The notes beneath the pieces were generated by a model. That model did not search any database. It had not been told where the DNA came from and was given only the letters and a program-made list of their open reading frames with translations. Below, piece after piece: positions 1-64,000 of a DNA stretch of 64,000 nucleotides. A program made the position numbers and the translations under genes. The first letter of the stretch is position 1, and each line of letters begins with the position of its first letter. The stretch is from contig OZ244065.1 of the NCBI GenBank assembly GCA_965215505.1, positions 2,336,001 to 2,400,000 on the forward strand, written 5' to 3'. The DNA comes from Capsulimonadaceae bacterium (GTDB lineage Bacteria; Armatimonadota; Armatimonadia; Armatimonadales; Capsulimonadaceae).

Positions 1-203
1 CGCAATCGAGGTATGTACGTCTCAGGCGCTTCCGGAAGGGGCAGCTTTCCTGTGCTGTATTTGATGATCGCTTCCCACAATGAGACGACGCTGAGGTACA
101 CCTCATTATCTGGATCACGGATTGCCTGGCTCCAAGCCTGAGTAAGCCTCTTGTCATTCGCGATGTACCACAAGAAAATGTGGGTGTCCAGCAGCAGTCT
201 CAT
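1..203 (-). CDS. vapC: PIN-domain (VapC-type) toxin, truncated by the window start
   Basis: Read manually: MRLLLDTHIFLWYIANDKRL...NEVYLSVVSLWEAIIKYSTGKL, a typical PIN N-terminus (LLDTH, SxxSxWE). The ATG at 203-201 overlaps the antitoxin stop (ATGA). Confidence 0.9.
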   Translation of the reverse strand, partial: MRLLLDTHIFLWYIANDKRLTQAWSQAIRDPDNEVYLSVVSLWEAIIKYSTGKLPLPEAPETYIPRL

Positions 204-451
204 CTCCCCTCAAACTCCCGAAGGATCTCTTCGGGTAAGGGATCATCAAAATCATCCGGCACGACGAACTCGCCTTCTGCGAGGCCGATAGGACGCAGCG
301 ACTTCGTTTTGCCTTCTTCAGCAGGCACGACTGGCTTGATCTCAGCAATGGGCTGACCATGTTGGGTCAACAAAAAAGTTTCCCCAGCTTTAGCATTCCG
401 CAGGTAGCCAGCTAGATCGCTCTGTATCTCGTCAATGCTGATTGTTGTCAT
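200..451 (-). CDS. Phd/YefM-family antitoxin
   Basis: MTTISIDEIQSDLAGYLRNAKAGETFLLTQHGQPIAEI is Phd-like, with a C-terminal RPIGLAEG...VPDDFDDPLP. Translationally coupled to the PIN toxin. Confidence 0.85.
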   Translation of the reverse strand: MTTISIDEIQSDLAGYLRNAKAGETFLLTQHGQPIAEIKPVVPAEEGKTKSLRPIGLAEGEFVVPDDFDDPLPEEILREFEGR

Positions 452-465
452 GGTTCTTTATCCCC

Positions 466-648
466 TCAGTCTGCGGAGGCAATCACATCAGGCCCAAATG
501 TCTCGACATGAAAAGCAATCGCCGACTTGACATCCGCAAGGGCTTCCTCATAGGTATCGCCTTCGCCGACCACGACGCCTGCAACGCCGAGCGGGTAGGC
601 GACGTAGCCGTCTGAGTGTCTTTCCACCACGATGTCAATTTGCTTCAT
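466..648 (-). CDS. hicB: HicB-family antitoxin-like protein (no hicA nearby)
   Basis: MKQIDIVVERHSDGYVAYPLGVAGVVVGEGDTYEEALADVKSAI carries the HicB signature GxTxEEAL. The start was moved to the ATG at 648. Confidence 0.75.
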   Translation of the reverse strand: MKQIDIVVERHSDGYVAYPLGVAGVVVGEGDTYEEALADVKSAIAFHVETFGPDVIASAD

Positions 649-895
649 GTGTCTGCTCCATGGGCTTTTCTGAGTGGGAATATGAGCCACCAACGCCATG
701 CGCCCAGGAGTAGGGGAAGCCATGGTTTTGCCGCGCTTCAGCGACGACCTGAGCCAAAGGCTTGACACGCCCTGCCGCCGCTGCCTCTAGTCCGCGCGAA
801 ATTCCGGCCCGGCTTTGTGCCATCTGCTCATCCGTCAGGTCATCGGGATTATCTGCAAGTGGATCGTCCGTCTCAGATGTTAGGTTGACGCTCAT
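635..895 (-). CDS. small acidic antitoxin-like protein
   Basis: 86 aa. ISRGLEAAAAGRVKPLAQVVAE resembles the C-terminus of ParD/RelB-type antitoxins. It lies in a TA cluster. Confidence 0.5.
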   Translation of the reverse strand: MSVNLTSETDDPLADNPDDLTDEQMAQSRAGISRGLEAAAAGRVKPLAQVVAEARQNHGFPYSWAHGVGGSYSHSEKPMEQTHEAN

Positions 896-938
896 GCCTT
901 TCGAGTTCCTAATGCCCTAGGGTTGTAGGCAGGGCAAT

Positions 939-1700
939 TCAGATTGTGAGCGAATAGCTGCTGAGGATTTTGTGACATTGGCGAATAGTCCACACTAAAC
1001 GCTTAACATCATCATGTTTCCGAATGAGCCGCTCGGGGGCATGCGAAAGTGAGTTCCTCACTTTGTACAGCTCGGTGACTTCTTCGTCGCTCAATTCCAA
1101 CAATTTAAAGTGTATGGCAACTTGAAGCATCCTCTTCAAACTGAGTTCGTTCAACAAACTCCGATTGACGTCGTTTGATTTGTTTTTGTTGAAGCTTTTT
1201 ATGATCTTGTTTGCATCAGGCGTACCAAAAACTTTATGTAACACCTGCTCTTCGAGTCGATCTTGAATCAAGGAAATGATGTGGAACTCCACTGCCTGCA
1301 ACAGGATGTAGAAGGGCAGGTTGACTAAATGATGATTAAGGTCGGAGAAATGAACATACCCTTCGACGCCCCACTTACCCAAGACAAAGCAGAACTGCCG
1401 TTCAGCAAAAACATCTACAATGTCCAGGATACTGCATCCTGATCCTACTGCCATATCGAAGTCAATTGACTTTAGATCAGGGCAATCACGTTCAATGTAG
1501 CCAGTTATCTTCCCGCTTGCCTCCACAGGCACCAGATTGAAGTCATCATACTCTTCAAGCAAGCGGCAGCCCTCTTCCGACGTTTTTGCTTTGACCAACT
1601 TCTCTACGGGAACCATGATGTCCCGCACAGTAAATTGCGTCGCAAGACGCTGAAGCGTTTGCTCGATGCTTGATGTTCGTGGATGTGGCATGTCATTCAT
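939..1700 (-). CDS. CBS-pair protein with C-terminal HEPN-like RNxxxH motif
   Basis: TVRDIMVP...FNLVPV..GKITGYI and GYVHFSDL are CBS-like. The helical C-terminus contains VRNSLSH (1041-1058). Visibly lower GC than the backbone. Confidence 0.65.
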   Translation of the reverse strand: MNDMPHPRTSSIEQTLQRLATQFTVRDIMVPVEKLVKAKTSEEGCRLLEEYDDFNLVPVEASGKITGYIERDCPDLKSIDFDMAVGSGCSILDIVDVFAERQFCFVLGKWGVEGYVHFSDLNHHLVNLPFYILLQAVEFHIISLIQDRLEEQVLHKVFGTPDANKIIKSFNKNKSNDVNRSLLNELSLKRMLQVAIHFKLLELSDEEVTELYKVRNSLSHAPERLIRKHDDVKRLVWTIRQCHKILSSYSLTI

Positions 1701-1736
1701 GTTAGAGTTGAGACGTCCTCATTCTGTTGACCGGAA

Positions 1737-3191
1737 TCATTTTGATAGCTGGTCAGGGACTTTCATCTTGATTTCCTGCTGCTTTCCGTTTCGGAACAGT
1801 GCCACATTGATTTCGTGGCCCGCGTTAGCTTTGACTAGCCGCTTGAAATCGCTTAGGGAGGCAAACGTGACGCCTTGAGCGGAAATCAGTTGGTCGCCAC
1901 TCTTGAGGCCAAGTTTATCCGCTAAACTGCCCTTGGGTACAGTAAGCACCCCTAGCATATTCCCAAAGAAAAGGCCACTTCCAAGTTGAAAGCCAGTGCC
2001 GTCACCGCCATGGCGAAGGGCTTCCGCCACATCGGCGGGAAGAGAGTGAGAAAACGCCGGAGATTGCACGATGACTTTGATATCTTCAAGGGAAGTAGGT
2101 ACGGCACTGTTTGCAGCGGCGATTGATCTCGATATGGCGTCATTAGCAACAGGTGTCCATCCACCTGTGCTTTGAGCGCTATGAACCCCATCAATCATCA
2201 AATCCACTGCCTGAAGTTGGTGTGCCAGATTCGCCTGGAACCCAGTAGCGAGCCGCTGCCTTAAAGCATCTGTCGTAGTTACCCTGCTGAGTGCTTCCGA
2301 CTCCTCTTTGGCTTCTCCTTGTAGCTTATAAACAAAGGCAGGTACGCCGGATTTGAATCCGCCGTTCTTTGCGATTTCTTCTTGCCCCACGAACTGCATA
2401 GCCACCGCAAGGTCTTCAGCGGTCACAAAAGTTCGCGCGAGAAGTTTATCAAGATCATCGTTTGCGCCAGCCCCGGAGGTCGGCGTGACAACCACAGTTT
2501 CCTTGGCGCTTCCCCAAGGCTGCGTAGGCAGGCTTGCGTCTAGCCCGAGGACGTAAGTCGAAGGCACGGCAAAATTGAGGTTCTGCCCCTCCCGGAACTG
2601 AAACGACACGACACCAGTGACTTGGCCTTGTGCGTTAAAGAGAGGCCCCCCGCTATTTCCAGGCGAAGAGGGGCAAGAGAACTGGTAGTGATTGATACCG
2701 TCTGCGATTTGTATTTGACTCAGAAGGCCGCTTGTGATGCTGAACTCTAACCCTTCTGGTGCGCCAATAACGTAAGCGGCGGAGCCTACGTCGGGGGCAG
2801 TTGTGGCGACAGGCAAGAGAGCTTTGCCGAAAACTTTGACACGAATTAAAGCGATGTCACGTTTCTCATCCTTATCCACAAGCCCCGACGATTCGAACTC
2901 CTGGCCGTCTGAAAACTTGGCAGTGACTGTTTTAGCGTCACGAACGACATGCCAAGCGGTGACGGCCATGCCATCCTTAACCGCCATGAAGCCGGTTCCC
3001 AGAACATTGTCACCGTTGCTTTTCAGCACCTTCAGCGTCATCACTGAGGGTAAAGATTGTTTGTAGATGTCCTGCGACTTTAACTCATCTGCTAAAGCCA
3101 ACGAAGCTACTATGAGTAGCAGTGACACAGTTGACATTATGTGCTGAATTATACGTTGCACCGATTTTATGTTCCTTTTGTGTTGCTTCAT
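1737..3191 (-). CDS. secreted S1C/HtrA-like serine protease with C-terminal PDZ
   Basis: TAWHVV (His), RDIAL (Asp) and GNSGGP (Ser) triad, PDZ motif GSLADKLGLKSGDQL, and a signal-like N-terminus. Alternative start at 3137. Confidence 0.85.
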   Translation of the reverse strand: MKQHKRNIKSVQRIIQHIMSTVSLLLIVASLALADELKSQDIYKQSLPSVMTLKVLKSNGDNVLGTGFMAVKDGMAVTAWHVVRDAKTVTAKFSDGQEFESSGLVDKDEKRDIALIRVKVFGKALLPVATTAPDVGSAAYVIGAPEGLEFSITSGLLSQIQIADGINHYQFSCPSSPGNSGGPLFNAQGQVTGVVSFQFREGQNLNFAVPSTYVLGLDASLPTQPWGSAKETVVVTPTSGAGANDDLDKLLARTFVTAEDLAVAMQFVGQEEIAKNGGFKSGVPAFVYKLQGEAKEESEALSRVTTTDALRQRLATGFQANLAHQLQAVDLMIDGVHSAQSTGGWTPVANDAISRSIAAANSAVPTSLEDIKVIVQSPAFSHSLPADVAEALRHGGDGTGFQLGSGLFFGNMLGVLTVPKGSLADKLGLKSGDQLISAQGVTFASLSDFKRLVKANAGHEINVALFRNGKQQEIKMKVPDQLSK

Positions 3192-3256
3192 GTGTGGCGA
3201 GAATTGACAGAACAGAAGGCCCAGGAAGATGGCTATTACGGCGTCTTGGAGCCTTC

Positions 3257-4960
3257 CTACATCCGCTCCGGCGCGGACAGGCCGAGCAGGGCCAGCACGT
3301 TCCGCAGGACGGTCTGGGTGGCGTGGACCAGGACCAGGCGGGCCTTCATGGTTTCCACGTCGTCGCAGACCACGCGGAGGGCGGTGGTGCGGTTGCCGGC
3401 GTCGTAGAAGGAGTGGAACAGGGCGGCCAGGTCGCGGGCGTACTGGACGATGCGCTGGGGGGCGTACTCGGACGCGGCCAGGACGACCTCGTTGGGCAGC
3501 TCGCTCAGTTTCTTGATCAGGTCGGTCTCGGCGTCTTCGGTCAGCAGGGACAGGTCGGCGTCTCCAGCGGCGGGGACGGAAACGCCCTTCTCGGCGCGCG
3601 CCTTGTCAATGGCCTGGACGATCCGGGCGTGGGCGTACTGGACGTAGTAGACGGGGTTGTCCTTCTCGGTCTTCCGGGCTAAATCTACGTCAATCTCCAG
3701 GGCGCTGTAGGGGGAGCGCATCAGGAAGAAGAACCGGGCGGCGTCTTTGCCGATCTCGTCAATCAGGTCGGCTTTTAGCTCCAGGATATTGCCCTTGCGC
3801 TTGGAGGACATGACGACCTCGCCGCCCTTGACGATGCTGACGAGCTGGTACAGCAGCACGTCCAGCCGGGCGGGGTCGTAGCCCAGGGCGGCCAGGCTCG
3901 CCTTGGTCCGGGCGACGTAGCCCGCGTGGTCGGCCCCCCAGACGTTGATGGCGCGGTCGAAGCCGCGGTCCAGCTTGTCCTTGCTGTAGGCCAGGTCCCC
4001 GGTCATGTAGGTGGGGGTGCCGTCGGAGCGCACCAGGACGCGGTCCTTGTCGTCACCGAACTCGGTGGACTTGAACCAGAGCGCGCCGTCCTTCTCGTAG
4101 GTGTAGCCGCGCTCCTGGATGCTCTCGATGGCCCGCGCGACGCGCCCGTCGGCGTGCAGAGTGGCCTCGCTGAACCAGGTGTCGAAGGTGACGCCGAAGG
4201 CGGCAAGGTCCGCCTTCTGCTGGGCGATCATGCCCTTCTCCGACAGGTCGCGGAAGGTGCGCGTGGTCTGCGGGTCGTCAATGTCGGCGTTCACGAACTC
4301 CTCGCCGTGGAGCGCCAGCACCTCGCGGGCCACGTCCAGGACGTAGTCGCCCCGGTACATCTCCTCCCACTCCTGGCCCGAATGCCCGAGCAGTTCCCGG
4401 TAGCGGAAGAAGACCGAGCGCCCGAAGTTGTTCATCTGGACCGAGTTCAGGGCGTCGTTGATGTAGTACTCGCGCGAGACCTCATTGCCCGCCGCCGCCA
4501 GCAGGGAGCAGAGCGTGTCGCCGATGGCGGCGTTGCGGCCCCCGGCCACGGTGATGGGGCCGTTCGGGTTGGTCGAGACGAACTCGACGACGATTCTTTG
4601 GCCGCCGGCCTCGGAGCGTCCGTAACTTGCGCCCTGCGCCTCGACGCGCCTGAGGATGTCGCCGAGCCAGTCCGGGCGCAGGCGCAGGTTGATGAAGCCC
4701 GGCCCGGCGATCTCCGCCCCGGCGATGAGGGCGTCGTCGCCGATGGGCAGGTGGCTGACGATGCGCGCGGCCACGTCACGCGGCGGCATGCCGAGGGTGC
4801 GGGCCAGCCCCAAGGCGACGCCCGTCGCCCAGTCGCCGTGCGCCTTCTGCTTGGGCATCTCCAGTGTGACGGCCGGGATCGTTTCGAGGGCTAGGTCGCC
4901 GTCCGCCCTGGCGGCTTCCAGTGCCTGCCCGATGATTCCCGCCAGTTGTTCCTTGATCAT
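3257..4960 (-). CDS. argS: arginyl-tRNA synthetase
   Basis: AGPGFIN, FGDDKDRVL.RSDGTPTY, WGADHAGY, NPVYYVQYAHAR and C-terminal APERM. The ATG at 4960 follows AGGAG. Confidence 0.96.
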   Translation of the reverse strand: MIKEQLAGIIGQALEAARADGDLALETIPAVTLEMPKQKAHGDWATGVALGLARTLGMPPRDVAARIVSHLPIGDDALIAGAEIAGPGFINLRLRPDWLGDILRRVEAQGASYGRSEAGGQRIVVEFVSTNPNGPITVAGGRNAAIGDTLCSLLAAAGNEVSREYYINDALNSVQMNNFGRSVFFRYRELLGHSGQEWEEMYRGDYVLDVAREVLALHGEEFVNADIDDPQTTRTFRDLSEKGMIAQQKADLAAFGVTFDTWFSEATLHADGRVARAIESIQERGYTYEKDGALWFKSTEFGDDKDRVLVRSDGTPTYMTGDLAYSKDKLDRGFDRAINVWGADHAGYVARTKASLAALGYDPARLDVLLYQLVSIVKGGEVVMSSKRKGNILELKADLIDEIGKDAARFFFLMRSPYSALEIDVDLARKTEKDNPVYYVQYAHARIVQAIDKARAEKGVSVPAAGDADLSLLTEDAETDLIKKLSELPNEVVLAASEYAPQRIVQYARDLAALFHSFYDAGNRTTALRVVCDDVETMKARLVLVHATQTVLRNVLALLGLSAPERM

Positions 4961-5006
4961 GTTGCTCCTAAGATACTCTCCCCGGCGCGAGTGCCGGGAG
5001 AGGAGG

Positions 5007-5963
5007 TCACTCCACCCATCTCGCAAGCCCCGGCCACAGCCTCTCGGCCAGACTCAGCAGGCCGTACACCGCCCCGTACCCCAGCAGGAGCTGCGCCAGC
5101 CCCATCGCCCACAGCCGGCGGGCTGGGGCGAAGCGCAGGACCATCCCGTTCTCCATCCACGATTGGCGGCGGGCCAGCACCTCTTCGGCGGCGCGGATCG
5201 CGCCCGCGATCTGTGCATCGGTGGCCGGGCGGGTCGCGAACCACTGCTGGAACCAGCCGCCGACTCGCCGCCAGAAAACCAGCGCGAACGGCCCGGCCAC
5301 CATCGCGGACACCGAGGCAGCGTCCGTCTGCGGCCAGCCGCCCGCCGAGGCCGCGCTGAAGACGGCCAAAAACGTCAGCAGGAACAGGGTGAAGCCGACG
5401 AACAGGTTCGTCCCGCAGCGCGGGTGGACGCGCGGCATCGCCCGGACACTCTCCGGCACGAGCGGGACGGAACGCTCGACGCAGTGGACGACCTGATGCT
5501 CGGCGGCGTGGGTCCCGGACAACGGGGCGAGGCGCAGCAGCAGGAAGACGAGCGGCAGGGGCAGCCAGGGCGAGATCGCCGCCAGCCACGTCTGGAAGCC
5601 GGGCGGCAGGCGTGCCTCCCAGCGGCTCAGGCCGGGCAGGTGGGCAGATGCCTCGTGCGCCAGGCCGTGCGCGCCGGCCTGGGCCAGCAGGGCCAGGCTG
5701 CTCATCGCCGCGCCCGTCAGGAACAGGCCCCAGAGACCCGCCCCGCCGCTGGAAACGCCGTCGTGCAGGTACACGCCCAGGGGCGTCGCCATGCCGCCCA
5801 AGCGGGGCGGTTCGGGCCGCGACAGGACGGCCAGAGTCAGGCCCGTCTGCGGGTCCAGGATCGGGAGCGTGGGCCAGGGCGAACGGTGCAGCGCCTCCAG
5901 AGCGTCGTGCAGACTGGTTTCGGGGACTGCGGGCGCGGCCACCGGCGGCGGTTCCTCTTGCAT
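5007..5963 (-). CDS. DUF1385-family putative metal-dependent membrane protein
   Basis: HAAEHQVVH and HPRCGTN motifs, plus TM segments. Confidence 0.8.
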   Translation of the reverse strand: MQEEPPPVAAPAVPETSLHDALEALHRSPWPTLPILDPQTGLTLAVLSRPEPPRLGGMATPLGVYLHDGVSSGGAGLWGLFLTGAAMSSLALLAQAGAHGLAHEASAHLPGLSRWEARLPPGFQTWLAAISPWLPLPLVFLLLRLAPLSGTHAAEHQVVHCVERSVPLVPESVRAMPRVHPRCGTNLFVGFTLFLLTFLAVFSAASAGGWPQTDAASVSAMVAGPFALVFWRRVGGWFQQWFATRPATDAQIAGAIRAAEEVLARRQSWMENGMVLRFAPARRLWAMGLAQLLLGYGAVYGLLSLAERLWPGLARWVE

Positions 5964-6107
5964 TGGTTAACTATACCGTTTCAATCCTCACCGTTTCCGA
6001 AGAAGCAGTGCCAGTATTTATCATACCAAAGCCCCGGTGAAAAGTCAACCGCAGACCAGCGGTGAACTCCGGCAGAAACACCGGCATGTTTACCGGCGTG
6101 GATACCC

Positions 6108-6134
6108 TAGAGAACCGGCCGAGGCCGCCCATAA
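6108..6134 (+). promoter_or_regulatory. sigma28/FliA-type promoter of flagellin
   Basis: TAGA-N15-GCCCATAA versus consensus TAAA-N15-GCCGATAA, about 195 nt upstream of fliC. Confidence 0.6.
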
Positions 6135-6329
6135 TAGAGTTGTACGCAGCAGGAAGCCCCGACAGCCTCGCCGAGACAAGCGGATCACAGGGAACGTGAT
6201 CCGGGTTCGGCCCGCCTCCACCGTCCCGGCGAGAAGAGCGGCCTTCCCAACCCGTACCCATCACTGGCAGGAAGCCAGCGAGTCAACACACCGTCCCCGG
6301 CTCCGGGGGCATCAAGGAAGAAAGAAACC

Positions 6330-7808
6330 ATGTCCAGCTACATCAACACCAACACGACCGCCAGCGAGGCCGCCTACAACCTCGGCATCAACCAGTCGAA
6401 CGAGCAGAAGAACATCCAGCGCCTGTCGTCCGGCCTCCGCATCAACTCCGCCGCCGACGACGCCTCGGGCCTGGTCATCTCCGAAAGCCTGCGCGCCCAG
6501 TCCGCCGGCTTGACCCAGGCGACCGCGAACACCAACGACGCCATCAACGTGGTGAAGACGGCGGAAGGTGCCTTGAACGAGGTCCACTCGCTCCTGATCA
6601 ACATCCGCTCGCTCGTCGTCCACGCCGCCAACGTCGGCGCCAACGACCCGACCGCCCTGAAGGCCGACCAGGACGCCATCGCGTCCGCCGTCTCCAGCAT
6701 CAACCGCATCGCCAGCACGACCCAGTTCAACAACAAGAACCTGCTGGACGGCTCGGCCAGCTCCTCCTCGGCGGCCGTCACCGCCGGGACCGGCACGGCC
6801 AGCAGCACCGGCTCCACCAGCCTCGCCCTGGTCTCGCAGGCTTCGTCCTACGGCACCACCGCCATCGCCAGCGGCCACGTCGGCTACACCCAGGCGGTCG
6901 CCAACGTGCAGAAGGCGACATTCACGGGTGGTCTGGCCGCTGACACCTTCGGCGGCTCGTTCGTCATCGAAGGCAAGACGGTCGTCCTGAACGGCTCCTC
7001 CAACACGAACGCCAGCATCGCCACCGCGATCCAGCAGCAGACGGGCCTGAACTACGCGGTCACCGGGACCGGTGCCGCCGGCACCGGCCTGACCTTCACC
7101 AATCAGAAGACGGGCGCGGCGGCGGGGACCACGGACTTCACGAACCTGACCTCCACGACCGCTACGGCCACGGTGACGACCAACCCGACGGTCGGCGCGA
7201 ACGCCTCCGTCTCGGTGAACGGCCTGACCAGTGACACGGTGAGCACGGACGGCAAGACCTTCAGCTTCACCTCGGGTGCCCTCAAGGGCCTCTCCCTGAG
7301 CACCAACGCGACCGCCACCAACACCGACATCGGCGAGTTCAGCGCGACGGCGGACAAGGCGGTCGCCGGGCAGGACTTGCAGTTCCAGGTCGGCGCGAAC
7401 GCCGGCCAGACGGTGAACATCAGCATCGGCAGCACGAAGGCCAACACGCTGGGCAATGCCGGCAGCTTCAACCTCGGCGACCTGGCCGCAGGCGGCGCGC
7501 TGAACGTGACCGACCCGACGGGCGCCGCGCAGCAGAGCGCCCTGAAGGTGGTTGACCAGGCCATCGCGGACGTCTCCACGACCCGCGAGAAACTGGGCGC
7601 GCTCCAGAGCAACGTCCTGCAATCCAACGTCCGCAGCCTCGGCGTCGCGCAGCAGAATACGGACGCCTCGGAGAGTACCATCCGCGACACGAACCTCTCC
7701 TCGGAGATCGTGGACTTCACGAAGAACCAGATCCTGGTGCAGGCGGGCACGTCCGCTCTGGCCCAGGCGAATTCGGCTCCGCAGGCGATCCTGAAGCTCC
7801 TCCAGTAA
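6330..7808 (+). CDS. fliC: flagellin
   Basis: N-terminal INTN...RLSSGLRINSAADDASGL and C-terminal REKLGALQ...SESTIRDT...ILVQAGTSALAQAN. Confidence 0.97.
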   Translation: MSSYINTNTTASEAAYNLGINQSNEQKNIQRLSSGLRINSAADDASGLVISESLRAQSAGLTQATANTNDAINVVKTAEGALNEVHSLLINIRSLVVHAANVGANDPTALKADQDAIASAVSSINRIASTTQFNNKNLLDGSASSSSAAVTAGTGTASSTGSTSLALVSQASSYGTTAIASGHVGYTQAVANVQKATFTGGLAADTFGGSFVIEGKTVVLNGSSNTNASIATAIQQQTGLNYAVTGTGAAGTGLTFTNQKTGAAAGTTDFTNLTSTTATATVTTNPTVGANASVSVNGLTSDTVSTDGKTFSFTSGALKGLSLSTNATATNTDIGEFSATADKAVAGQDLQFQVGANAGQTVNISIGSTKANTLGNAGSFNLGDLAAGGALNVTDPTGAAQQSALKVVDQAIADVSTTREKLGALQSNVLQSNVRSLGVAQQNTDASESTIRDTNLSSEIVDFTKNQILVQAGTSALAQANSAPQAILKLLQ

Positions 7809-7833
7809 TCCTGACGGCTCACTTCTCTCCCGC

Positions 7834-7864
7834 GAGGGGGCTGCTTCGGCAGCCCCCTCTTTTT
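7834..7864 (+). terminator. intrinsic terminator after fliC
   Basis: GAGGGGGCTGC-TTCG-GCAGCCCCCTC followed by a T-run. Confidence 0.85.
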
Positions 7865-7941
7865 CGTCCGCTTTTCCTCCGTTGTGCCTGCCACGGATTG
7901 AAACCCGTGACCTCCGCCAAGCATCTTTGGCAGGACTCCCC

Positions 7942-7969
7942 TAATGAAAGCGGTCCCGCCCGCCGATTA
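7942..7969 (+). promoter_or_regulatory. sigma28/SigD-type promoter of fliD
   Basis: TAAT-N16-GCCGATTA upstream of the AGGAG RBS and the ATG at 7997. Confidence 0.55.
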
Positions 7970-7996
7970 TTCGGGTAACGCAGGAGACCCACCGTT

Positions 7997-10702
7997 ATGA
8001 CCACGCCCAGCATCAGTTTTTCCGGCCTCGCCTCGGGGATCGACAGCTCCAGCATCATCACGCAGCTCACGACGGTCGCGCAGCAGCCGATCACGCTGCT
8101 CCAGGGCAAGGACGACGCCTACAACGCCAGCCTTGCGGCCTGGCAGCAGCTCAACACCAACCTGTCCGCCCTGCAAACCGCCGCCGTCGCCCTGACCCAA
8201 GCGTCCACCTTCAGCGCGGCCAGCGCCACCTCTTCCAACCCCGCCGTCGCCACCGTCACCACCCTGCCGGGGGCCGCACTGGGGGAACACAGCCTTTCCG
8301 TCACCCAGATCGCCCAGGCGCAGAAGGTCGTCTCCGCCCCGGTCGCGAGCGGCAGCACCGCCCTGGGCCGATCAGGCAGCTTCCTGCTGAATGGGAAGAC
8401 GATCACCGTCAGCAGCACCGACGCCCTGACCGACATCTCGGTCAAGATCAATGCCGCCCAGGCGGGCGTCTCCTCCACCGTCGTCAACGTCGGCCCCGGC
8501 GATTTCCGGCTGACCCTGACCAGCAACCAGACCGGCGCGGCGAACACCATCGCCGCTTCGGACACGGCCGGCGGTATCCTCGGCGGGCTGGGCGTGCTGG
8601 CGACGGGCACGGCGGCCGTGCGGCAGGGCCTCAGCGGCACCCAGAACGGAGCGGCCTACTCCGGCGCGGCCTCACTGACCTTCAGCAGCGCGACACAGTC
8701 CATCGGCTCCCTGCTGGGGATCGCGGCGGGCAGCGCGCCCAATGCCCCCTTCCACATCACGAACGGCACGAGCGGGGCCGGCAACGAGGCCGACATCTCG
8801 GTGAACCTGAACACCGCCTCGCTTTCCGACGTGGCGAATGCCATCAACCAGGCCGGGATCAGCGGCGTCTCCGCCGAGGTCATCACCCTCCCGGACGCCA
8901 ACGGCAACCTGTACCGCATTCATCAGCTCCAGATCACCAACAGCAATTCTACGCCCGCCACGCCCAGCACGGCGTCGGCGTCGGGAACATCGCTGCTCGC
9001 CTCCGACACCTATTCCGGGTCAGTGACGGTCAACGGCCAGGCCGTCACGCTGGCCGGACACGCGACCACGCTGGCCCAGCTCAACACCGCCATCCAGGGG
9101 ACGATCGGCAACTCGGGCATCGTCGCCAGCGTCAGCGGGGGTGCCCTGGTGCTGACCGACGCCTCGGGCAAAAACATCACGGCGACGACGACCGGCCTGG
9201 ACAACTGGACCGGCGGCACGGCCGACAACGGTCCCCTGGGCGCGGCCGTGGTCGCGAACGGCACCCCGGCCGCGGCCGCCACGACGACGTTCACCGACCC
9301 GAGCGGCGTCCTGGGGACTTTGGGCGTGCTGCAAAAACCGTACACGCAGACGGTGACGAGCGCCCAGGACGCCAAGTTCAACCTGGACGGCCTGGACCTG
9401 ACGCGATCCTCCAACAGCGTCGGCGACGTGGTCCCCGGCGCGACGGTCAAGCTGCTCTCGGGGACATCAGCCTCGCCCGGCACGAGCGACCTCAACATCT
9501 CCCAGAACAGCGACTCCATCGTGGCCGCCGTTAACTCCTTCGCCACCGCCTACAACGCCATCACCGATTTCGTCACCGCCCAGAACCAGTTCACGCCGCC
9601 GACGGACACGTCCGCGGGCGTCGCCGGTGCCAGCGCGCCGCTGTTCGGCGACGCGACCCTGAACCAAATTCAGGACCAGCTCTCGCAGGCGCTCACGGCC
9701 GTTTCCGGCTCGACCACGCTCCAATCCATCGGCGTGACTCTGGACACCAAGGGCAAACTCCAGGTTGACTCGAACGTCCTGACGGCGGCCCTCCAGGCTG
9801 ACCCGACCAGCGTCGCCGACCTCTTCGGCGCGTCGGGCAAGTCGGACAGCAGCGCCATCCAGTTCGTCCAGGCCGGACCGAAGACGACGGCGACCTCGGG
9901 GACCGGCTATGCCGTCGCCATCACGCAGCCGGCGACCCAGAGCAGCGGCACGGCCGGGACAGCGAACACCGGCACGACGAGTACGGCCCCCGAGACGCTG
10001 ACTTTCGGCGGCGCGCTGTTCCCCGCCGGGGCCAAGCTGACGCTTCCGGTCGGCAGCACCCTCCAGGACACGGTCAGCCTGATCAACAACACCAGCAGCC
10101 TGAACAGCCAGATCTACGCGCGGATAGACGCGACCAACCATCTGGTGATCTCCTCGCAGCGGTATGGGTCGGGGACGGGGTTTTCGGTTAGCTCCGACAC
10201 CGCCGCGTCGGGCACGAACTCGGGCATCGGCCCTTCCCTGGCGGCGACTTTCGGCGTGGACGTCGCGGGGACCATCAACGGCGAGCCGGCGACGGGGACC
10301 GGGCGGACCCTCACCGGGAACTCCGGGAACGCGACGACGGAGGGCTTGCAGCTCCTCGTCTCCGCCACGACCGCCTCCCCGGCGGGCGGCGCGACCGGCC
10401 ACGTCACGGTGAATCAGGGCGTCGCAGACGGCCTCAACGTGACCCTGACCCAGATGCTGGACCCGGTCAATGGGGCGGTCGCCGGGGCGGAAACCAGCCT
10501 CAACTCGCAGATTTCCGACACGCAGAACCAGATCTCTCAGATCCAGACCGAGATAAGCACTTACAAGGATTACCTGTCACAGATGTTCAGCGACATGGAA
10601 ACCAGGGTCAGCGCACTCCAAGCGCAGGGCAACGCCTTCAACGCCTCGCTCGGCAACACGACGACTTCCACCAGTACCGCTTCCAGCGGTAAACTGGCTT
10701 AA
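7997..10702 (+). CDS. fliD: flagellar filament cap protein FliD (elongated, 901 aa)
   Basis: SGLASGIDSSSII N-terminus, AQDAKFNLDGL..TRSSN and PLFGDATL, a C-terminal coiled coil, and position between fliC and fliS. Confidence 0.92.
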   Translation: MTTPSISFSGLASGIDSSSIITQLTTVAQQPITLLQGKDDAYNASLAAWQQLNTNLSALQTAAVALTQASTFSAASATSSNPAVATVTTLPGAALGEHSLSVTQIAQAQKVVSAPVASGSTALGRSGSFLLNGKTITVSSTDALTDISVKINAAQAGVSSTVVNVGPGDFRLTLTSNQTGAANTIAASDTAGGILGGLGVLATGTAAVRQGLSGTQNGAAYSGAASLTFSSATQSIGSLLGIAAGSAPNAPFHITNGTSGAGNEADISVNLNTASLSDVANAINQAGISGVSAEVITLPDANGNLYRIHQLQITNSNSTPATPSTASASGTSLLASDTYSGSVTVNGQAVTLAGHATTLAQLNTAIQGTIGNSGIVASVSGGALVLTDASGKNITATTTGLDNWTGGTADNGPLGAAVVANGTPAAAATTTFTDPSGVLGTLGVLQKPYTQTVTSAQDAKFNLDGLDLTRSSNSVGDVVPGATVKLLSGTSASPGTSDLNISQNSDSIVAAVNSFATAYNAITDFVTAQNQFTPPTDTSAGVAGASAPLFGDATLNQIQDQLSQALTAVSGSTTLQSIGVTLDTKGKLQVDSNVLTAALQADPTSVADLFGASGKSDSSAIQFVQAGPKTTATSGTGYAVAITQPATQSSGTAGTANTGTTSTAPETLTFGGALFPAGAKLTLPVGSTLQDTVSLINNTSSLNSQIYARIDATNHLVISSQRYGSGTGFSVSSDTAASGTNSGIGPSLAATFGVDVAGTINGEPATGTGRTLTGNSGNATTEGLQLLVSATTASPAGGATGHVTVNQGVADGLNVTLTQMLDPVNGAVAGAETSLNSQISDTQNQISQIQTEISTYKDYLSQMFSDMETRVSALQAQGNAFNASLGNTTTSTSTASSGKLA

Positions 10703-10732
10703 ACATTCTGGAAGCCAAGACACACAAGGACA

Positions 10733-11152
10733 ATGATGAGTCTCTCTAACCCCTACGCGCAGTACCGGCAGAACTCGGTCGAGACGGCAACGCCGACGCG
10801 GATGATCGTGATGCTCTACGATGGCGCGATCCGCTTTCTCAGTCTGGCCCTGCCCGCCATGCGCGCACAGGTGTATGATCAGCAGTCGCTCCAGATCGGC
10901 AAGGCGCAGGCGATCATCGCCCACCTGCGTGACACCCTGGACTTCCAGACGGGCGGCGCGGTCGCCGGGCACTTGAGCAAGATCTACGGCGACATGTTCG
11001 ACGCCCTCACCGACGCCAACATCCACGACAAACCGGAGCGGGTCGAGGAGGTCATCGCGGCCCTACGCGGCCTGCGCGAGGCCTGGGTCGAGGTGGACCG
11101 CCAATGCCAGATAGGCAAGGCGGCGGGCACCCGCGAGCGGGTCGCGGCGTGA
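10733..11152 (+). CDS. fliS: flagellin chaperone FliS
   Basis: YRQNSVETATPTRMIVMLYDGAIRFL and LREAW. Confidence 0.95.
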   Translation: MMSLSNPYAQYRQNSVETATPTRMIVMLYDGAIRFLSLALPAMRAQVYDQQSLQIGKAQAIIAHLRDTLDFQTGGAVAGHLSKIYGDMFDALTDANIHDKPERVEEVIAALRGLREAWVEVDRQCQIGKAAGTRERVAA

Positions 11153-11189
11153 ACGCGCTAAGAGACGCTTCAAGAAAGGATTCCACCCC

Positions 11190-11594
11190 ATGTCTACTGC
11201 TGCGGGCAGCACGGAACGCGCGAAGTTCGGCTATCTCCTCGACCTCAGTTACCAGCAGGTCCAGGCTTTGGAATGCGAAGACATGTTCGCCTTTGACCGC
11301 ATCCTGGCGGCGAAGAAGACGGTGATCGAGAGCCTGAGGGACCCGCGCGGCGTCCTCGCCGCCGATCCGACCCTGGCCTCCGTCGTGACGCGCATCCAGG
11401 ACGCGGACAAGATGGCGCAGCGCCTGCTCTTCCGTATGGTGGGCCGGATCATGCGCGAGATGAACGAGCTGAACCAGCAGAAGAAGGCGCGCGGCGCTTA
11501 CGGGTATGCCGGTGGGAACGCAGCCCGGCGCGCGGCGGCTCGGCCTATCGGCCTCCTGCCGGATACATCCAGCTACCTGGACACGAAATCGTGA
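11190..11594 (+). CDS. helical hypothetical protein, possible FliT/FlgN-like chaperone
   Basis: 134 aa, helical, directly after fliS and ending ARGAY...YLDTKS, as flagellar chaperones often do. Positional inference. Confidence 0.5.
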   Translation: MSTAAGSTERAKFGYLLDLSYQQVQALECEDMFAFDRILAAKKTVIESLRDPRGVLAADPTLASVVTRIQDADKMAQRLLFRMVGRIMREMNELNQQKKARGAYGYAGGNAARRAAARPIGLLPDTSSYLDTKS

Positions 11595-11656
11595 CGCCGT
11601 TTGCGGCGTGACGCCGTTTACAGCGCCCACCGCTCCGTGCTACAATGGGGGCACTC

Positions 11657-12529
11657 ATGCCCGCCCCCACCCGACCCAATCCACCCGCCGCCGCGCCGCA
11701 CCCGGCTGGCGTGACGCCCTTCGACCGCAACTTCTGGGAGGGCGACGCCTCCTGGATGGTGCTGGCCGATGTCGCCAAAATCGTCCTCCTCTACCTCGTC
11801 CTGCGCTTCGTCCTGCGCCGGCTCGTGGACCGCGTCCTGTGGCCCGCCGTGCGCGAGGGCGAGAAGAAGGTTGACCCGGCCCAGGCCTCGCGCATCAAGA
11901 CGCTGGCGAGCCTGGTCAACAGCTCCATCTCCTACATCCTGACCTTCGTCTTCGGCATCATGCTCCTGCGCGCCCTGCGTCTGGACCCCATCCCCCTGCT
12001 CACCACGGCCAGCGTCGCGGGTCTTGCCGTCGGCTTCGGCGCGCAGAAGCTGGTCAAGGACATGATCTCCGGCTTCTTCATCCTGCTGGAGAACCAGTAC
12101 GGCGTCGGCGACTACGTCACCATCGGGGCCGTGACAGGGACCGTGGAGGAGGTCGGCCTGCGGACGACGCGCATCCGCGACGACGCGGGCAAGCTGTACA
12201 TCCTGTCCAACGGCGACATCACCCAGGTCTGCAACCAGAGCCGGGGCGCGGTCGCCTCGTTCGTCGAGATCGGCATCGCCGCCGCCGCCGACATGGGCAA
12301 GGCGACCGAGATCATCAACAAGGCTGGGGAGGAGATCGCCCGTGATCAGCCCGGCCTGGACTTCGCCGAGCCGCCGAGCGTGCAGGGCCTGGGTGCGATG
12401 GACGCCGCCAAGCTCACCCTACGCGTCTCCTGCCCCGTCACCGCCCCCGCCAAGCTGACTCAGGCGCAGATCGCTCTGCGCGGGCTGGCGCATCAGCGGC
12501 TGGTGGAGGAGGAGATCGGGCTGGCGTGA
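11657..12529 (+). CDS. small-conductance mechanosensitive channel (MscS family)
   Basis: GLAVGFGAQKLVKDMISGFFILLENQYGVGD..GTVEEVGLRTT. Confidence 0.92.
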   Translation: MPAPTRPNPPAAAPHPAGVTPFDRNFWEGDASWMVLADVAKIVLLYLVLRFVLRRLVDRVLWPAVREGEKKVDPAQASRIKTLASLVNSSISYILTFVFGIMLLRALRLDPIPLLTTASVAGLAVGFGAQKLVKDMISGFFILLENQYGVGDYVTIGAVTGTVEEVGLRTTRIRDDAGKLYILSNGDITQVCNQSRGAVASFVEIGIAAAADMGKATEIINKAGEEIARDQPGLDFAEPPSVQGLGAMDAAKLTLRVSCPVTAPAKLTQAQIALRGLAHQRLVEEEIGLA

Positions 12530-12531
12530 GT

Positions 12532-12670
12532 GCGCTAATTAAAGGATAAGCCCTTATCCTTTATTAACGGCTCCGCTAAGTAAAGTTTGCTTTACTAACG
12601 GTCGCTTACGAAAAGATAAGGGCTGAACTTTTCGTTAGGAATTCCTAATAAAATGTTACTTTCGTTGGGA
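12532..12670. repeat. AT-rich array of four related imperfect hairpins
   Basis: TAAAGGATAAG-CC-CTTATCCTTTA; AGTAAAG-TTTG-CTTTACT; ACGAAAAG..CTTTTCGT; TCCTAATAAAA..TTTCGTTGGGA. Located between convergent genes. Confidence 0.7.
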
Positions 12671-12736
12671 GCGCGGTTGAGGTGCGCCTGAGTTCATCCA
12701 TACCAGTGCATGCTGGGTAGGAATGGGGAGCGCTTG

Positions 12737-14041
12737 CTACTGAATCTTGCCTAGGACTACCTTCACACCGGCCGCCAGAATCACATCCTGCTCCCCGTCA
12801 CCCAAATGCGAGAGATCAACCAACACGGGCGGCACGAAGACTTCGCGCGGGGTGCCGTTGACGTGGAACAGGCGCTCGGTGGGGAAACCGACGCCGATGC
12901 CGGTGCTGGGCAGCGTGATGCCCTCGACGGCCCCGTTCAGCCCGGCCATGCGCGTCCCGACCACGGTCCCGCGCTTCATAGCGTCCATGCCGATCGCCAT
13001 CCCCTCCCCCATGCTGCCGGTCCAGTGGTCCACCAGGACCACAACCGGGCCGGCGTAGCGGGGGCCGCGCGGCGAGACGATGTCTACCCACTTCTGCTGG
13101 ATGCCGTGGGCGCGCACTTCGGCGGGCGAGTCGTGCCTCTGGTAGAACATGTCCTGCGCGATGAAGCGCCCCAGGATGCCTCGGGCGACCGTCGTGTTCC
13201 CGCCGCTGGGCGTGTCCCGCAGGTCGAGGACAAGCCCGCGCGTGTCCCTCAGTCTGTCCAGGGCGGCGTCAAACTGTGCGACCGTTTGCGTCCGCCCCAG
13301 AGAGTTGTTCAGGCGAACATAGCCGATGCGCGGGTCCTGACGGAGCAGGGACACACCGAGCAGGGGCTTTCCATCCTCCGAGCCGCTGCCGCGCTCTGCC
13401 GCCGCGTCATCGGGCGTTATGGTGACTGGCGGCTGGCTTCCGTCTCGGACGACAAACCGCCGCGCCTCATTGTGACGCCCGGCGAGCAGCGCCCTCAGCG
13501 CCCAATCGTCCGCCGCCGGATCGGGCCGACGCAGGCATTGGCCCTGCCTCTGCCGCACGGCCTGGCGTACAGTGAGGCCGTTGATCGAGAGGATTTCCAT
13601 GCCGGCCCGCAGGCCCGCTTTCTCCGCGATGCCGCCGGGCCGGACTTCGGTCACGACGGCTTTGTCACCCTGCCACTCCGCCCAGGTATCGGCCCCCGTC
13701 GGGACGAGGCGCGGCGACGAGGGGAGATTGGTGTTCAGAGAAGCGTGCGGGTCGTAAAGCTCTTCCAGAGCGTGTTCCAGGAAGGTGATGAATTGCGCCC
13801 GCGTCTGCACCCCGGCGAGTTGTACCCGGTAAACATCCCGCACCCTGTTCCAGTCGGTTGCTTTGGCGTCCAGATAGGCGTAGCTGTCGTCAACGCTCTG
13901 CCAGAAGAAGTCGAAGTCGGCCCTCAGCTCCTGCGGCGTGTATTTCGTGTCCCGGTTGGCTTTCGGGGATTGTGCGGACACGGCACATAGGCTTGCGGCC
14001 AGCAGGAAGCAGGAGAAGAGGCAGACGGAAACGGCGCGCAT
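12737..14041 (-). CDS. secreted S41-family peptidase with PDZ
   Basis: Signal peptide, GLVLDLRDTPSGG, VVVLVDHWTGSMGE and VVGTRMAG. Confidence 0.88.
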   Translation of the reverse strand: MRAVSVCLFSCFLLAASLCAVSAQSPKANRDTKYTPQELRADFDFFWQSVDDSYAYLDAKATDWNRVRDVYRVQLAGVQTRAQFITFLEHALEELYDPHASLNTNLPSSPRLVPTGADTWAEWQGDKAVVTEVRPGGIAEKAGLRAGMEILSINGLTVRQAVRQRQGQCLRRPDPAADDWALRALLAGRHNEARRFVVRDGSQPPVTITPDDAAAERGSGSEDGKPLLGVSLLRQDPRIGYVRLNNSLGRTQTVAQFDAALDRLRDTRGLVLDLRDTPSGGNTTVARGILGRFIAQDMFYQRHDSPAEVRAHGIQQKWVDIVSPRGPRYAGPVVVLVDHWTGSMGEGMAIGMDAMKRGTVVGTRMAGLNGAVEGITLPSTGIGVGFPTERLFHVNGTPREVFVPPVLVDLSHLGDGEQDVILAAGVKVVLGKIQ

Positions 14042-14052
14042 GGTGGTCCTAA

Positions 14053-14679
14053 TCAGTTCATCCGCGCCGACGCGGGCCGGGCGCTGAGGTCCTGCGTGCC
14101 CGCCGTGCGGGCCAACGTGGCGAGCAGGGAGCGGCCGTCGTCGCGGTTGTGGGGGGTGAGGAAGAACAAGACGCCCTGGGTCAATCCTAGTTCGGTCGGG
14201 AGGGGCGCGTCGCCGCAGTCCAGGCGCAGCTTGAAGAAGCGCGGCAGGGACTCGGGCTGCCAGACGCCGTGGGCGAACGGCTCCTCGCCGGGGCGCTGGT
14301 CGAAGACGAACATCCGGCGGCGCGTCCGCAGGCTGCCCCCGGCGTAGAGCGCGTACAACGAGACGGACCGGACGGGCAGTGTCCCCGACTGGATCGCCGC
14401 CACTAAAGCCTGCACCCGGCGCAAAGTCTCCCAGGCCTCGGCGTCGGCGACCAGGCGGTGCGAGACGCCCGCGCCCAGAGCGCCCGCGAATTCCTCAGGC
14501 ATTTCGGCGAGCTGGTAGTAGCCGCCCTGCGCGGACAGCACGGCGCGGGCGACATCGTTCCGGTACTCCGCGCCCTCCCCCACCCGCTTCTTGATGTAGG
14601 CGATGGTCAGGCCGTGCCGGTCCTGCTGCTCGGCGCGGAGCGAGGCGTATTCGGGGTCGTCATCGTGGGCTAATAGCAT
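14053..14679 (-). CDS. hypothetical protein
   Basis: 208-aa ORF tightly packed between the permease and the S41 gene on the same strand. No motif recognised. Confidence 0.65.
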   Translation of the reverse strand: MLLAHDDDPEYASLRAEQQDRHGLTIAYIKKRVGEGAEYRNDVARAVLSAQGGYYQLAEMPEEFAGALGAGVSHRLVADAEAWETLRRVQALVAAIQSGTLPVRSVSLYALYAGGSLRTRRRMFVFDQRPGEEPFAHGVWQPESLPRFFKLRLDCGDAPLPTELGLTQGVLFFLTPHNRDDGRSLLATLARTAGTQDLSARPASARMN

Positions 14680-14685
14680 ATGTAT

Positions 14686-16491
14686 TTACTTGAAGGAGGG
14701 CAGGATCACGCCCTTCATGATCACGTTCTGGGCGAGCAGGAAGGCGAACAGTGTCGGCACGGCGGCCAGGGTCAGGGCGGCCATCATTACATACATGGGT
14801 GCGCCGCTCGATTGTAGTTCATAGAGCCAGACCATCAGCGTCCACATGTTATGGTCCTGACAGATCGTCATGGCGTACAGGAAGCCGCCGTAGGCCGTCG
14901 TGAAGGCGATGAAGCTGATGTAGGCGAAGATCGGGCGGCTCAGGGGCAGCGTGATGGTCCAAAACATCCGTAGCTCGGTGGCCCCGTCAATCGTCCCCGC
15001 CTCGTACAGCTCGCGCGGCAGGCTGTCGAAAAAGCCCTTCATCAGAAAGATCGAGTAGCCGCTTGCCGCGCCGGGCAGGATCAGGGCGGCATAGGTGTTG
15101 AGCAGGCTGAACTGCTTCAACAGCAGGAAGTTCTGAATCAGCGAAATCTCGCCGGGGAACGACATCGTCGCCAGCAGGAACAGCAGCACGGCGTTCCCGT
15201 AGGAGAGATTATACCGCGAAAGGGCGTAAGCGCAGAGCGGGTTGACGAGCAGCGTGGACAGGATCGCCAGTAGGCAGAATATGACCGTCACCCAAACGGC
15301 CCGCCCGTGCAGCAGGACGTATTGGATGACGAGGCTGTAGTTGCGCGCCACATAGTCCCGCCGCAATGCGCCCGTGTGGGCCTGGACGTAGGCCCAGTCG
15401 GAGGCCTGGACGGGCAAGAACTGGCCCGCGCCCGCCTGCGCCCGCCAGCGGGTTTCGGGCGTGTCGGCGGACAAGGCGGCGAGCGGGGCGACTTTCAGGA
15501 AGTCTATCCAGTCCAGCAGCGGCGGCCCCTGGGCGGGCAGGCCCTCGGGGTCCGGCAGTGGCAATGCCTCAAAAGAAGCCGCCGACGCTCGGTGCTTCCG
15601 GTCGTAATCGGCGATGCTGCCCTTGTAGCGCGTCCGCAGGAAGGCCCGGTAGGCGGGCGCGGCGGACGGGTCTACGACGATGTCCCGGAACGGCAGCTTG
15701 GTGCGGACGAACGTCTCCCAACCCTTGCGCTCCCCCGCGCTGCCCTCGGGCCGGGCCGTGAGCGCGAGCGCCGCGTAGGTTTTGGCCCCTGTCCCCCACG
15801 CCTTGTTGAGCGCACCCAGGTTCGGGTAGGCCTCCTCTTTGAGCCACTTCTGGTACAGCGGGTCCGCGCCGATGACGGTGAAATAGTTCAGGGGCAGGGT
15901 CGCCTCGAACGCCTTCCAGTCCTGGTACTTGACACCATTGTCCGGGGTCCAGTTGTGCTTGGCGGGCTGCTCGAACGGGGGGAAGACGGTCAGGAAGTCC
16001 TCGTCCTCCTGGGCATAGGCCCGGTCCAGGGCGCGGACATCGCCGTGAAAATGGTCGCGCAGGAACTGGTGGTAGCGGTCCAGCAGCGGGCTGGGGCTGA
16101 AGGCCGCCGCCGCGCCGCCGAAGCCCGCCGCCTTGTAGCGGGCCGGCAGAGCGGCGGCGAATCGGTCCCACTGCTCCACGCCGGACGTATCGGGCGGCAG
16201 CACGACGTTTTGCAGGCCGGCATAATCGGTCCCATACGTCGCATTGATCTGGACGAGGTCGCCTCGGTACTTGTCCTCGGCATACTTTCCGAACAGGGCG
16301 CTGTCCGAGTGCAGGTAGCGGGGGATCAGTTCATAAGTCGTCTTCTCATACTGCGACTCAACGGACGCACCGAGCATGACGAGGAAGGGGTAGACCATCG
16401 TGACCGCGCCCAGGCTCAGTACCAGATAGAGTGCGCCGATCAGCGCGCGCATTTTCAGTGTCTTGCGACCGACAACCGGAATCAGGGCCAT
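14686..16491 (-). CDS. carbohydrate ABC transporter permease (MalG-like) with a large extracytoplasmic insertion
   Basis: C-terminal FFDSLPRELYEAGTIDGATE (EAA loop) and TM helices, with a roughly 350-aa soluble insert after TM1. Confidence 0.88.
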   Translation of the reverse strand: MALIPVVGRKTLKMRALIGALYLVLSLGAVTMVYPFLVMLGASVESQYEKTTYELIPRYLHSDSALFGKYAEDKYRGDLVQINATYGTDYAGLQNVVLPPDTSGVEQWDRFAAALPARYKAAGFGGAAAAFSPSPLLDRYHQFLRDHFHGDVRALDRAYAQEDEDFLTVFPPFEQPAKHNWTPDNGVKYQDWKAFEATLPLNYFTVIGADPLYQKWLKEEAYPNLGALNKAWGTGAKTYAALALTARPEGSAGERKGWETFVRTKLPFRDIVVDPSAAPAYRAFLRTRYKGSIADYDRKHRASAASFEALPLPDPEGLPAQGPPLLDWIDFLKVAPLAALSADTPETRWRAQAGAGQFLPVQASDWAYVQAHTGALRRDYVARNYSLVIQYVLLHGRAVWVTVIFCLLAILSTLLVNPLCAYALSRYNLSYGNAVLLFLLATMSFPGEISLIQNFLLLKQFSLLNTYAALILPGAASGYSIFLMKGFFDSLPRELYEAGTIDGATELRMFWTITLPLSRPIFAYISFIAFTTAYGGFLYAMTICQDHNMWTLMVWLYELQSSGAPMYVMMAALTLAAVPTLFAFLLAQNVIMKGVILPSFK

Positions 16492-16497
16492 AGGCTC

Positions 16498-16526
16498 ATT
16501 ATAACGTCAAGCCGCCCGGATTGCAA
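16498..16526 (-). promoter_or_regulatory. sigma70 promoter, probably giving a leaderless mRNA
   Basis: Minus strand TTGCAA-N17-TATAAT, then 6 nt to the ATG at 16491. No SD sequence. Confidence 0.7.
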
Positions 16527-16545
16527 GGGCAGGACAGCATCAGGC

Positions 16546-17355
16546 CTACGGCCACCACGCCCGGTACAGCACGAAGCGCGAACTCAGGGCCTCAACACCG
16601 CCCGCTTTCGGGAATGTCCGGGCGGCGTGGCGGCGCGTTTCATTCATCAGCTCCTCATGTACCGCGTCTGGAATGCCCCACATCTGCGAGTAGGCCCGGC
16701 CCTCCAGCGCCTCCAGGGTGTCCGCCGTCGGCGCGTGGCGCTTCCAGGCGAGTTGCGGCGTTTCCATCAGCGCCACCCGGCCCCCCAGGCCGCCCGACCG
16801 CTCCGTGCGACGCAGGTAGGCCAGGGCGGGGGCCATGCCGCTGCCCAGGCTGACCCCCAGGACGTTCCGGGCGCGCGCCCGCTCGTAGTAGAAGTCCACC
16901 AGGAGGGACCGTCCGCCCTGCTCGACACCGAGGAAGAGGCCGGGGGCACGCGGGGCCAGGAGCCGGCGCATCTCGTGAAGGACGAGCCGCCACTGCTCGA
17001 TGAGCTGGAGGATGTGGACCAGCAGGATGCCCTCGAAAGCGCCGCGCCGGAAGGGGAGGCGCTGCAAGTCGGCCTGCACGAGCGGCAGGCTGCCGGGCGT
17101 CGCCTTCGCCCCGATCCGCTCCATCATGGCGGGCGCGATGTCGGTCCCGACGACCTGCCCCGGATGGCGACGCGCGAGCGGGGCGGCGAACCGCCCAGTC
17201 CCGACCCCGGCGTCCAGGAACAGCCCGCCGCGCTCCAGGCAGCACTCGCGCGAGAGGATGCGGGCGACTTCCTCCAGATGGGCGTCGGGGATGACGCGCG
17301 TCCGGTCGTACTCCCCGGCCACGGTGTCGAAGGAGAGATAACGGCCCGGCGTCAT
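16546..17355 (-). CDS. class I SAM-dependent methyltransferase
   Basis: SFDTVAGEYD, FLDAGVGTGRF and ADLQRLPF. Confidence 0.88.
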   Translation of the reverse strand: MTPGRYLSFDTVAGEYDRTRVIPDAHLEEVARILSRECCLERGGLFLDAGVGTGRFAAPLARRHPGQVVGTDIAPAMMERIGAKATPGSLPLVQADLQRLPFRRGAFEGILLVHILQLIEQWRLVLHEMRRLLAPRAPGLFLGVEQGGRSLLVDFYYERARARNVLGVSLGSGMAPALAYLRRTERSGGLGGRVALMETPQLAWKRHAPTADTLEALEGRAYSQMWGIPDAVHEELMNETRRHAARTFPKAGGVEALSSRFVLYRAWWP

Positions 17356-18008
17356 GGGCGGGCCTTCGGCGTGCTGATAGTGGGCGCGACGACGTACAGC
17401 GGGACCAGGCCGAGCGGGTCATCCGTGTCACCCGACGCCAGCCGTCGGGCGGCGATACGCGCCAGACCCTCGGGCGGCGTCCAGGGCTGTGCGAGCGACC
17501 GCCCCGCCCAGTCTGGCAGCAGGTGCGGTGCCCCGCACACGATGACGCCGGCCATCTCGCCAAGCCGCCCGGCCAGCGCCTCGATTGGGGCCGCAAACGG
17601 CTCCTCCACGGTCTGGCCGCTCCAGTAGACGGCGGCATAGACCTCGCCGCGCCGGGACGGCAGAACCGGCACGACAGAAGCGTCGCCAGATGTCATCCAG
17701 ACGGCGGCATAGGCGTCCAGTGTGCCAATACCGACCAGAGGCTTCCCCGTCACCTGTGCCAGCGTCTTGGCCGTCGTGACGCCGACCCGGACGCCCGTAA
17801 AGGAACCCGGCCCCAAGCCGACAGCGAAGGCCGTCAGGTCCGGTAGCGTCAGCCCATTGCGCGTCAGCAGGCTGTCCAGCTCCCCCATCAGCCGCCGCGA
17901 AAGGGTGCGGCGGCCCTCAAAGACGGTGACTGCCTTGACTGTGCCGTCGTCTTCCGCCAACGCCAGTACGCACATCTCGCCGCTCGTGTCAAACGCGAGG
18001 AAAGTCAC
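17352..18008 (-). CDS. tsaB: tRNA t6A biosynthesis protein TsaB
   Basis: LAFDTS, AVGLGPGSFTGVRVGVTTAKTLA, RRGEVY and PLY. Confidence 0.95.
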   Translation of the reverse strand: MTFLAFDTSGEMCVLALAEDDGTVKAVTVFEGRRTLSRRLMGELDSLLTRNGLTLPDLTAFAVGLGPGSFTGVRVGVTTAKTLAQVTGKPLVGIGTLDAYAAVWMTSGDASVVPVLPSRRGEVYAAVYWSGQTVEEPFAAPIEALAGRLGEMAGVIVCGAPHLLPDWAGRSLAQPWTPPEGLARIAARRLASGDTDDPLGLVPLYVVAPTISTPKARP

Positions 18009-18718
18009 AGTGTCCCGCCTTCCAGCCAGTTGCTCCAGTGCGTGTTCGGCGGCAGTGTCGGCTTGTAGCGCATTGGGTCGCCGGAAACGAAAACGTCAGC
18101 AATCATCTGGAAAGCCTCGTTTCCGCTCGGCAGTTCGTCTTCAACAACATCGGGATGATGCCATTCGTCCAAGCGAAGCACGAGGGGCAAGTCGAAAGGC
18201 AGCCTCTGCCTGAGTTCTTCCTCAGTCGCGAGCAGCAGCGCGTGGTGTTCAGGGAGAAGGCTTCTAACCAGTTCGGTGATGGTAACACCGCCACTGTCCC
18301 AGGTGTCTTCCCCTATGCCTTTTTCCAGAAGATGCTTCATGGAAACGTCGTAAGCAATAGTTTTGCCGCGAACACGAAGAGACCCTTTCTCTTGCTGAAC
18401 GTCCCAGCGGTCTTCCTCGTCGAAGATGGGATTGTTGAGAGGGTCGTCCAAAACAGCGACGATCCCGTCGTCGGCAAGACCAGCAGGATGAGCGAAACAA
18501 TTGCCATAGCAATGCAGGGCGTTGTAGACGCCACTCGCTCTGAAGTTAGAGCCAAGGGTTTCGATAATCAAGGCCCAGTATGCCTCGGTCCTGTATGCGC
18601 TCAGACGTACATCCGCCAAATATACATAGCCATTATCAAGCATCGGGAATGTGAAGTCGGGGCAACACGCATCAAGTTGGCTGAGGATTTCGCCTTGCGT
18701 GTACGCAGTTTGACTCAT
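18005..18718 (-). CDS. hypothetical protein (DUF7003-like), lower GC
   Basis: FPMLDNGYVYLADVRLSAYR...LDEWHHPD...PNTHWSNW. Overlaps tsaE (ATGA) and tsaB (GTGA). The family name is from recall. Confidence 0.65.
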   Translation of the reverse strand: MSQTAYTQGEILSQLDACCPDFTFPMLDNGYVYLADVRLSAYRTEAYWALIIETLGSNFRASGVYNALHCYGNCFAHPAGLADDGIVAVLDDPLNNPIFDEEDRWDVQQEKGSLRVRGKTIAYDVSMKHLLEKGIGEDTWDSGGVTITELVRSLLPEHHALLLATEEELRQRLPFDLPLVLRLDEWHHPDVVEDELPSGNEAFQMIADVFVSGDPMRYKPTLPPNTHWSNWLEGGTL

Positions 18719-19188
18719 GATGACCCTCGAAGCGAGGACAAGACTTCTTCGAGCCATGCCCCGTGCGCCGTCATCACGATGCGCCGCCTGTCCGGCCCTT
18801 CCACCGTCAAGGCAATGTCTATCCGGTCGGGCGGCAGGGCATCGGCGATCAGGTCGGCCCACTCGATGACGACTACGCCCTCGCCGCTCAGGTATTCGTC
18901 GAACGCTAAATCGTACAGACCGGACGAGTCGGGCAGGCGGTAGACGTCGAAGTGGTACAGGGGGACGCGCCCGCCGGGGTGTTCGGCCAGCAATGTGAAG
19001 GTGGGGGAGTTGACCGGCTCCTCCGGGGGCAGGCCGAGGCCCAGCGCCAGGCCCTGCGTCCAGGTCGTCTTGCCCGCGCCCAGGTCGCCGATGAGGCAGA
19101 GAACATCGCCCGGCCGGAGCAGGGAGCCGAGGGCGGCGGCCAGGGCGCGGGTTTCGTCCGCACTGTTCGTTTCAAAGGCGCGCGTCAT
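18715..19188 (-). CDS. tsaE: tRNA t6A biosynthesis ATPase TsaE
   Basis: GDLGAGKT, SPTFTL, YHFDVYRL and IEW. Confidence 0.96.
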   Translation of the reverse strand: MTRAFETNSADETRALAAALGSLLRPGDVLCLIGDLGAGKTTWTQGLALGLGLPPEEPVNSPTFTLLAEHPGGRVPLYHFDVYRLPDSSGLYDLAFDEYLSGEGVVVIEWADLIADALPPDRIDIALTVEGPDRRRIVMTAHGAWLEEVLSSLRGSS

Positions 19189-19198
19189 AAGGAGTCAA

Positions 19199-20203
19199 TC
19201 ATGGGGCGAAGTGGTCCCAGCCGCGCCGCTGCGTCGGCATCTCCTCGCCGCCGGGGCCGAGGATGTGGAAGCCCGCACGGAGGACTTCCCCGATGGGGGT
19301 CAGGACGGTCCCGGCGACGGCGGCCTGGACGGCCTCCACGTCGCCCGGCGCGACGGCCAGCAGGAGTTCGCAGCACTCGCCGCCGTCGAGGGCCATGTCG
19401 AGCGGGGACTGGCCGAGTTCTTTGGCTACGGCCTGCACCGCCTCGGAGAGCGGCAGGGCGGCGGCGTTGATCCTCGCGCCCACGCCCGAGGCCGCGCAGA
19501 GCTTGGGCAGGTCGCCCGCCAGGCCGTCGCTGATGTCCATGGCGGCGTGGATACAGCCGGTCATGCGGGCGGCCCGCCCGGCGACGATCCGGGGCTGCGG
19601 GCGTCGGTGGGACTGGACCGCGTCGTGGCTGACCTTCTCGGCCTGCGCCGCACCGCACTGCATGAGCAGGGCGAGGCCGGCGGCGGAGTCGCCCAAAGTC
19701 CCCGTGGTCAACAGGGTGTCGCCGACCTTCGCACCCGTGCGGGTCAGAGCCGCCCCGCGCGGGACGGTCCCGAGCTGCGTGACGCTGATGACAAGCCCCG
19801 TTCCGGCCGAGTTCGTGTCGCCGCCCGCCAGACGCGAACCGTAGCGGTTGAGGCAGTCGCACAGCCCGTCATAAAGCCGCTCCAGCCACTCGACCGTTTC
19901 TCCCGCAGGCAGGGCCAGTGAGACGAAGGTGAAGGTCGGGTCCGCCCCCATCGCCGCGATGTCCGAGAGGTTGACGGCGGCGGCCTTCCACCCGATCGAA
20001 TAGGGGTCGCTCCAGTCTCGGCGGAAGTGGACCCCTTCGACCAAGGCGTCGGTCGTGACGACGACCTGCCGGTCAGCGGGGACATCCAGCACGGCGGCGT
20101 CGTCACCGATGGGCACGGCGAGGCTATCCGCCTTCGCCCCCGCGAAGGTGGCGCGGATGTGGTCAATGAAGCCGAACTCGCCGCCGATGTCGGAGATTCG
20201 CAT
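19199..20203 (-). CDS. thiL: thiamine-monophosphate kinase
   Basis: GEFGFI, IGDDAAV, TTDALVEGVHF, VNLSDIAAMG, DISDGL and GWDHF. Confidence 0.95.
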   Translation of the reverse strand: MRISDIGGEFGFIDHIRATFAGAKADSLAVPIGDDAAVLDVPADRQVVVTTDALVEGVHFRRDWSDPYSIGWKAAAVNLSDIAAMGADPTFTFVSLALPAGETVEWLERLYDGLCDCLNRYGSRLAGGDTNSAGTGLVISVTQLGTVPRGAALTRTGAKVGDTLLTTGTLGDSAAGLALLMQCGAAQAEKVSHDAVQSHRRPQPRIVAGRAARMTGCIHAAMDISDGLAGDLPKLCAASGVGARINAAALPLSEAVQAVAKELGQSPLDMALDGGECCELLLAVAPGDVEAVQAAVAGTVLTPIGEVLRAGFHILGPGGEEMPTQRRGWDHFAP

Positions 20204-20211
20204 GGGATGAC

Positions 20212-21177
20212 CTAACCGCCCCAGTTCCACATGATCGGGTTGTTGTCCAGCCGGTCGGTGACGGTGCGGCCCACCTCGTCGATCATCTCCAGGTCGTCCT
20301 CGTCTATCTCCACGTCGCCCGCGACCGCGTTCTGGGTCGCCTGCTCGGCGTTACGCGCGCCGACGATGGCCGAGGTCATCGGCTGGGCGATGAGCCAGCC
20401 CAGCGACAACTGCCCAACCGTCACGCCGTACTTGTCGGCGAGGGGCCGCAGCCTGTCCAGCGCGTTCAGGGCGCGGTCGTAGTTCTCGCCCTGGAACAGC
20501 TTGTTCCCCGCCCGATTGTCGCCCTCTTCAAACTTGTGGCCGCGCCCAAACTTGCCGGTCAGAAGCCCCTGCGCCAGCGGCGAGTAGGCGATGATGGAGA
20601 TCTTGTTGTCGATGCAGTATGGCGCGGCGTCCGCCTCGACCTGCCGCCAGAACAGCGAGTAGGGAGGCTGGATGCTGTCCACGCGCCCCACGGCGGCGGC
20701 CTCTTCGAGCTGGGCGCGGCTGAAGTTCGAAACGCCGATGGCCCGAATCTTGCCCTGCTGCTTCAGTTCATTCAGCGCCCCCATCGTCTCCCCGATGGGC
20801 ACGACGTCCGAGCCGAACGACCCCGACGGCCAGTGGATCTGGTACAGGTCTATCCGGTCCGTCCCCAGGTTCTTCAAAGACCGCTCGCAGGCTTCGATCA
20901 CCTGGTCGTGCTTGAGGTGGTCGGCGAAGACCTTGGTGGCGATGACGATCTGGTCGCGCTTGTCGCCGAGCGCCTGTGCCAAAATCCGCTCGCTGTAGCC
21001 CTCGCCGTAGGCCTCGGCGGTGTCGAAGGTCGTGATACCGCTGTCGAAGGCGGCCCGGTGGGCGGCGACCGTGTCGTCGTCATTGATGCTGGTCCAGCCG
21101 GACTTGCCGGCCTGCCACCCGCCGAAGATGATCGCGCTCATTTCGATCTTGGTCCGCCCGAGCTGTCGGTGCTGCAT
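20212..21177 (-). CDS. aldo/keto reductase
   Basis: FDTAEAYG, IATK, IDLYQIHWP, IGVSNF and YSPLAQGLL. Confidence 0.93.
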   Translation of the reverse strand: MQHRQLGRTKIEMSAIIFGGWQAGKSGWTSINDDDTVAAHRAAFDSGITTFDTAEAYGEGYSERILAQALGDKRDQIVIATKVFADHLKHDQVIEACERSLKNLGTDRIDLYQIHWPSGSFGSDVVPIGETMGALNELKQQGKIRAIGVSNFSRAQLEEAAAVGRVDSIQPPYSLFWRQVEADAAPYCIDNKISIIAYSPLAQGLLTGKFGRGHKFEEGDNRAGNKLFQGENYDRALNALDRLRPLADKYGVTVGQLSLGWLIAQPMTSAIVGARNAEQATQNAVAGDVEIDEDDLEMIDEVGRTVTDRLDNNPIMWNWGG

Positions 21178-21524
21178 GTGAAAAGTCCCTTTCGGACAAA
21201 AAGTGTGTGGAGTGTCTTGGTGTGAAGTGTCTTGCGGCTATTATGCCCTATTTGGAGAGCAAATGAAAAGAGGAGGCAAAGAAAAGCCGCGCGCCTGACT
21301 GCGGGGAGCCTTCAACGTCATGCCGTATGCGCGCCATGACGGGTTTGAGAGCGCCATCGTCTCTTCACAACTTCTTCACAATTCTCCTATACAGTGCCAT
21401 TGTAACAATCCGCAAGGAGTGGTCTGTAGCCTCAGTCATGCCTCACGGGCGACTGTCTCTTATGAGGAAGTTCAGGTTTTCGATGCCGCCGATGCAGCGA
21501 AGTTTTCGGTCAAAGGAGAGGAAA

Positions 21525-22961
21525 ATGAAAGCGCGCACTCAATCTTTAGGCTTCCTGGCAACTACCGGCGCCCTTGTCGGCGTCTTTTCAGTAGCATCTC
21601 TAGGAGGCCCGCCGCCGGGTGGTCGTTATGTGTCAGTCGCCCAGGACCCCGGCATTCGGGGCGGGGCGGCAGGCGCGGGAGGCACATTCCCCGTTCTCGA
21701 CGCCGCAAGTCCGGCACGGAATGCGGCAGATAAAGCGTTCTTTCAGGCCGCAGCACTCCGCTTCCGGGAAGCCGATTCCGTTTCCGGAACGATGCCGGAG
21801 GAATTAGGGATCGGCCTGGGGCCACGCTTCAATGGCAATAGCTGTGCCCAATGTCATGCATTCCCGGCCATCGGCGGGACAAGCCCCCTCGTGAATCCCT
21901 TGGTCGCCGGTGACTTTGCCCATCTGGACGGTGCCGCGAACCCTGTCAACCTTTCCGGGATACTGAGCCTCCACGGACCGATCCGCGAGGTCCGGCGGAT
22001 CACCGATCCGGCCACGGGGATGCCCGACGGCAGCGTCGCCGACCTCTTCACGATCCGGGGCCGGTCGGACGCGCCGGGGGCCACGGCCGCGCAGATGGAT
22101 TTCCCCAGGCAGCTCGCGAGCAACAACCTCAGCTTCCGCATCCCGACGCCCCTCTTCGGCCTCGGCCTGGTCGAGTCCACCTCGGACGCGGCGCTGCGGG
22201 CGAACCTCAGCGCCACCGCAGCACAGAGGGCCGCCCTGGGCATCGGCGGCCGGTTTAACTACAACGGCAATAACCAGACGATCACGCGGTTCGGCTGGAA
22301 GGCCAAGAATCAGTCGCTGCTCATGTTCGCCGGCGAAGCCTACAGCGTCGAGCAAGGCGTCAGCAACGAACTCTTCCAGAGCGAGCGCTTCACGCCCACC
22401 GAGGACCCCACGGTCATCGCGGACAGCACGTTCAACGGAGCCGGCGAGGACTGTACAAACGTCTCGGTAGGCAATGCGACCACCGGCACCGCGTCGGACA
22501 TGTCCTCGGACATCGTCAACTTCGCCGCCTTCATCCGGCTGCTCGCCCCGCCGGCCTCCACGACAACCACGTCCTCTCAGCTCGTGGGCAGTCGTCTGTT
22601 CGCCCAGGTCGGCTGCCAATGCTGCCACTCGCCCAGCCTGACGACGGCGAAGGCGTCCTTCCCGGCGCTGTCGGACGTGACGTACCACCCCTACTCGGAC
22701 TTCATGATCCATCACATGGGGTCCGGCCTGGCCGACGGGGTTTCCCAGGGGGAGGCCGGGCCAGATGAGTTCCGCACGGTACCGCTGTGGGGCGTCGGCC
22801 AGCGGACGTTCTTCCTGCATGACGGAAGGACCGATGACATCATTCAGGCGATCCAGGCCCACGCGGGTAACGGTTCGGAAGCCAACGGCGTCATTCGCGG
22901 CTTCGACCGGCTTCCCGCGGGTCAGCAACAGGACATGGTCAACTTCCTGCGCTCACTCTGA
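21525..22961 (+). CDS. di-heme oxidoreductase (DHOR/DUF1111-like)
   Basis: GLGPRFN..CAQCH, TPLFGLGL, RFGWKA, CQCCH, PYSDF, FRTVPLWG and FLHDGR. The ATG at 21525 follows AGGAGAGG. Confidence 0.85.
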   Translation: MKARTQSLGFLATTGALVGVFSVASLGGPPPGGRYVSVAQDPGIRGGAAGAGGTFPVLDAASPARNAADKAFFQAAALRFREADSVSGTMPEELGIGLGPRFNGNSCAQCHAFPAIGGTSPLVNPLVAGDFAHLDGAANPVNLSGILSLHGPIREVRRITDPATGMPDGSVADLFTIRGRSDAPGATAAQMDFPRQLASNNLSFRIPTPLFGLGLVESTSDAALRANLSATAAQRAALGIGGRFNYNGNNQTITRFGWKAKNQSLLMFAGEAYSVEQGVSNELFQSERFTPTEDPTVIADSTFNGAGEDCTNVSVGNATTGTASDMSSDIVNFAAFIRLLAPPASTTTTSSQLVGSRLFAQVGCQCCHSPSLTTAKASFPALSDVTYHPYSDFMIHHMGSGLADGVSQGEAGPDEFRTVPLWGVGQRTFFLHDGRTDDIIQAIQAHAGNGSEANGVIRGFDRLPAGQQQDMVNFLRSL

Positions 22962-22994
22962 CCGCAGAACTGACCGGCCGGCCACGGCCAACAA

Positions 22995-23024
22995 AAAGGC
23001 CCGGCGCTTTCGCGCCGGGCCTTT
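22995..23024. terminator. bidirectional terminator
   Basis: AAAGGCCCGGCGC-TTTC-GCGCCGGGCCTTT between convergent genes. Confidence 0.85.
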
Positions 23025-23035
23025 CCGTCAACCGT

Positions 23036-24346
23036 CTACTCCATCAGGGACAGCGGGTTTTGCAGGAGCCGCTTCAGCTCTTGCAGGAACTTCGCGCCGG
23101 TCGCCCCGTCCATGACCCGGTGGTCGCCGCTGAAGGTCAGGTTCATGCGCGGGCGGGCGGCGAGGGTGCCGTCGCCCAGCACGACGGCCTTTTGGGTGAT
23201 GCTGGAGACGGCCAGGATCGCGCCCTGGGCCGGGTCAATGATGGCGGTGAAGCTCTCCACGTCGAACGGGCCGAGGTTGGAAACGGTGAAGGTGCCGCCG
23301 CTGTACTCGGAGGGCTGGAGTTTCTTGTCGCGGGCCTTCTTGACCAGCGACTTGCTTGCCTCGGCCAGCTTGCGGAGGGGGAGCGTGTCGGCGTCGCGGA
23401 TGACCGGCACGATCAGGCCGTCGTCGAGGGCGACGGCGACGCCGACGTGGAAGCCCGCGCCGGGGTAGACCTTGTCGTCCTTAAAGGCGGCATTGACGGC
23501 GGGGAACTTGACGAGCGCCTTGGCGGTGGCCTTGACGATCATGTCGTTGAGTGTGATCTTGGTCAAGGTCTCATCATAGGCGTTCAGCCGCTCGCGCAGG
23601 GCCATCGCCTCGGCCATGTCCACTTCCGAGGTGATGTAGAAGTGCGGGATGGTGGTCTTGCTCTCCACCATGCGCCGCGCGATGACCTTCCGCATGGCGG
23701 ACAGCTCAGTCGGGACGGTGAGCGGCGCGGGGGTCGTGTCCGCCCGCTTCTGCGGCGCGGCGGGCGTCGCTTGCGAGGGCGGCAGGTCGGCCTGCACGGC
23801 GGTCGAGGGGGCGGCGGTCATCGGCTGGGCCGGGGCGGCAGGCGCGCTTTCGGCGAAGGCCAGCACGTCCGCCTCGATGATGCGGCCCGACGGCCCGGTG
23901 CCTTTGATCTGGGCGATGTCCAGGCCGCGCTGCCGCGCGACGGAGCGGGCGAGCGGCGAGGCTTTCAGCCGGGCGGTGCCGTTCGTCGAGGTGCCGTTCG
24001 TCCCGTGCGCGGACGCCGGGGCGGCGGTTTCGCGTACCACGCTCGGCGAGCGGCTGGGGGCGGCGTCAACCGGACAGGAAGGCGCGACGGCCTCGGCGGG
24101 AGCGGCCTTGGGCGCATCCTCGCCGATCATGGCGATGGCCTTGCCGACGGCGACGACCGCGCCGGGCTGGGCCTGGATGTGCAGCACGCCCGCGTCTTCG
24201 GCCTCGATCTCCACGTTGCTCTTGTCCGTCTCGATCTCGGCGATCACGTCACCGACCGACACCGCCTGGCCGTCCTGCTTCAGCCACTGAATCAGGGTGC
24301 CCTCTTCCATCGCGTCGCCCATCTTGGGCATGATCACTTCTGGCAT
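23036..24346 (-). CDS. pdhC: pyruvate dehydrogenase E2 dihydrolipoamide acetyltransferase
   Basis: Lipoyl domain (ETDKS), E3-binding domain ASPLAR..GTGPSGRI, and DHRVMDG. Confidence 0.94.
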   Translation of the reverse strand: MPEVIMPKMGDAMEEGTLIQWLKQDGQAVSVGDVIAEIETDKSNVEIEAEDAGVLHIQAQPGAVVAVGKAIAMIGEDAPKAAPAEAVAPSCPVDAAPSRSPSVVRETAAPASAHGTNGTSTNGTARLKASPLARSVARQRGLDIAQIKGTGPSGRIIEADVLAFAESAPAAPAQPMTAAPSTAVQADLPPSQATPAAPQKRADTTPAPLTVPTELSAMRKVIARRMVESKTTIPHFYITSEVDMAEAMALRERLNAYDETLTKITLNDMIVKATAKALVKFPAVNAAFKDDKVYPGAGFHVGVAVALDDGLIVPVIRDADTLPLRKLAEASKSLVKKARDKKLQPSEYSGGTFTVSNLGPFDVESFTAIIDPAQGAILAVSSITQKAVVLGDGTLAARPRMNLTFSGDHRVMDGATGAKFLQELKRLLQNPLSLME

Positions 24347-24356
24347 AAGTTGTTTC

Positions 24357-25793
24357 CTAACCGTTCCGCGCCAGTGTCTTCTTGACGGCGGCGATGATGT
24401 CGGCCTCGTGCGGGGTGGCGGCAAGCTCCAGGGCGCGAGAGTACGGCATCGGGGTGAACGAGCCGGCGACCCGCTCGACCGGGGCGTCGAGGTAGTCAAA
24501 CGCCTCGGTGCTGATCTGGGCGGCGAACTCGGCGGCGACGCCATAGAAGAGCCACTGCTCCTGCACGACGACCGCACGGTGCGTCTTCTTGACGCTCTTG
24601 ATCACCGTCTCGATGTCCAGCGGCTGGAGCGAGCGCAGGTCCACGACCTCGGCGCTGATGCCCTCCTCCGCGAGCTGCTCGGCGGCGGCGAGGGCCAGCA
24701 TGGTGCCGCGCGAGTAGGAAATGATCGAAACGTCGGTGCCTTCACGTTTGACGTCGGCCAGGCCGATGGGAACGATGAACTCCGGGTCGGTCGGCACGTC
24801 GCCCTTGGTGCGGTACAGGCCGGCGTGTTCGGTGAAGACGACCGGGTTGTTGTCCCGGACGGCCGCTTTGAGCAGGCCTTTGGCGTCGGCGGGCGTCGCG
24901 GGCACGACCACTTTCAGGCCGGGCGTGTTGGCATACCAGTGGGCGAGGTCCTGGGAGTGCTGGGCGGAGAGCTGGACGCCCACCCCGCCCGGCCCGCGCA
25001 AGACGCAGGGGACGCTGTACTGGCCGCCACTCATATAGAGAATTTTGGCGGCGTGGTTGATAATGCCGTCCCAGGCGACCAGGGCAAAGTTCAGGGTCAT
25101 GAACTCGATGATGGGCCGCAGGCCCATCATGGCCGAGCCGACCGTCATGCCTACCATGCCCGCCTCGGAAATCGGGGTGTCCACGATGCGCTCGGGGCCG
25201 TACTTCTGCAAGAAGTCCTTGGTGATCTTGAACGTCCCCTGGTACTGGCCGATCTCCTCGCCGAGCATAAAGACCTTCTCGTCCCGGTCCAGTTCTTCCT
25301 GGAGGGCCAGCCGGATGGCGTCGGCGTAGGTCATGTTCTCGGTCTGGCCGGTCGGCTCGTGGCTGTGGACGGACGGGGAAATGTCCTGGATGTCCTTGTC
25401 GTCGCTGTTGTCCACCCGGAACTGCGTGCCCTCACCGCCGTGGACCGATTGTGGGTCTTTGGTGGGGTCCGCCTCCGGCTTCGAGCCGTTCGTGCCGTTG
25501 CCGGCGGCCTTGGCCGCCGTCCCGTTGCCGTTCGCGGCCGAGCCGTTTGCGGCGGCCTTGACGCTGTCGCCGATGACGGCGATGACCTTGCCGACGGCGA
25601 CGACCGCGCCGGGCTGGGCCTGGATGTGCAGCACGCCCGCGTCTTCGGCCTCGATCTCCACGTTGCTCTTGTCCGTCTCGATCTCGGCGATCACGTCGCC
25701 CGCCGCAACCGTCTCGCCGTCCTGCTTGTGCCAGGAGACCAGCGTTCCTTCTTCCATCGCGTCGCCCATCTTGGGCATGATCACTTCTGCCAT
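24357..25793 (-). CDS. pdhB: pyruvate dehydrogenase E1 beta with N-terminal lipoyl domain
   Basis: Lipoyl ETDKS, then GEEIG..DTPISE..AQHSQ. Confidence 0.94.
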   Translation of the reverse strand: MAEVIMPKMGDAMEEGTLVSWHKQDGETVAAGDVIAEIETDKSNVEIEAEDAGVLHIQAQPGAVVAVGKVIAVIGDSVKAAANGSAANGNGTAAKAAGNGTNGSKPEADPTKDPQSVHGGEGTQFRVDNSDDKDIQDISPSVHSHEPTGQTENMTYADAIRLALQEELDRDEKVFMLGEEIGQYQGTFKITKDFLQKYGPERIVDTPISEAGMVGMTVGSAMMGLRPIIEFMTLNFALVAWDGIINHAAKILYMSGGQYSVPCVLRGPGGVGVQLSAQHSQDLAHWYANTPGLKVVVPATPADAKGLLKAAVRDNNPVVFTEHAGLYRTKGDVPTDPEFIVPIGLADVKREGTDVSIISYSRGTMLALAAAEQLAEEGISAEVVDLRSLQPLDIETVIKSVKKTHRAVVVQEQWLFYGVAAEFAAQISTEAFDYLDAPVERVAGSFTPMPYSRALELAATPHEADIIAAVKKTLARNG

Positions 25794-25852
25794 GTTTTCC
25801 TTCTGTTTCAGACGAAAGGGCGGGGATTTCCCGCCCTGTTCTGCCCTACTTG

Positions 25853-26998
25853 TCAATCGGCGTAAACGTCCTGCGTGAGTTCCTCGATGGAGCAGACGGG
25901 GCTGGTCTCGGCGAAGTCGGCGGCCTGGCGGGCCATGTCAATGGCCTGCTTGTCCATGGTGTCCTTCTTGGCGTCGTCCAGGATGCCGCGCTCGCGCAGC
26001 GTCTTCTCCAAGATCAGCAGGGGGTCGCGGCCCTTCCACTGCTCCGTCTCGGCGGGGTCCCGGTACGTCCCCTGCGTCTCGGCCCCGTCGGCGGCACCGT
26101 GGCCGACGTAGCGGTAGGTGATCGCTTCGAGGAAGTAGGGGGCGGGGTGCTGCCGCATGTTGTCGATGATCTCCTGGGCGGCGGCGCGGACGGCGAAATA
26201 GTCCTGCCCATCCACCTTGGAGTTTGCCATCGCATAGGAATCGGCGCGGGAGGCGAGGTCGGTGTTGGCCGAGGAGCGGTCCACCGATGTGCCCATGGCG
26301 TACTTGTTGTTTTCCAGGACGTACAGGATCGGCAGCTCGTAAAGCTGGGCCATGTTCATGGCCTCGTGGAAGCCGCCCGCGTTCATGGAGCCGTCGCCGA
26401 GGAAGCAGACGCAGATGTTGCCTTTGCCCTTAAACTCGGGCGCGTGCTTCAGCGCCCAGCCGATGCCGACGGCCAGGGGGACGTTGCCGCCGACGATGCC
26501 GTAGCCGCCCGCGAAGCCGTGTTCCTTGTCGAACAGGTGCATCGAGCCGCCCTTGCCGCGCGAGATGCCCGTGCCCTTGCCGTAGATCTCCGCCATCAGC
26601 TTGTTCGGGTCGCTGCCCAGGATCATGCAGTGGGCGTGGTCCCGGTACGACGACAGGGCCTGATCGCCCGGCTGGTAGGAGCTGAGGACGCCCAGCGAAA
26701 CCGCCTCCTGGCCGATGTAGAGGTGCAGGTAGCCGCCGACCTTACCGGCGCGGAAGCCGCGCTCGCATTGCTGCTCGAAGTGGCGGATGTCCAGCATCTG
26801 CTGGTAGGTGTGCAGGAGGTCCGCGTCGCTGAGTTTGAGCGACTTGATGACGGCGTCCGCCGAGGTCGGCTCCAGGCCGACGCTGTGCGCGTCATAGCGG
26901 GGAGCGCGCAGTTTCGCGCCCTTGCTGCCGTTCTTTTCGCTGTTCTTGTCACTGCCTTTATGGGTCTTGTGCGGAGGCGCGGCGGGGCTTGCTGCCAT
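25853..26998 (-). CDS. pdhA: pyruvate dehydrogenase E1 alpha
   Basis: HLYIGQEA, GKGGSMHL, the TPP motif GDG..ENN, and TYRYVGH. Confidence 0.95.
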   Translation of the reverse strand: MAASPAAPPHKTHKGSDKNSEKNGSKGAKLRAPRYDAHSVGLEPTSADAVIKSLKLSDADLLHTYQQMLDIRHFEQQCERGFRAGKVGGYLHLYIGQEAVSLGVLSSYQPGDQALSSYRDHAHCMILGSDPNKLMAEIYGKGTGISRGKGGSMHLFDKEHGFAGGYGIVGGNVPLAVGIGWALKHAPEFKGKGNICVCFLGDGSMNAGGFHEAMNMAQLYELPILYVLENNKYAMGTSVDRSSANTDLASRADSYAMANSKVDGQDYFAVRAAAQEIIDNMRQHPAPYFLEAITYRYVGHGAADGAETQGTYRDPAETEQWKGRDPLLILEKTLRERGILDDAKKDTMDKQAIDMARQAADFAETSPVCSIEELTQDVYAD

Positions 26999-27134
26999 GG
27001 GGGTTAAACCTCTTATGTCTAGAATAAACGTCGCGTTAGGTCGGTGCGTTACATCAATGCATTACATCAGTTGGGAGTTCGGGAAGCGGGTCCCAATCAA
27101 GCTTGGGGCCGGTTGTCGTTCGGAAAGCCCCTGT

Positions 27135-27164
27135 ATTATAGCGTCATCGGGCGGGCGGTGTCAA
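27135..27164 (-). promoter_or_regulatory. sigma70 promoter of pdhABC
   Basis: Minus strand TTGACA-N18-TATAAT. Confidence 0.75.
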
Positions 27165-27205
27165 GGAACGGGACTACCGGCTTTGGTGAGCATACCCAAA
27201 AACGG

Positions 27206-27568
27206 CTACAGCGGCTCAATGGAGACCTCGCCGCCGTCCGTCATCTCGGCTTGCAGGAGTGAACCGGCGAGCAGGTTGACCCCGAGCAGTGGTGTCCCTT
27301 CCAGCAGCAGGACGTCCGTTTGCCGGAGGTCATCATCCCAGTCCATGTCTACGCGGTAGAGCGGGCACCTGCCGCGCGACCCGTCCGCCAGCATGATCTC
27401 CTGGTCAATGGAAAAGGAGGCATCGAGTTGTTGCAGGATGAACCCCGGCAGCGCGAGTTCCCCGTCAAACCCGGTGTCCACCAGGAACTCGACGGGGACC
27501 GGTCCCGCCTGGCCGGGGAGCGTCAGGATAACGCGGATAAAATTGTCCCGAACATGGCCGATGGTCAT
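27206..27568 (-). CDS. clan AA (retropepsin-like) aspartic protease
   Basis: FLVDTGFDGEL, LADG and PLLGVNLL. The start overlaps the upstream stop (ATGA). Confidence 0.85.
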   Translation of the reverse strand: MTIGHVRDNFIRVILTLPGQAGPVPVEFLVDTGFDGELALPGFILQQLDASFSIDQEIMLADGSRGRCPLYRVDMDWDDDLRQTDVLLLEGTPLLGVNLLAGSLLQAEMTDGGEVSIEPL

Positions 27569-27858
27569 TTGGCACGCCCCGCCATCATCTCGCCCATCAG
27601 GAGGCGCGTGGCAAGGCCGTACTCGACCTCGTCGCCGATCCGGCGGCCATAGAGCCGGCCATCCAGTGGACGGCGCTTCAGCATCTCGCGATGAGCGGCG
27701 TTGAACGTCTTGCCGATGACGTGTTCGCCCGTGTCCACATGGATTACGACGTACTGGTTGTTGAACTCCGGTTCCAGCAGAGGCCTTTTGGCCTCGTAAA
27801 CCGCTTGCCCGCGCGTAGACAGTTCTGCCATGTCTTCTTCCGTGGGTATGACCGCCAT
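27565..27858 (-). CDS. small DUF5678-like hypothetical protein
   Basis: RGQAVYE.KRPLLE...QYVVIHVDTGE..RRIG. GGAGG RBS. Coupled to the protease. Confidence 0.6.
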   Translation of the reverse strand: MAVIPTEEDMAELSTRGQAVYEAKRPLLEPEFNNQYVVIHVDTGEHVIGKTFNAAHREMLKRRPLDGRLYGRRIGDEVEYGLATRLLMGEMMAGRAK

Positions 27859-27955
27859 AGTGGTGCCTCCTGGGTGCATTCTCGCCACGAAGATTATACC
27901 GAAATCCCGCGCCGATTTGGCCTCCCCGCCCCTCCGGTGCGGGCCGAGAATCCGC

Positions 27956-27984
27956 TTGACAGAACCGGCCCGTTCGTTTATAAT
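27956..27984 (+). promoter_or_regulatory. consensus sigma70 promoter
   Basis: Perfect TTGACA-N17-TATAAT upstream of the TPR gene. Confidence 0.8.
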
Positions 27985-28034
27985 GGGCCACATCTTCAAC
28001 GGGCCTTAGAAGCATAGACACACGGAATAATGCC

Positions 28035-28634
28035 ATGAACCTTATCACTAGGCTTGCCCAACGCTGGCGGGCGCTCCAGCAGGAAAGCGCGGTCCGCGCC
28101 GCCTACGAGGACGGCCGCCTGGAGGACGCGATCTCGCACGCGCGCGCCCTCTACGAGTTCGACCTGGACAACCCCTGGGCGAACTTCTTCCTGGCCTGCC
28201 ACCACCTCGAAGCCGAGCGCTACGCCGAGGCCCTGAGCCACCTGGAGCGCGTCCGGGAGGACTGGCCCGACGACGCCTACACGCATTTCGCCGTCGGCCT
28301 GTGCCACGACTATCTGGAAGACCCGCGCGCCGCCGTCGCCTCCTACCGGCGCGTCCTGGAACTGGCCCCGGAGTGGGCCAAGGCCCGCAAGAACCTGGGC
28401 CGCGACCTGTACCTGATCGGCGACTATGCCGCCGCCGAGGCCCTCCTGCGGGTCTACTGCGGCGAGGCCCCTGAAGACCGCGAGGCCCACGACCTGCTCG
28501 GCTATGTCTGCTACCGCCGGGGCAAATTCACCGACTCGTTCGGCCACTACGAAAGCGCGCGGCGGCTGGACCCCTTCAACTCCAAGATGGAGCGCAACGC
28601 CCGGCTTCTGTACATGAAGAGCGCGCGGTCGTAA
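28035..28634 (+). CDS. TPR-repeat protein
   Basis: Repeated A..LG..Y......A...Y..AL.L.P helices. Confidence 0.85.
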   Translation: MNLITRLAQRWRALQQESAVRAAYEDGRLEDAISHARALYEFDLDNPWANFFLACHHLEAERYAEALSHLERVREDWPDDAYTHFAVGLCHDYLEDPRAAVASYRRVLELAPEWAKARKNLGRDLYLIGDYAAAEALLRVYCGEAPEDREAHDLLGYVCYRRGKFTDSFGHYESARRLDPFNSKMERNARLLYMKSARS

Positions 28635-28640
28635 GGCCGC

Positions 28641-29621
28641 ATGAAAATCCCTGACCGCTATCGTGGCCTCTCCATCGCGGATTATCCGCTGAACCTTGGC
28701 GATCTGGAAAAGCTGGAAGCATGGCCGCAGGCCGACATATATCCGCTGCCGGGCTTTATCCAGGGGATTACGCTTTTCGAGATCGGCAACGGGGACATGA
28801 CCGGCTTCTATTGGCCAATCGGTAGGGAGATTAATGAGCCGCTTCTTTGCGACACCTACCATGATGCGTGGTCATTAGGGCCGCAAGCCTCTAGCCTAGA
28901 AGGTTTAGTCAAGCTCAAAGTCGCCGAAGGCTACTGCGAACCTGGCGATGATGACTATCAAGCGGTTCTGGAACTTGCGGAGCAACTTGGCTTTCACTTA
29001 CCCTCCCCCAGCGAAGATGCCCAGCTCCCACCAGACTTGTGGCTGTCTCTTGATGCAAACTCCCCTGCTGCGTTGAAGTCTGCCGCCGCACAGGCCATGA
29101 AAGCGGGAGAACTGGAAGTGGCGGCAGCCCATCTGGAACATGCTCTACAGGCGTTGCCTGAGTATACCGAAGCCCTTTTCATGCTTGGCAACCTGTATCG
29201 CCGACAGAAAAGACTGCTCGAAGCAGCGCAGAAGATGGTTGAGGTGTTAAGCGCTCCGCTCTGCTTCGGCGGGGACCGTGAGAAAGCCTTACAGTCGGTA
29301 AAAAGGCTGCGTGACGAGGACTATCCCGAACTCCGCAGCGACCCGCTGTGGTCACAGCGCCAGCAACTTACCTTTGCGACCGGCGTCAAGCGCAACGACG
29401 ATTTCAACATTTATGAGGAAGCCGTGGCCGAGTATCTGCGTCAGGGGAAGGGCGTTCTGGCCGTGCGGCTCCGCGTCCTGGTCGGTGAGATGATGTGGCG
29501 CGAGACCACCTCGTTCCGGGAGCGCTACGGCTACGGCCTAGAGAAGCATCGACAGCTTCTCAGGAGCGAGATCGAGCAAGCGGGGCTGACAGACCGGCTC
29601 ATCGCTGTGGCGAAGTCATAG
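28641..29621 (+). CDS. hypothetical protein with TPR and a possible SUKH/SMI1-like N-terminus
   Basis: GNGDMTGFYWP..EPLLC..YHD..SSL, then TPR helices (EALFMLGNLY). Lower GC. Confidence 0.55.
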   Translation: MKIPDRYRGLSIADYPLNLGDLEKLEAWPQADIYPLPGFIQGITLFEIGNGDMTGFYWPIGREINEPLLCDTYHDAWSLGPQASSLEGLVKLKVAEGYCEPGDDDYQAVLELAEQLGFHLPSPSEDAQLPPDLWLSLDANSPAALKSAAAQAMKAGELEVAAAHLEHALQALPEYTEALFMLGNLYRRQKRLLEAAQKMVEVLSAPLCFGGDREKALQSVKRLRDEDYPELRSDPLWSQRQQLTFATGVKRNDDFNIYEEAVAEYLRQGKGVLAVRLRVLVGEMMWRETTSFRERYGYGLEKHRQLLRSEIEQAGLTDRLIAVAKS

Positions 29622-29636
29622 TCAAAAGATTATTCC

Positions 29637-32204
29637 TCAGCGGCGAGCGAGGCGGGCGGCATAGGTGGGGCCGGGGTAGGCGACAGTATGGCCCTTGACG
29701 GCGTGCCAGAGCAGGCGGTTGAGCGTGTCCGGGTCGCAGCGGTCGTAGTGCGAAAAGTCCAGGCGGGCGGAGGCGACGGCACCCGCCCCGCGCTTGGGGT
29801 TTACGGCCATCAGGTCCGTGCGTTGGGCTAGGACAGTGTAGGGCGCGAGATTGGGCACATCCGTGAAACTCGCGAACAGAGGAGTCGCCCCGGCGTCGTA
29901 CTGGGTCATCGGCGGCAGGCCGAGCAGAAGCTCCATCGTGCGGACGAACGAGGCCGTGGTATAGAAGGTGTGGTCGAGCGCGCGGCGCTTGGTGTAGGGA
30001 CTGACGACCAGGCCGACCGTGCGGTGGGCGTCTATGTGGTCCGGCCCGGCCTGGGCGTCGTCCTCGATGACGAAGATCGCGGTCGTAGGCCAGAACTTGG
30101 AGTGGCTCACGGCGTCCACGATCCGGCCCAGGCCCAGGTCGTTCGAGGCGACGGCCGCCCAGGGCGTCGGGCGGTTCGGGGTCAGGCCGACCGTGTGATC
30201 TTCGCCCAGGGACATGACCATGTAGTTCGGCCACTGCCCCGTCTTTTCCCCCGCGCGCAGCTCGTCAAGGAAGGCGTCCACATGCTGGAAGTCCCGGCCC
30301 TTGCCCTGCCGGCTCGCCAGTTCCCAGGCGAGGCTGACGTGGCCTTTCAGGGCGGGCTGGGTGGACGTGGCGACGGGAGCGGTGTCCTTGTTGGACACGA
30401 AATTCGAAAACTCGCCGTAGGTGCGGTAGGTCAGGCCGTGGCGCGCACAATTGTCCCACAGGTAGCCGCCCGTCGAGGCGGAAACGGCGTCGTCGCCGGG
30501 CGCATCCCCGCGCGACGGGCTGGCGTAATTGCCGGGGTAGACCTTCTCGGTCCAGTCCGTGCAGAAGGCCGCATTGCACCACTGGTGGCCATCCTCGGAG
30601 ACTTCCCCGTTGCAGTACAAGTTGTCCAGCGTCACGAAGGCCCGCGCCAGCGCGTGGTGATTGGGCGTGACCGTCTTGCCGAACAGCGTCAGGCTGGGGT
30701 CGCCGTCGCCGATGCCGAGGTCGCCGAAGACCTGATCGTAAGTGCGGTTCTCCTTGATGATGTACAGGACGTGCTTGATCGGCGACTTTTGGCCCACGAC
30801 GGACGGGAGGACCGAGTGCGCGGGCCGCTCCGCCGTCCGGGTCAGCAGGGCATCGCGGTAGGGGCAGCCCGCGAGGACCTGGGCCGTGTAGCGCGCGAGC
30901 TGCGCCCGGTCCGGCATGTCAATGACCGAGACGCTGCCGCTCAGGAGCGAGGAGATGTAGTCGAAGGTCACGCCCTTGTCGTGGCGCGGGCCGTAGGACT
31001 GGCCGGGCTTGTTGTAGATGTCCAGGATCATGCCGCCGCCCCGCTTGGGGTAGCTCGGCCCGGTGCCCAGGCCCTTCCCCACCCCGACGAACAGCTTTCT
31101 GCCGTCCGGCGAGACGGCGACGGCGTCGGGATACCAGCCGGTCGGGATGAACCCCAGCACGCGGCTCTCGTCGGGATCCGAAACGTCTATGACTGCCACG
31201 TCGTTGTTGTCGGCGTTGGTGACGAACAGCGTTTTGCCATCCGGCGACAGAGCCAGCGCGTTGGGCGTGCTGCCGGTCGGGGACTGCGGGAAGAGGGAAG
31301 TGCGGACCGTCTGCCGGACGGCGTGCGTCGCCGTGTCAACGACGCTGACGGTGTTGCTCCCGGAGTTGGCGACGTACACGCGCCCGCCGTCGGGGCTGAG
31401 AAGCAGGGCGACGGGCTGCTTGCCTACGGGGACGGTGGCGACGGGGGAGAGCGTCCCAGCCCGGAAGACGGACACGGCCCCGCCGCCCTGGTCCGTCACC
31501 CACACCTCATGGCCGTCCGGCGAGACGGCGACGGCATTCGGATGATCGCCGGTGGCCGCCGAGGCTCTGGCCTTCCCCGTCTCCGGGTCGAGGGCATAGA
31601 GGGTCGCGCCTGGCACGTTGAGCGCATAGAGCGTCCCGTCGGGGCCGACGGCGGGGCCGGCGACCCAGGCGTTCGCGCCCGCCGCCGAGTCGCGGCTGTA
31701 GGGGGCGGGGCGGCCTTTGAGGTCCGCAACCGCCAGCGGCTCCTGCCGGATCAGGTCGCCGCCGCTTTTGACGTACCCGAAGCGCCAGAGCAGCCCGCGC
31801 CCCCCGCCTGAAACGTACAGAGTGTCGCCCGCCGGCCCGAACGCCATGCCCTCCCACGACTGGTCCAGGGTTTGGGTCACCTGCACCTGCTCGTTGTCGG
31901 TGTTGAGGGAGACGACCTGGCAGGGCCGGAACCCGCCCGTGCTGACCAGCAGGCGGCGGCCGTCGGGCGAAAGGCACATCGCCAGCGGCATGTCGCCGAC
32001 GGGGATCTGCCGCCCCGCCGGGTGCAGCACCCAGCCGCTCGGCAGCAGCGTCCCGGCCCCCGTCACGCGCGGCGTGTCCGTGCGCGCGCCCGCCGTGGCC
32101 GTCAGCGCCGCCTCCTTCGCCCGGTAAGCCTTCGCGCCGTAGAGCGCCGAGGCGGCCAGCAGGGCCGCCGCGACCGCCAGGGAACTGATGTGCCTTGTTT
32201 GCAT
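29637..32204 (-). CDS. secreted YVTN/YncE beta-propeller plus phosphoesterase (alkaline-phosphatase-like)
   Basis: Repeated SPDG..YVANSGSNTVSVVD; IKHVLYIIKENRTYD, SEDGH and EDDAQAGPDH. Confidence 0.88.
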   Translation of the reverse strand: MQTRHISSLAVAAALLAASALYGAKAYRAKEAALTATAGARTDTPRVTGAGTLLPSGWVLHPAGRQIPVGDMPLAMCLSPDGRRLLVSTGGFRPCQVVSLNTDNEQVQVTQTLDQSWEGMAFGPAGDTLYVSGGGRGLLWRFGYVKSGGDLIRQEPLAVADLKGRPAPYSRDSAAGANAWVAGPAVGPDGTLYALNVPGATLYALDPETGKARASAATGDHPNAVAVSPDGHEVWVTDQGGGAVSVFRAGTLSPVATVPVGKQPVALLLSPDGGRVYVANSGSNTVSVVDTATHAVRQTVRTSLFPQSPTGSTPNALALSPDGKTLFVTNADNNDVAVIDVSDPDESRVLGFIPTGWYPDAVAVSPDGRKLFVGVGKGLGTGPSYPKRGGGMILDIYNKPGQSYGPRHDKGVTFDYISSLLSGSVSVIDMPDRAQLARYTAQVLAGCPYRDALLTRTAERPAHSVLPSVVGQKSPIKHVLYIIKENRTYDQVFGDLGIGDGDPSLTLFGKTVTPNHHALARAFVTLDNLYCNGEVSEDGHQWCNAAFCTDWTEKVYPGNYASPSRGDAPGDDAVSASTGGYLWDNCARHGLTYRTYGEFSNFVSNKDTAPVATSTQPALKGHVSLAWELASRQGKGRDFQHVDAFLDELRAGEKTGQWPNYMVMSLGEDHTVGLTPNRPTPWAAVASNDLGLGRIVDAVSHSKFWPTTAIFVIEDDAQAGPDHIDAHRTVGLVVSPYTKRRALDHTFYTTASFVRTMELLLGLPPMTQYDAGATPLFASFTDVPNLAPYTVLAQRTDLMAVNPKRGAGAVASARLDFSHYDRCDPDTLNRLLWHAVKGHTVAYPGPTYAARLARR

Positions 32205-32351
32205 GTTCTTAGCATACCCTCCGCGTTCTCCTTTGTGCATTTCCGGCTTAAAACCGGCCCGGATGGGGTATGATTACTTGCTGAATTCATCGTAAGTAGC
32301 CGCCGGCGTCGGCGGTGACACGTCAGAACGAAGGACTTAGAAGAGCCATCC

Positions 32352-33506
32352 ATGACCGTTAAATCTCCCCCGAGCAAGAGCAGCCTGAGCAACGGCAGCA
32401 AGCCCAGTGGCAGTGTGCCTTATGAAAGCCTCCTCCCGCCGGACCTCCTCGAGGAAAAGCCCCACGGCCAGAGCTGGCCGGTCACGCTTTTGAGCCGCGA
32501 GGAGCGCGAGCGGCAGATGGAGCGGGCCTTCGCCGGGCTGTACCGCTGGTATGTCGCCCGCTCGCAGAAGATGCGGAACTGGAACCCGGACGACTCGTTC
32601 GAATGGGGCAAGATGCGGCAGGACCACTCCGCCGACGTCGTCCAGCTCATCGAGGGCTTCTTCGCGGTCGAGCAGTACACGCCCGACTACACCGCCGAGA
32701 TCTTGCAGATCGTCCGGCGCAGCAACGGCCGCTCGAACTTCCAGCTCCGCTGGGGTGCCGAGGAGGAACGGCACGCGAACACCTGGGAGAACGCCCTGCT
32801 GTTCTCGCGCGGGCGGTCCGTGGAGCAGATCGAGCATTACAAGTGGCAGCTCCGCGAGAACGCCTGGACGCTGCCCTGGGAGGACCCGCTGCACATGATG
32901 CTGTACACGGTCTTCCAGGAGCGCGCGACCCAGATCAACTATCTGAACTTCGCCAAGATCGCGCGCGGCGAGTCCGACAACCCCGCCTACGCCGGGGACA
33001 CCGACCCGGTCCTGGCGCGCGCCTGCACCCTGCTGGCCGTGGACGAGGCCGCCCACTACGCCTTCTTCCTGGAGGGCGCGCGCCTGTACCTCTACTACCA
33101 GCCCGAGGAAACCTTGCAGGCCATCCAGGACGTCGTCACCCACTTCGCCATGCCCGCCCAGGACGTCATCCCCAACTGGGACGTGGTCGCCGAGAACATC
33201 TACCGGGCGGGAGTCTACGGGCCGCGCGTGTTCCAGAGGGACGTCATCGCGCCGGTCTTCGACAACCTGACGGTGACTGGCCGCAAGGCATTGGAAAATG
33301 GCTTGAAGCGCGCCCGCGCCGTCCCGAACGGGGAGGGCGAGATGCGCCTGACCGCCCTGTGGGACACCTTCGACACCGGCGAGGCCGAGCGGAGCGTGAT
33401 GCGCCTCCACGACAAGATCACCGACTACGAGAAGAGCGTCGGGCGCGACGCCCTGGACCCGCTCCGATTCCGGCCCAACCCGGACTGGCCGAAGTCCGGG
33501 GAGTAG
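32352..33506 (+). CDS. acyl-ACP desaturase family (ferritin-like diiron)
   Basis: WGAEEERH, YTVFQERAT and DEAAH diiron motifs, plus FAMP. Confidence 0.85.
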   Translation: MTVKSPPSKSSLSNGSKPSGSVPYESLLPPDLLEEKPHGQSWPVTLLSREERERQMERAFAGLYRWYVARSQKMRNWNPDDSFEWGKMRQDHSADVVQLIEGFFAVEQYTPDYTAEILQIVRRSNGRSNFQLRWGAEEERHANTWENALLFSRGRSVEQIEHYKWQLRENAWTLPWEDPLHMMLYTVFQERATQINYLNFAKIARGESDNPAYAGDTDPVLARACTLLAVDEAAHYAFFLEGARLYLYYQPEETLQAIQDVVTHFAMPAQDVIPNWDVVAENIYRAGVYGPRVFQRDVIAPVFDNLTVTGRKALENGLKRARAVPNGEGEMRLTALWDTFDTGEAERSVMRLHDKITDYEKSVGRDALDPLRFRPNPDWPKSGE

Positions 33507-33517
33507 TCTCAGCCCCC

Positions 33518-34327
33518 ATGCAAACCATATCCAAACTCGCCCTCCTAGCCGGGCTGACCGCCCTCTGCTTCGGCTGCCGCTCCGCGCAGCAGCCGGGGCA
33601 GGCGGCCCCGCGCCGGTCCGCCCCGGCCGCGTCCGCCGATCAGGCGAACGCGCCCCTCCTGCCCGACGCCAAGATGACGCCCGGCGCGACCCTGCCCGTC
33701 ACCCGCGCGGACATCTGCGTCCCCGGCTACACCCAGAAGGTCCGCAACGTCCCGCTGGACGTCAAGAAGCAGGTCTACGCCGAGTACGGCATCACGTCCC
33801 ACAAGCCGGGCGACTACGAGGTGGACCATTTGATCAGCCTGGAACTGGGCGGCTCCAACTCGATCAAGAACCTGTGGCCGGAGTCGTACAAAACGCAGCC
33901 CTGGAACGCGCACGTCAAGGATGCCCTGGAGAACGAGCTGCACGCCGAGGTGTGCGACGGCCGGCTGGACCTCGCGACCGCCCAGCACGACATCTCGACC
34001 GACTGGATCGCGGCCTACAAGAAGTATTTCCACACCAATGCGCCGCTCACCGGGTCGGGCGGATCCTCCACGGGCAGACGCCGGCGGCGCGGCAGCCGCC
34101 ACCCGCTGACCGGCGCGGACTCCCCCTTCCCCGCCCCGCCGTCCGCGTCCGGACCGGCCTTGGGGAACACCCCCGCCACGGGTACGAGTGGCCAGGTGTG
34201 GGTCAACCTCAAATCCGGCAAATACTTCCGGCCCGGTTCCTCCTACTACGGCAACACCAAGCAGGGCCAGTACATGAGCGAGGCGCAGGCGCAGCAGCAG
34301 GGGTATGTGGCGGCGAAGGGGCAATGA
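33518..34327 (+). CDS. lipoprotein with HNH-like domain and C-terminal VWVN domain
   Basis: Lipobox-like LTALCFGC; YEVDHLISLELGGSNSIKNLWP; VWVNLKSGKY..YYGNTKQGQYMSE. The start is the ATG at 33518. Confidence 0.7.
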   Translation: MQTISKLALLAGLTALCFGCRSAQQPGQAAPRRSAPAASADQANAPLLPDAKMTPGATLPVTRADICVPGYTQKVRNVPLDVKKQVYAEYGITSHKPGDYEVDHLISLELGGSNSIKNLWPESYKTQPWNAHVKDALENELHAEVCDGRLDLATAQHDISTDWIAAYKKYFHTNAPLTGSGGSSTGRRRRRGSRHPLTGADSPFPAPPSASGPALGNTPATGTSGQVWVNLKSGKYFRPGSSYYGNTKQGQYMSEAQAQQQGYVAAKGQ

Positions 34328-34359
34328 ACAAAGCTTAACAAAGATTTAACATGGATCAC

Positions 34360-34388
34360 TTGACAGGCAGGCGGGGACGTGCTATGAT
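34360..34388 (+). promoter_or_regulatory. sigma70 promoter with extended -10
   Basis: TTGACA-N17-TATGAT with TG-n before the -10. Confidence 0.7.
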
Positions 34389-34476
34389 GAAGGCATCTCC
34401 TGGCCTGCCCGCTGTTTTAGGCCCGCCCCGAAGGCAAGTACGCTCGGTCCCGCTTCGATGAAGACTGGAGATCACC

Positions 34477-35088
34477 ATGTACGCGCCCCTTCGACTCGGC
34501 CTTTTTGTGCTGTTCAGCATAATCCTCTGCGGCTTTAACGCTCCCGTGTCGGCCCAATCCGGCAGCATCCCGGTCGCCAACTTCAGTTTCGAGGCACCCG
34601 TGGTGTCCAGCTACGACGAGGTCAAGAGCGGCTACGCAATGATGCAGGCGCACACGAACTCCGGCTGGACTTTCACGGACTACGCGGGCATCGGCCTGGC
34701 CGAATACTTCAACAAGGACGCTTCCGGGCACGGTCAAGCCGCCCCCGACTGAAACCAGGTCGGCTACATCCAGAACTACTACAACTATCCCCCCGGTATG
34801 CTCTCGCAGACGGTTTCCGGCCTCCAGCCAACCCAAAGCTATTACGTCATCGTCTCCGCCGCCCAGGATGGCAGCAACACCGGCGGCCTACTTCTGCCTC
34901 TCACCGTGACGCTCGGCGGCCAGAGCTATCAGTTCACCCCCGGCGGCACCCAGTACCAGGATTACACCATCGGCCCGTTCACGGGGACCGCCGACAGCCA
35001 GACGCTCCAATTCAAGGGCGTGGCACAGACCTCTTCGACGGTCGCCACGGCGATGCTCGATAACGTCCGCTTTGTCCCGGCTTCCAAT
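34477..35088 (+). pseudogene. secreted beta-sandwich (CBM/DUF642-like) protein, with a nonsense stop and truncated by IS
   Basis: Signal peptide, NFSFEAP..GWTF. An in-frame TGA at 34750-34752 (APD*NQV) continues in frame to LSQTVSGL..LDNV. It is cut by the IS256 end at 35089. Confidence 0.7.
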
Positions 35089-35102
35089 GAGTGTAAAATG
35101 TT

Positions 35103-36888
35103 TGATACTGCTGGCGAACTCTACGTCGCTGCGAGCGCGACCGGCTTGAGGCGCCCGAACTGCGACTGGCGCGTCCGGGCCAGCGGCGCCTCCGTCAGCC
35201 AGTCATAGACCCGGCAGAAGTTGAGCGCGGCGGCGGTCGCTAGGTTCTGCAGGTGAGTCTTCGCGTGACCCACGTAGCGGCACTGCCGCAGGCCGAAGGC
35301 CCGCACGCCCTGCGAGATCGTGCCCTCGATCCCGGCGCGGGCGGCGTAGCGCTCCCGGAACTGCGGCGTCTGCTGGTGCCGCCGGGCCGCGTGCAGCGCC
35401 TCGTGCTCGGGCTGCAGGTGCAGGTACAGCGTGCGCCCTTTCGCCTTGGCGCGCGTGCAGTCGGGGCGATGCGAGCAGGCGCGGCAGTCCGCCGCCTCGA
35501 ACACGGCCAGCAGGAAGGTGCTGCCCCGCGCGTTGCGCGTCGGCTGCCACGGGCGGCTGGTCTTGCCGCCGGGGCAGGAGGCACGCTGCTGCTCCCAGTC
35601 CAGCCCGAAGCGGGACACGTCGAAGCCCTTGCCCTCCTCGGCCTGGCGGCTGCCGTCGCGGGCGACCGGCCCGACGATCTCGACGCCGTACCGGGTTCGG
35701 CTGGTCACTAGGTGCGAAGCCTGCGTGTAGCCCTCGTCCACCAGGTGCTCGGCAGGCAGGCGGTCCGCCTCAGCGAGTGCGTTCTGGACGCAGGGCGTCG
35801 CCTCACAGTCGGCGGTGGTGCTGGGCGTGGTGAGCACCTGTGTGATCAGGTGCGGCGTGTCGGCGTCGCAGGTCTCGGTCAGGTGCACCTTGTAGCCGGT
35901 CCACCGGGTCTGGCGCTTGACGGAGAAGCGCGCCTCCAGGTCGTAGGGCGAGACGATCAGCAACGCGCCCGGCGGCAGGTCGGCCTCGGCTCGCAAAGAC
36001 ATCTGAGCCGCCTGCTTCTGATTCGTCTGATTCTGATCCACCTGTCGGTGAAACTGCTGGAGCCACACCCGTCGCAGGGCCTCCATCGCAGGCAGCTCGC
36101 GCAGAGAGGGAGGCGCTGCGGCGGACCAGACCGCCTGGAGCAGAGCGAACCCATCGGCACCGACGGCCAGGGCGAACTTATCGCGCTCCGTCTGGGAGCG
36201 GGGCATCCGGTAGTTGTCCGCGCGCCTGCCGTAGCGGTCGAACCAGTCCGGCGGCGCCAAAGATTGCAGCCACTCGGGGTCTGCCTCGGCCACACTATTG
36301 AGGGCGTAGCGCAAGGCCTCGACCAGCGTCTCCATCCGGTGCAGGCCGCGCACGAACGAGAGGACGTGGGTGGAGTCGGTACGCTGGCGGCCACGGACCT
36401 TCAGCAGATCACGTTCCTTGAACCGGGCCAGCATCACCTCGAACAGGCGCGCTTCTGCGGCACCCGCCAGCAGCCGTGAGCGGAACTCACAGAGGACGCT
36501 TGAGTCGAAGCCGCAGTCCTCCAGATCAAGAGACAGAGTGTACTTCCAGTCGATGCGGGAGCGCACGGCGTCGGCGGCCTGGCGGTCGGAGAGGCCCGCG
36601 ACAAATTGCATGACGGTCACGAGTGCTAGCCGCCACGGTGCTGCGGCGGCCTGCCCGCACGCGGGGAACAGATCAGCAAAGTGTTCGTCGGTGAAGATCG
36701 TAGCGAACTCGTCACGCATCCGTGTGTACAGGTTGCCCTTGGGGAACGCGGCACGAGTGACGCGAGCGGTCTGCTCTGGAACAGGGTCACTAGCTTTCAC
36801 TTGCAGGGACATGGCGGGGCCTCGAAGGAATGACTTCAAGGCATTCTACCTGCCGGTGCCGGCCCTTGGCAATTCGCCAGCAGTATCA
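35103..36888 (-). mobile_element. IS1182-family insertion sequence
   Basis: Perfect 16-bp terminal IRs TGATACTGCTGGCGAA / TTCGCCAGCAGTATCA, flanked by a TGTT direct repeat (35099-35102 and 36889-36892). Confidence 0.9.
35121..36812 (-). CDS. IS1182-family DDE transposase (intact ORF)
   Basis: LSDRQAADAVR.RIDWKY.L.L, QRTDSTHV, WTGYKVHLTE, HLVDEGY and Y..RAGIEGTISQ. Confidence 0.92.
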   Translation of the reverse strand: MSLQVKASDPVPEQTARVTRAAFPKGNLYTRMRDEFATIFTDEHFADLFPACGQAAAAPWRLALVTVMQFVAGLSDRQAADAVRSRIDWKYTLSLDLEDCGFDSSVLCEFRSRLLAGAAEARLFEVMLARFKERDLLKVRGRQRTDSTHVLSFVRGLHRMETLVEALRYALNSVAEADPEWLQSLAPPDWFDRYGRRADNYRMPRSQTERDKFALAVGADGFALLQAVWSAAAPPSLRELPAMEALRRVWLQQFHRQVDQNQTNQKQAAQMSLRAEADLPPGALLIVSPYDLEARFSVKRQTRWTGYKVHLTETCDADTPHLITQVLTTPSTTADCEATPCVQNALAEADRLPAEHLVDEGYTQASHLVTSRTRYGVEIVGPVARDGSRQAEEGKGFDVSRFGLDWEQQRASCPGGKTSRPWQPTRNARGSTFLLAVFEAADCRACSHRPDCTRAKAKGRTLYLHLQPEHEALHAARRHQQTPQFRERYAARAGIEGTISQGVRAFGLRQCRYVGHAKTHLQNLATAAALNFCRVYDWLTEAPLARTRQSQFGRLKPVALAAT

Positions 36889-36968
36889 TGTTTTCTGTAA
36901 AAGCGAAGGCCTGAAATAGTAGGGCAGGGAGTATCCTTGGAGTTACCACACACCGAGGAACACAGCCC

Positions 36969-38148
36969 ATGACCTACCACGACGATTCTGCTCTATCGGC
37001 AGCCCTTTTGGAGCAGCTCACGACGAGCGGGATGGACGCCCTGCCCGAGCTGTTCCGCGTCCTCCTGAACGCCGCCATGCTCTTCGAGCGGCAGAATCAC
37101 CTGGGAGCGGCCCCGCATGAGCGCACCGAGCAGCGCACGGGCCACGCCAACGGCTACAAGGACAAGACACTCGCCACCCGCCTGGGGCAGATCACCGTCG
37201 CCGTGCCCCAGGTGCGGGAGGGCGGGTTCTACCCGCAGAGCCTGGAGAAAGGCACCCGCTCCGAGCGGGCCTTAAAGCTGGCCCTGGCGGAGATGTACGT
37301 TCAGGGCGTCTCCACCCGCAAAGTCGCGGCCATCACCGAGCAGCTTTGCGGCTTCGAGGTTTCCTCGGGTTAGGTCAGCCGCGCCGCTCACGAACTCGAC
37401 GGCGTGCTGGACGCCTGGCGGCAGCGCCCGCTCGCGGCCTGCCCGTACCTGCTGCTGGACGCCCGCTACGAGAAGGTGCGCCAGGGCGGGGTCGTGCAGG
37501 ACGCCGCTGTGCTGATCGCCATGGGCGTAGACGCGCAGGGCAAGCGGCAGGTGCTGGGCGTCTCCGTGGCGCTGTCCGAGAAAGAAGTGCACTGGCGCTC
37601 GTTCCTGCAAAGCCTCGTCCAGCGCGGGCGGCGGGGAGTGCGCCTGATCGTCAGCGACGCCCACGAGGGGCTGAAGGCGGCGAGGCTCGCGGTGCTGGGC
37701 GGCATCCCGTGGCAGCGCTGCCAGTTCCATCTTCAGCAGAGCGCCTCGGCCTATGTGCCACGTCAGGACATCAAAGCACAGGTCGCCGCAGACATCAGGG
37801 CCGTCTTCAGCGCCCAGGACAGAGCCGAAGCCGACGCGCTGCTGAAACGGACGGTGCAGAAGTACGCGCAGACAGCCCCGAGACTCGCCGCTTGGATGGA
37901 AGAGAACCTGCCCGAAGGCTTGACGGTGTTCGCGCTTCCTGAGCCGCACCACCGCTTGCTACGGACGACTAACAGCGTCGAGCGGGTCAATCGAGAAGTG
38001 CGCCGCAGGACGCGGGTGGCCAAGCATCTTCCCGAACGAGGCGTCGTGCCTGCGGCTGGCGAGCGCGGTACTGATGGAGATCAGCGACGACTGGCAGGCG
38101 GGCAAAGCCTACTTGACCTTCACGGAACAGGCCATCACGAACCCGTAG
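36969..38148 (+). pseudogene. IS256-family (Mutator-like) transposase pseudogene
   Basis: EMYVQGVSTRKV, LLDARYEK, VSDAHEGL, WQRCQFH and RTTNSVERVNRE. In-frame TAG at 37371, and a +1 frameshift at about 38022 before SIFPNEASCLRL. Confidence 0.9.
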
Positions 38149-38404
38149 ACACGCAAGGATGCTCCCAGCTTTTACAGAAACAACTTGACACTATCCCTCC
38201 CCCTCCATCTTCTCCAACCGCAGAGTGTTTAAGGCACCTGTCATCGTGATCCGGCAGTAACAAAAGATGAACCATTCACCCTTACAGCCGTTCTCGCGTT
38301 GCCGAAAACTGGTGCAATCGAGCGAGTTTTCACATAAAGTGGCATAAAACCGGGGACCGACTGCGCCCAATCATATATGCCGTCAAAAAGGGTATATATA
38401 GGCC

Positions 38405-38698
38405 ATGACAAGCAACCACAAGCTGACCGGCGTTCTCCAGGGCCGGACGATCAATGGCACTTCCAACTCGGGCGACACCATGACCATCTATTTCACGGAC
38501 GGCTCCTCGATGGCCGTGCAGACGGCGGGGTCGTCCAATAGCGCGTCGAGCGGCGGCACGGTCCAGGCTGTGCGGCAGCAGGGGACGACGCTGGAACTGG
38601 CGTTTGAGGGGGGCGGGACGATGGAAGTCCCGCTGGCGGAAGAAACGTCGAGCGTCATGGTGCGGGACAAGGGCGGCACGATGGAGTACGCGGACTAG
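38405..38698 (+). CDS. small beta-rich hypothetical protein
   Basis: 97 aa with backbone-like codon usage and a weak two-fold internal repeat. Confidence 0.6.
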   Translation: MTSNHKLTGVLQGRTINGTSNSGDTMTIYFTDGSSMAVQTAGSSNSASSGGTVQAVRQQGTTLELAFEGGGTMEVPLAEETSSVMVRDKGGTMEYAD

Positions 38699-38712
38699 CG
38701 GGAAGGCGCGGG

Positions 38713-40614
38713 CTAGGGCGTCGGCCCGCCGACGGTCGCGGCCAGGAGGCAGACGTCGTCGTGCTGGATGCCGCCCGCGTAGTCCCGCACCTCCGAAACG
38801 ATGCGCGTGATCAGCTCCTCGACGGGTTCGCCGGGCCGGCCCGCGCCGAGCATCTCGGCCACGCCCGCGACGCCCAGGAACTCGCCCCGGCTGCGGCCCG
38901 CCTCGGTGACGCCGTCCGTGCAAAAGAACAGGATGTCGCCGGGCGAGAGCGTCACCGACTGCTGCGTGAACCTCCCCCCTTCGGTCAGCCCGAGTACCGG
39001 GCTGATGCCTTCACCGTCCGCCGGCAGTAGCTCGATCAGATTGCTTTCCGCCCGCCGCACCAGGCCGGGGTCGTGGCCGCACGAGAGATAAGTCAATGTG
39101 CGGGAGAGCCGGTCGTAGACGCCGACGAACAGCGTCGCGAAGCCGGTCAGAAGCTCGTTTGCGACGACCGTATGGTTCAGCTCCCGGATGGCCTCATCCA
39201 GCCGGGCCGTCCGGTACAGGCTGTAGCGGAGCATGTTGCGGACCGTCGCCACCTGTGAAGCCGCCGCCAGCCCCTTCCCCGACAGGTCCCCCACCGTGAA
39301 GACGACCCGGCCGTCTTGCAGCACGAAAACGTCCAGGAAGTCGCCGCCGACCTGCGCTTCCGCCAGGGCGGCGTTGTAGTAGTAGGCCATTTTCAGCCCC
39401 GGCACACTGCTGGGCAAGACGGGCAAAAGCGCGTCCTGGAGGGCAAGCGCGATGGCCCGCTCGCGCTGCTGGCTCCGAGCGGCTTCCACCGCAGACCTCG
39501 TCGCCACCGCGACCGCCTCCACCAATGCGACCTCATCCGCCGTCCAGATGCGCGGCGTCTCCCCCATCCCCGCCGTCAAAGTCTTAAGCAGCCGGCCCCC
39601 GCTGAACAGCGGGACGGTGACGGCGGCCCGCAGCCCCAGCCTTGCCCACTGCTCGCGCGACGCGGCGGGCAGACTCGGGGCCTCGGCGTCCTCCACGACT
39701 AGAGTCCGGCCCGGCGCGTGTGCGGCTTCGTCCGACTCGTCCATGGTGAGGAAGCAGGCGTCCGCCCCCAGCAGGTCGCACAGGCCTTCGGTCGCCTCGG
39801 CCTGGACCTGATCGGGGTCCAGCGTTTGCAGGGAGGTCTGGCCGATCCGATTGATCAGGCGCTCGCGGGCCAATAGGTGCGCGATCTGCTGCTCGGCCCG
39901 GCGGCGCTCGCTGATGTCGGAGAAGACCACCAGCCCGCTCCGCACCCGCCCGCCGTCGTCGCGCACCAGGGCCGCGCTGGCCTGGACGAAGACGCGCGTC
40001 CCGTCAGGCCGCTCGACGACCGCATCCTCCTGGATGACGGGTGCCTCACCGCCCAGGACACGGGCCAGACCCATGCTGTGGTCGGGCGCGGAAGTCTGAG
40101 CCGCCTCCAGTGAATGCCCCCAGATGCGCTCCGCCTCCTGGTTGGCGTAGACGAGCCTGCCGGCCTTGTCACTGAGCAGCACGCCCACCGGCGCGGTGTC
40201 CATGACCGCCCGCAGCCGGGCGCGCGCCTCCTCTGACTCGGCCAGCAGCCGCGCGTTCGTCCGCAGCGCCTCCAGGCCGCGCACCAGGAATGCGCCGACC
40301 GACAGCAGCAGGCAAAGCTCGGTCCAGTCGCGCGGCCTGCCGAACGACCCGCCCGCGCCGAGGGGGGTCAGGAAGAGCATGAGGGTCAGGCTGGAGAGTG
40401 TGAGTGTAAGAATCCCCGGCCCGCGCCCGCCGAGGGCCGTGATCAGGGCGACGGCGAGCAGGAAGCCGACGCCGAACGGCCGGACGTGGCCGCCCTCGGT
40501 GCGCGCGACGAAGGACTGGACTAGAAGCAATAGCCAGGTCGTCAGCGCGACCAGCAGCGGCGACAGGAGGTAAGCGCGCGACGGGGAAACGGAGCGCAGG
40601 TTGGGCGTGGTCAA
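38713..40614 (-). CDS. membrane-anchored PAS/GAF PP2C (SpoIIE/RsbU-type) phosphatase
   Basis: TM segments, PAS (YANQEAERIWG), a GAF-like region, VGGDFLD, GDLSGKG, TDGVTEA and HDD. Confidence 0.9.
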   Translation of the reverse strand: MTTPNLRSVSPSRAYLLSPLLVALTTWLLLLVQSFVARTEGGHVRPFGVGFLLAVALITALGGRGPGILTLTLSSLTLMLFLTPLGAGGSFGRPRDWTELCLLLSVGAFLVRGLEALRTNARLLAESEEARARLRAVMDTAPVGVLLSDKAGRLVYANQEAERIWGHSLEAAQTSAPDHSMGLARVLGGEAPVIQEDAVVERPDGTRVFVQASAALVRDDGGRVRSGLVVFSDISERRRAEQQIAHLLARERLINRIGQTSLQTLDPDQVQAEATEGLCDLLGADACFLTMDESDEAAHAPGRTLVVEDAEAPSLPAASREQWARLGLRAAVTVPLFSGGRLLKTLTAGMGETPRIWTADEVALVEAVAVATRSAVEAARSQQRERAIALALQDALLPVLPSSVPGLKMAYYYNAALAEAQVGGDFLDVFVLQDGRVVFTVGDLSGKGLAAASQVATVRNMLRYSLYRTARLDEAIRELNHTVVANELLTGFATLFVGVYDRLSRTLTYLSCGHDPGLVRRAESNLIELLPADGEGISPVLGLTEGGRFTQQSVTLSPGDILFFCTDGVTEAGRSRGEFLGVAGVAEMLGAGRPGEPVEELITRIVSEVRDYAGGIQHDDVCLLAATVGGPTP

Positions 40615-40760
40615 CGGAGTGCAGTGTCCTCACAGGAGCGCCCGGCTGTGACGACAGACACAGGGCCGGAAACTTGCCTGTATTATACCACGTTGGGGGT
40701 AAAGGGTACTATTACGGAAAGAGAGCGCGGCGGCATGGAAGGGCGCAATGAATCGCGCCC

Positions 40761-43706
40761 CTACGCGTCTTTGTCTTTTGCCCGGCGCTTGGCGTCCAGC
40801 AGGCGGTTCGTGTAGCCCCCCTCGGTGCTGCCTCCTGACCCTGGACTTACCGGGGGCTTCGGCTTGGGCGGGAGCGAGGCGACGAAGGGGAATGACTCGT
40901 CGCTGACCTCCTGTGCGCGGGAGGCGCGGCGGTTCAGGAGCTGCTGCGTGGTCGTGGCGTCTTCCTCGGTGGCCTGCGTGCGTGCCGTCGTCTTGCGCTC
41001 CAGGAGGCGGTCCATCTGCGGGGTCGAAGGCTGAACCGTGGGGCGCGCGTTCGCGTCGCGGTAGCCGGCAACTTTCGCCCCGACCACCGACGCGCCGGTC
41101 GTGACGGCCCCGCGCACGGTCGAGGGCCGGATGAGCAGGCGGCGGACGGCGACATCGGCCAGAAACAGCAGGGCGGACCAGAGCAGCAGGAGCGGCCCGA
41201 TGTCGCGGACGCCGACCACCCAGGAGGGGGCGTCGCGATAGATCAGGGCGGCGTCGTTCTGCACCTTACCGCCCGTCCCTTCGGTCAGCCGGGTCAGGAG
41301 CGGCAGGTTCGGCCCCAGTGTCCGGTACTCCGGCGAATACGGTACGACGAGGCTGACGGTCTGCGAGGGCGGGGTCGGGCCGTTCGCGCCCGCATCCCCC
41401 TGGTGGACGTTGACGAGGTACGGGCCGGTCTGGTCGGCGTCAAAGACGCCCTCATAGCGGCCCGGCCCGGTCTGCGAGAGTGTCACCGGCTTCAGGGACA
41501 GGTCGGGGCCGACGACGTTCGCGCTGATCTTGGTGCCGTTGGCGAAACCGCCCGCCGCGTTGAAGGCGTCCACGACCAGGTGGCCCTTGCCGTTCTGGTT
41601 GTCCAGTGTGCTTTGGAAATCGGCGCTGGTGTTCTGGCGCAGCGACCAGCGCAAAGTCTGCGCCCAGAAGCGGGCGTAGCCGGGCCAGCCCAGCCAGTGA
41701 ACGGCCCAGTGCGGGCGGTCGTCGCTGGTGAAGGCGAAGGTCCGGCCCAGGCCGTAGCGCCAGTAGGCGAAGACGGGGTCGCGGTGGTCGGGCGCGGTCA
41801 GGGCGACGACCGCGCCGGGCTTGGCCGAAGACACGTTGTAGCCGAGCAGGGGCGGCTGGGATCCCCAATCGATGCCCGCGATGACCTCGTCGTCGGGGAT
41901 GGGCCGGGCGAGGAACGGCTCCTCGATGATCCGCAGCTTGCTGACCGACTGCTGATCTTTCAGAAGCAGGCGCGGCAGGTCCTCGGGCTTCTCGGCCACA
42001 TAGGCGGTGCCGCCGCCGATGGAGGACAGCGAGGCCAAAAACTGCGCCCCCTGGGCGTCCGCCCCGGTCGCGATGGTGGACAATGTGATGCCCGACTTCT
42101 TGAGGTTTTGCAGGTTGTTCGTGTTCTGGCCGGACTCATTGATGGCGTCGCCGTCGCCCAAAAAGATGATGTGCTTGACCTGGGCGGTCGTGTTGGTCAG
42201 GACGCGGCCCGCCTCCAGGATATAGGGGTCATAGGTCGGCGGGTCGTTCATGTCGGTGAGCGAGGCCATCATGCCCTTGATCTTGTTTTTGTCCGTGACC
42301 GCCTGCATGGGGATTCGCCAGGTCCCGTTGCAGTCTTCCACTCCGATCTGGTCCTGCGGGTCCAGCAGGTCCACGACCGCCTTGGCGGCCTCGATGGACA
42401 TGTTGACGTTGCCCGGCTCTTCCAGGTCCTCGATGACGAGCGCGACGGCGACGGTCGGGAAGCGCTTCTTGTCCTTGATGTCCATCTTGACCGGCAGGGC
42501 CGTCTCGATGGGAGTCCCGGTGTAGGCACCCGCCGCGAACGAGTTCGGCCCGCCCACCATGCCCAAGCCGACGCCGAACTCCTTGGTGGCCGTCTCCAAA
42601 GCGCTCATCTGCCCCGGCCCCAGCTCGTCGGCGGGCACGTCGGACAGGACCACGGCGTCGTAGGAGGCCAGGGCGGCGACACTCGCGGGGATGCCGCCGG
42701 GCGTCTGCACGTCCATGTCTATCTGCTGGGCGGCCAGGGCGTTTTTGATACTTGCTATGCCCGGCGAGGCGGCGTCGGCGATGTAGAGGACGCGGGGGCG
42801 GCCCTGGACGGACACGAACCCGAAGCCGTGGTTGTTCTCGGCGATGGTGTCGTTCGGGGCGGTCAGCACGGCGTCGTACTTGTGGAAGCCCGCGCCATGC
42901 ACGGTTTCGGAGTAGGTGAAGGCGTTCTTGCCGGCCTTGAGCTGGACGGACTGGACTCCGAGCGGCTGCCCGTCGCGCGTCAGCGTCAGAGTCCCCGCTT
43001 GGGCGACGGTGCTGGAGACGACCACGCGGACATCGAAGGGCTGGTCCTGCCGCGCCCGCGTCGGCATGGAAACGTCGTCCACCATCGCCTCGCCGGACGG
43101 TCCGCCGTTCGCCCCCGAACCAAGCGCGGTCGGGGCAACGTCCACGCGGACGCCGTCGGCGCGCAGGCCGTCAATCTCGGTCTCGGCCTCCCCGACATTC
43201 TCATTGCCGTCGGACAGGACGACGATCTTGCGGCCCAGCCCGGACGGGAACGACGACTTCGCCAGCCGCAGCGCCCCGGCCAAATCGGTCGCGTCCCCCG
43301 CGACGGTCGGCTTGCCCTGCTCCAGGGTCTGCATCGTCTCGGACGGGGCTTCGTCCACGTTGGACGTCCGTCCGAACTCGATCACGCCGCCCTGGTCCCC
43401 CACCCGCTTCGACCCCAATGCCTTGTTGATGTACTCGCGCCCGGCCGCCTGCTGGTCATTGCGGACGGACTTGGACACATCCAGCAGGAAGATCGTCGCC
43501 AGCTTGTCCGACCTCTCGACGAGGTGAATGCCCGCCAGGGCGCAGACCAGCAGGGTCGCCAGGAGCGAGCGGGCGACAAGCGCGAGCCGGGCGGTGCCGG
43601 TATCCAGCCCGGCATAGGAGCGCCGCCCGATCCACCAGAACGCCGCGAGGGCGAGTGGCAGCAGGAGCAGGAGCCAGGGACGGTCGAAGGAGACGGGGCT
43701 TTGCAT
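40761..43706 (-). CDS. membrane VWA-domain protein (BatA-like N-terminus, VWA, GATase-like)
   Basis: FDRPWLLLLL, DVSKS, VLSDGNEN, YDAVVLSDVP, GG..SF.AG.Y and GLGRTFAFTSD. Confidence 0.85.
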   Translation of the reverse strand: MQSPVSFDRPWLLLLLPLALAAFWWIGRRSYAGLDTGTARLALVARSLLATLLVCALAGIHLVERSDKLATIFLLDVSKSVRNDQQAAGREYINKALGSKRVGDQGGVIEFGRTSNVDEAPSETMQTLEQGKPTVAGDATDLAGALRLAKSSFPSGLGRKIVVLSDGNENVGEAETEIDGLRADGVRVDVAPTALGSGANGGPSGEAMVDDVSMPTRARQDQPFDVRVVVSSTVAQAGTLTLTRDGQPLGVQSVQLKAGKNAFTYSETVHGAGFHKYDAVLTAPNDTIAENNHGFGFVSVQGRPRVLYIADAASPGIASIKNALAAQQIDMDVQTPGGIPASVAALASYDAVVLSDVPADELGPGQMSALETATKEFGVGLGMVGGPNSFAAGAYTGTPIETALPVKMDIKDKKRFPTVAVALVIEDLEEPGNVNMSIEAAKAVVDLLDPQDQIGVEDCNGTWRIPMQAVTDKNKIKGMMASLTDMNDPPTYDPYILEAGRVLTNTTAQVKHIIFLGDGDAINESGQNTNNLQNLKKSGITLSTIATGADAQGAQFLASLSSIGGGTAYVAEKPEDLPRLLLKDQQSVSKLRIIEEPFLARPIPDDEVIAGIDWGSQPPLLGYNVSSAKPGAVVALTAPDHRDPVFAYWRYGLGRTFAFTSDDRPHWAVHWLGWPGYARFWAQTLRWSLRQNTSADFQSTLDNQNGKGHLVVDAFNAAGGFANGTKISANVVGPDLSLKPVTLSQTGPGRYEGVFDADQTGPYLVNVHQGDAGANGPTPPSQTVSLVVPYSPEYRTLGPNLPLLTRLTEGTGGKVQNDAALIYRDAPSWVVGVRDIGPLLLLWSALLFLADVAVRRLLIRPSTVRGAVTTGASVVGAKVAGYRDANARPTVQPSTPQMDRLLERKTTARTQATEEDATTTQQLLNRRASRAQEVSDESFPFVASLPPKPKPPVSPGSGGSTEGGYTNRLLDAKRRAKDKDA

Positions 43707-43712
43707 GGGCGG

Positions 43713-44216
43713 TTATCGTAACGATAAAGACAGGAACCATGCCATGAATGGCACGGCTAGACGGCCTACGGCCAGGGAAACGCCGCTTCGCGGGGTTGGG
43801 AATTCCCAGTCGGCGGCGCGTTCCATTTTGGCGGAGAGTTTGCCGGCGGCATGATGCTCTTTCTGGCGGTCTACATAGCGGACGATGCGCGGCAGATCAT
43901 TCGAGGTGAAAGTCAAAATCCCATAGCCTTCCTGCCAGTAGAGGCCGTCCTTTGCCTCGGGCAGATGGTTGATGGAATGCGCGGACGCGCCCTTGATGTG
44001 GCGCATGAAGTCCGCAGGAGCCAGGGTTGCCGGCAGAGTGACGGCGAGATGCACATGGTCCGGCATCCCGTTCAGCGCGTGAATGTGAACGTGTAAGATT
44101 TTGCACTTCTGCCGGATGTGCCGGTGCAGTGTCCGCTCCATCTCGTCCGTGACGTAATGCTCCCGCTTGTGCGTCGCCCACACAAAATGCTGAAATGCTT
44201 CCATGTAAATGCCCAT
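43713..44216 (-). CDS. tnpA: IS200/IS605-like Y1 tyrosine transposase (possible REP-associated TnpA)
   Basis: HFVWAT, MPDHVHL (HUH), IKGAS, WQEGYG and the catalytic Y in RYVDRQKEHH. No tnpB. AGGAGG RBS. Confidence 0.88.
   Translation of the reverse strand: MGIYMEAFQHFVWATHKREHYVTDEMERTLHRHIRQKCKILHVHIHALNGMPDHVHLAVTLPATLAPADFMRHIKGASAHSINHLPEAKDGLYWQEGYGILTFTSNDLPRIVRYVDRQKEHHAAGKLSAKMERAADWEFPTPRSGVSLAVGRLAVPFMAWFLSLSLR
43735..43795. repeat. REP-like half element overlapping the tnpA 3' end
   Basis: AACCATGCCATGAATGGCACGGCTAGACGG matches the reverse complement of 49451-49480 with one mismatch. Confidence 0.8.
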
Positions 44217-44254
44217 TAGGCCGCCCTCCTGGCTTTGTCTGAATTCTGAGAGGA

Positions 44255-44391
44255 CCATGTGTTAAAACACACGGCTATTCGGCCTGCGGCCACGAAGTAC
44301 CGCTTCGCGGCACTCGGATGGGATTCTCTTATCCCCGCGAAGCGGGGATTGTTGGCGTCTGCGCCGTCTAGCCGTGTGTTTTAACACATGG
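44255..44391. repeat. REPIN-like inverted-repeat element upstream of tnpA
   Basis: Perfect 23-bp IR CCATGTGTTAAAACACACGGCTA / TAGCCGTGTGTTTTAACACATGG, with an inner CCGCTTCGCGG / CCGCGAAGCGG pair. Confidence 0.85.
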
Positions 44392-44472
44392 CCCCCCGGC
44401 GTGGTCATAGTATGTCTACGCCCCTCCACCGCACTTCGTCTCCTCAGTATACCATGGGGTACACTCAATCCT

Positions 44473-46026
44473 GTGAATGAAACCAAGTACGACGCCATCA
44501 TTATCGGCGCGGGCCACAACGGGCTGGTCTGCGCGTGCTACCTCGCCAAAGCGGGGCATAAAGTCCTGGTCCTGGAGCGGCGGCCGGTCGTCGGGGGCGC
44601 GGTGGTGACGGAGGAGGTCTGGCCGGGCTACAAGATCGACCTCGGATCGTCCGTCCACCTGATGATCCACCGGACGCCCATCGTGGCCGACCTCCACCTG
44701 GCCCGGCACGGGCTGGAATACATCGAGATGGACCCGTGGGCCTCCCTGCCGCTGCCGGGGGGGCGCGCGCTCTGCTTCCACCGGGACCTGGGCAAGACCT
44801 GCGAGAGTATCGCGCAAATCTCGCAGCGCGACGCCGTGGCCTATGAGGACTTCGTCAAGCGGTGGCTGCCGGTCACGCGCGGCGTCTTTGAAGCCTTCCA
44901 GAAGCCGCCGACGATGGCGAGCTTCGGGCGGCACGTCATCTTCGCCAAGTCGCCCGGACGGAATACGGCGGACGCCCTGCGGATGATCGTCTCGGGCTAC
45001 GGGCGGCTGATCCAGGAGACGTTTGAGAGCGTGGAGATGCGCGCGGCCCTGGGCTGGCTGGGCGCGCAGTCCGGCCCCGCGCCGACCGAGCCGGGCACGG
45101 GGCCGTTCGCCGCCTGGTGGGGGGCGGTGCATGAGACGGGCGCGTTCCGGGCAAAGGGCGGGTCGGGGATGCTGACCGTCGCCCTGCGCCGGGCCTTTGA
45201 AGCCCTGGGCGGGACCGTCTTGACGGACGCGGCCGCCGAGCGGATCATCATGGAGGGCGGCGCGGCGCGGGGCGTGGTCGCGGGCGGCGAGACGTATTAC
45301 GCCAACGCAGTTGTCGCCGCCTGCCACGTCCTGACCACATTTCAGAAGCTGCTGCGGCCCGAGGACGTGCCCGCCGACCTGGCGAACCGTCTGAGCGCCG
45401 TGAACGTCGGCAACGGCTTCGGCATGACTGTCCGCTGCGCGGCCTCCGAGTTGCCCGACTACGGGGCGGGTCAGCCCCATCAGGTACATCAAGGGATGCA
45501 GCTACTCTGCCCCACCCCGGAGTTTTTGACGGACGCCTATGCGGACTATGTCGGCGGCCACCCGTCGCGCCGCCCGCCCGTCCTCGCCATGACGTTCACC
45601 GCACTGGACGGCTCAATCGCGCCGCCCGGCAAGCACATCGTTCAGTTGTGGTCCCAATACTTCCCCTACAAGCGCCGCGACGGACGGGACTGGGACGAGG
45701 CGCGGGAGGAGGTGGCCGACACGATCTGCGAGACGCTGTATGCCTACGCCCCCAACATGCGCGGGGCCATCGAGGCCCGCTTCATCCAGACGCCGCTCGA
45801 CCTGGAGCGGACCCTGGGCCTGGTGAACGGCAACGTGATGCACGTCGAGATGTCCCTGGACCAGATGTTCGCCTTCCGCCCGCTGCCCGAGCTGGCCGAA
45901 TACAAGACCCCCGTCCCCGGCCTGTTCCTCTCCGGTGCCAGCACCCACCCCGGCGGGGGCGTCTTCGGGGCCTCGGGCCTGAGCGCGGCGCGGGTGGTGA
46001 GTCAGGCGCTAAAGAAGGGACGGTGA
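44473..46026 (+). CDS. phytoene-desaturase-family FAD oxidoreductase, probable CrtO-type carotenoid ketolase
   Basis: IIGAGHNGL, GGAVVTEE..PGY..D, GNVMHVEMSLDQMFAFRP and HPGGG. GTG start at 44473. Confidence 0.75.
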   Translation: MNETKYDAIIIGAGHNGLVCACYLAKAGHKVLVLERRPVVGGAVVTEEVWPGYKIDLGSSVHLMIHRTPIVADLHLARHGLEYIEMDPWASLPLPGGRALCFHRDLGKTCESIAQISQRDAVAYEDFVKRWLPVTRGVFEAFQKPPTMASFGRHVIFAKSPGRNTADALRMIVSGYGRLIQETFESVEMRAALGWLGAQSGPAPTEPGTGPFAAWWGAVHETGAFRAKGGSGMLTVALRRAFEALGGTVLTDAAAERIIMEGGAARGVVAGGETYYANAVVAACHVLTTFQKLLRPEDVPADLANRLSAVNVGNGFGMTVRCAASELPDYGAGQPHQVHQGMQLLCPTPEFLTDAYADYVGGHPSRRPPVLAMTFTALDGSIAPPGKHIVQLWSQYFPYKRRDGRDWDEAREEVADTICETLYAYAPNMRGAIEARFIQTPLDLERTLGLVNGNVMHVEMSLDQMFAFRPLPELAEYKTPVPGLFLSGASTHPGGGVFGASGLSAARVVSQALKKGR

Positions 46027-46049
46027 TCCTAGTTTGCCCCCGGCTCGGA

Positions 46050-46925
46050 CTACTTGAACTGCTCGCCGCCGAGTACGGTGCCGTCCCCGGCATCCACATA
46101 CACGGATTCATCGCCGATAGGGACGGACCATGCCAGACGCACCTTGGGGGTCGAGGTCCGTTGAGACGCTGTGCCCCCAAATGCTCCGTTCGGCTCGACA
46201 TAGCCCAGCGTGGGCGGGGAAGCGGCCAGCCTCGCTCCGCGCGGGCGGGTGTATGGCACGGTGCTGCGCCGGGCGTACCAGTTCCGGCGGGCGGTGCGGG
46301 CACGAGCGGTCGCTTGATCCCGCGTCAGCCTCCGCGTCCAGCTTACGGGCACGAGGTTCCAGTGCTGGGCGAGAAAGACGAGCTGCCCGTCTTGGGGGTC
46401 CAGCACGAGCGCCATGACGTTGGCGCGGCCAATGAAATGGTATCCATGGGGTCGGACGCTGAACGTCGCCTCTGTCCCCCTGGCGTTGATGTCAAGCCGT
46501 GCCAGATAAGCCTGTGGAGGAAGCCCGATAGCCCGTGCCAGGTGCCACAGCCGGTCAGTTGCGCTTTTGCGGTCGGCGGGGACAGGGGAAGAGATCTTCT
46601 GCCGGTTGTGGATTCGCTGCCATGTCCGGCGGTTGTTGTCGAAGAAGACGGGCTGGCCGTTGCCGGCGTCAATGTCAACTTCGTAGTCTCCGCCGAAGCT
46701 TACATCCCAGATGACGCCGTTGATCTTGTGATCCAGGCGGGACCTGACGCCCGCGCTGGGGGCGGGCAGGTTGCAGATGTTCAGAAAGCGCCGGGCATCG
46801 GAGACGGCTGCATCTGCCGTGATCTGACCGGGGGCCGGCGCGGACGGTTCATGACGGATGCCTTGGGCCGCTGCACTCGCCGCGATGCACAGGCCGATGA
46901 CAGAGGAGAGACAAGCGTGTTTCAT
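46050..46925 (-). CDS. secreted hypothetical protein with PepSY-like repeats
   Basis: Signal peptide and three V.ID..G motifs (VDIDAGNG, LVLDPQDG, VYVDAGDG). Confidence 0.6.
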   Translation of the reverse strand: MKHACLSSVIGLCIAASAAAQGIRHEPSAPAPGQITADAAVSDARRFLNICNLPAPSAGVRSRLDHKINGVIWDVSFGGDYEVDIDAGNGQPVFFDNNRRTWQRIHNRQKISSPVPADRKSATDRLWHLARAIGLPPQAYLARLDINARGTEATFSVRPHGYHFIGRANVMALVLDPQDGQLVFLAQHWNLVPVSWTRRLTRDQATARARTARRNWYARRSTVPYTRPRGARLAASPPTLGYVEPNGAFGGTASQRTSTPKVRLAWSVPIGDESVYVDAGDGTVLGGEQFK

Positions 46926-46966
46926 TGGGGACCGTCAGCTTTCTGAGGCCGGATGGGGGGCAGGCC

Positions 46967-47857
46967 TTACGGCTCCTCCGGCGGCCACAGGGCGGCGGCA
47001 CCGGGGGGCGGGGCCCAGGGGTCTTGGGGGTGGTAGTGACGCCAGACCAGCCGGGACAGGGCGCGGATGGCGGCCAGGCCCTCGTTATCGTGCGTCCACC
47101 GGTCGTCGCGCTGGCCCTTGGTGAAGACGGTCAGGACGTACTCGCCGCTCGGCGCGAAGACGTAGGCGGTGTCGGAGCGGTGGCCGTCAATCGCGCCGGT
47201 CTTGTGGGCGATCTGGACAGACGGGGGGATTTCGGCGGCGATGGCGCTGTCCCAGTACTGGTGCGCCAGCAGGCGCAGCATCCGGTCGCAGGCGGCGTGG
47301 CTCGCGGCCTGCCCGTCGCGGATCATCTCCAGCAGGCGCCCCATCTCGGCGGGCGTGGTCATGCCCAGGCCGTATTGCTGCTGCAAGGGCAGCAGGCCGA
47401 GCTCCACCTTCTGCGGCCCGTTCAGCAGCTTCGTCTGCGTCAGCCCTAGCCCGGCCAGCCATGCATTGACGTTCCCCTGCCCGACGACCTCGCGCAGCAC
47501 CATGGTGGCGGTGTTGTCGCTCATGGTGATCATCAGGTCGAGCCACTGCGGCAGCGGGAGCGGGGTGCCGGGCGGGAAGAAGAAGGAGTAGCCGCCCTCC
47601 TGACGCGGGACTAAGGCAGGGGGTGTGGGGAAGCTGTCTGACCACTGAAGCCGGCCCGCATCCACCTGAGACATGACCGTCCCCATGATGGCGGTCTTGA
47701 TGGTGCTGGCGGTCGGAAAGGCTTCGTCGCCCTGGCTGGCGATCTTCTCCCCTCGCCCACGGTGATGCAGGCTGTAGCCCAGCGTCCCGCCGAAGCCGTC
47801 AGCGATGCCTTCCATCGCGGCTTCCAGTGCCGCCAAATCCTGCGCCTGCTCTGCCAC
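46967..47857 (-). CDS. class A beta-lactamase-like serine hydrolase
   Basis: FPTASTIK (SxxK), SDN and HKTG. No ExxLN omega-loop motif. Confidence 0.85.
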   Translation of the reverse strand: MAEQAQDLAALEAAMEGIADGFGGTLGYSLHHRGRGEKIASQGDEAFPTASTIKTAIMGTVMSQVDAGRLQWSDSFPTPPALVPRQEGGYSFFFPPGTPLPLPQWLDLMITMSDNTATMVLREVVGQGNVNAWLAGLGLTQTKLLNGPQKVELGLLPLQQQYGLGMTTPAEMGRLLEMIRDGQAASHAACDRMLRLLAHQYWDSAIAAEIPPSVQIAHKTGAIDGHRSDTAYVFAPSGEYVLTVFTKGQRDDRWTHDNEGLAAIRALSRLVWRHYHPQDPWAPPPGAAALWPPEEP

Positions 47858-47878
47858 GCGGCCTCCCGAGCGTCGCCC

Positions 47879-48148
47879 CTACGGGGGGGCCGCTGCCCCT
47901 TTGTTTTCGTTCTGCTTCTGCTTCATCTCTTCCTGATCGCCGGGGGACATCGGCGAGGGGGCGGCAGCGCCCGGCGCTCCAGGCGTCGCCGCCGCTGTGG
48001 GTGCCGCCGCGACCGGGGCCGGGGCCGACGGCGGGGGGGCGGCTGGATGGCTACACCCGGAGATCATCGCCCCGCCGATCAGCAGGGCCGCCGTGACAGC
48101 CGCCGCGCGGAGCTGGACTGAAATCTTTTCATCTCGCACGATGCTCAT
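47879..48148 (-). CDS. small Pro/Ala-rich lipoprotein
   Basis: Hydrophobic stretch followed by an ISGC lipobox. Lies downstream of the prepilin-like gene. Confidence 0.65.
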   Translation of the reverse strand: MSIVRDEKISVQLRAAAVTAALLIGGAMISGCSHPAAPPPSAPAPVAAAPTAAATPGAPGAAAPSPMSPGDQEEMKQKQNENKGAAAPP

Positions 48149-48243
48149 GCATTTGCCTTTCTCTTGGCTTGGGTTCAGGGCCGCTCGCTGAGACGGCCCT
48201 GAAAGAGTGTTCTTCCAGGGCCGCCGCTTGCCGAGTCAGGCTT

Positions 48244-49095
48244 CTAGGGCCACATGTCGTTGCCGGTGATGCTCCAGTAGTGGCCGGACAGGGTCATGTC
48301 GCTCGTCCGCATGGCTTTCACATGGCCGTCGCAGAAGGCCACCACGGTAAAGGAATTCGGGTCGGGCTGCTGGGCCCTGAGCGTCTTCATGTAGCTCTGC
48401 GAGTGCCGCCCCGGAAGCGTCTCCATGGCACCGTTGTAGGTGTTTGGCGCGCAGGGCAGCGCAGGGCAGCCACTGTAGTTGTCGAAGGCGGACAGGGCCA
48501 GCGCCCGACCGGGGAGTACCCCGTAGGTGGCGGTGTCCCACGTCTCGACGACCGCCGCCGCCGTGGCAGGCGCCTGGACCTGAGCCAGACTCACGGGGAG
48601 GTAGGTGGTGTTGACGCCCGACGGCTCGTACCAGTTCACGAGGTCATCACTGATGCCGTAGGAGGTCACGTTGCCCACAGTGGTCTGGACCTGCGGGGCC
48701 GAAGGCCCATCGGGGCAGATAAAGACGCCTGAAAGGTCCTTGGCCGCCGCCTGACCGCCCGCCAGACTGGTGCCAGCCTTCTGGATGTAGGCGGACACGG
48801 TCTGGGGCCAATACTGCTGGTTACCGGTGTAGGAGGCATTACCCGGATTGTACCCACTGAAGTAGGGGCAATACTTCTCATCGGAGTCCTGGATGTACAT
48901 GACCAGGCCCAGCCCGATCTGCTTCAGGTTAGACTGGCAGGAGGCGCGGCGGGCATTCTCGCGGACCTTCTGGAAGACGGGGAAAAGAATGGCGGCAAGA
49001 ATCGCGATGATGGCGATGACGACGAGCAGCTCGATCAGGGTGAAGCCGTGGCGCGGGCGCGGGCGGCTGGAGACAGTGGACGAGAGAGTAGACAT
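48244..49095 (-). CDS. DUF1559 prepilin-type N-cleavage / H-X9-DG protein
   Basis: [38 protein letters not shown] and a C-terminal RH...FCDGHVK. Confidence 0.92.
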
Positions 49096-49315
49096 GGCTT
49101 TCGCCTCCTTCAACAAAGCGGTCGGGCCAGCCTGCGGCGGTGCAGGATTCTGGCAAAGCTTCTGAAAAGAGGGCAACGGCGCCCAGAGACAGCAGTGGGA
49201 CGAGTGAGGATGCTAGGCGGATTATAGCACGTCTGCACCGGGTTTGCAAGCCCAAGCGGAGGGACTTTCGCGGTTTTTTGTGGTTCTTCGCTGTCTATGC
49301 TACGGACCATGGCAG

Positions 49316-49480
49316 AACCATGTGTTGAAACACACGGCTGGACGGCGAAGACGCCACGAAGTACCGCTTCTGCATTGGCAGACCCGGAGGGCGCGGCACT
49401 CGGATAAATCCCTCTGATCCCCGCGAAGCGTGAGATTCACGGCGTCTTCGCCGTCTAGCCGTGCCATTCACGGCATGGTT
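49316..49480. repeat. second REPIN-like element of the tnpA-associated family
   Basis: AACCATGTGTTGAAACACACGGCTGGACGGCGAAGACGCC...GGCGTCTTCGCCGTCTAGCCGTGCCATTCACGGCATGGTT. Its internal sequence is homologous to 44255-44391. Confidence 0.85.
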
Positions 49481-49592
49481 TCCGTCGCGGCATGGCGCAT
49501 TGAGGCCCGACCTTTGACGCCGACCCCTTGACGCCGGGCCGCTTCCGGGTTACAATGCCGCAAGTCCCCGCCCGACAGGAGTCCACCAGCCC

Positions 49593-51164
49593 ATGTCCCT
49601 CCGAGTCACCCGCCGCCAAGCGATCCAAGGCGCAGCCCTCGCGCTGGCCGCTGGCGCGCTGCCGCCGCCCGCTTCCGCACAGACGCCGCTGCCCACCTTC
49701 ACGCCGCCCTCGCCGCCGCAGACCGCCGCCCCGCCGCGCGGGTTGGCCGCCGTGACCGCCGTCCTCGGCAGCGGCGTGGGCCTGTATGTCGGCAACGACT
49801 GGGCGGAGTGGGACGACGCCGCCCGGCGGTTCGCCTTGGCGAAGGCCCGCGCCTGGGGCTTCGACTTCCTCTGCCCCAAGGTCGGCGGGTACGCGCGGAC
49901 GTGCTACCGGGATGAGGCGCACCTGCGCTCCTGGGCCGAGGCGGCGCGCGGAGTCGGCCTGGGCTTCGTCCCGTTCATCTACACCATCCCGGAGACGGGC
50001 GACGCGGACGCCCGCATCTGCGCCCAGATGGCGCGGACGGTCGGGATCGCCTGCGTGGACATGGAGGACGAGTGGGGTTCCGCCGAGAAGGGGGCGGTTC
50101 CGGGCTACCAGGGCGAGCGGATGGCCTCCTTCGGGCGCATCTACCGCTCGGAGGCCGGGGCGCTGCCGATCATCGTCACCGGCTACGGTGATCCTCTGAC
50201 CCGCTTCGGCCCGGCCGCCACCGCCTACCCGAACGCCGAGATGGCGGCCTGGATGGACGCCTACTCGCCGCAGTGGTACATCGGCGTCTACTCCCGCTAC
50301 AAAAAGGGCGGCGTCCAGGCGGCCCTGGACTGGGGCAAAGCCGAATGCCGGACGGCCCTGGGCGCGGACTTCCCGACCTGCCCCTCCGTGGACATTTCCT
50401 GTAGCTTCACGCCCGACGGTCTGTTCCCGCTGGCGGACACGCGCACGATGATGGAAACCCTGCGCGCCTACAACGCGCCCATCTTCGTCTGGGAGTACGG
50501 CCTGATGACACCCGCCCATGCCGAGTCCCTGCTCGGTCCGCCGGACGTCCGCAACATCCGCGTGGGCCGCTCGCGCAAGGACAGCCTTGCGGTAGTCTGG
50601 GACACGCGCGTCCCCGCCCGCTCGGTCGTCACCTGCCGCCCGCCGTCCGGCGCGGCCACGACCAGCCGGGGCGACACGCTGGAACTGACCCACTCGGGCG
50701 GCGCGGAGAAGCTGACGCCGGGTGCGGCCTGCCTCGTGACCGTGCAGTCAGTCTCGGGCGGCGGCGCGTCCCCCGTCGTCCCGCTGACTGTCTCCACGGC
50801 CCCCGCCGTGCCGGGCGTGTTCGTCCAGTCGGCTCTCGCCACCCGCGCCGCCCTGGGCCACGTCGTCCTGACCCTGCTGATCGCCAACAGCGCCGACGCC
50901 GAGGTATCCGACGTGCAGGTGACATCGCTGGCCGTCGAGGGCGGCACGGTCCTCGCGCCCGTCACGCTCCCCCACGCGCTCGGCACGCTGGGCAAGCGCG
51001 ACTGGCAGGCCTCCACGCGCGACCGGGCTGGATTAGAGGTTGTGGTCACGGGGCTGCCAGCCACGGCCCCTCAGTTGACGCTGCGGGTGGGCGGGACGGC
51101 GGCGGGCGGCAAGGCCTGGGCGGCAACGCTGCCGGTGACGGTGCCGGTGACGGTGCCGGCCTGA
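49593..51164 (+). CDS. Tat-exported protein, possible glycoside-hydrolase-like barrel plus FN3-like domain
   Basis: TRRQAIQGAALAL twin-arginine signal; an aromatic-rich core (VDMEDEW, YSPQWY, FVWEYG); and a C-terminal SLAVVWDT..LTPG..VTVQS. Confidence 0.6.
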   Translation: MSLRVTRRQAIQGAALALAAGALPPPASAQTPLPTFTPPSPPQTAAPPRGLAAVTAVLGSGVGLYVGNDWAEWDDAARRFALAKARAWGFDFLCPKVGGYARTCYRDEAHLRSWAEAARGVGLGFVPFIYTIPETGDADARICAQMARTVGIACVDMEDEWGSAEKGAVPGYQGERMASFGRIYRSEAGALPIIVTGYGDPLTRFGPAATAYPNAEMAAWMDAYSPQWYIGVYSRYKKGGVQAALDWGKAECRTALGADFPTCPSVDISCSFTPDGLFPLADTRTMMETLRAYNAPIFVWEYGLMTPAHAESLLGPPDVRNIRVGRSRKDSLAVVWDTRVPARSVVTCRPPSGAATTSRGDTLELTHSGGAEKLTPGAACLVTVQSVSGGGASPVVPLTVSTAPAVPGVFVQSALATRAALGHVVLTLLIANSADAEVSDVQVTSLAVEGGTVLAPVTLPHALGTLGKRDWQASTRDRAGLEVVVTGLPATAPQLTLRVGGTAAGGKAWAATLPVTVPVTVPA

Positions 51165-51182
51165 CGCAGACGTGAAACAGGA

Positions 51183-51240
51183 GGGCGCGGCAAGCAGCGC
51201 CCCTACGGGGCAGGACGTAGGGGAGCGATTTATCGCGCCC
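51183..51240. repeat. pair of GTAG-type REP palindromes
   Basis: GGGCGCGGCAAGCAGCGCCCCTAC and GTAGGGGAGCGATTTATCGCGCCC in opposite orientation, followed by a 15-bp tandem repeat GCGCCCTCTCCATGT. Confidence 0.75.
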
Positions 51241-51344
51241 TCTCCATGTGCGCCCTCTCCATGTGCGCCCTCCCAAAAGCCGGGCAGGAATTTTCACCCT
51301 CCCGCGCGAACTGTCCCTAACGCAACTTCGATGGGAGACTCACG

Positions 51345-52316
51345 ATGCAGTATACGAGTTTAGGCCGGACGGGCCTGAAAGTCAGCCGCCTGTGCCTCGG
51401 CACCATGAACTTCGGGCCGCAGACGACCGAGGAAGACAGCTTCAAGATCATGGACCACGCCCTGGAACTGGGCATCAACTTCTGGGACACCGCCGACGTC
51501 TACGGCTGGAAGCAGGGCGAGGGCTACACCGAGCAGATTTTGGGCCGCTACTTCGCCCAGGGCGGCGGGCGGCGCGAGAAGGTCGTACTCGCCACCAAGT
51601 TCTACGGCGGCATGGGATTCGGCGACATGAAGGACTGGCCAAACACCAACCGGCTGTCCGCCCTGCACATCCGCAAGGCCTGCGAGGACAGCCTCAAGCG
51701 GATGCAGACCGACTACATTGACCTCGAACAGATGCACCACATTGACCGCGAGACGCCCTGGGAGGAGATCTACCAGGCATTCGAGACGCTGGTGGCCCAG
51801 GGCAAGGTCATCTACTTCGGGTCCAGTAACTTCGCCGGCTGGCACATCGCGCAGGCCTCGGAGATCGCGAGGCACCGCAGCTTCCTCGGGCTGGTGTCCG
51901 AGCAGACCCACTACAACCTGAACGTCCGCAAGCCGGAACTGGAAGTGATCCCCGCCTGCGAGAAGTACGGCCTGGGCCTGATCCCCTGGTCGCCATTGGC
52001 CGGCGGCCTGCTGGGCGGCATCCTGCAAAAAGAAGCCACGGGCCGCCGGTCCGGCATGGACATCGAGGCCAAGCGCCCGCAGCTCGAAAAGTGGGAGGGC
52101 CTGTGCGGCGAATTGGGCGAGAAGCCCGCCGATGTCGCCCTGGCCTGGCTGCTGCACAACCCGGTCGTGACCGCCCCGATCATCGGCCCGCGCACGATGG
52201 AGCAGCTTGATGGGTCCCTGCGCGCCATGGAGATCACGCTGGGCGACGAGACCTCCAAGAAGCTGGACGAGATCTTCCCCGGCCACAAGACGGCCCCGGA
52301 AGACTACGCCTGGTAG
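51345..52316 (+). CDS. aldo/keto reductase
   Basis: LGRTGLKVSRLCLGTMNFG, DTADVYG, LATK, GSSNF and WSPLAGG. Confidence 0.93.
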   Translation: MQYTSLGRTGLKVSRLCLGTMNFGPQTTEEDSFKIMDHALELGINFWDTADVYGWKQGEGYTEQILGRYFAQGGGRREKVVLATKFYGGMGFGDMKDWPNTNRLSALHIRKACEDSLKRMQTDYIDLEQMHHIDRETPWEEIYQAFETLVAQGKVIYFGSSNFAGWHIAQASEIARHRSFLGLVSEQTHYNLNVRKPELEVIPACEKYGLGLIPWSPLAGGLLGGILQKEATGRRSGMDIEAKRPQLEKWEGLCGELGEKPADVALAWLLHNPVVTAPIIGPRTMEQLDGSLRAMEITLGDETSKKLDEIFPGHKTAPEDYAW

Positions 52317-52337
52317 ACGGAGCGGAAGTGAAACGAG

Positions 52338-52370
52338 GAAAGCGCCGGGCGAACGCCCGGCGCTTTTCTT
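52338..52370 (+). terminator. intrinsic terminator
   Basis: AAAGCGCCGGGC-GAAC-GCCCGGCGCTTT followed by TCTT. Confidence 0.8.
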
Positions 52371-52420
52371 GTGTGGCAGCCTAATGAGGGCGAACAAGGG
52401 CGGGCGGACGGGGACAAGAA

Positions 52421-52501
52421 GGGCGAACACAAGGTTCGCGCCCTACATCCGTCCGCGCATCCTGTCCATCTACCCCGTAGGGGCGAACCTTGTGTTCGCC
52501 C
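52421..52501. repeat. inverted pair of GTAG-type REPs
   Basis: GGGCGAACACAAGGTTCGCGCCCTAC / GTAGGGGCGAACCTTGTGTTCGCCC. The flanks extend the hairpin (GGGCGGACGGGG / CCCCGTCCGCCC). Confidence 0.8.
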
Positions 52502-52542
52502 TTGCTTTCCCTTTCGCCCCGTCCCCCGTCCGCCCTTCCGCT

Positions 52543-53097
52543 TCACCCCCACGGCTGAAGGAGGAGCTGCTGGCGGTCGCGGATCAGGCCCGCGAGCGAC
52601 TGGATGAGGGCAGTCAGCGGCGGCGTCGGGTCGCCCTCCTGCCAGTCGTCCGCCGTCCATTTATCAACGCAGGCGACGATGTCGGACGTCTGCTGGACCA
52701 GGCCGTCGTCGAAAGCGATCAGGGCGTGCAGCAGGGTGGTTTCCTGCCGCAGACGCCACCAGAACTTGTCGGAGGCGGGCGCGGCCATGCCCCGGATGTC
52801 GCCCTCCAGCCCGCCCAGGCGCTCCCGGAGCCGGCCCAGGCCGCGCAGCTTCTCCATCGCAGCGGGGGCAGGGTACGGCGACTCGCGGGTGCTGGGCGGC
52901 ACGAACCGGTGCGCGTACTCGGCTTCCAGTTGCCGCAGGGTCTGGGCGGCCTGGCCTAAAGACGCCCCGGCCCGCTGGCGCACCAGCAGGTCGTCGGCCC
53001 GCGCCTGATTGGCCCGGCCGTAGAAGTTGTACCCGCCGCCCGACAGCAGCACCTGGAGGCGCTGGACGACGGCGTTTTGGCTCGGCGCATCGCTCAT
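52543..53097 (-). CDS. helical hypothetical protein
   Basis: 184 aa, 11 bp downstream of the SPFH gene. Contains RADDLLVR..LIAFD. Confidence 0.7.
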   Translation of the reverse strand: MSDAPSQNAVVQRLQVLLSGGGYNFYGRANQARADDLLVRQRAGASLGQAAQTLRQLEAEYAHRFVPPSTRESPYPAPAAMEKLRGLGRLRERLGGLEGDIRGMAAPASDKFWWRLRQETTLLHALIAFDDGLVQQTSDIVACVDKWTADDWQEGDPTPPLTALIQSLAGLIRDRQQLLLQPWG

Positions 53098-53108
53098 GGC
53101 GGGGCTTC

Positions 53109-53972
53109 CTACGAACTGCCGTCGGCGGGCGTCTCGGCGGGCGGGACGGCGGGCCGGACCCAGTTCTCCGAGGCCACCGTGGACTGCGCGCCGCCGATAT
53201 TGAAGGGCTGGCCGACGGCCATGTTGGGGGCGCTGACGATGCCGCGCTCGGCCATGACCATGGCGGTGTAGTAGCGGACGGCCTCCATCTCGGTCAGGCC
53301 GAAGGCTTTCAGCGAGATCAGGGCCTTCATGCGCGGGTCGGTGGGGTGGACCAGCACCTTGACGGTGTTCAGCGTGATGCCGTAGACCGCCAGGAACTCC
53401 TGCAAGTGGCTGTAGACCAGCGCGGTCAGGTCGTGGATCTTCTCGTTGACCTGTTCCAGCGGCGTCACCTGGATGAGCTGGTTGATAGCCTGTTCCACCA
53501 CCGGCCCGGCGTAGGCGTTGAGGCTCTCGGTCAAGAGGGCGTGGCCGCTGTAGGGCATGTGCTGGACCAGCTTCACGGCGTCCTCGCGCGTGTCCACATG
53601 GATGTAGTAGTCCACGTCATAGGTCAGCTCGGCCATCTCGCGCGACAGGGCGATGCCGGACGCGCCGACGACGAGCTTGGCGCGGTTGACGTACAGCGCC
53701 TCATACTGCCAGGGGCTTTGGCCGCCGTAGAAGGCCTGCTGGATGGAGCCGAACAGGACGGTCTGCGGGGTGTCTATGGGGTACTGCCCGGTTTCGTAGA
53801 CGTTGAGGATGGCCCCGCGCGACTTCAGGACGCAGAAGTGGTTGCTTTCGACGGTGAGGAGCGAGCCGTTGACGATGTCGTTGTTGGGGTAGTGCCAGAG
53901 CAGGACGTTCGGCCCCATGACCTCCTGCCCCGAGGGGTCGAGTGTCGAGATAACGCTGCGGATGCCGGGCAT
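53109..53972 (-). CDS. SPFH/band-7-like protein (soluble type)
   Basis: LLWHYP..I.NGS.LTV.SNHFCVL...G....VYETGQY, ALYVN and FL..YGI.L. AGGAGG RBS. Confidence 0.7.
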   Translation of the reverse strand: MPGIRSVISTLDPSGQEVMGPNVLLWHYPNNDIVNGSLLTVESNHFCVLKSRGAILNVYETGQYPIDTPQTVLFGSIQQAFYGGQSPWQYEALYVNRAKLVVGASGIALSREMAELTYDVDYYIHVDTREDAVKLVQHMPYSGHALLTESLNAYAGPVVEQAINQLIQVTPLEQVNEKIHDLTALVYSHLQEFLAVYGITLNTVKVLVHPTDPRMKALISLKAFGLTEMEAVRYYTAMVMAERGIVSAPNMAVGQPFNIGGAQSTVASENWVRPAVPPAETPADGSS

Positions 53973-54048
53973 GATGGATTCCTCCTGAGAGACGGGTGTG
54001 GGCTAGGAGTTCACCAAAGGCGGGGCGCTTCCCTGCTTCTGCCGGCCT

Positions 54049-54754
54049 CTATGTGTCAGGCGTCACCTGAGAATAAAGCACCTCTTGCCCCAGCAGCCAG
54101 TCCAAAGCTTTCTGGCGCTCGTGCGCGAGGCTGTTTACAAGATCAACGTCGCTTTCAGCGGCCTGCATAATCGGCAAGTCGCCGATCGCAAGATCGTTCT
54201 CCACGAAGCGTAGGCCCATCTGGTCGGGACCGATGCGGCTTCTCTCTGCAAAAGATTTGAAGTCAAACCATTTCAGCCGCTTCTGGAGATTAGCCACCCT
54301 CCAGTGCAGGGCCAGCATTTGATCCTCAAGGTTCTGGATCTCAGTCCCAGGCCGGAGTTCCGGGTCGTCAAGAAGATCACGGGCATCATCCCACAGGAAG
54401 TCAAGCGCCTCTGCGACGGCATGAGCGTCAACCTCCTTGTCGTACTCAGGCAAAGGGAACCGTTGCAATGCCCAGGCCAACATCGCAAGCCCTTCACAGA
54501 ACCATCCGGCTTTTATCGCTTGCTGCGGCGAAAGCGTCCCGAGCGGGGCATTGAGCAGTGCCGTTTCGTGAGGCTCGACCTCGGAAGGGACTCCCATCTT
54601 GTCCAGCCAATCAACAGCGCGGAGGCGCAGTTCTTCGGCCTCTGGGTTGCCCGCCGCCTTCTCGATGAACCCACGGCAGGCGACCGCCGACATCACGAGC
54701 GCCCGCGCGGCGCGGGGTCGGCGGCGTCCAGGGGTCCTTTTCTGAGTCGTCCAT
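54049..54754 (-). pseudogene. DUF4272-like protein with an apparent N-terminal frameshift
   Basis: W..EGLAMLAWAL, LHWR and ERQKALDWL..Y.....DT. The RBS-ATG at 54754 is 58 nt (out of frame) from the GTG at 54696. Confidence 0.6.
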
Positions 54755-54767
54755 GTCCTCGACTGGC

Positions 54768-57700
54768 TTACTCAAACAGCAGCTCGATGTCTTGACGGGT
54801 CAGGTTCTTGAAGAAGCCGCCTTCGGTCGAGATGAGCTGGCTGACCAGGGCGCGCTTGCGGTCCTGCAACAGCAGGATCTTTTCCTCCACCGTGTCGCGC
54901 GTGATTAGCTTGTAGACGAAAACGGGCTTGTCCTGGCCGATGCGGTGGGTCCGGTCGGTCGCCTGCATCTCGACGGCGGGGTTCCACCAGGGGTCGATGT
55001 GGATGACGTAGTCGGCGGCCGTCAGGTTCAGGCCGACGCCTCCGGCCTTGAGGCTGATGAGGAACAGCGGCAGATCGGGGTCGTTCTGGAAGGCGTCCAC
55101 GCGCCCCTGCCGGTCGGTCGTCTTGCCGTCCAGGTAGGCGTAGGGGACGTGGGCGGCGTCCAGGCTCTCGCGCACCAGGGAGAGCATCTGGACGAACTGC
55201 GAGAACACGAGGGCCTTGTGGCCCTCGGCGCGCAGGGTGTCCAAGGTTTCCAATAGTGTCTCGAACTTGCCGGACTCGGCTTTGCTGTCCGGTTCGACGA
55301 GCCGGGGGTGGTTGGAGATCTGGCGCAGGCGCAGCAGGCCCTCCAGTATCTTCATGCGGGCGTCGTTGACGCCCTCCTTGTCCACGATGCCCATGATCTG
55401 GGCGCGGTAGTAGTCGCGCGTCTTCTCGTACAGCTTCTTCTGGCCCGGCTCCATCTCCGTATACAGGATGCGCTCGGTCCGGGGCGGGAGGTCCTTGGCG
55501 ACCTGGTCCTTGGTGCGGCGCAGGATGAAGGGGTGGACCAGGCGGCGCAGGAAGGCGGCGGCGGTTTCGTCCTGGCGCTTCTCGATGGCCCCGGCGAACT
55601 CGGTGCGGAAGTGTTCCAGGTTGCCGAGCAGGCCAGGGTTCAGGAACGAGAACTGCGACCACAGTTCCAGCGTGGAGTTCTCGACGGGCGTCCCCGTCAG
55701 GGTCAGCTTGTGGTCGGCCTGGAGCAGCCGCGCGGCCTTGGCGGACTGGGACACGGGGTTCTTGATGGCCTGCGCTTCGTCCAGGATGACGTAGTGGAAC
55801 CGGTGCTTGCGGAGCATCTCGATGTCCCGGAGCATGATGCCGTAGGTGGTCAGGACCAGGTCGTACTCGTCGAAGTCGGCCAGGTCCTTAGCGCGCGTCG
55901 TGCCCGCGTGGTTCAGGATTCGCAGGGTGGGCGTGAACCGGGCCGATTCGCGCTCCCAGTTGAAAACAAGGGAACGCGGCAGGACGAGCAGGGTGGCGGC
56001 CTTGGCTTCGTGGCTTTCGGCGAGCGATTGGAGGAAGGCGAGACACTGGACCGTGTTGTGCGTCACGATGCAGTCGTCGGTGACGTAGAGGTGGTCCGAG
56101 GCATCCACCGAAATGCACTGGCACGGCTTGGTGCTGACGGCCTCCACGGAAACGATAGCCCGCGTGGGGTGATATTTGACACGCGCAGGGCAGGCGTCCG
56201 CCTTACGCGACAGCGCGAACGGCGGGATGTGCGGCGGCAGGACGATGTTGAGGCGGTAGCAAAGCTGCCCGGTCGTCTTCTTGGTACGCAGGGTAGCGGT
56301 CCCGCCGAGCGACTGGACCAGGAACACGACGTCGCCGGCCAGCCGGGGCGAAACAGAGGTAAATTCGATGTTCTTGCCCGCCGTGTCAACATACCCATCC
56401 GTGTCCAGCAGCCCCTGAAGGAGCGCAATCCGCGCTTCCACGGGAGAGAACTTGTACACGTCCGGGATGAACTTGCCTTCGGCACGGTGTCCAGCCAGGC
56501 CAAGTTCCCGCAGGACTTTTTGGACCGCATTCACGCGGTCCCCCCCGACGTTACGAGAGATCTGCCAGTCGTAACGGTCCTTGTAGACCATGTGGACCGT
56601 GGCCGGCAGCAGGGCTTCGATTCGCTCGATCATCTCGGCATCGGCGGAAGAGAAAACCACGCGATGCGCGATGCCGCCGTCGCCCAGCAACGCTCCTATG
56701 AGATACGGGGGGAGCGGCAGGACACGCTCGGCAAAGTCTATCGGCTTGACGGTGGGGATGAAGTAGCGGCAGTTGCCGGCGGCATCCCGCAGGCGCCGCC
56801 GAATCAGCGAGAGCGGCAGGACTTGAGGCGCATTGCCCCGGCGCTTCCGGACGGCGCTGTTGACCGACCACAGGTGGTCGTCGCAGCACTCCGTCGCCGC
56901 CCCATCGCTGAAGGTGACGCGGAAGACCTCTTTCTCGCCCTGTGGGAAGACGCCCGTGACCTGGCACGGGCTGCCCTGGGAGCCGACGACCCAATCCCCC
57001 ACATGGACGTCACCCATCAGCTTCCAGCCGGTGGGGGTCAGCACTTTGGCGTCGAGCGGCTGCGCTTTGCCCAGCCCCATGTCGTCGGCCAGGCAGCCGC
57101 CGAAGCCGTACTCGTGCAGGAAGTGCAGCCAGTCGAAGCCCGACTTCTGGTAGGGGTGCAGGTTCGCCTTCAGGCCGTCCGGCAGGTCGCGCGGCTCGAT
57201 TTGGGAGAAGCGGCGCAGGTTCTCGCGGCGGCGCTGGAACTCATCGTCGGCCTGGATGCGGTCGCCTTCCATCAAGAGCTGGTCCAGCAGAGTCACCTGC
57301 GCGCTCGCCAAGCGCAGGCCCTCGCCCGAATCCTCGGCCATGGAGAATAGATAGCGGTACTTTTCCAGCCACTCCGTGGGGATCTCGCCGATGGAGCCGT
57401 CGGCCAGCTTGACATAGCGCTCTTTGCGGCGGACGGCCTTGCGGACCTCTTTGAGCTTCACCTGCGTGTCGCCGAAGTGGACCACGCCGTCCACGTCGAA
57501 CCAGTCAATACCCGACGAGACATTGAAAGAAACCGTCGGGCGGCTGCGGTTGACGCGGGCCGAGGTCAGCTCACGCTCGCCGTAGATCTCGAAGCCCGCT
57601 TCGGTCAGGCGCGGCACCTGGGTCAGCAGGAAGTCCACCGGCTCCGTCTTGGCGCGCAGGACAAAGAGGTCGGGCTGCTCGCCGCGCTTCAGCCCGTGGC

Positions 57701-58970
57701 CGGACCCCAGGGTCTCCCACCAGGCCTGCTCCCGGTCGGGGCGGCGGGCGACCCGCAGGAAGGTCAGCGAGTCGGGCTTCCGCAGCAGCATCGTGTCGGG
57801 CAGGCTCTTCTCATAGGTCGCCTCGCTGGCCCCGTAGCCGAACCGGAGCTGGACCTGGAGGCTGCCCTCCGCCTCGGACAGATACAAGCGCGGGACCGGC
57901 TCCACGCCGCCCTCCTCCTCCCAGACGATCCCCCCGCCCGTCACCGGGACGCGCGCGGCCAGCGGCAGCAGGTAGGTGTCCAGGAACGCCTGTGTATCAT
58001 CCGGCGGCACCAGAAGGTCCGGGTTGTCCAGCAGGGTCGTCACCAGGCCCGCGCCGTCCTCGACCGGGTAGGCGGTGCTGCCGGACAGCAGCCAGAGCGG
58101 GTCGGAGGAGACGACGGCGGTCTTCTCGGGCGTCAGGAGGAACTTGCGGTCGCCGAGCTTCATGGAGGGGGTGAGGGCCGTTCCTTCCGGAGTCTGGTTC
58201 AGCTCGACCTGCGCCTTGCCTTGAGAATCCGAGACGCGCACCAGGGTCTGGAGCGGGTCCGCCTCACGGCCCCGGAACAGGAACCCGCCCGCCAGCAGCG
58301 GCAGCAGGGCGCGGCATTCAAACGACCTTTCGTAATAGGGGGAATAGGACTGTCCGGCCAGGGCGGCGAGGTTCAGGGTGGCGTCGCCGCCCGAGGCGCT
58401 GACGAACCGGCGCGGGTCACTCTGGGCGCGCAGGGGCTTGGCCTGCCGGGACAGGGCCTCCTGCTTGATCGTCTTTGCCAGGGCGTCGCCGTCGCCGATC
58501 ATCTCCTCGGAAAAGTGGCTCAGGGGCAGGCTGTACGGGTAGACCGCCCACTGGGAGTGGCGGGCCTGGAGGCTGAACAGGAGTACCTGCCGGGCGGCGG
58601 GGGCGGCGTGTTTCGGCTCCGGCTTGACGGCCTGGGCCAGCACGCTCTCCCAGGTCTGGGGCGGGTGGACGCGCAGGTAGTTCCGCAGGATGACGGCGGC
58701 GGCGACCTGGTGCTTGCAGACGATGTCCGGGTCGCCTCCACACAAGGGGCAGTCGCAGAAGGAGTAGACCCCGGCGTTGTCGGTCCCGAAATGGACCTGA
58801 TAGACCTGCGTCCCGGTGACGCGGGCGTCCGCCTCATCGCGCTCCACCCGCGCCAATCGGACGCGCCCCTGCTGGGAGTAGGCCACACCGCGCCGGATCG
58901 TTGCCGCGTCGGTCCGGGCCAGAATCGCGTCCACGTCCAGCGTGTCCGCCGTCAGAAGTTGTTTCGCCAT
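54768..58970 (-). CDS. SWIM zinc-finger SNF2-family helicase containing an intein
   Basis: CDCP..CKH SWIM; LADDMGLGK|T, DEAQ, TGTP.EN, LVFSQF, SLKAGG.GLN, DPWWNP and QATDRTHRIGQ. Confidence 0.93.
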   Translation of the reverse strand: MAKQLLTADTLDVDAILARTDAATIRRGVAYSQQGRVRLARVERDEADARVTGTQVYQVHFGTDNAGVYSFCDCPLCGGDPDIVCKHQVAAAVILRNYLRVHPPQTWESVLAQAVKPEPKHAAPAARQVLLFSLQARHSQWAVYPYSLPLSHFSEEMIGDGDALAKTIKQEALSRQAKPLRAQSDPRRFVSASGGDATLNLAALAGQSYSPYYERSFECRALLPLLAGGFLFRGREADPLQTLVRVSDSQGKAQVELNQTPEGTALTPSMKLGDRKFLLTPEKTAVVSSDPLWLLSGSTAYPVEDGAGLVTTLLDNPDLLVPPDDTQAFLDTYLLPLAARVPVTGGGIVWEEEGGVEPVPRLYLSEAEGSLQVQLRFGYGASEATYEKSLPDTMLLRKPDSLTFLRVARRPDREQAWWETLGSGHGLKRGEQPDLFVLRAKTEPVDFLLTQVPRLTEAGFEIYGERELTSARVNRSRPTVSFNVSSGIDWFDVDGVVHFGDTQVKLKEVRKAVRRKERYVKLADGSIGEIPTEWLEKYRYLFSMAEDSGEGLRLASAQVTLLDQLLMEGDRIQADDEFQRRRENLRRFSQIEPRDLPDGLKANLHPYQKSGFDWLHFLHEYGFGGCLADDMGLGKAQPLDAKVLTPTGWKLMGDVHVGDWVVGSQGSPCQVTGVFPQGEKEVFRVTFSDGAATECCDDHLWSVNSAVRKRRGNAPQVLPLSLIRRRLRDAAGNCRYFIPTVKPIDFAERVLPLPPYLIGALLGDGGIAHRVVFSSADAEMIERIEALLPATVHMVYKDRYDWQISRNVGGDRVNAVQKVLRELGLAGHRAEGKFIPDVYKFSPVEARIALLQGLLDTDGYVDTAGKNIEFTSVSPRLAGDVVFLVQSLGGTATLRTKKTTGQLCYRLNIVLPPHIPPFALSRKADACPARVKYHPTRAIVSVEAVSTKPCQCISVDASDHLYVTDDCIVTHNTVQCLAFLQSLAESHEAKAATLLVLPRSLVFNWERESARFTPTLRILNHAGTTRAKDLADFDEYDLVLTTYGIMLRDIEMLRKHRFHYVILDEAQAIKNPVSQSAKAARLLQADHKLTLTGTPVENSTLELWSQFSFLNPGLLGNLEHFRTEFAGAIEKRQDETAAAFLRRLVHPFILRRTKDQVAKDLPPRTERILYTEMEPGQKKLYEKTRDYYRAQIMGIVDKEGVNDARMKILEGLLRLRQISNHPRLVEPDSKAESGKFETLLETLDTLRAEGHKALVFSQFVQMLSLVRESLDAAHVPYAYLDGKTTDRQGRVDAFQNDPDLPLFLISLKAGGVGLNLTAADYVIHIDPWWNPAVEMQATDRTHRIGQDKPVFVYKLITRDTVEEKILLLQDRKRALVSQLISTEGGFFKNLTRQDIELLFE
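56055..57065 (-). mobile_element. 337-aa class-3 intein with LAGLIDADG homing endonuclease
   Basis: GK|AQPLDAKVLTPTGW...CCDDHLW...LIGALLGDGG...LLQGLLDTDG...CQCISV...IVTHN|T. Confidence 0.92.
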
Positions 58971-58992
58971 CCGTCTCCGTTTGCTCCGTCTG

Positions 58993-59400
58993 TTAGGGCA
59001 CCACTTGGAACGCCTGCTTGTCCGCCGTGCGGTAGGCGTAGAAATGCCGGTCTATCGTGAACACCGTCCGCAGCGAAAGCGTCTCCGCCACGGCCACAAG
59101 CGAGGCGTCCGCCAAGTCCATCGGCGCGTCCCGATACTGATCCATCAAGATTTGCATCCGGTCCGCCTGCTCTGTCGTCAATTCTTGGATGCGTAGCTTG
59201 CCAGTCAAACGCCAATGCCAAAGCTCCTCCTGAGCCGAGTAGCCGATTTCCCTGTGCAGTAGATACATCGCTTCCGTAAAGCAAGGCCAGGTCGTCAGCA
59301 TCGGGGCACGCAGGGACGGCAGGATGAGCATACAGCTTTGATGGGCCGTGTCGTTCTTGTTATTCAGGGCGACAAGCGGGCCGGCGTCAGTCAGTGTCAT
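58993..59400 (-). CDS. vapC: PIN-domain (VapC-type) toxin
   Basis: LTDAGPLVAL, TTWPCFTEAMYLL, MDLADASLVA and FTIDRHF..YR. Confidence 0.88.
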   Translation of the reverse strand: MTLTDAGPLVALNNKNDTAHQSCMLILPSLRAPMLTTWPCFTEAMYLLHREIGYSAQEELWHWRLTGKLRIQELTTEQADRMQILMDQYRDAPMDLADASLVAVAETLSLRTVFTIDRHFYAYRTADKQAFQVVP

Positions 59401-59678
59401 ACATGCCCCTGACGCCTTTTCTCATCCATGATCTTGCCGAATTCTTCTTCCGAGTTTTGACCAGCACTGGACGGCTCGGCACTCGAAAACAGGCCGATGT
59501 GCCCGGCTAATGCTTCAGCAAGCGACTGACCTTCCACTGACTCTTCATCCACGGGAAGAGTGTAAATGTCGTGACGAAGCACACTGGCGGCGTAGTCGGC
59601 TTCGTCCTGTCCCCGGCGGGCAGCCTTCTCGCGCAGACGCGCTTCTTCCTCTGGGCTGAGATTCATAGTCAGTGTCAT
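59397..59678 (-). CDS. antitoxin coupled to the PIN toxin
   Basis: MTLTMNLSPEEEARLREKAARRG is RHH-like, followed by SLAEALAGHIG. Its stop overlaps the toxin ATG. Confidence 0.7.
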   Translation of the reverse strand: MTLTMNLSPEEEARLREKAARRGQDEADYAASVLRHDIYTLPVDEESVEGQSLAEALAGHIGLFSSAEPSSAGQNSEEEFGKIMDEKRRQGHV

Positions 59679-59741
59679 GGCTTGTCTACCTTCCTGGGCA
59701 TGATAACTTTGCTCTGCCATTGCCTTTTAAGAAGGCGATTA

Positions 59742-60008
59742 TCAGCGGCCTTCCTCATCATCGTAGATGTCTTCCCGCCGAAAATCGGAGGTTGAGGCCA
59801 GCAGGTTGCGGGCTTCAGCTCTTTCGATGCTTTTCAGCCGGAGTTTCTGGATTTCTTCCGGCGTCAGAGTCGAGCGGATGATGGTCGGCGCGGGTTGGTT
59901 CAGAGCCTGCCAAATGAGACGGCGCAGGTAGGAGTCAGCGTCCTGCCCCTGTTCCGCCGCTTTCTTGCTTCTCGCGCTTTCCAGTTCGGGTTCAAATGTC
60001 ACGGTCAT
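59742..60008 (-). CDS. second antitoxin-like small protein
   Basis: MTVTFEPELE...KAAEQGQDADSYLRRLI...FRREDIY. Its ATG overlaps the aspS stop. Confidence 0.6.
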   Translation of the reverse strand: MTVTFEPELESARSKKAAEQGQDADSYLRRLIWQALNQPAPTIIRSTLTPEEIQKLRLKSIERAEARNLLASTSDFRREDIYDDEEGR

Positions 60009-61852
60009 GGCAAATCCTCCGTTATCACGGTGTTGTCAGGCCAGGACGTTTTCTTCTCTTCTTTCTTCGGCTCCTCCTTCTTCGGCGGGTAGTTCACCGT
60101 CAGGCTCAGTTCCTTGAGCTGCTTGTCTTCCACCTCGGAGGGCGCGTCCATCATGGGGTCGAAGCCGCCGCCGGATTTGGGGAAGGCGATGACCTCGCGG
60201 ACGTTCTCGTCATCGGTCAGGTACATGATCAGCCGGTCGATGCCGGGGGCCATGCCGCCGTGCGGGGGGGCACCGAAGTCGAAGGCGTCGAGCATGTGGC
60301 CGAACTGGGCCTGGATCTGTTCGTCGGTCTTGCCAAGCATCTTGAAGATGCGCTCCTGGATGTCGCGCTTGTGGATGCGGATGGACCCCGAAGCGGCCTC
60401 GGAGCCGTTGCAGACCAGGTCGTAGCAGAAGGCGCGGCAGCGGGCCGGGTCGCTCTCCAGAAACGGCAGGTGTTCGGGGCGCGGCATGGAGAACGGGTTG
60501 TGGGCGAAGGTCCAGCCCTGCTCGTCCTCGTCCCGCTCGAAGACGGGGAAGTCCGTCACCCAGCAGAAGTGCAGCGTGTTCGGGTCGGCGAGGTTCTGCC
60601 GGGTCGCGATCTCGCGGCGCAGGCGGTCCAGGACCTTGGCGACGACGTCCGGTTTGTCGGCGACGAACGCGATCAGGTCGCCGGGCAACGCCTCAGCAAG
60701 TGAAACCAGGCCCTTGATCTCGTCTTCCGAGAGGAACTTGGCGATGGGCGATTTGACGCCCTCTTCGGTCACCAGCAAATAAGCCAGGCCCTTCGCGCCG
60801 AAGGCCTTGGCCAAGGCGGTCAGGTCATCAATCTCCTTACGCGACAGGGAAGCGCCCTGCGGGTAGCGAATCAGCTTGACCTGACCGCCACCCCCTAGAG
60901 CGCCTTGGAAGACCGAGAACTGCGTGTCGGCGAGGACCGGCGCGGCGTCCCTCAGTTCCAGCCCGTAGCGCAGGTCCGGCTTGTCCGAGCCGAAGCGGGC
61001 CATGGCCTCGTCATAGGTCAGGCGGGTGAAAGGCGTCACCATCTTCTTGGGACTGATCTTCGGGATGATCTCGGTGTAGAGCGACTCGACCACTTCCAGC
61101 ACGTCGTCCTGCTCCACGAACGACATTTCCAGGTCGAGCTGTGTGAACTCGGGCTGGCGGTCCGCCCGCTGGGACTCGTCGCGGAAGCACTTGGCGATCT
61201 GGAAATAGCGCTCCATGCCCCCGACCATCAGGAGCTGCTTGAACTGCTGCGGAGCTTGAGGAAGCGCATAGAAGAGGCCCGGCTGGAGCCGATAAGGCAC
61301 CAGGTAGTCGCGCGCCCCTTCGGGGGAGGACTTGGTCAGGATGGGCGTCTCGATCTCCAGGAAGCCGCGCCCGTACATGAACTCGCGGATGAGCCGGATC
61401 GCCTCGTGGCGCAGGCGCATCTTCTCGAACATGACCGGGCGGCGCAGGTCGAGGTAGCGGTACTTGAGCCGCAGCATCTCGTCCACGTCTTTGTCTTCGG
61501 CGACGGGGAACGGCGGCGTCTTGGCGGCGTTCAGGATCTCGATGCCTGTGGCCGCCACTTCATACGCGCCCGTCGCGAGTTCCGCCTTTTCCGTACCCGC
61601 CGGCCGCCGCCGGACCGTGCCGGTGATGCTCAGGCAGTATTCGGAGCGGACCCGCTCGGCCACGGCCAGGGCTTCGGGCGCATCGCCGCCGTCCACGGCG
61701 ACCTGGACGATGCCGCTGCGGTCGCGCAGATCCAGGAAGATGAGACCGCCCTGATCCCGGTTCCGGTTGACCCAGCCGTTCAGCGTCACCGTCTGCCCGA
61801 CCAGGCTCTCCAAGATGTCTCCGCACGCCGCCGTCCTCTTCCAGTCTGCCAC
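60005..61852 (-). CDS. aspS: aspartyl-tRNA synthetase
   Basis: GGLIFLDLRDRSG, RLKYRYLDLRR, EGARDY, PQ.PQ.FKQ, CFRDE..RADRQPEFTQLD and GAPPHGG..GIDR. Confidence 0.97.
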   Translation of the reverse strand: MADWKRTAACGDILESLVGQTVTLNGWVNRNRDQGGLIFLDLRDRSGIVQVAVDGGDAPEALAVAERVRSEYCLSITGTVRRRPAGTEKAELATGAYEVAATGIEILNAAKTPPFPVAEDKDVDEMLRLKYRYLDLRRPVMFEKMRLRHEAIRLIREFMYGRGFLEIETPILTKSSPEGARDYLVPYRLQPGLFYALPQAPQQFKQLLMVGGMERYFQIAKCFRDESQRADRQPEFTQLDLEMSFVEQDDVLEVVESLYTEIIPKISPKKMVTPFTRLTYDEAMARFGSDKPDLRYGLELRDAAPVLADTQFSVFQGALGGGGQVKLIRYPQGASLSRKEIDDLTALAKAFGAKGLAYLLVTEEGVKSPIAKFLSEDEIKGLVSLAEALPGDLIAFVADKPDVVAKVLDRLRREIATRQNLADPNTLHFCWVTDFPVFERDEDEQGWTFAHNPFSMPRPEHLPFLESDPARCRAFCYDLVCNGSEAASGSIRIHKRDIQERIFKMLGKTDEQIQAQFGHMLDAFDFGAPPHGGMAPGIDRLIMYLTDDENVREVIAFPKSGGGFDPMMDAPSEVEDKQLKELSLTVNYPPKKEEPKKEEKKTSWPDNTVITEDLP

Positions 61853-62007
61853 GATAGCTCTCCCCTACCCGTCTTCGGGCCGCCGTCTGAAATGATGTGG
61901 CTATCAGTATACCCCAAGTGCCAAGAGGAAGGCGGACAAAAACAGGCCCGGCACGAGAAGTGCCGGACCAGCAAGGGGCGATGAAGAGGGCGCGATGAGT
62001 CGCTTCC

Positions 62008-62583
62008 CTACGGCGGGGGCCAGACAGGCGCGCGGTTCCGCTCGTGGTCCATGTTCATGCGCCGCAGCCGCCAGGCCAGCGAGAGCAGGCCCAGCCCGGC
62101 GATCAGGGCGTAGACGCCGATCATCCAGACGATGGTAGCCAGCCCCGCGCCGGGCGCGGCCAGCATCCCGATCCCCAAAAGCACGGAGACGACGCCGAGC
62201 GCGGCCAAAGCCCACTCGCCCGCGATCACCCGGCGAAGGCGGAGAGCGGCAGCGATTTCTATCACGCCGGTCAGTATGGCCCAGGCCGCGACGAGGTATG
62301 CGAGCAGAAGTGCGGTCGTCGCCGGGTGCGCGAACGAAACGATGCCGACGATGACTCCGACGACGCCTTCAATGACTAGTAAACCCCAGCGGTCGTCGGT
62401 GTGCGTGAAGCGGGCCGCCGTCAGCAGCGCGACCACGCCGTCCACCAGGGCGTATGCGCCGAATAGAGTCACAAGGGCCGCCAGGGCCGCCCCCGGCATG
62501 AGGATCGCCAGAATGCCGAACAAGACGGCCAGGCCGCCCCGGATCGCCAGAACCCACCAGCCGCGCGCGATGCGCTGTTCCAT
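62008..62583 (-). CDS. HdeD/DUF308 family membrane protein
   Basis: WWVLAIRG..A.LFG, P.....L..LFGAYALVDG and WAILTG..EI.AA. Confidence 0.88.
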   Translation of the reverse strand: MEQRIARGWWVLAIRGGLAVLFGILAILMPGAALAALVTLFGAYALVDGVVALLTAARFTHTDDRWGLLVIEGVVGVIVGIVSFAHPATTALLLAYLVAAWAILTGVIEIAAALRLRRVIAGEWALAALGVVSVLLGIGMLAAPGAGLATIVWMIGVYALIAGLGLLSLAWRLRRMNMDHERNRAPVWPPP

Positions 62584-62813
62584 GTGTCTTCACCTCCAAG
62601 ATTAAAACAAGGCTAAAAGCCGCCTTTGGAATACCCTCGCCCGGCAGCCCCGAAACGCAGCAGGGGCGGAGCCGAAGCGGGGAAGAAGCGGGGAAGAACG
62701 CCCGAGAAGATTGTACTTCGATTCCCAACGCTTTGAAGGCATACTAGGTGTTGGATAGAGGCAGGCACAGAGGTCGCCGGTCTCACAACACCCGCGAGGA
62801 AGCAGAGATAATA

Positions 62814-64000
62814 ATGAATCGCATACTCCTATCGGCAATCGTGCTGACCGGTCCGCTCCTGAGCGGCCTGTCAGTCCGGGCCGCCGATCTTTCCGCCGGA
62901 GCCGACGCCCCGCTCGCTTACAATATGCTCGCCAGGGCGACGCCGGGGTCCGAGGCGGTCATCCTCAAGATCAGAGGCTGTCTCAGCCCCGCCCAGGAAG
63001 CGCGTCTCCGATCCTTGGGCGTGGATGTGACGCGCCATCTGAGCTTCATCGGCTCGGTCGCCGTCACCGTCCCGAGCCGGAACCTGGCCCGCGTCGCCGC
63101 CCTGCCGTTCGTCACGCACGTCTCCTGTGACGGCCAGGTCCACAAGTGCGACGAGTTCACGGTCGCCGCGAGCGGGGCGGGGGCGGCCTACCAGCAGTAC
63201 GGGCTGACCGGGCAGGGCGTCACCGTCGCCGTCGTGGACAGCGGCATCGTGTGCAGCCACTGGGATCTGCTGGATGCCAACGGGGACGGCAACTCGCGGG
63301 TGGTGGCGTCGAAGGACTTCGTCTCCGGCTACACCGACTGGCGGATTTTGAATGACTACTGCGGCCACGGCTCGCACGTCGCCGGCATCATCGCCGGCAA
63401 CGGCGCGGCCTCCACCGGCAGCCAGTGTACCCACACCTACTACGGCATCGCCCGCAACGCCAACCTCGTCAACGTGCGCGTGCTGGACCAGAACGGCGCG
63501 GGCAGTGTCAGCACCGTAGTGGCGGGCATCCAGTGGGTGGTCCAGAACAAGAACCAGTACAACATCCGCGTGCTGAACCTGTCGCTGGGGCACCCCGTCG
63601 GCGAGAGCTACACCACCGACCCGCTCTGCCAGGCCGTCGAGGCCGCCTGGAAGGCCGGCATCGTCGTCGTCTGCGCCGCCGGCAACGCCGGCCGCGTCTC
63701 CAACACCGTGGCCGCGGGCCAGTCCAACGAGGGCTACGGCACAGCCTACGGCTCCATCCAGTCGCCCGCCAACGACCCCTACGTCATCACCGTCGGCGCG
63801 ACCAAGAGCGTGGACGGCAACCACCGGCACGACAGGGTCGCCACCTACTCCAGCCGGGGGCCGAGCCGCCTGGACCTCGTGCTGAAGCCCGACATCATCG
63901 CGCCCGGCAACCAGGTCATCTCGCTGGACGTGGACTGGGCCACGCTCAACGCCGCCTATGGGGGCACCAACATGGTCCCATACAGCGCCTACACCACGGC
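62814..64000 (+). CDS. secreted S8 subtilisin-like (AprX-type) protease, truncated by the window end
   Basis: Read manually from the ATG at 62814: signal peptide, GQGVTVAVVDSG, GHGSHVAGII, NLSLG, AAGN, SSRGP and KPD..APG. Confidence 0.9.
   Translation, partial: MNRILLSAIVLTGPLLSGLSVRAADLSAGADAPLAYNMLARATPGSEAVILKIRGCLSPAQEARLRSLGVDVTRHLSFIGSVAVTVPSRNLARVAALPFVTHVSCDGQVHKCDEFTVAASGAGAAYQQYGLTGQGVTVAVVDSGIVCSHWDLLDANGDGNSRVVASKDFVSGYTDWRILNDYCGHGSHVAGIIAGNGAASTGSQCTHTYYGIARNANLVNVRVLDQNGAGSVSTVVAGIQWVVQNKNQYNIRVLNLSLGHPVGESYTTDPLCQAVEAAWKAGIVVVCAAGNAGRVSNTVAAGQSNEGYGTAYGSIQSPANDPYVITVGATKSVDGNHRHDRVATYSSRGPSRLDLVLKPDIIAPGNQVISLDVDWATLNAAYGGTNMVPYSAYTT

Follow-up and report, generated by a model that had tools for sequence, protein, structure and literature searches.

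The gene under study occupies positions 939..1700 on the minus strand of the window, by which we mean the whole 64,000-nt stretch of DNA that was analysed. Its reading frame encodes a protein of 253 amino acids, with the stop codon at 939-941. Its database entry, P0001, has 225 residues and starts at M29; because residues 11-28 are conserved among relatives, we consider the 253-aa form the likely one. Both the open reading frame and the RNSLSH motif that an earlier note on this DNA had pointed out are present, the motif corresponding to residues 215-220. The computed GC content of the gene is 0.454 and its GC3 0.539, whereas 762-bp windows over positions 3201-64000 have a mean GC content of 0.663 (sd 0.037, minimum 0.543), in keeping with the lower-GC DNA described earlier; the core genes of the window reach GC3 values of 0.91-0.95. 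The gene lies in a low-GC island of foreign composition. No tRNA gene that could mark a border of this island was detected in the 64,000-nt window, and promoter- and terminator-like sites over positions 1-3600 occurred at chance level (3 found vs 2.1 expected and 4 found vs 3.2 expected, respectively).

On its upstream side, at a distance of 36 nt, the gene is neighboured by an HtrA-like serine protease with Trypsin_2 and PDZ domains (1737..3191, minus strand), the N-terminus of which resembles a signal peptide by eye, and beyond it by argS (3257..5026; TIGR00456, 386 bits at a cut-off of 261.65). On the downstream side, 43 nt away, lies an 86-aa ORF without family assignment (635..895, minus strand), followed by a 60-aa ORF weakly matching HicB (466..648, minus strand), a Phd/VapB-like antitoxin (200..451, minus strand) and a PIN toxin fragment that is cut by the window start (3..203, minus strand). 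The family matches thus bear out the neighbours named in the earlier note, argS and the protease as well as the toxin-antitoxin (TA) genes. Its placing of the gene in a TA cassette was not supported: the gene adjoins TA genes but does not belong to a TA pair. Apart from these TA genes, family and PADLOC searches recognised no defence system adjoining the gene in the window.

The N-terminal half is predicted to fold as a CBS pair

The AlphaFold2 model of the protein (pLDDT 91.3, pTM 0.84) displays, in its N-terminal half, a beta-alpha-beta-beta-alpha arrangement that occurs twice. When this model was compared with the PDB by Foldseek, the best matches were CBS-pair domains, three of them at E<=1e-3 (7cfk_A at 4.4e-4, 6h1w_B and 3oco_A), and target-normalised TM-scores reached 0.67 for 4gqv and 0.64 for 3nqr_A. 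Some of the CBS-pair matches were solved as complexes with AMP, ATP or c-di-AMP (3lfr, 7cfi, 7msu and 5ks7). The Pfam CBS model PF00571 did not match the window protein at a threshold as permissive as E<=1; it was matched by 15 of 87 family members at E<=0.01, the best at 6.5e-12. Together, model, Foldseek matches and relatives strongly support the assignment of residues about 22-123 (1332..1637, minus strand) as a CBS pair (Bateman module) by predicted fold, in agreement with the CBS-like motifs seen earlier.

The most conserved stretch of this half is G114-Y-V-H-F-S-D-L-N122 in the second CBS motif (CBS2; 1335..1361, minus strand), which lies at the junction with the first helix of the C-terminal domain. 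Among 79 relatives, G is kept in 78, H in 71, S in 73, D in 78, L in 76 and N in 74. CBS motifs end in a ribose-phosphate motif of the form G-h-h-[TS]-x-x-[DN]. In the corresponding segment G114-Y-V-H-F-S-D120, the glycine and the aspartate are each found in 78/79 relatives, while the T/S position is occupied by His in 71/79 and by Thr in 4/79. Two further positions stand out: F54 (1539..1541, minus strand), which is aromatic, F or Y, in 73/79 relatives, and R71, which is near-invariant in the compact clade to which the protein belongs. A predicted complex of the homodimer with two ATP molecules scored 0.02 against a mark of 0.42, a result that counts neither way.

Three invariant residues of the C-terminal half coincide with the HEPN triad

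The C-terminal domain (residues 124-251; 948..1331, minus strand), when modelled in isolation, consists of helices throughout (pLDDT 93.7), and we read it from models and weak matches as a HEPN domain of the Swt1/Abi2-like type. Its putative catalytic motif is R215-N-S-L-S-H220 (1041..1058, minus strand). As the earlier reading of a HEPN RNase would predict, R215 and H220 are conserved in homologues, being kept in 79/79 relatives and likewise in 87/87 of a larger set; the residue following R215 is N in 61/79 and D in 16/79, that is, N or D in 77/79. The acidic residue E138 (1287..1289, minus strand), upstream of the R-x4-H motif, is invariant as well (79/79). Over the full length of the protein, only E138, R215 and H220 are invariant, and they coincide with the positions of the HEPN triad. 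According to the 2013 survey of Anantharaman et al. (PMC3710099), the HEPN signature comprises R-x4-6-H, a polar residue (N, D or H) immediately following the arginine and an upstream acidic residue, typically within E-x3-[KR]. E138 supplies the acidic residue of this last feature, the +4 position being I142 rather than K or R.

Sequence searches converge on the same assignment at sub-threshold scores. The best Pfam HEPN models for the window protein were HEPN_Apea (E=0.11, 13.3 bits vs a gathering score of 24.4) and HEPN_AbiA_CTD (E=0.12, 12.7 bits vs 27), and no Pfam HEPN family attained its gathering score. Among the 87 relatives, HEPN families accounted for nine matches at E<=0.01 (Apea 3, MAE_28990 3, RiboL-PSP 2, Swt1 1), and three unrelated families appeared in the same search with one match each. 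The best non-CBS sequence match of the family profile in the PDB was Csm6 (6tug_A), which places RNKVAH on the family motif at a non-significant E=0.061; with profile A1, the PDB sequences yielded two matches only, which is chance level. ESM-Atlas leads, to be taken as leads only, point to HEPN_Swt1 clusters at 0.80. Overall, the conserved residues and sub-threshold matches support the C-terminal half being a HEPN domain, for which both fold and RNase activity are putative.

Relatives of the protein and a distant link to DS-11

In a profile search, 262 clusters at 50% identity reached E<=1e-3. The 76 proteins found with profile A3 are, where named, called just 'hypothetical protein' or 'CBS domain-containing protein', and the closest relatives (P0002-P0015, 56-87% identical) are metagenomic. 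PHROGs contained no match to the family. The sole curated family touched by the window protein is NF053863 (DS11_antiphage), the NCBIfam 'CBS domain-containing anti-phage protein', which has a curated cut-off of 260 bits. The match (E=1.5e-4, 21 bits) aligns residues 85-220 with model positions 151-284 and ends at H220. The same model was matched at E<=0.01 by 13/31 relatives, with up to 36.3 bits, and was there the only or the best curated family.

As reported in the passages on DS-11 in the DefensePredictor study (PMC13092281), this E. coli protein (WP_000257686.1) is a one-protein CBS+HEPN anti-phage system that was validated in E. coli. Protection is lost in the Y157A mutant, Y157 contacting adenine, and in mutants of the HEPN catalytic residues, R330A being among the mutants tested. 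By the authors' HHpred analysis, the CBS region spans residues 134-241 and the HEPN domain residues 252-359, with HEPN_Swt1 at a probability of 0.98 (PMC13092281).

A candidate ligand-switched RNase in phage defence

We consider it probable that the gene encodes a stand-alone CBS-HEPN sensor-effector, a ligand-switched RNase for phage defence of the abortive-infection type, carried on horizontally acquired DNA. The protein would act in the cytoplasm, with its N-terminal CBS pair binding a small adenine-type nucleotide and its C-terminal HEPN domain working as a metal-independent RNase that uses R215 and H220 together with E138 and N216. Analogy to DS-11 and to other HEPN enzymes makes a dimer the probable functional form. 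Binding or release of the ligand in the cleft of the CBS pair would change the orientation of the HEPN domains and turn on RNA cleavage; the conserved GYVHFSDLN strand-helix leads straight into the first HEPN helix. As a result, translation would be stopped in the phage-infected cell. The earlier idea of a single-gene sensor-effector fits well with these considerations, since no neighbour is conserved among 11 loci of relatives and the arrangement matches the model proposed for DS-11 (PMC13092281).

These 11 loci were found by the pattern G[YF][VI]HFSDLN alone and represent a biased sample, to which the neighbourhoods of P0002-P0015 do not belong. Their hosts are soil-type MAGs of Acidobacteriota, Chloroflexota and Ignavibacteria. 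An all-against-all comparison of the loci revealed no conserved neighbour, the shared genes being the CBS-HEPN gene itself and integrases. Within 6 kb, the gene has a class I pAgo on one side and BrxL on the other in L006, and is accompanied by PglZ, PglX and DUF1848 in L008, by a type IIG restriction-modification (RM) enzyme in L002, by PDC-M19A/B in L001, and by integrases, an IS91 transposase or Mom/DUF3631 in L004, L005 and L010. PADLOC-positive loci number 7/11, including three with generic or weak matches only (L009, L010 and L011), and the remaining four (L003, L004, L005 and L007) gave no PADLOC match at E<=1e-10; being raw counts among 11 loci without a background rate, these figures do not demonstrate defence-island enrichment. 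In 4/11 loci, the gene copy has decayed by truncation or frameshift.

The same architecture could also serve physiology instead of immunity, the ligand-gated HEPN RNase tuning RNA stability to the energy or nucleotide status of the cell (ATP/AMP, Ap4A) during stress or dormancy, a reading that we regard as unlikely. CBS pairs are classical energy sensors, the copies of L001, L003, L007 and L009 are located among metabolic or transport genes, and the window copy adjoins TA genes, a class frequently linked to stress. In the 2013 survey, moreover, a role of this kind was put forward for proteins that fuse CBS and HEPN (PMC3710099). However, the sporadic distribution, the strongly foreign composition and the decay of 4/11 copies typify accessory or conflict genes and not housekeeping regulators, pAgo, BREX or RM genes flank several relatives, and the sole relative studied by experiment, DS-11, defends against phage (PMC13092281).

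It is distinctly unlikely that the C-terminal domain is something other than a catalytic HEPN, in which case the protein would be a CBS regulator with another helical output, such as binding or scaffolding, and the conserved arginine and histidine would contact a ligand or partner. Foldseek searches with the isolated C-terminal model returned nothing significant, the best matches having E=1.0 in the PDB (0 at E<=1e-3) and E=1.2 in BFVD. HEPN entries appeared in the PDB search at E of about 2.8-4.2, among many unrelated helical bundles, and the highest query-normalised TM-score of this non-significant search, 0.50, belonged to Csm6 (5yjc_A). Every HEPN sequence match stays under its curated threshold, and the bare R-x4-H is not beyond chance, occurring in 2202/5000 shuffles of the window protein, which itself carries a second, unconserved copy at residues 224-229. 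Nevertheless, because R215 and H220 are invariant among relatives that are mostly just 18-40% identical, the motif as conserved goes beyond chance. The three invariant residues take the HEPN triad positions, with N or D after the arginine, and all named sub-threshold matches of this half are HEPN families or enzymes in register on the motif. In DS-11, the equivalent domain was assigned to HEPN_Swt1, and defence was lost in HEPN catalytic mutants (PMC13092281). The HEPN RNase reading of the earlier note is therefore upheld in part: the invariant E...R[ND]xxxH pattern and the convergent weak sequence matches speak for it, while Foldseek provided no significant HEPN match.

Finally, it is very improbable that the protein acts as the toxin in a module of two genes, neutralised by the product of 635..895 or by the HicB-like protein, or a partner of the HtrA-like protease, maybe from a common transcript: the shared strand, the short gaps (36 nt and 43 nt), the adjoining TA genes and the lack of promoter- or terminator-like sites above chance between the genes would suit such a module, yet none of the window neighbours recurs beside relatives at the 11 loci, the ground on which a TA or protease partner was rejected, no MNT-type nucleotidyltransferase is present in the window neighbourhood or at the 11 loci, and the protease, judging by eye from its signal-peptide-like N-terminus, probably resides in another compartment.

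As to the stand-alone sensor-effector, the work on DS-11 established that phage defence can rely on a HEPN nuclease gated by a CBS pair (PMC13092281), and a highly divergent, much shorter clade that retains just such a pair and a HEPN core delineates a minimal version of this sensor-effector. We tentatively raise the possibility, which we hold to be rather unlikely, that the compact clade of ~240 aa, with its near-invariant G-[YF]-[VI]-H-F-S-D-L-N site and R71, constitutes a distinct sensor class with a ligand other than the adenine derivative of DS-11, and a defence family widespread among soil Acidobacteriota, Chloroflexota and Ignavibacteria but missed by current defence-finder models. The latter is suggested because the family extends over 262 clusters, PADLOC matched none of the CBS-HEPN copies of the 11 loci at E<=1e-10, and its best match to the window protein was PDC-M52A at only E=0.037. 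Such a distinct sensor class might, for example, respond to a nucleotide specific to infection or to the disappearance of a housekeeping nucleotide. If the defence role holds, CBS+HEPN defence would extend from Enterobacteria to abundant soil phyla and cover proteins now annotated as hypothetical; if not, the family would still be an instance of RNA decay under nucleotide control, the role suggested in 2013 (PMC3710099). Direct targets for mutagenesis and ligand screens are offered by the conserved positions F/Y54 and R71, by the HFSDLN strand and by E138/R215/H220.

Comparison with known systems

In Csm6/Csx1 (CARF-HEPN) enzymes of type III CRISPR systems, which are dimers, an N-terminal nucleotide sensor gates a C-terminal HEPN RNase. 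The window protein resembles them in this sensor-then-HEPN outline and in the 6tug_A and 5yjc_A matches mentioned above, neither of which is significant. It differs in that its sensor is a CBS pair and not a CARF domain, and no CRISPR or cyclase genes were seen near the window gene or at the loci of its relatives. HEPN-MNT pairs of TA types II/VII (PDB 7ae8, 8yuf, 7bxo) share with the window protein a small HEPN RNase with R-x4-H, putative in the latter, and its surroundings of TA genes. The usual HEPN antitoxin is an MNT-type nucleotidyltransferase, no such neighbour exists in the window or within 6 kb at the 11 loci, and structural matches to these pairs have E of about 3-4. Whereas control is exerted by an antitoxin in the HEPN-MNT pairs, the window protein would be controlled by its fused sensor.

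A further comparison is that with the CBS-HEPN and CBS-HEPN-HD fusions, exemplified by alr3009 and a protein of Pelobacter propionicus, that the 2013 survey placed in the Swt1/Abi2 clade of HEPN domains and for which its authors proposed ligand-controlled RNA degradation (PMC3710099). They combine, as does the window protein, a nucleotide-sensing CBS module with an 'active' R-x4-6-H HEPN, a likeness drawn from their description and not from sequence comparison, and their Swt1-like nature is consistent with both the ESM-Atlas leads and the HHpred assignment of DS-11. The HD domain is absent from the window protein, and no longer fused relatives of it were found, which is weak evidence. Literature searches brought up, as relevant to CBS-HEPN fusions, this survey and the DefensePredictor study only. 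Given that such fusions were described in 2013 (PMC3710099) and that the validation of DS-11 included point mutants in both its CBS and its HEPN part (PMC13092281), the earlier description of an uncharacterised system no longer applies.

There remains the comparison with DS-11 itself. Both are products of single genes in which a CBS pair is directly followed by a C-terminal HEPN, putative in the window protein, with R-N-x3-H, in the same order. Comparing the printed sequence by eye, RNDVMH (R330) of DS-11 corresponds to RNSLSH (R215), the glutamate of EIENH to E138, GIITTTDL to GYVHFSDL, and Y157 to F54. In contrast, the score of 21 bits against 260 leaves the window protein outside the NF053863 equivalog family, and the N-terminal extension of ~130 residues that contributes to the 365 aa of DS-11 is missing from its 253 aa. 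The ribose-phosphate position of CBS2 is Thr in DS-11 and His in the window family (71/79), and the hosts are Enterobacteria in one case and soil-type Acidobacteriota, Chloroflexota and Ignavibacteria MAGs in the other. Phage protection has been demonstrated for DS-11, whereas the window family is known from sequence. On this comparison, the window protein appears to be a compact, divergent and distant relative of DS-11, shorter in length and plausibly the product of an immune gene.

A compositionally foreign gene in a low-GC block

The CBS-HEPN ORF (939..1700, minus strand; 253 aa) carries its RNSLSH motif at residues 215-220 (1041..1058, minus strand). With a GC content of 0.454 and a GC3 of 0.539, the gene is compositionally foreign: 762-bp windows in the rest of the window average a GC of 0.663 (sd 0.037, minimum 0.543), and core genes such as argS, fliC and fliD have GC3 values of 0.91-0.95. 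It lies in a low-GC block (GC 0.51 vs 0.663) that spans positions 1 to ~3200, has its left border beyond the window and ends just short of argS (3257..5026; TIGR00456, 386 bits vs a cut-off of 261.65). The block also holds an HtrA-like protease with Trypsin_2 and PDZ domain matches (1737..3191, minus strand). Downstream of the CBS-HEPN gene it contains an 86-aa ORF without a family (635..895, minus strand), a weakly matching HicB-like 60-aa ORF (466..648, minus strand; phrog_497 E=0.006, HicB_lk_antitox E=0.049), a Phd/VapB-like antitoxin (200..451) and, at the window start, a PIN fragment (3..203). The lower-GC setting claimed in the earlier note was thus borne out, and the flanks it had named (argS, HtrA-like protease, TA genes) were all recovered by family matches. 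No tRNA gene was found anywhere in the 64-kb window.

The 86-aa ORF had zero matches in Pfam, NCBIfam, PADLOC and PHROGs. Its 3' end extends 14 nt into the start of the HicB-like ORF, an arrangement typical of coupled TA genes, and searches of the same four collections recognised no HicA-like toxin beside the two ORFs. The N-terminus of the HtrA-like protease, which is encoded within the foreign block, looks signal-peptide-like by eye. In PADLOC, this protein matched RT-Protease_XI models in their protease part only (E=5.8e-15), with weaker domain-level matches to LmuA and HamA, and it probably represents an ordinary secreted protease. Beyond the island, high-GC core DNA (6330..10702, plus strand) encodes a flagellin (492 aa) and a FliD cap protein of unusual length (901 aa).

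In its database copy (P0001), the window protein has 225 aa and begins at M29 (1616..1614, minus strand). Because the upstream residues 11-28 (TLxRLAxxFTVRDI) are conserved across relatives, with F23, D27 and I28 each at 90% or more in an earlier alignment (A1), the P0001 start is apparently too short, and the 253-aa form is likely the true reading. A GAGGA lies 15 nt 5' of the ATG at 1700 (1614..1700 region, minus strand).

Three invariant residues in an unannotated clade

A word-indexed search with the window protein returned 40 relatives, and an exhaustive phmmer search of 1.84 billion cluster representatives gave 262 at E<=1e-3 (136 reaching E<=1e-10, 37 reaching E<=1e-30), mostly of 235-260 aa and matching end to end. 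Where the source supplies a name, it is 'hypothetical protein'; the protein belongs to a sizeable environmental clade without annotation. We aligned 79 relatives (A3), mostly full-length and in the majority 22-40% identical to the window protein. E138, R215 and H220 are the sole invariant columns (79/79, among sequences selected as matches to the query), and the same three residues were invariant in a second alignment of 87 sequences. R215 is followed by N or D in 77/79. Conservation is next highest in the block G114-x-x-H-F-S-D-L-N122 (G 78, H 71, S 73, D 78, L 76 and N 74 of 79), while 66/79 relatives keep R71 and 73/79 have F or Y at position 54. A bare R-x4-H is by itself uninformative, because 2202 of 5000 shuffles of the protein contain one and a second, unconserved copy exists. 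This copy, RLIRKH (residues 224-229; 1014..1031, minus strand), lies nine residues past RNSLSH and is probably fortuitous, since only 9/79 relatives have its R and 38/79 its H.

A CBS-pair fold joined to a probable HEPN domain

Even at E<=1, the window protein had no match to the Pfam CBS model. In the AlphaFold2 model (39 relatives; pLDDT 91.3, pTM 0.84), the N-terminal half is nevertheless a CBS pair by predicted fold: Foldseek matches in the PDB were CBS-pair domains (7cfk_A, E=4.4e-4; target-normalised TM 0.67 for 4gqv and 0.64 for 3nqr_A), some of them from structures with bound AMP, ATP or c-di-AMP. In addition, PF00571 matched 15/87 relatives (best 6.5e-12).

Modelled alone (87 sequences), the C-terminal half formed an all-helical domain with a pLDDT of 93.7. 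Foldseek found no significant match for this model in the PDB (best E=1.0) or BFVD (best E=1.2); the HEPN toxins 8yuf, 7ae8, 4nqf, 7bxo and 1wwp and the Csm6 entry 5yjc appeared at E 2.8-4.2 amid many unrelated helical bundles, 5yjc with the highest query-normalised TM (0.50). Pfam matches of the window protein were weak (HEPN_Apea E=0.11, HEPN_AbiA_CTD E=0.12), and the 87 relatives gave nine HEPN-family matches at E<=0.01 vs three unrelated single ones. Searched against PDB sequences, the family profile had Csm6 6tug_A as its best non-CBS match (E=0.061), placing the family motif on Csm6 RNKVAH. HEPN_Swt1 clusters appeared at 0.80 among the ESM-Atlas neighbours, a lead only. Each of these sequence indications is weak, and all point one way. 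E138, R215, the following N/D and H220 fit the HEPN superfamily signature in the available text of a 2013 survey (PMC3710099), namely R-x4-6-H, an acidic residue upstream of it and a polar N/D/H behind the R. The C-terminal half is probably HEPN. The CBS-like motifs reported from the sequence alone proved to belong to a CBS-pair fold; for the helical domain with RNSLSH, helicity and motif (R215 and H220 invariant) stood up, whereas the HEPN fold found no significant structural match.

A stand-alone gene with suggestive defence context

We inspected 11 loci with relatives, all from MAGs among species-representative genomes (6 Acidobacteriota/Terriglobia, 3 Chloroflexota, 2 Ignavibacteria); they were picked by one pattern, G[YF][VI]HFSDLN, and form a biased sample. 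When 146 neighbouring ORFs and 8 window ORFs were compared all against all, the CBS-HEPN gene was the only one shared between loci, apart from integrases (L004, L010). There is therefore no conserved partner, antitoxin or protease, and the gene is stand-alone. Longer fused forms were not found among the relatives, which is weak evidence.

The clearest defence island was L006 (Anaerolineales MAG, 10..3962), where the homologue (1170..1910) has a class I pAgo (PADLOC E=3.4e-129) immediately on one side and a BrxL Lon-like protease (E=5.3e-170) immediately on the other; a PIN/Phd pair follows 4 kb further on. Within 6 kb, the gene follows PglZ, DUF1848 and PglX in L008, and its neighbours include a type IIG RM enzyme and a DEAD helicase (L002), PDC-M19A/B (L001), an adjoining weak SIR2 match (L010), a REase_II match (L011), three tyrosine recombinases and an IS91 transposase (L004), and SRAP, Mom and DUF3631 (L005); the surroundings of L003, L007 and L009 look metabolic. 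PADLOC matches at E<=1e-10 occurred in 7/11 loci, four of which we rate as solid (L001, L002, L006, L008). This is a raw count, and the association with defence genes is suggestive rather than a demonstrated enrichment. Damage was seen in four of the 11 copies, with L009 (7319..8037) and L011 (10001..10716) frameshifted, L007 (499..912) missing the C-terminal (HEPN) half and L010 (10001..10549) missing the first 63 residues. Assembly errors in the MAGs or the decay of a costly gene may account for this.

A possible CBS-gated RNase

With moderate confidence, we favour a CBS-gated HEPN RNase whose RNA cleavage would arrest the infected cell. The CBS cleft would bind an adenine-type nucleotide, with F/Y54, R71 and the HFSDLN element as candidate contacts. 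In the AlphaFold2 model this element runs on into the first HEPN helix (helix 118-122, then 124-145), a continuity that could serve as a simple lever from sensor to nuclease. In a dimer, the HEPN domains would together make up a composite R/H active site and cleave RNA without metal. A ligand-gated RNase with a physiological role, which the metabolic-looking loci would fit better than the defence-bearing ones, is an unlikely reading. We are more doubtful of a non-catalytic helical output domain; the absence of a significant structural match speaks for it, the invariance of R215 and H220 against it. A TA or protease partnership, as the gene's window neighbours might suggest, is very improbable, with neither antitoxin nor protease conserved beside the relatives in the 11 loci.

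Relation to DS-11

The 2013 survey, in its available text, lists CBS-HEPN and CBS-HEPN-HD fusions under the Swt1/Abi2 clade and suggests a role for ligand sensing in regulating RNA stability (PMC3710099). Our literature search returned nothing else relevant beyond this survey and the DefensePredictor study. The latter, in the part available, describes DS-11 as a phage-protective E. coli system made up of a single protein with CBS and HEPN domains (365 aa; by the authors' HHpred, CBS pair 134-241 and HEPN_Swt1 252-359), whose defence is abolished by CBS Y157A and by mutating HEPN catalytic residues, R330A being listed among the strains; its authors propose that the CBS domain binds an as yet unknown adenine derivative, regulating the nuclease (PMC13092281). 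The DS-11 model NF053863 ('DS11_antiphage, CBS domain-containing anti-phage protein') was the only curated family touched by the window protein (E=1.5e-4), aligning residues 85-220 with model positions 151-284 and ending at H220; 13/31 relatives matched it at E<=0.01 (best 36.3 bits). Matched by eye from the printed sequence, DS-11 RNDVMH (R330) corresponds to RNSLSH (R215), the EIENH glutamate to E138, GIITTTDL to GYVHFSDL and Y157 to F54. In contrast to DS-11, the window protein scores far below the family cut-off (21 vs 260 bits), is without the N-terminal third and has a different CBS2 site. As a kind, single-gene defence by a CBS-gated HEPN protein is already known and experimentally validated.
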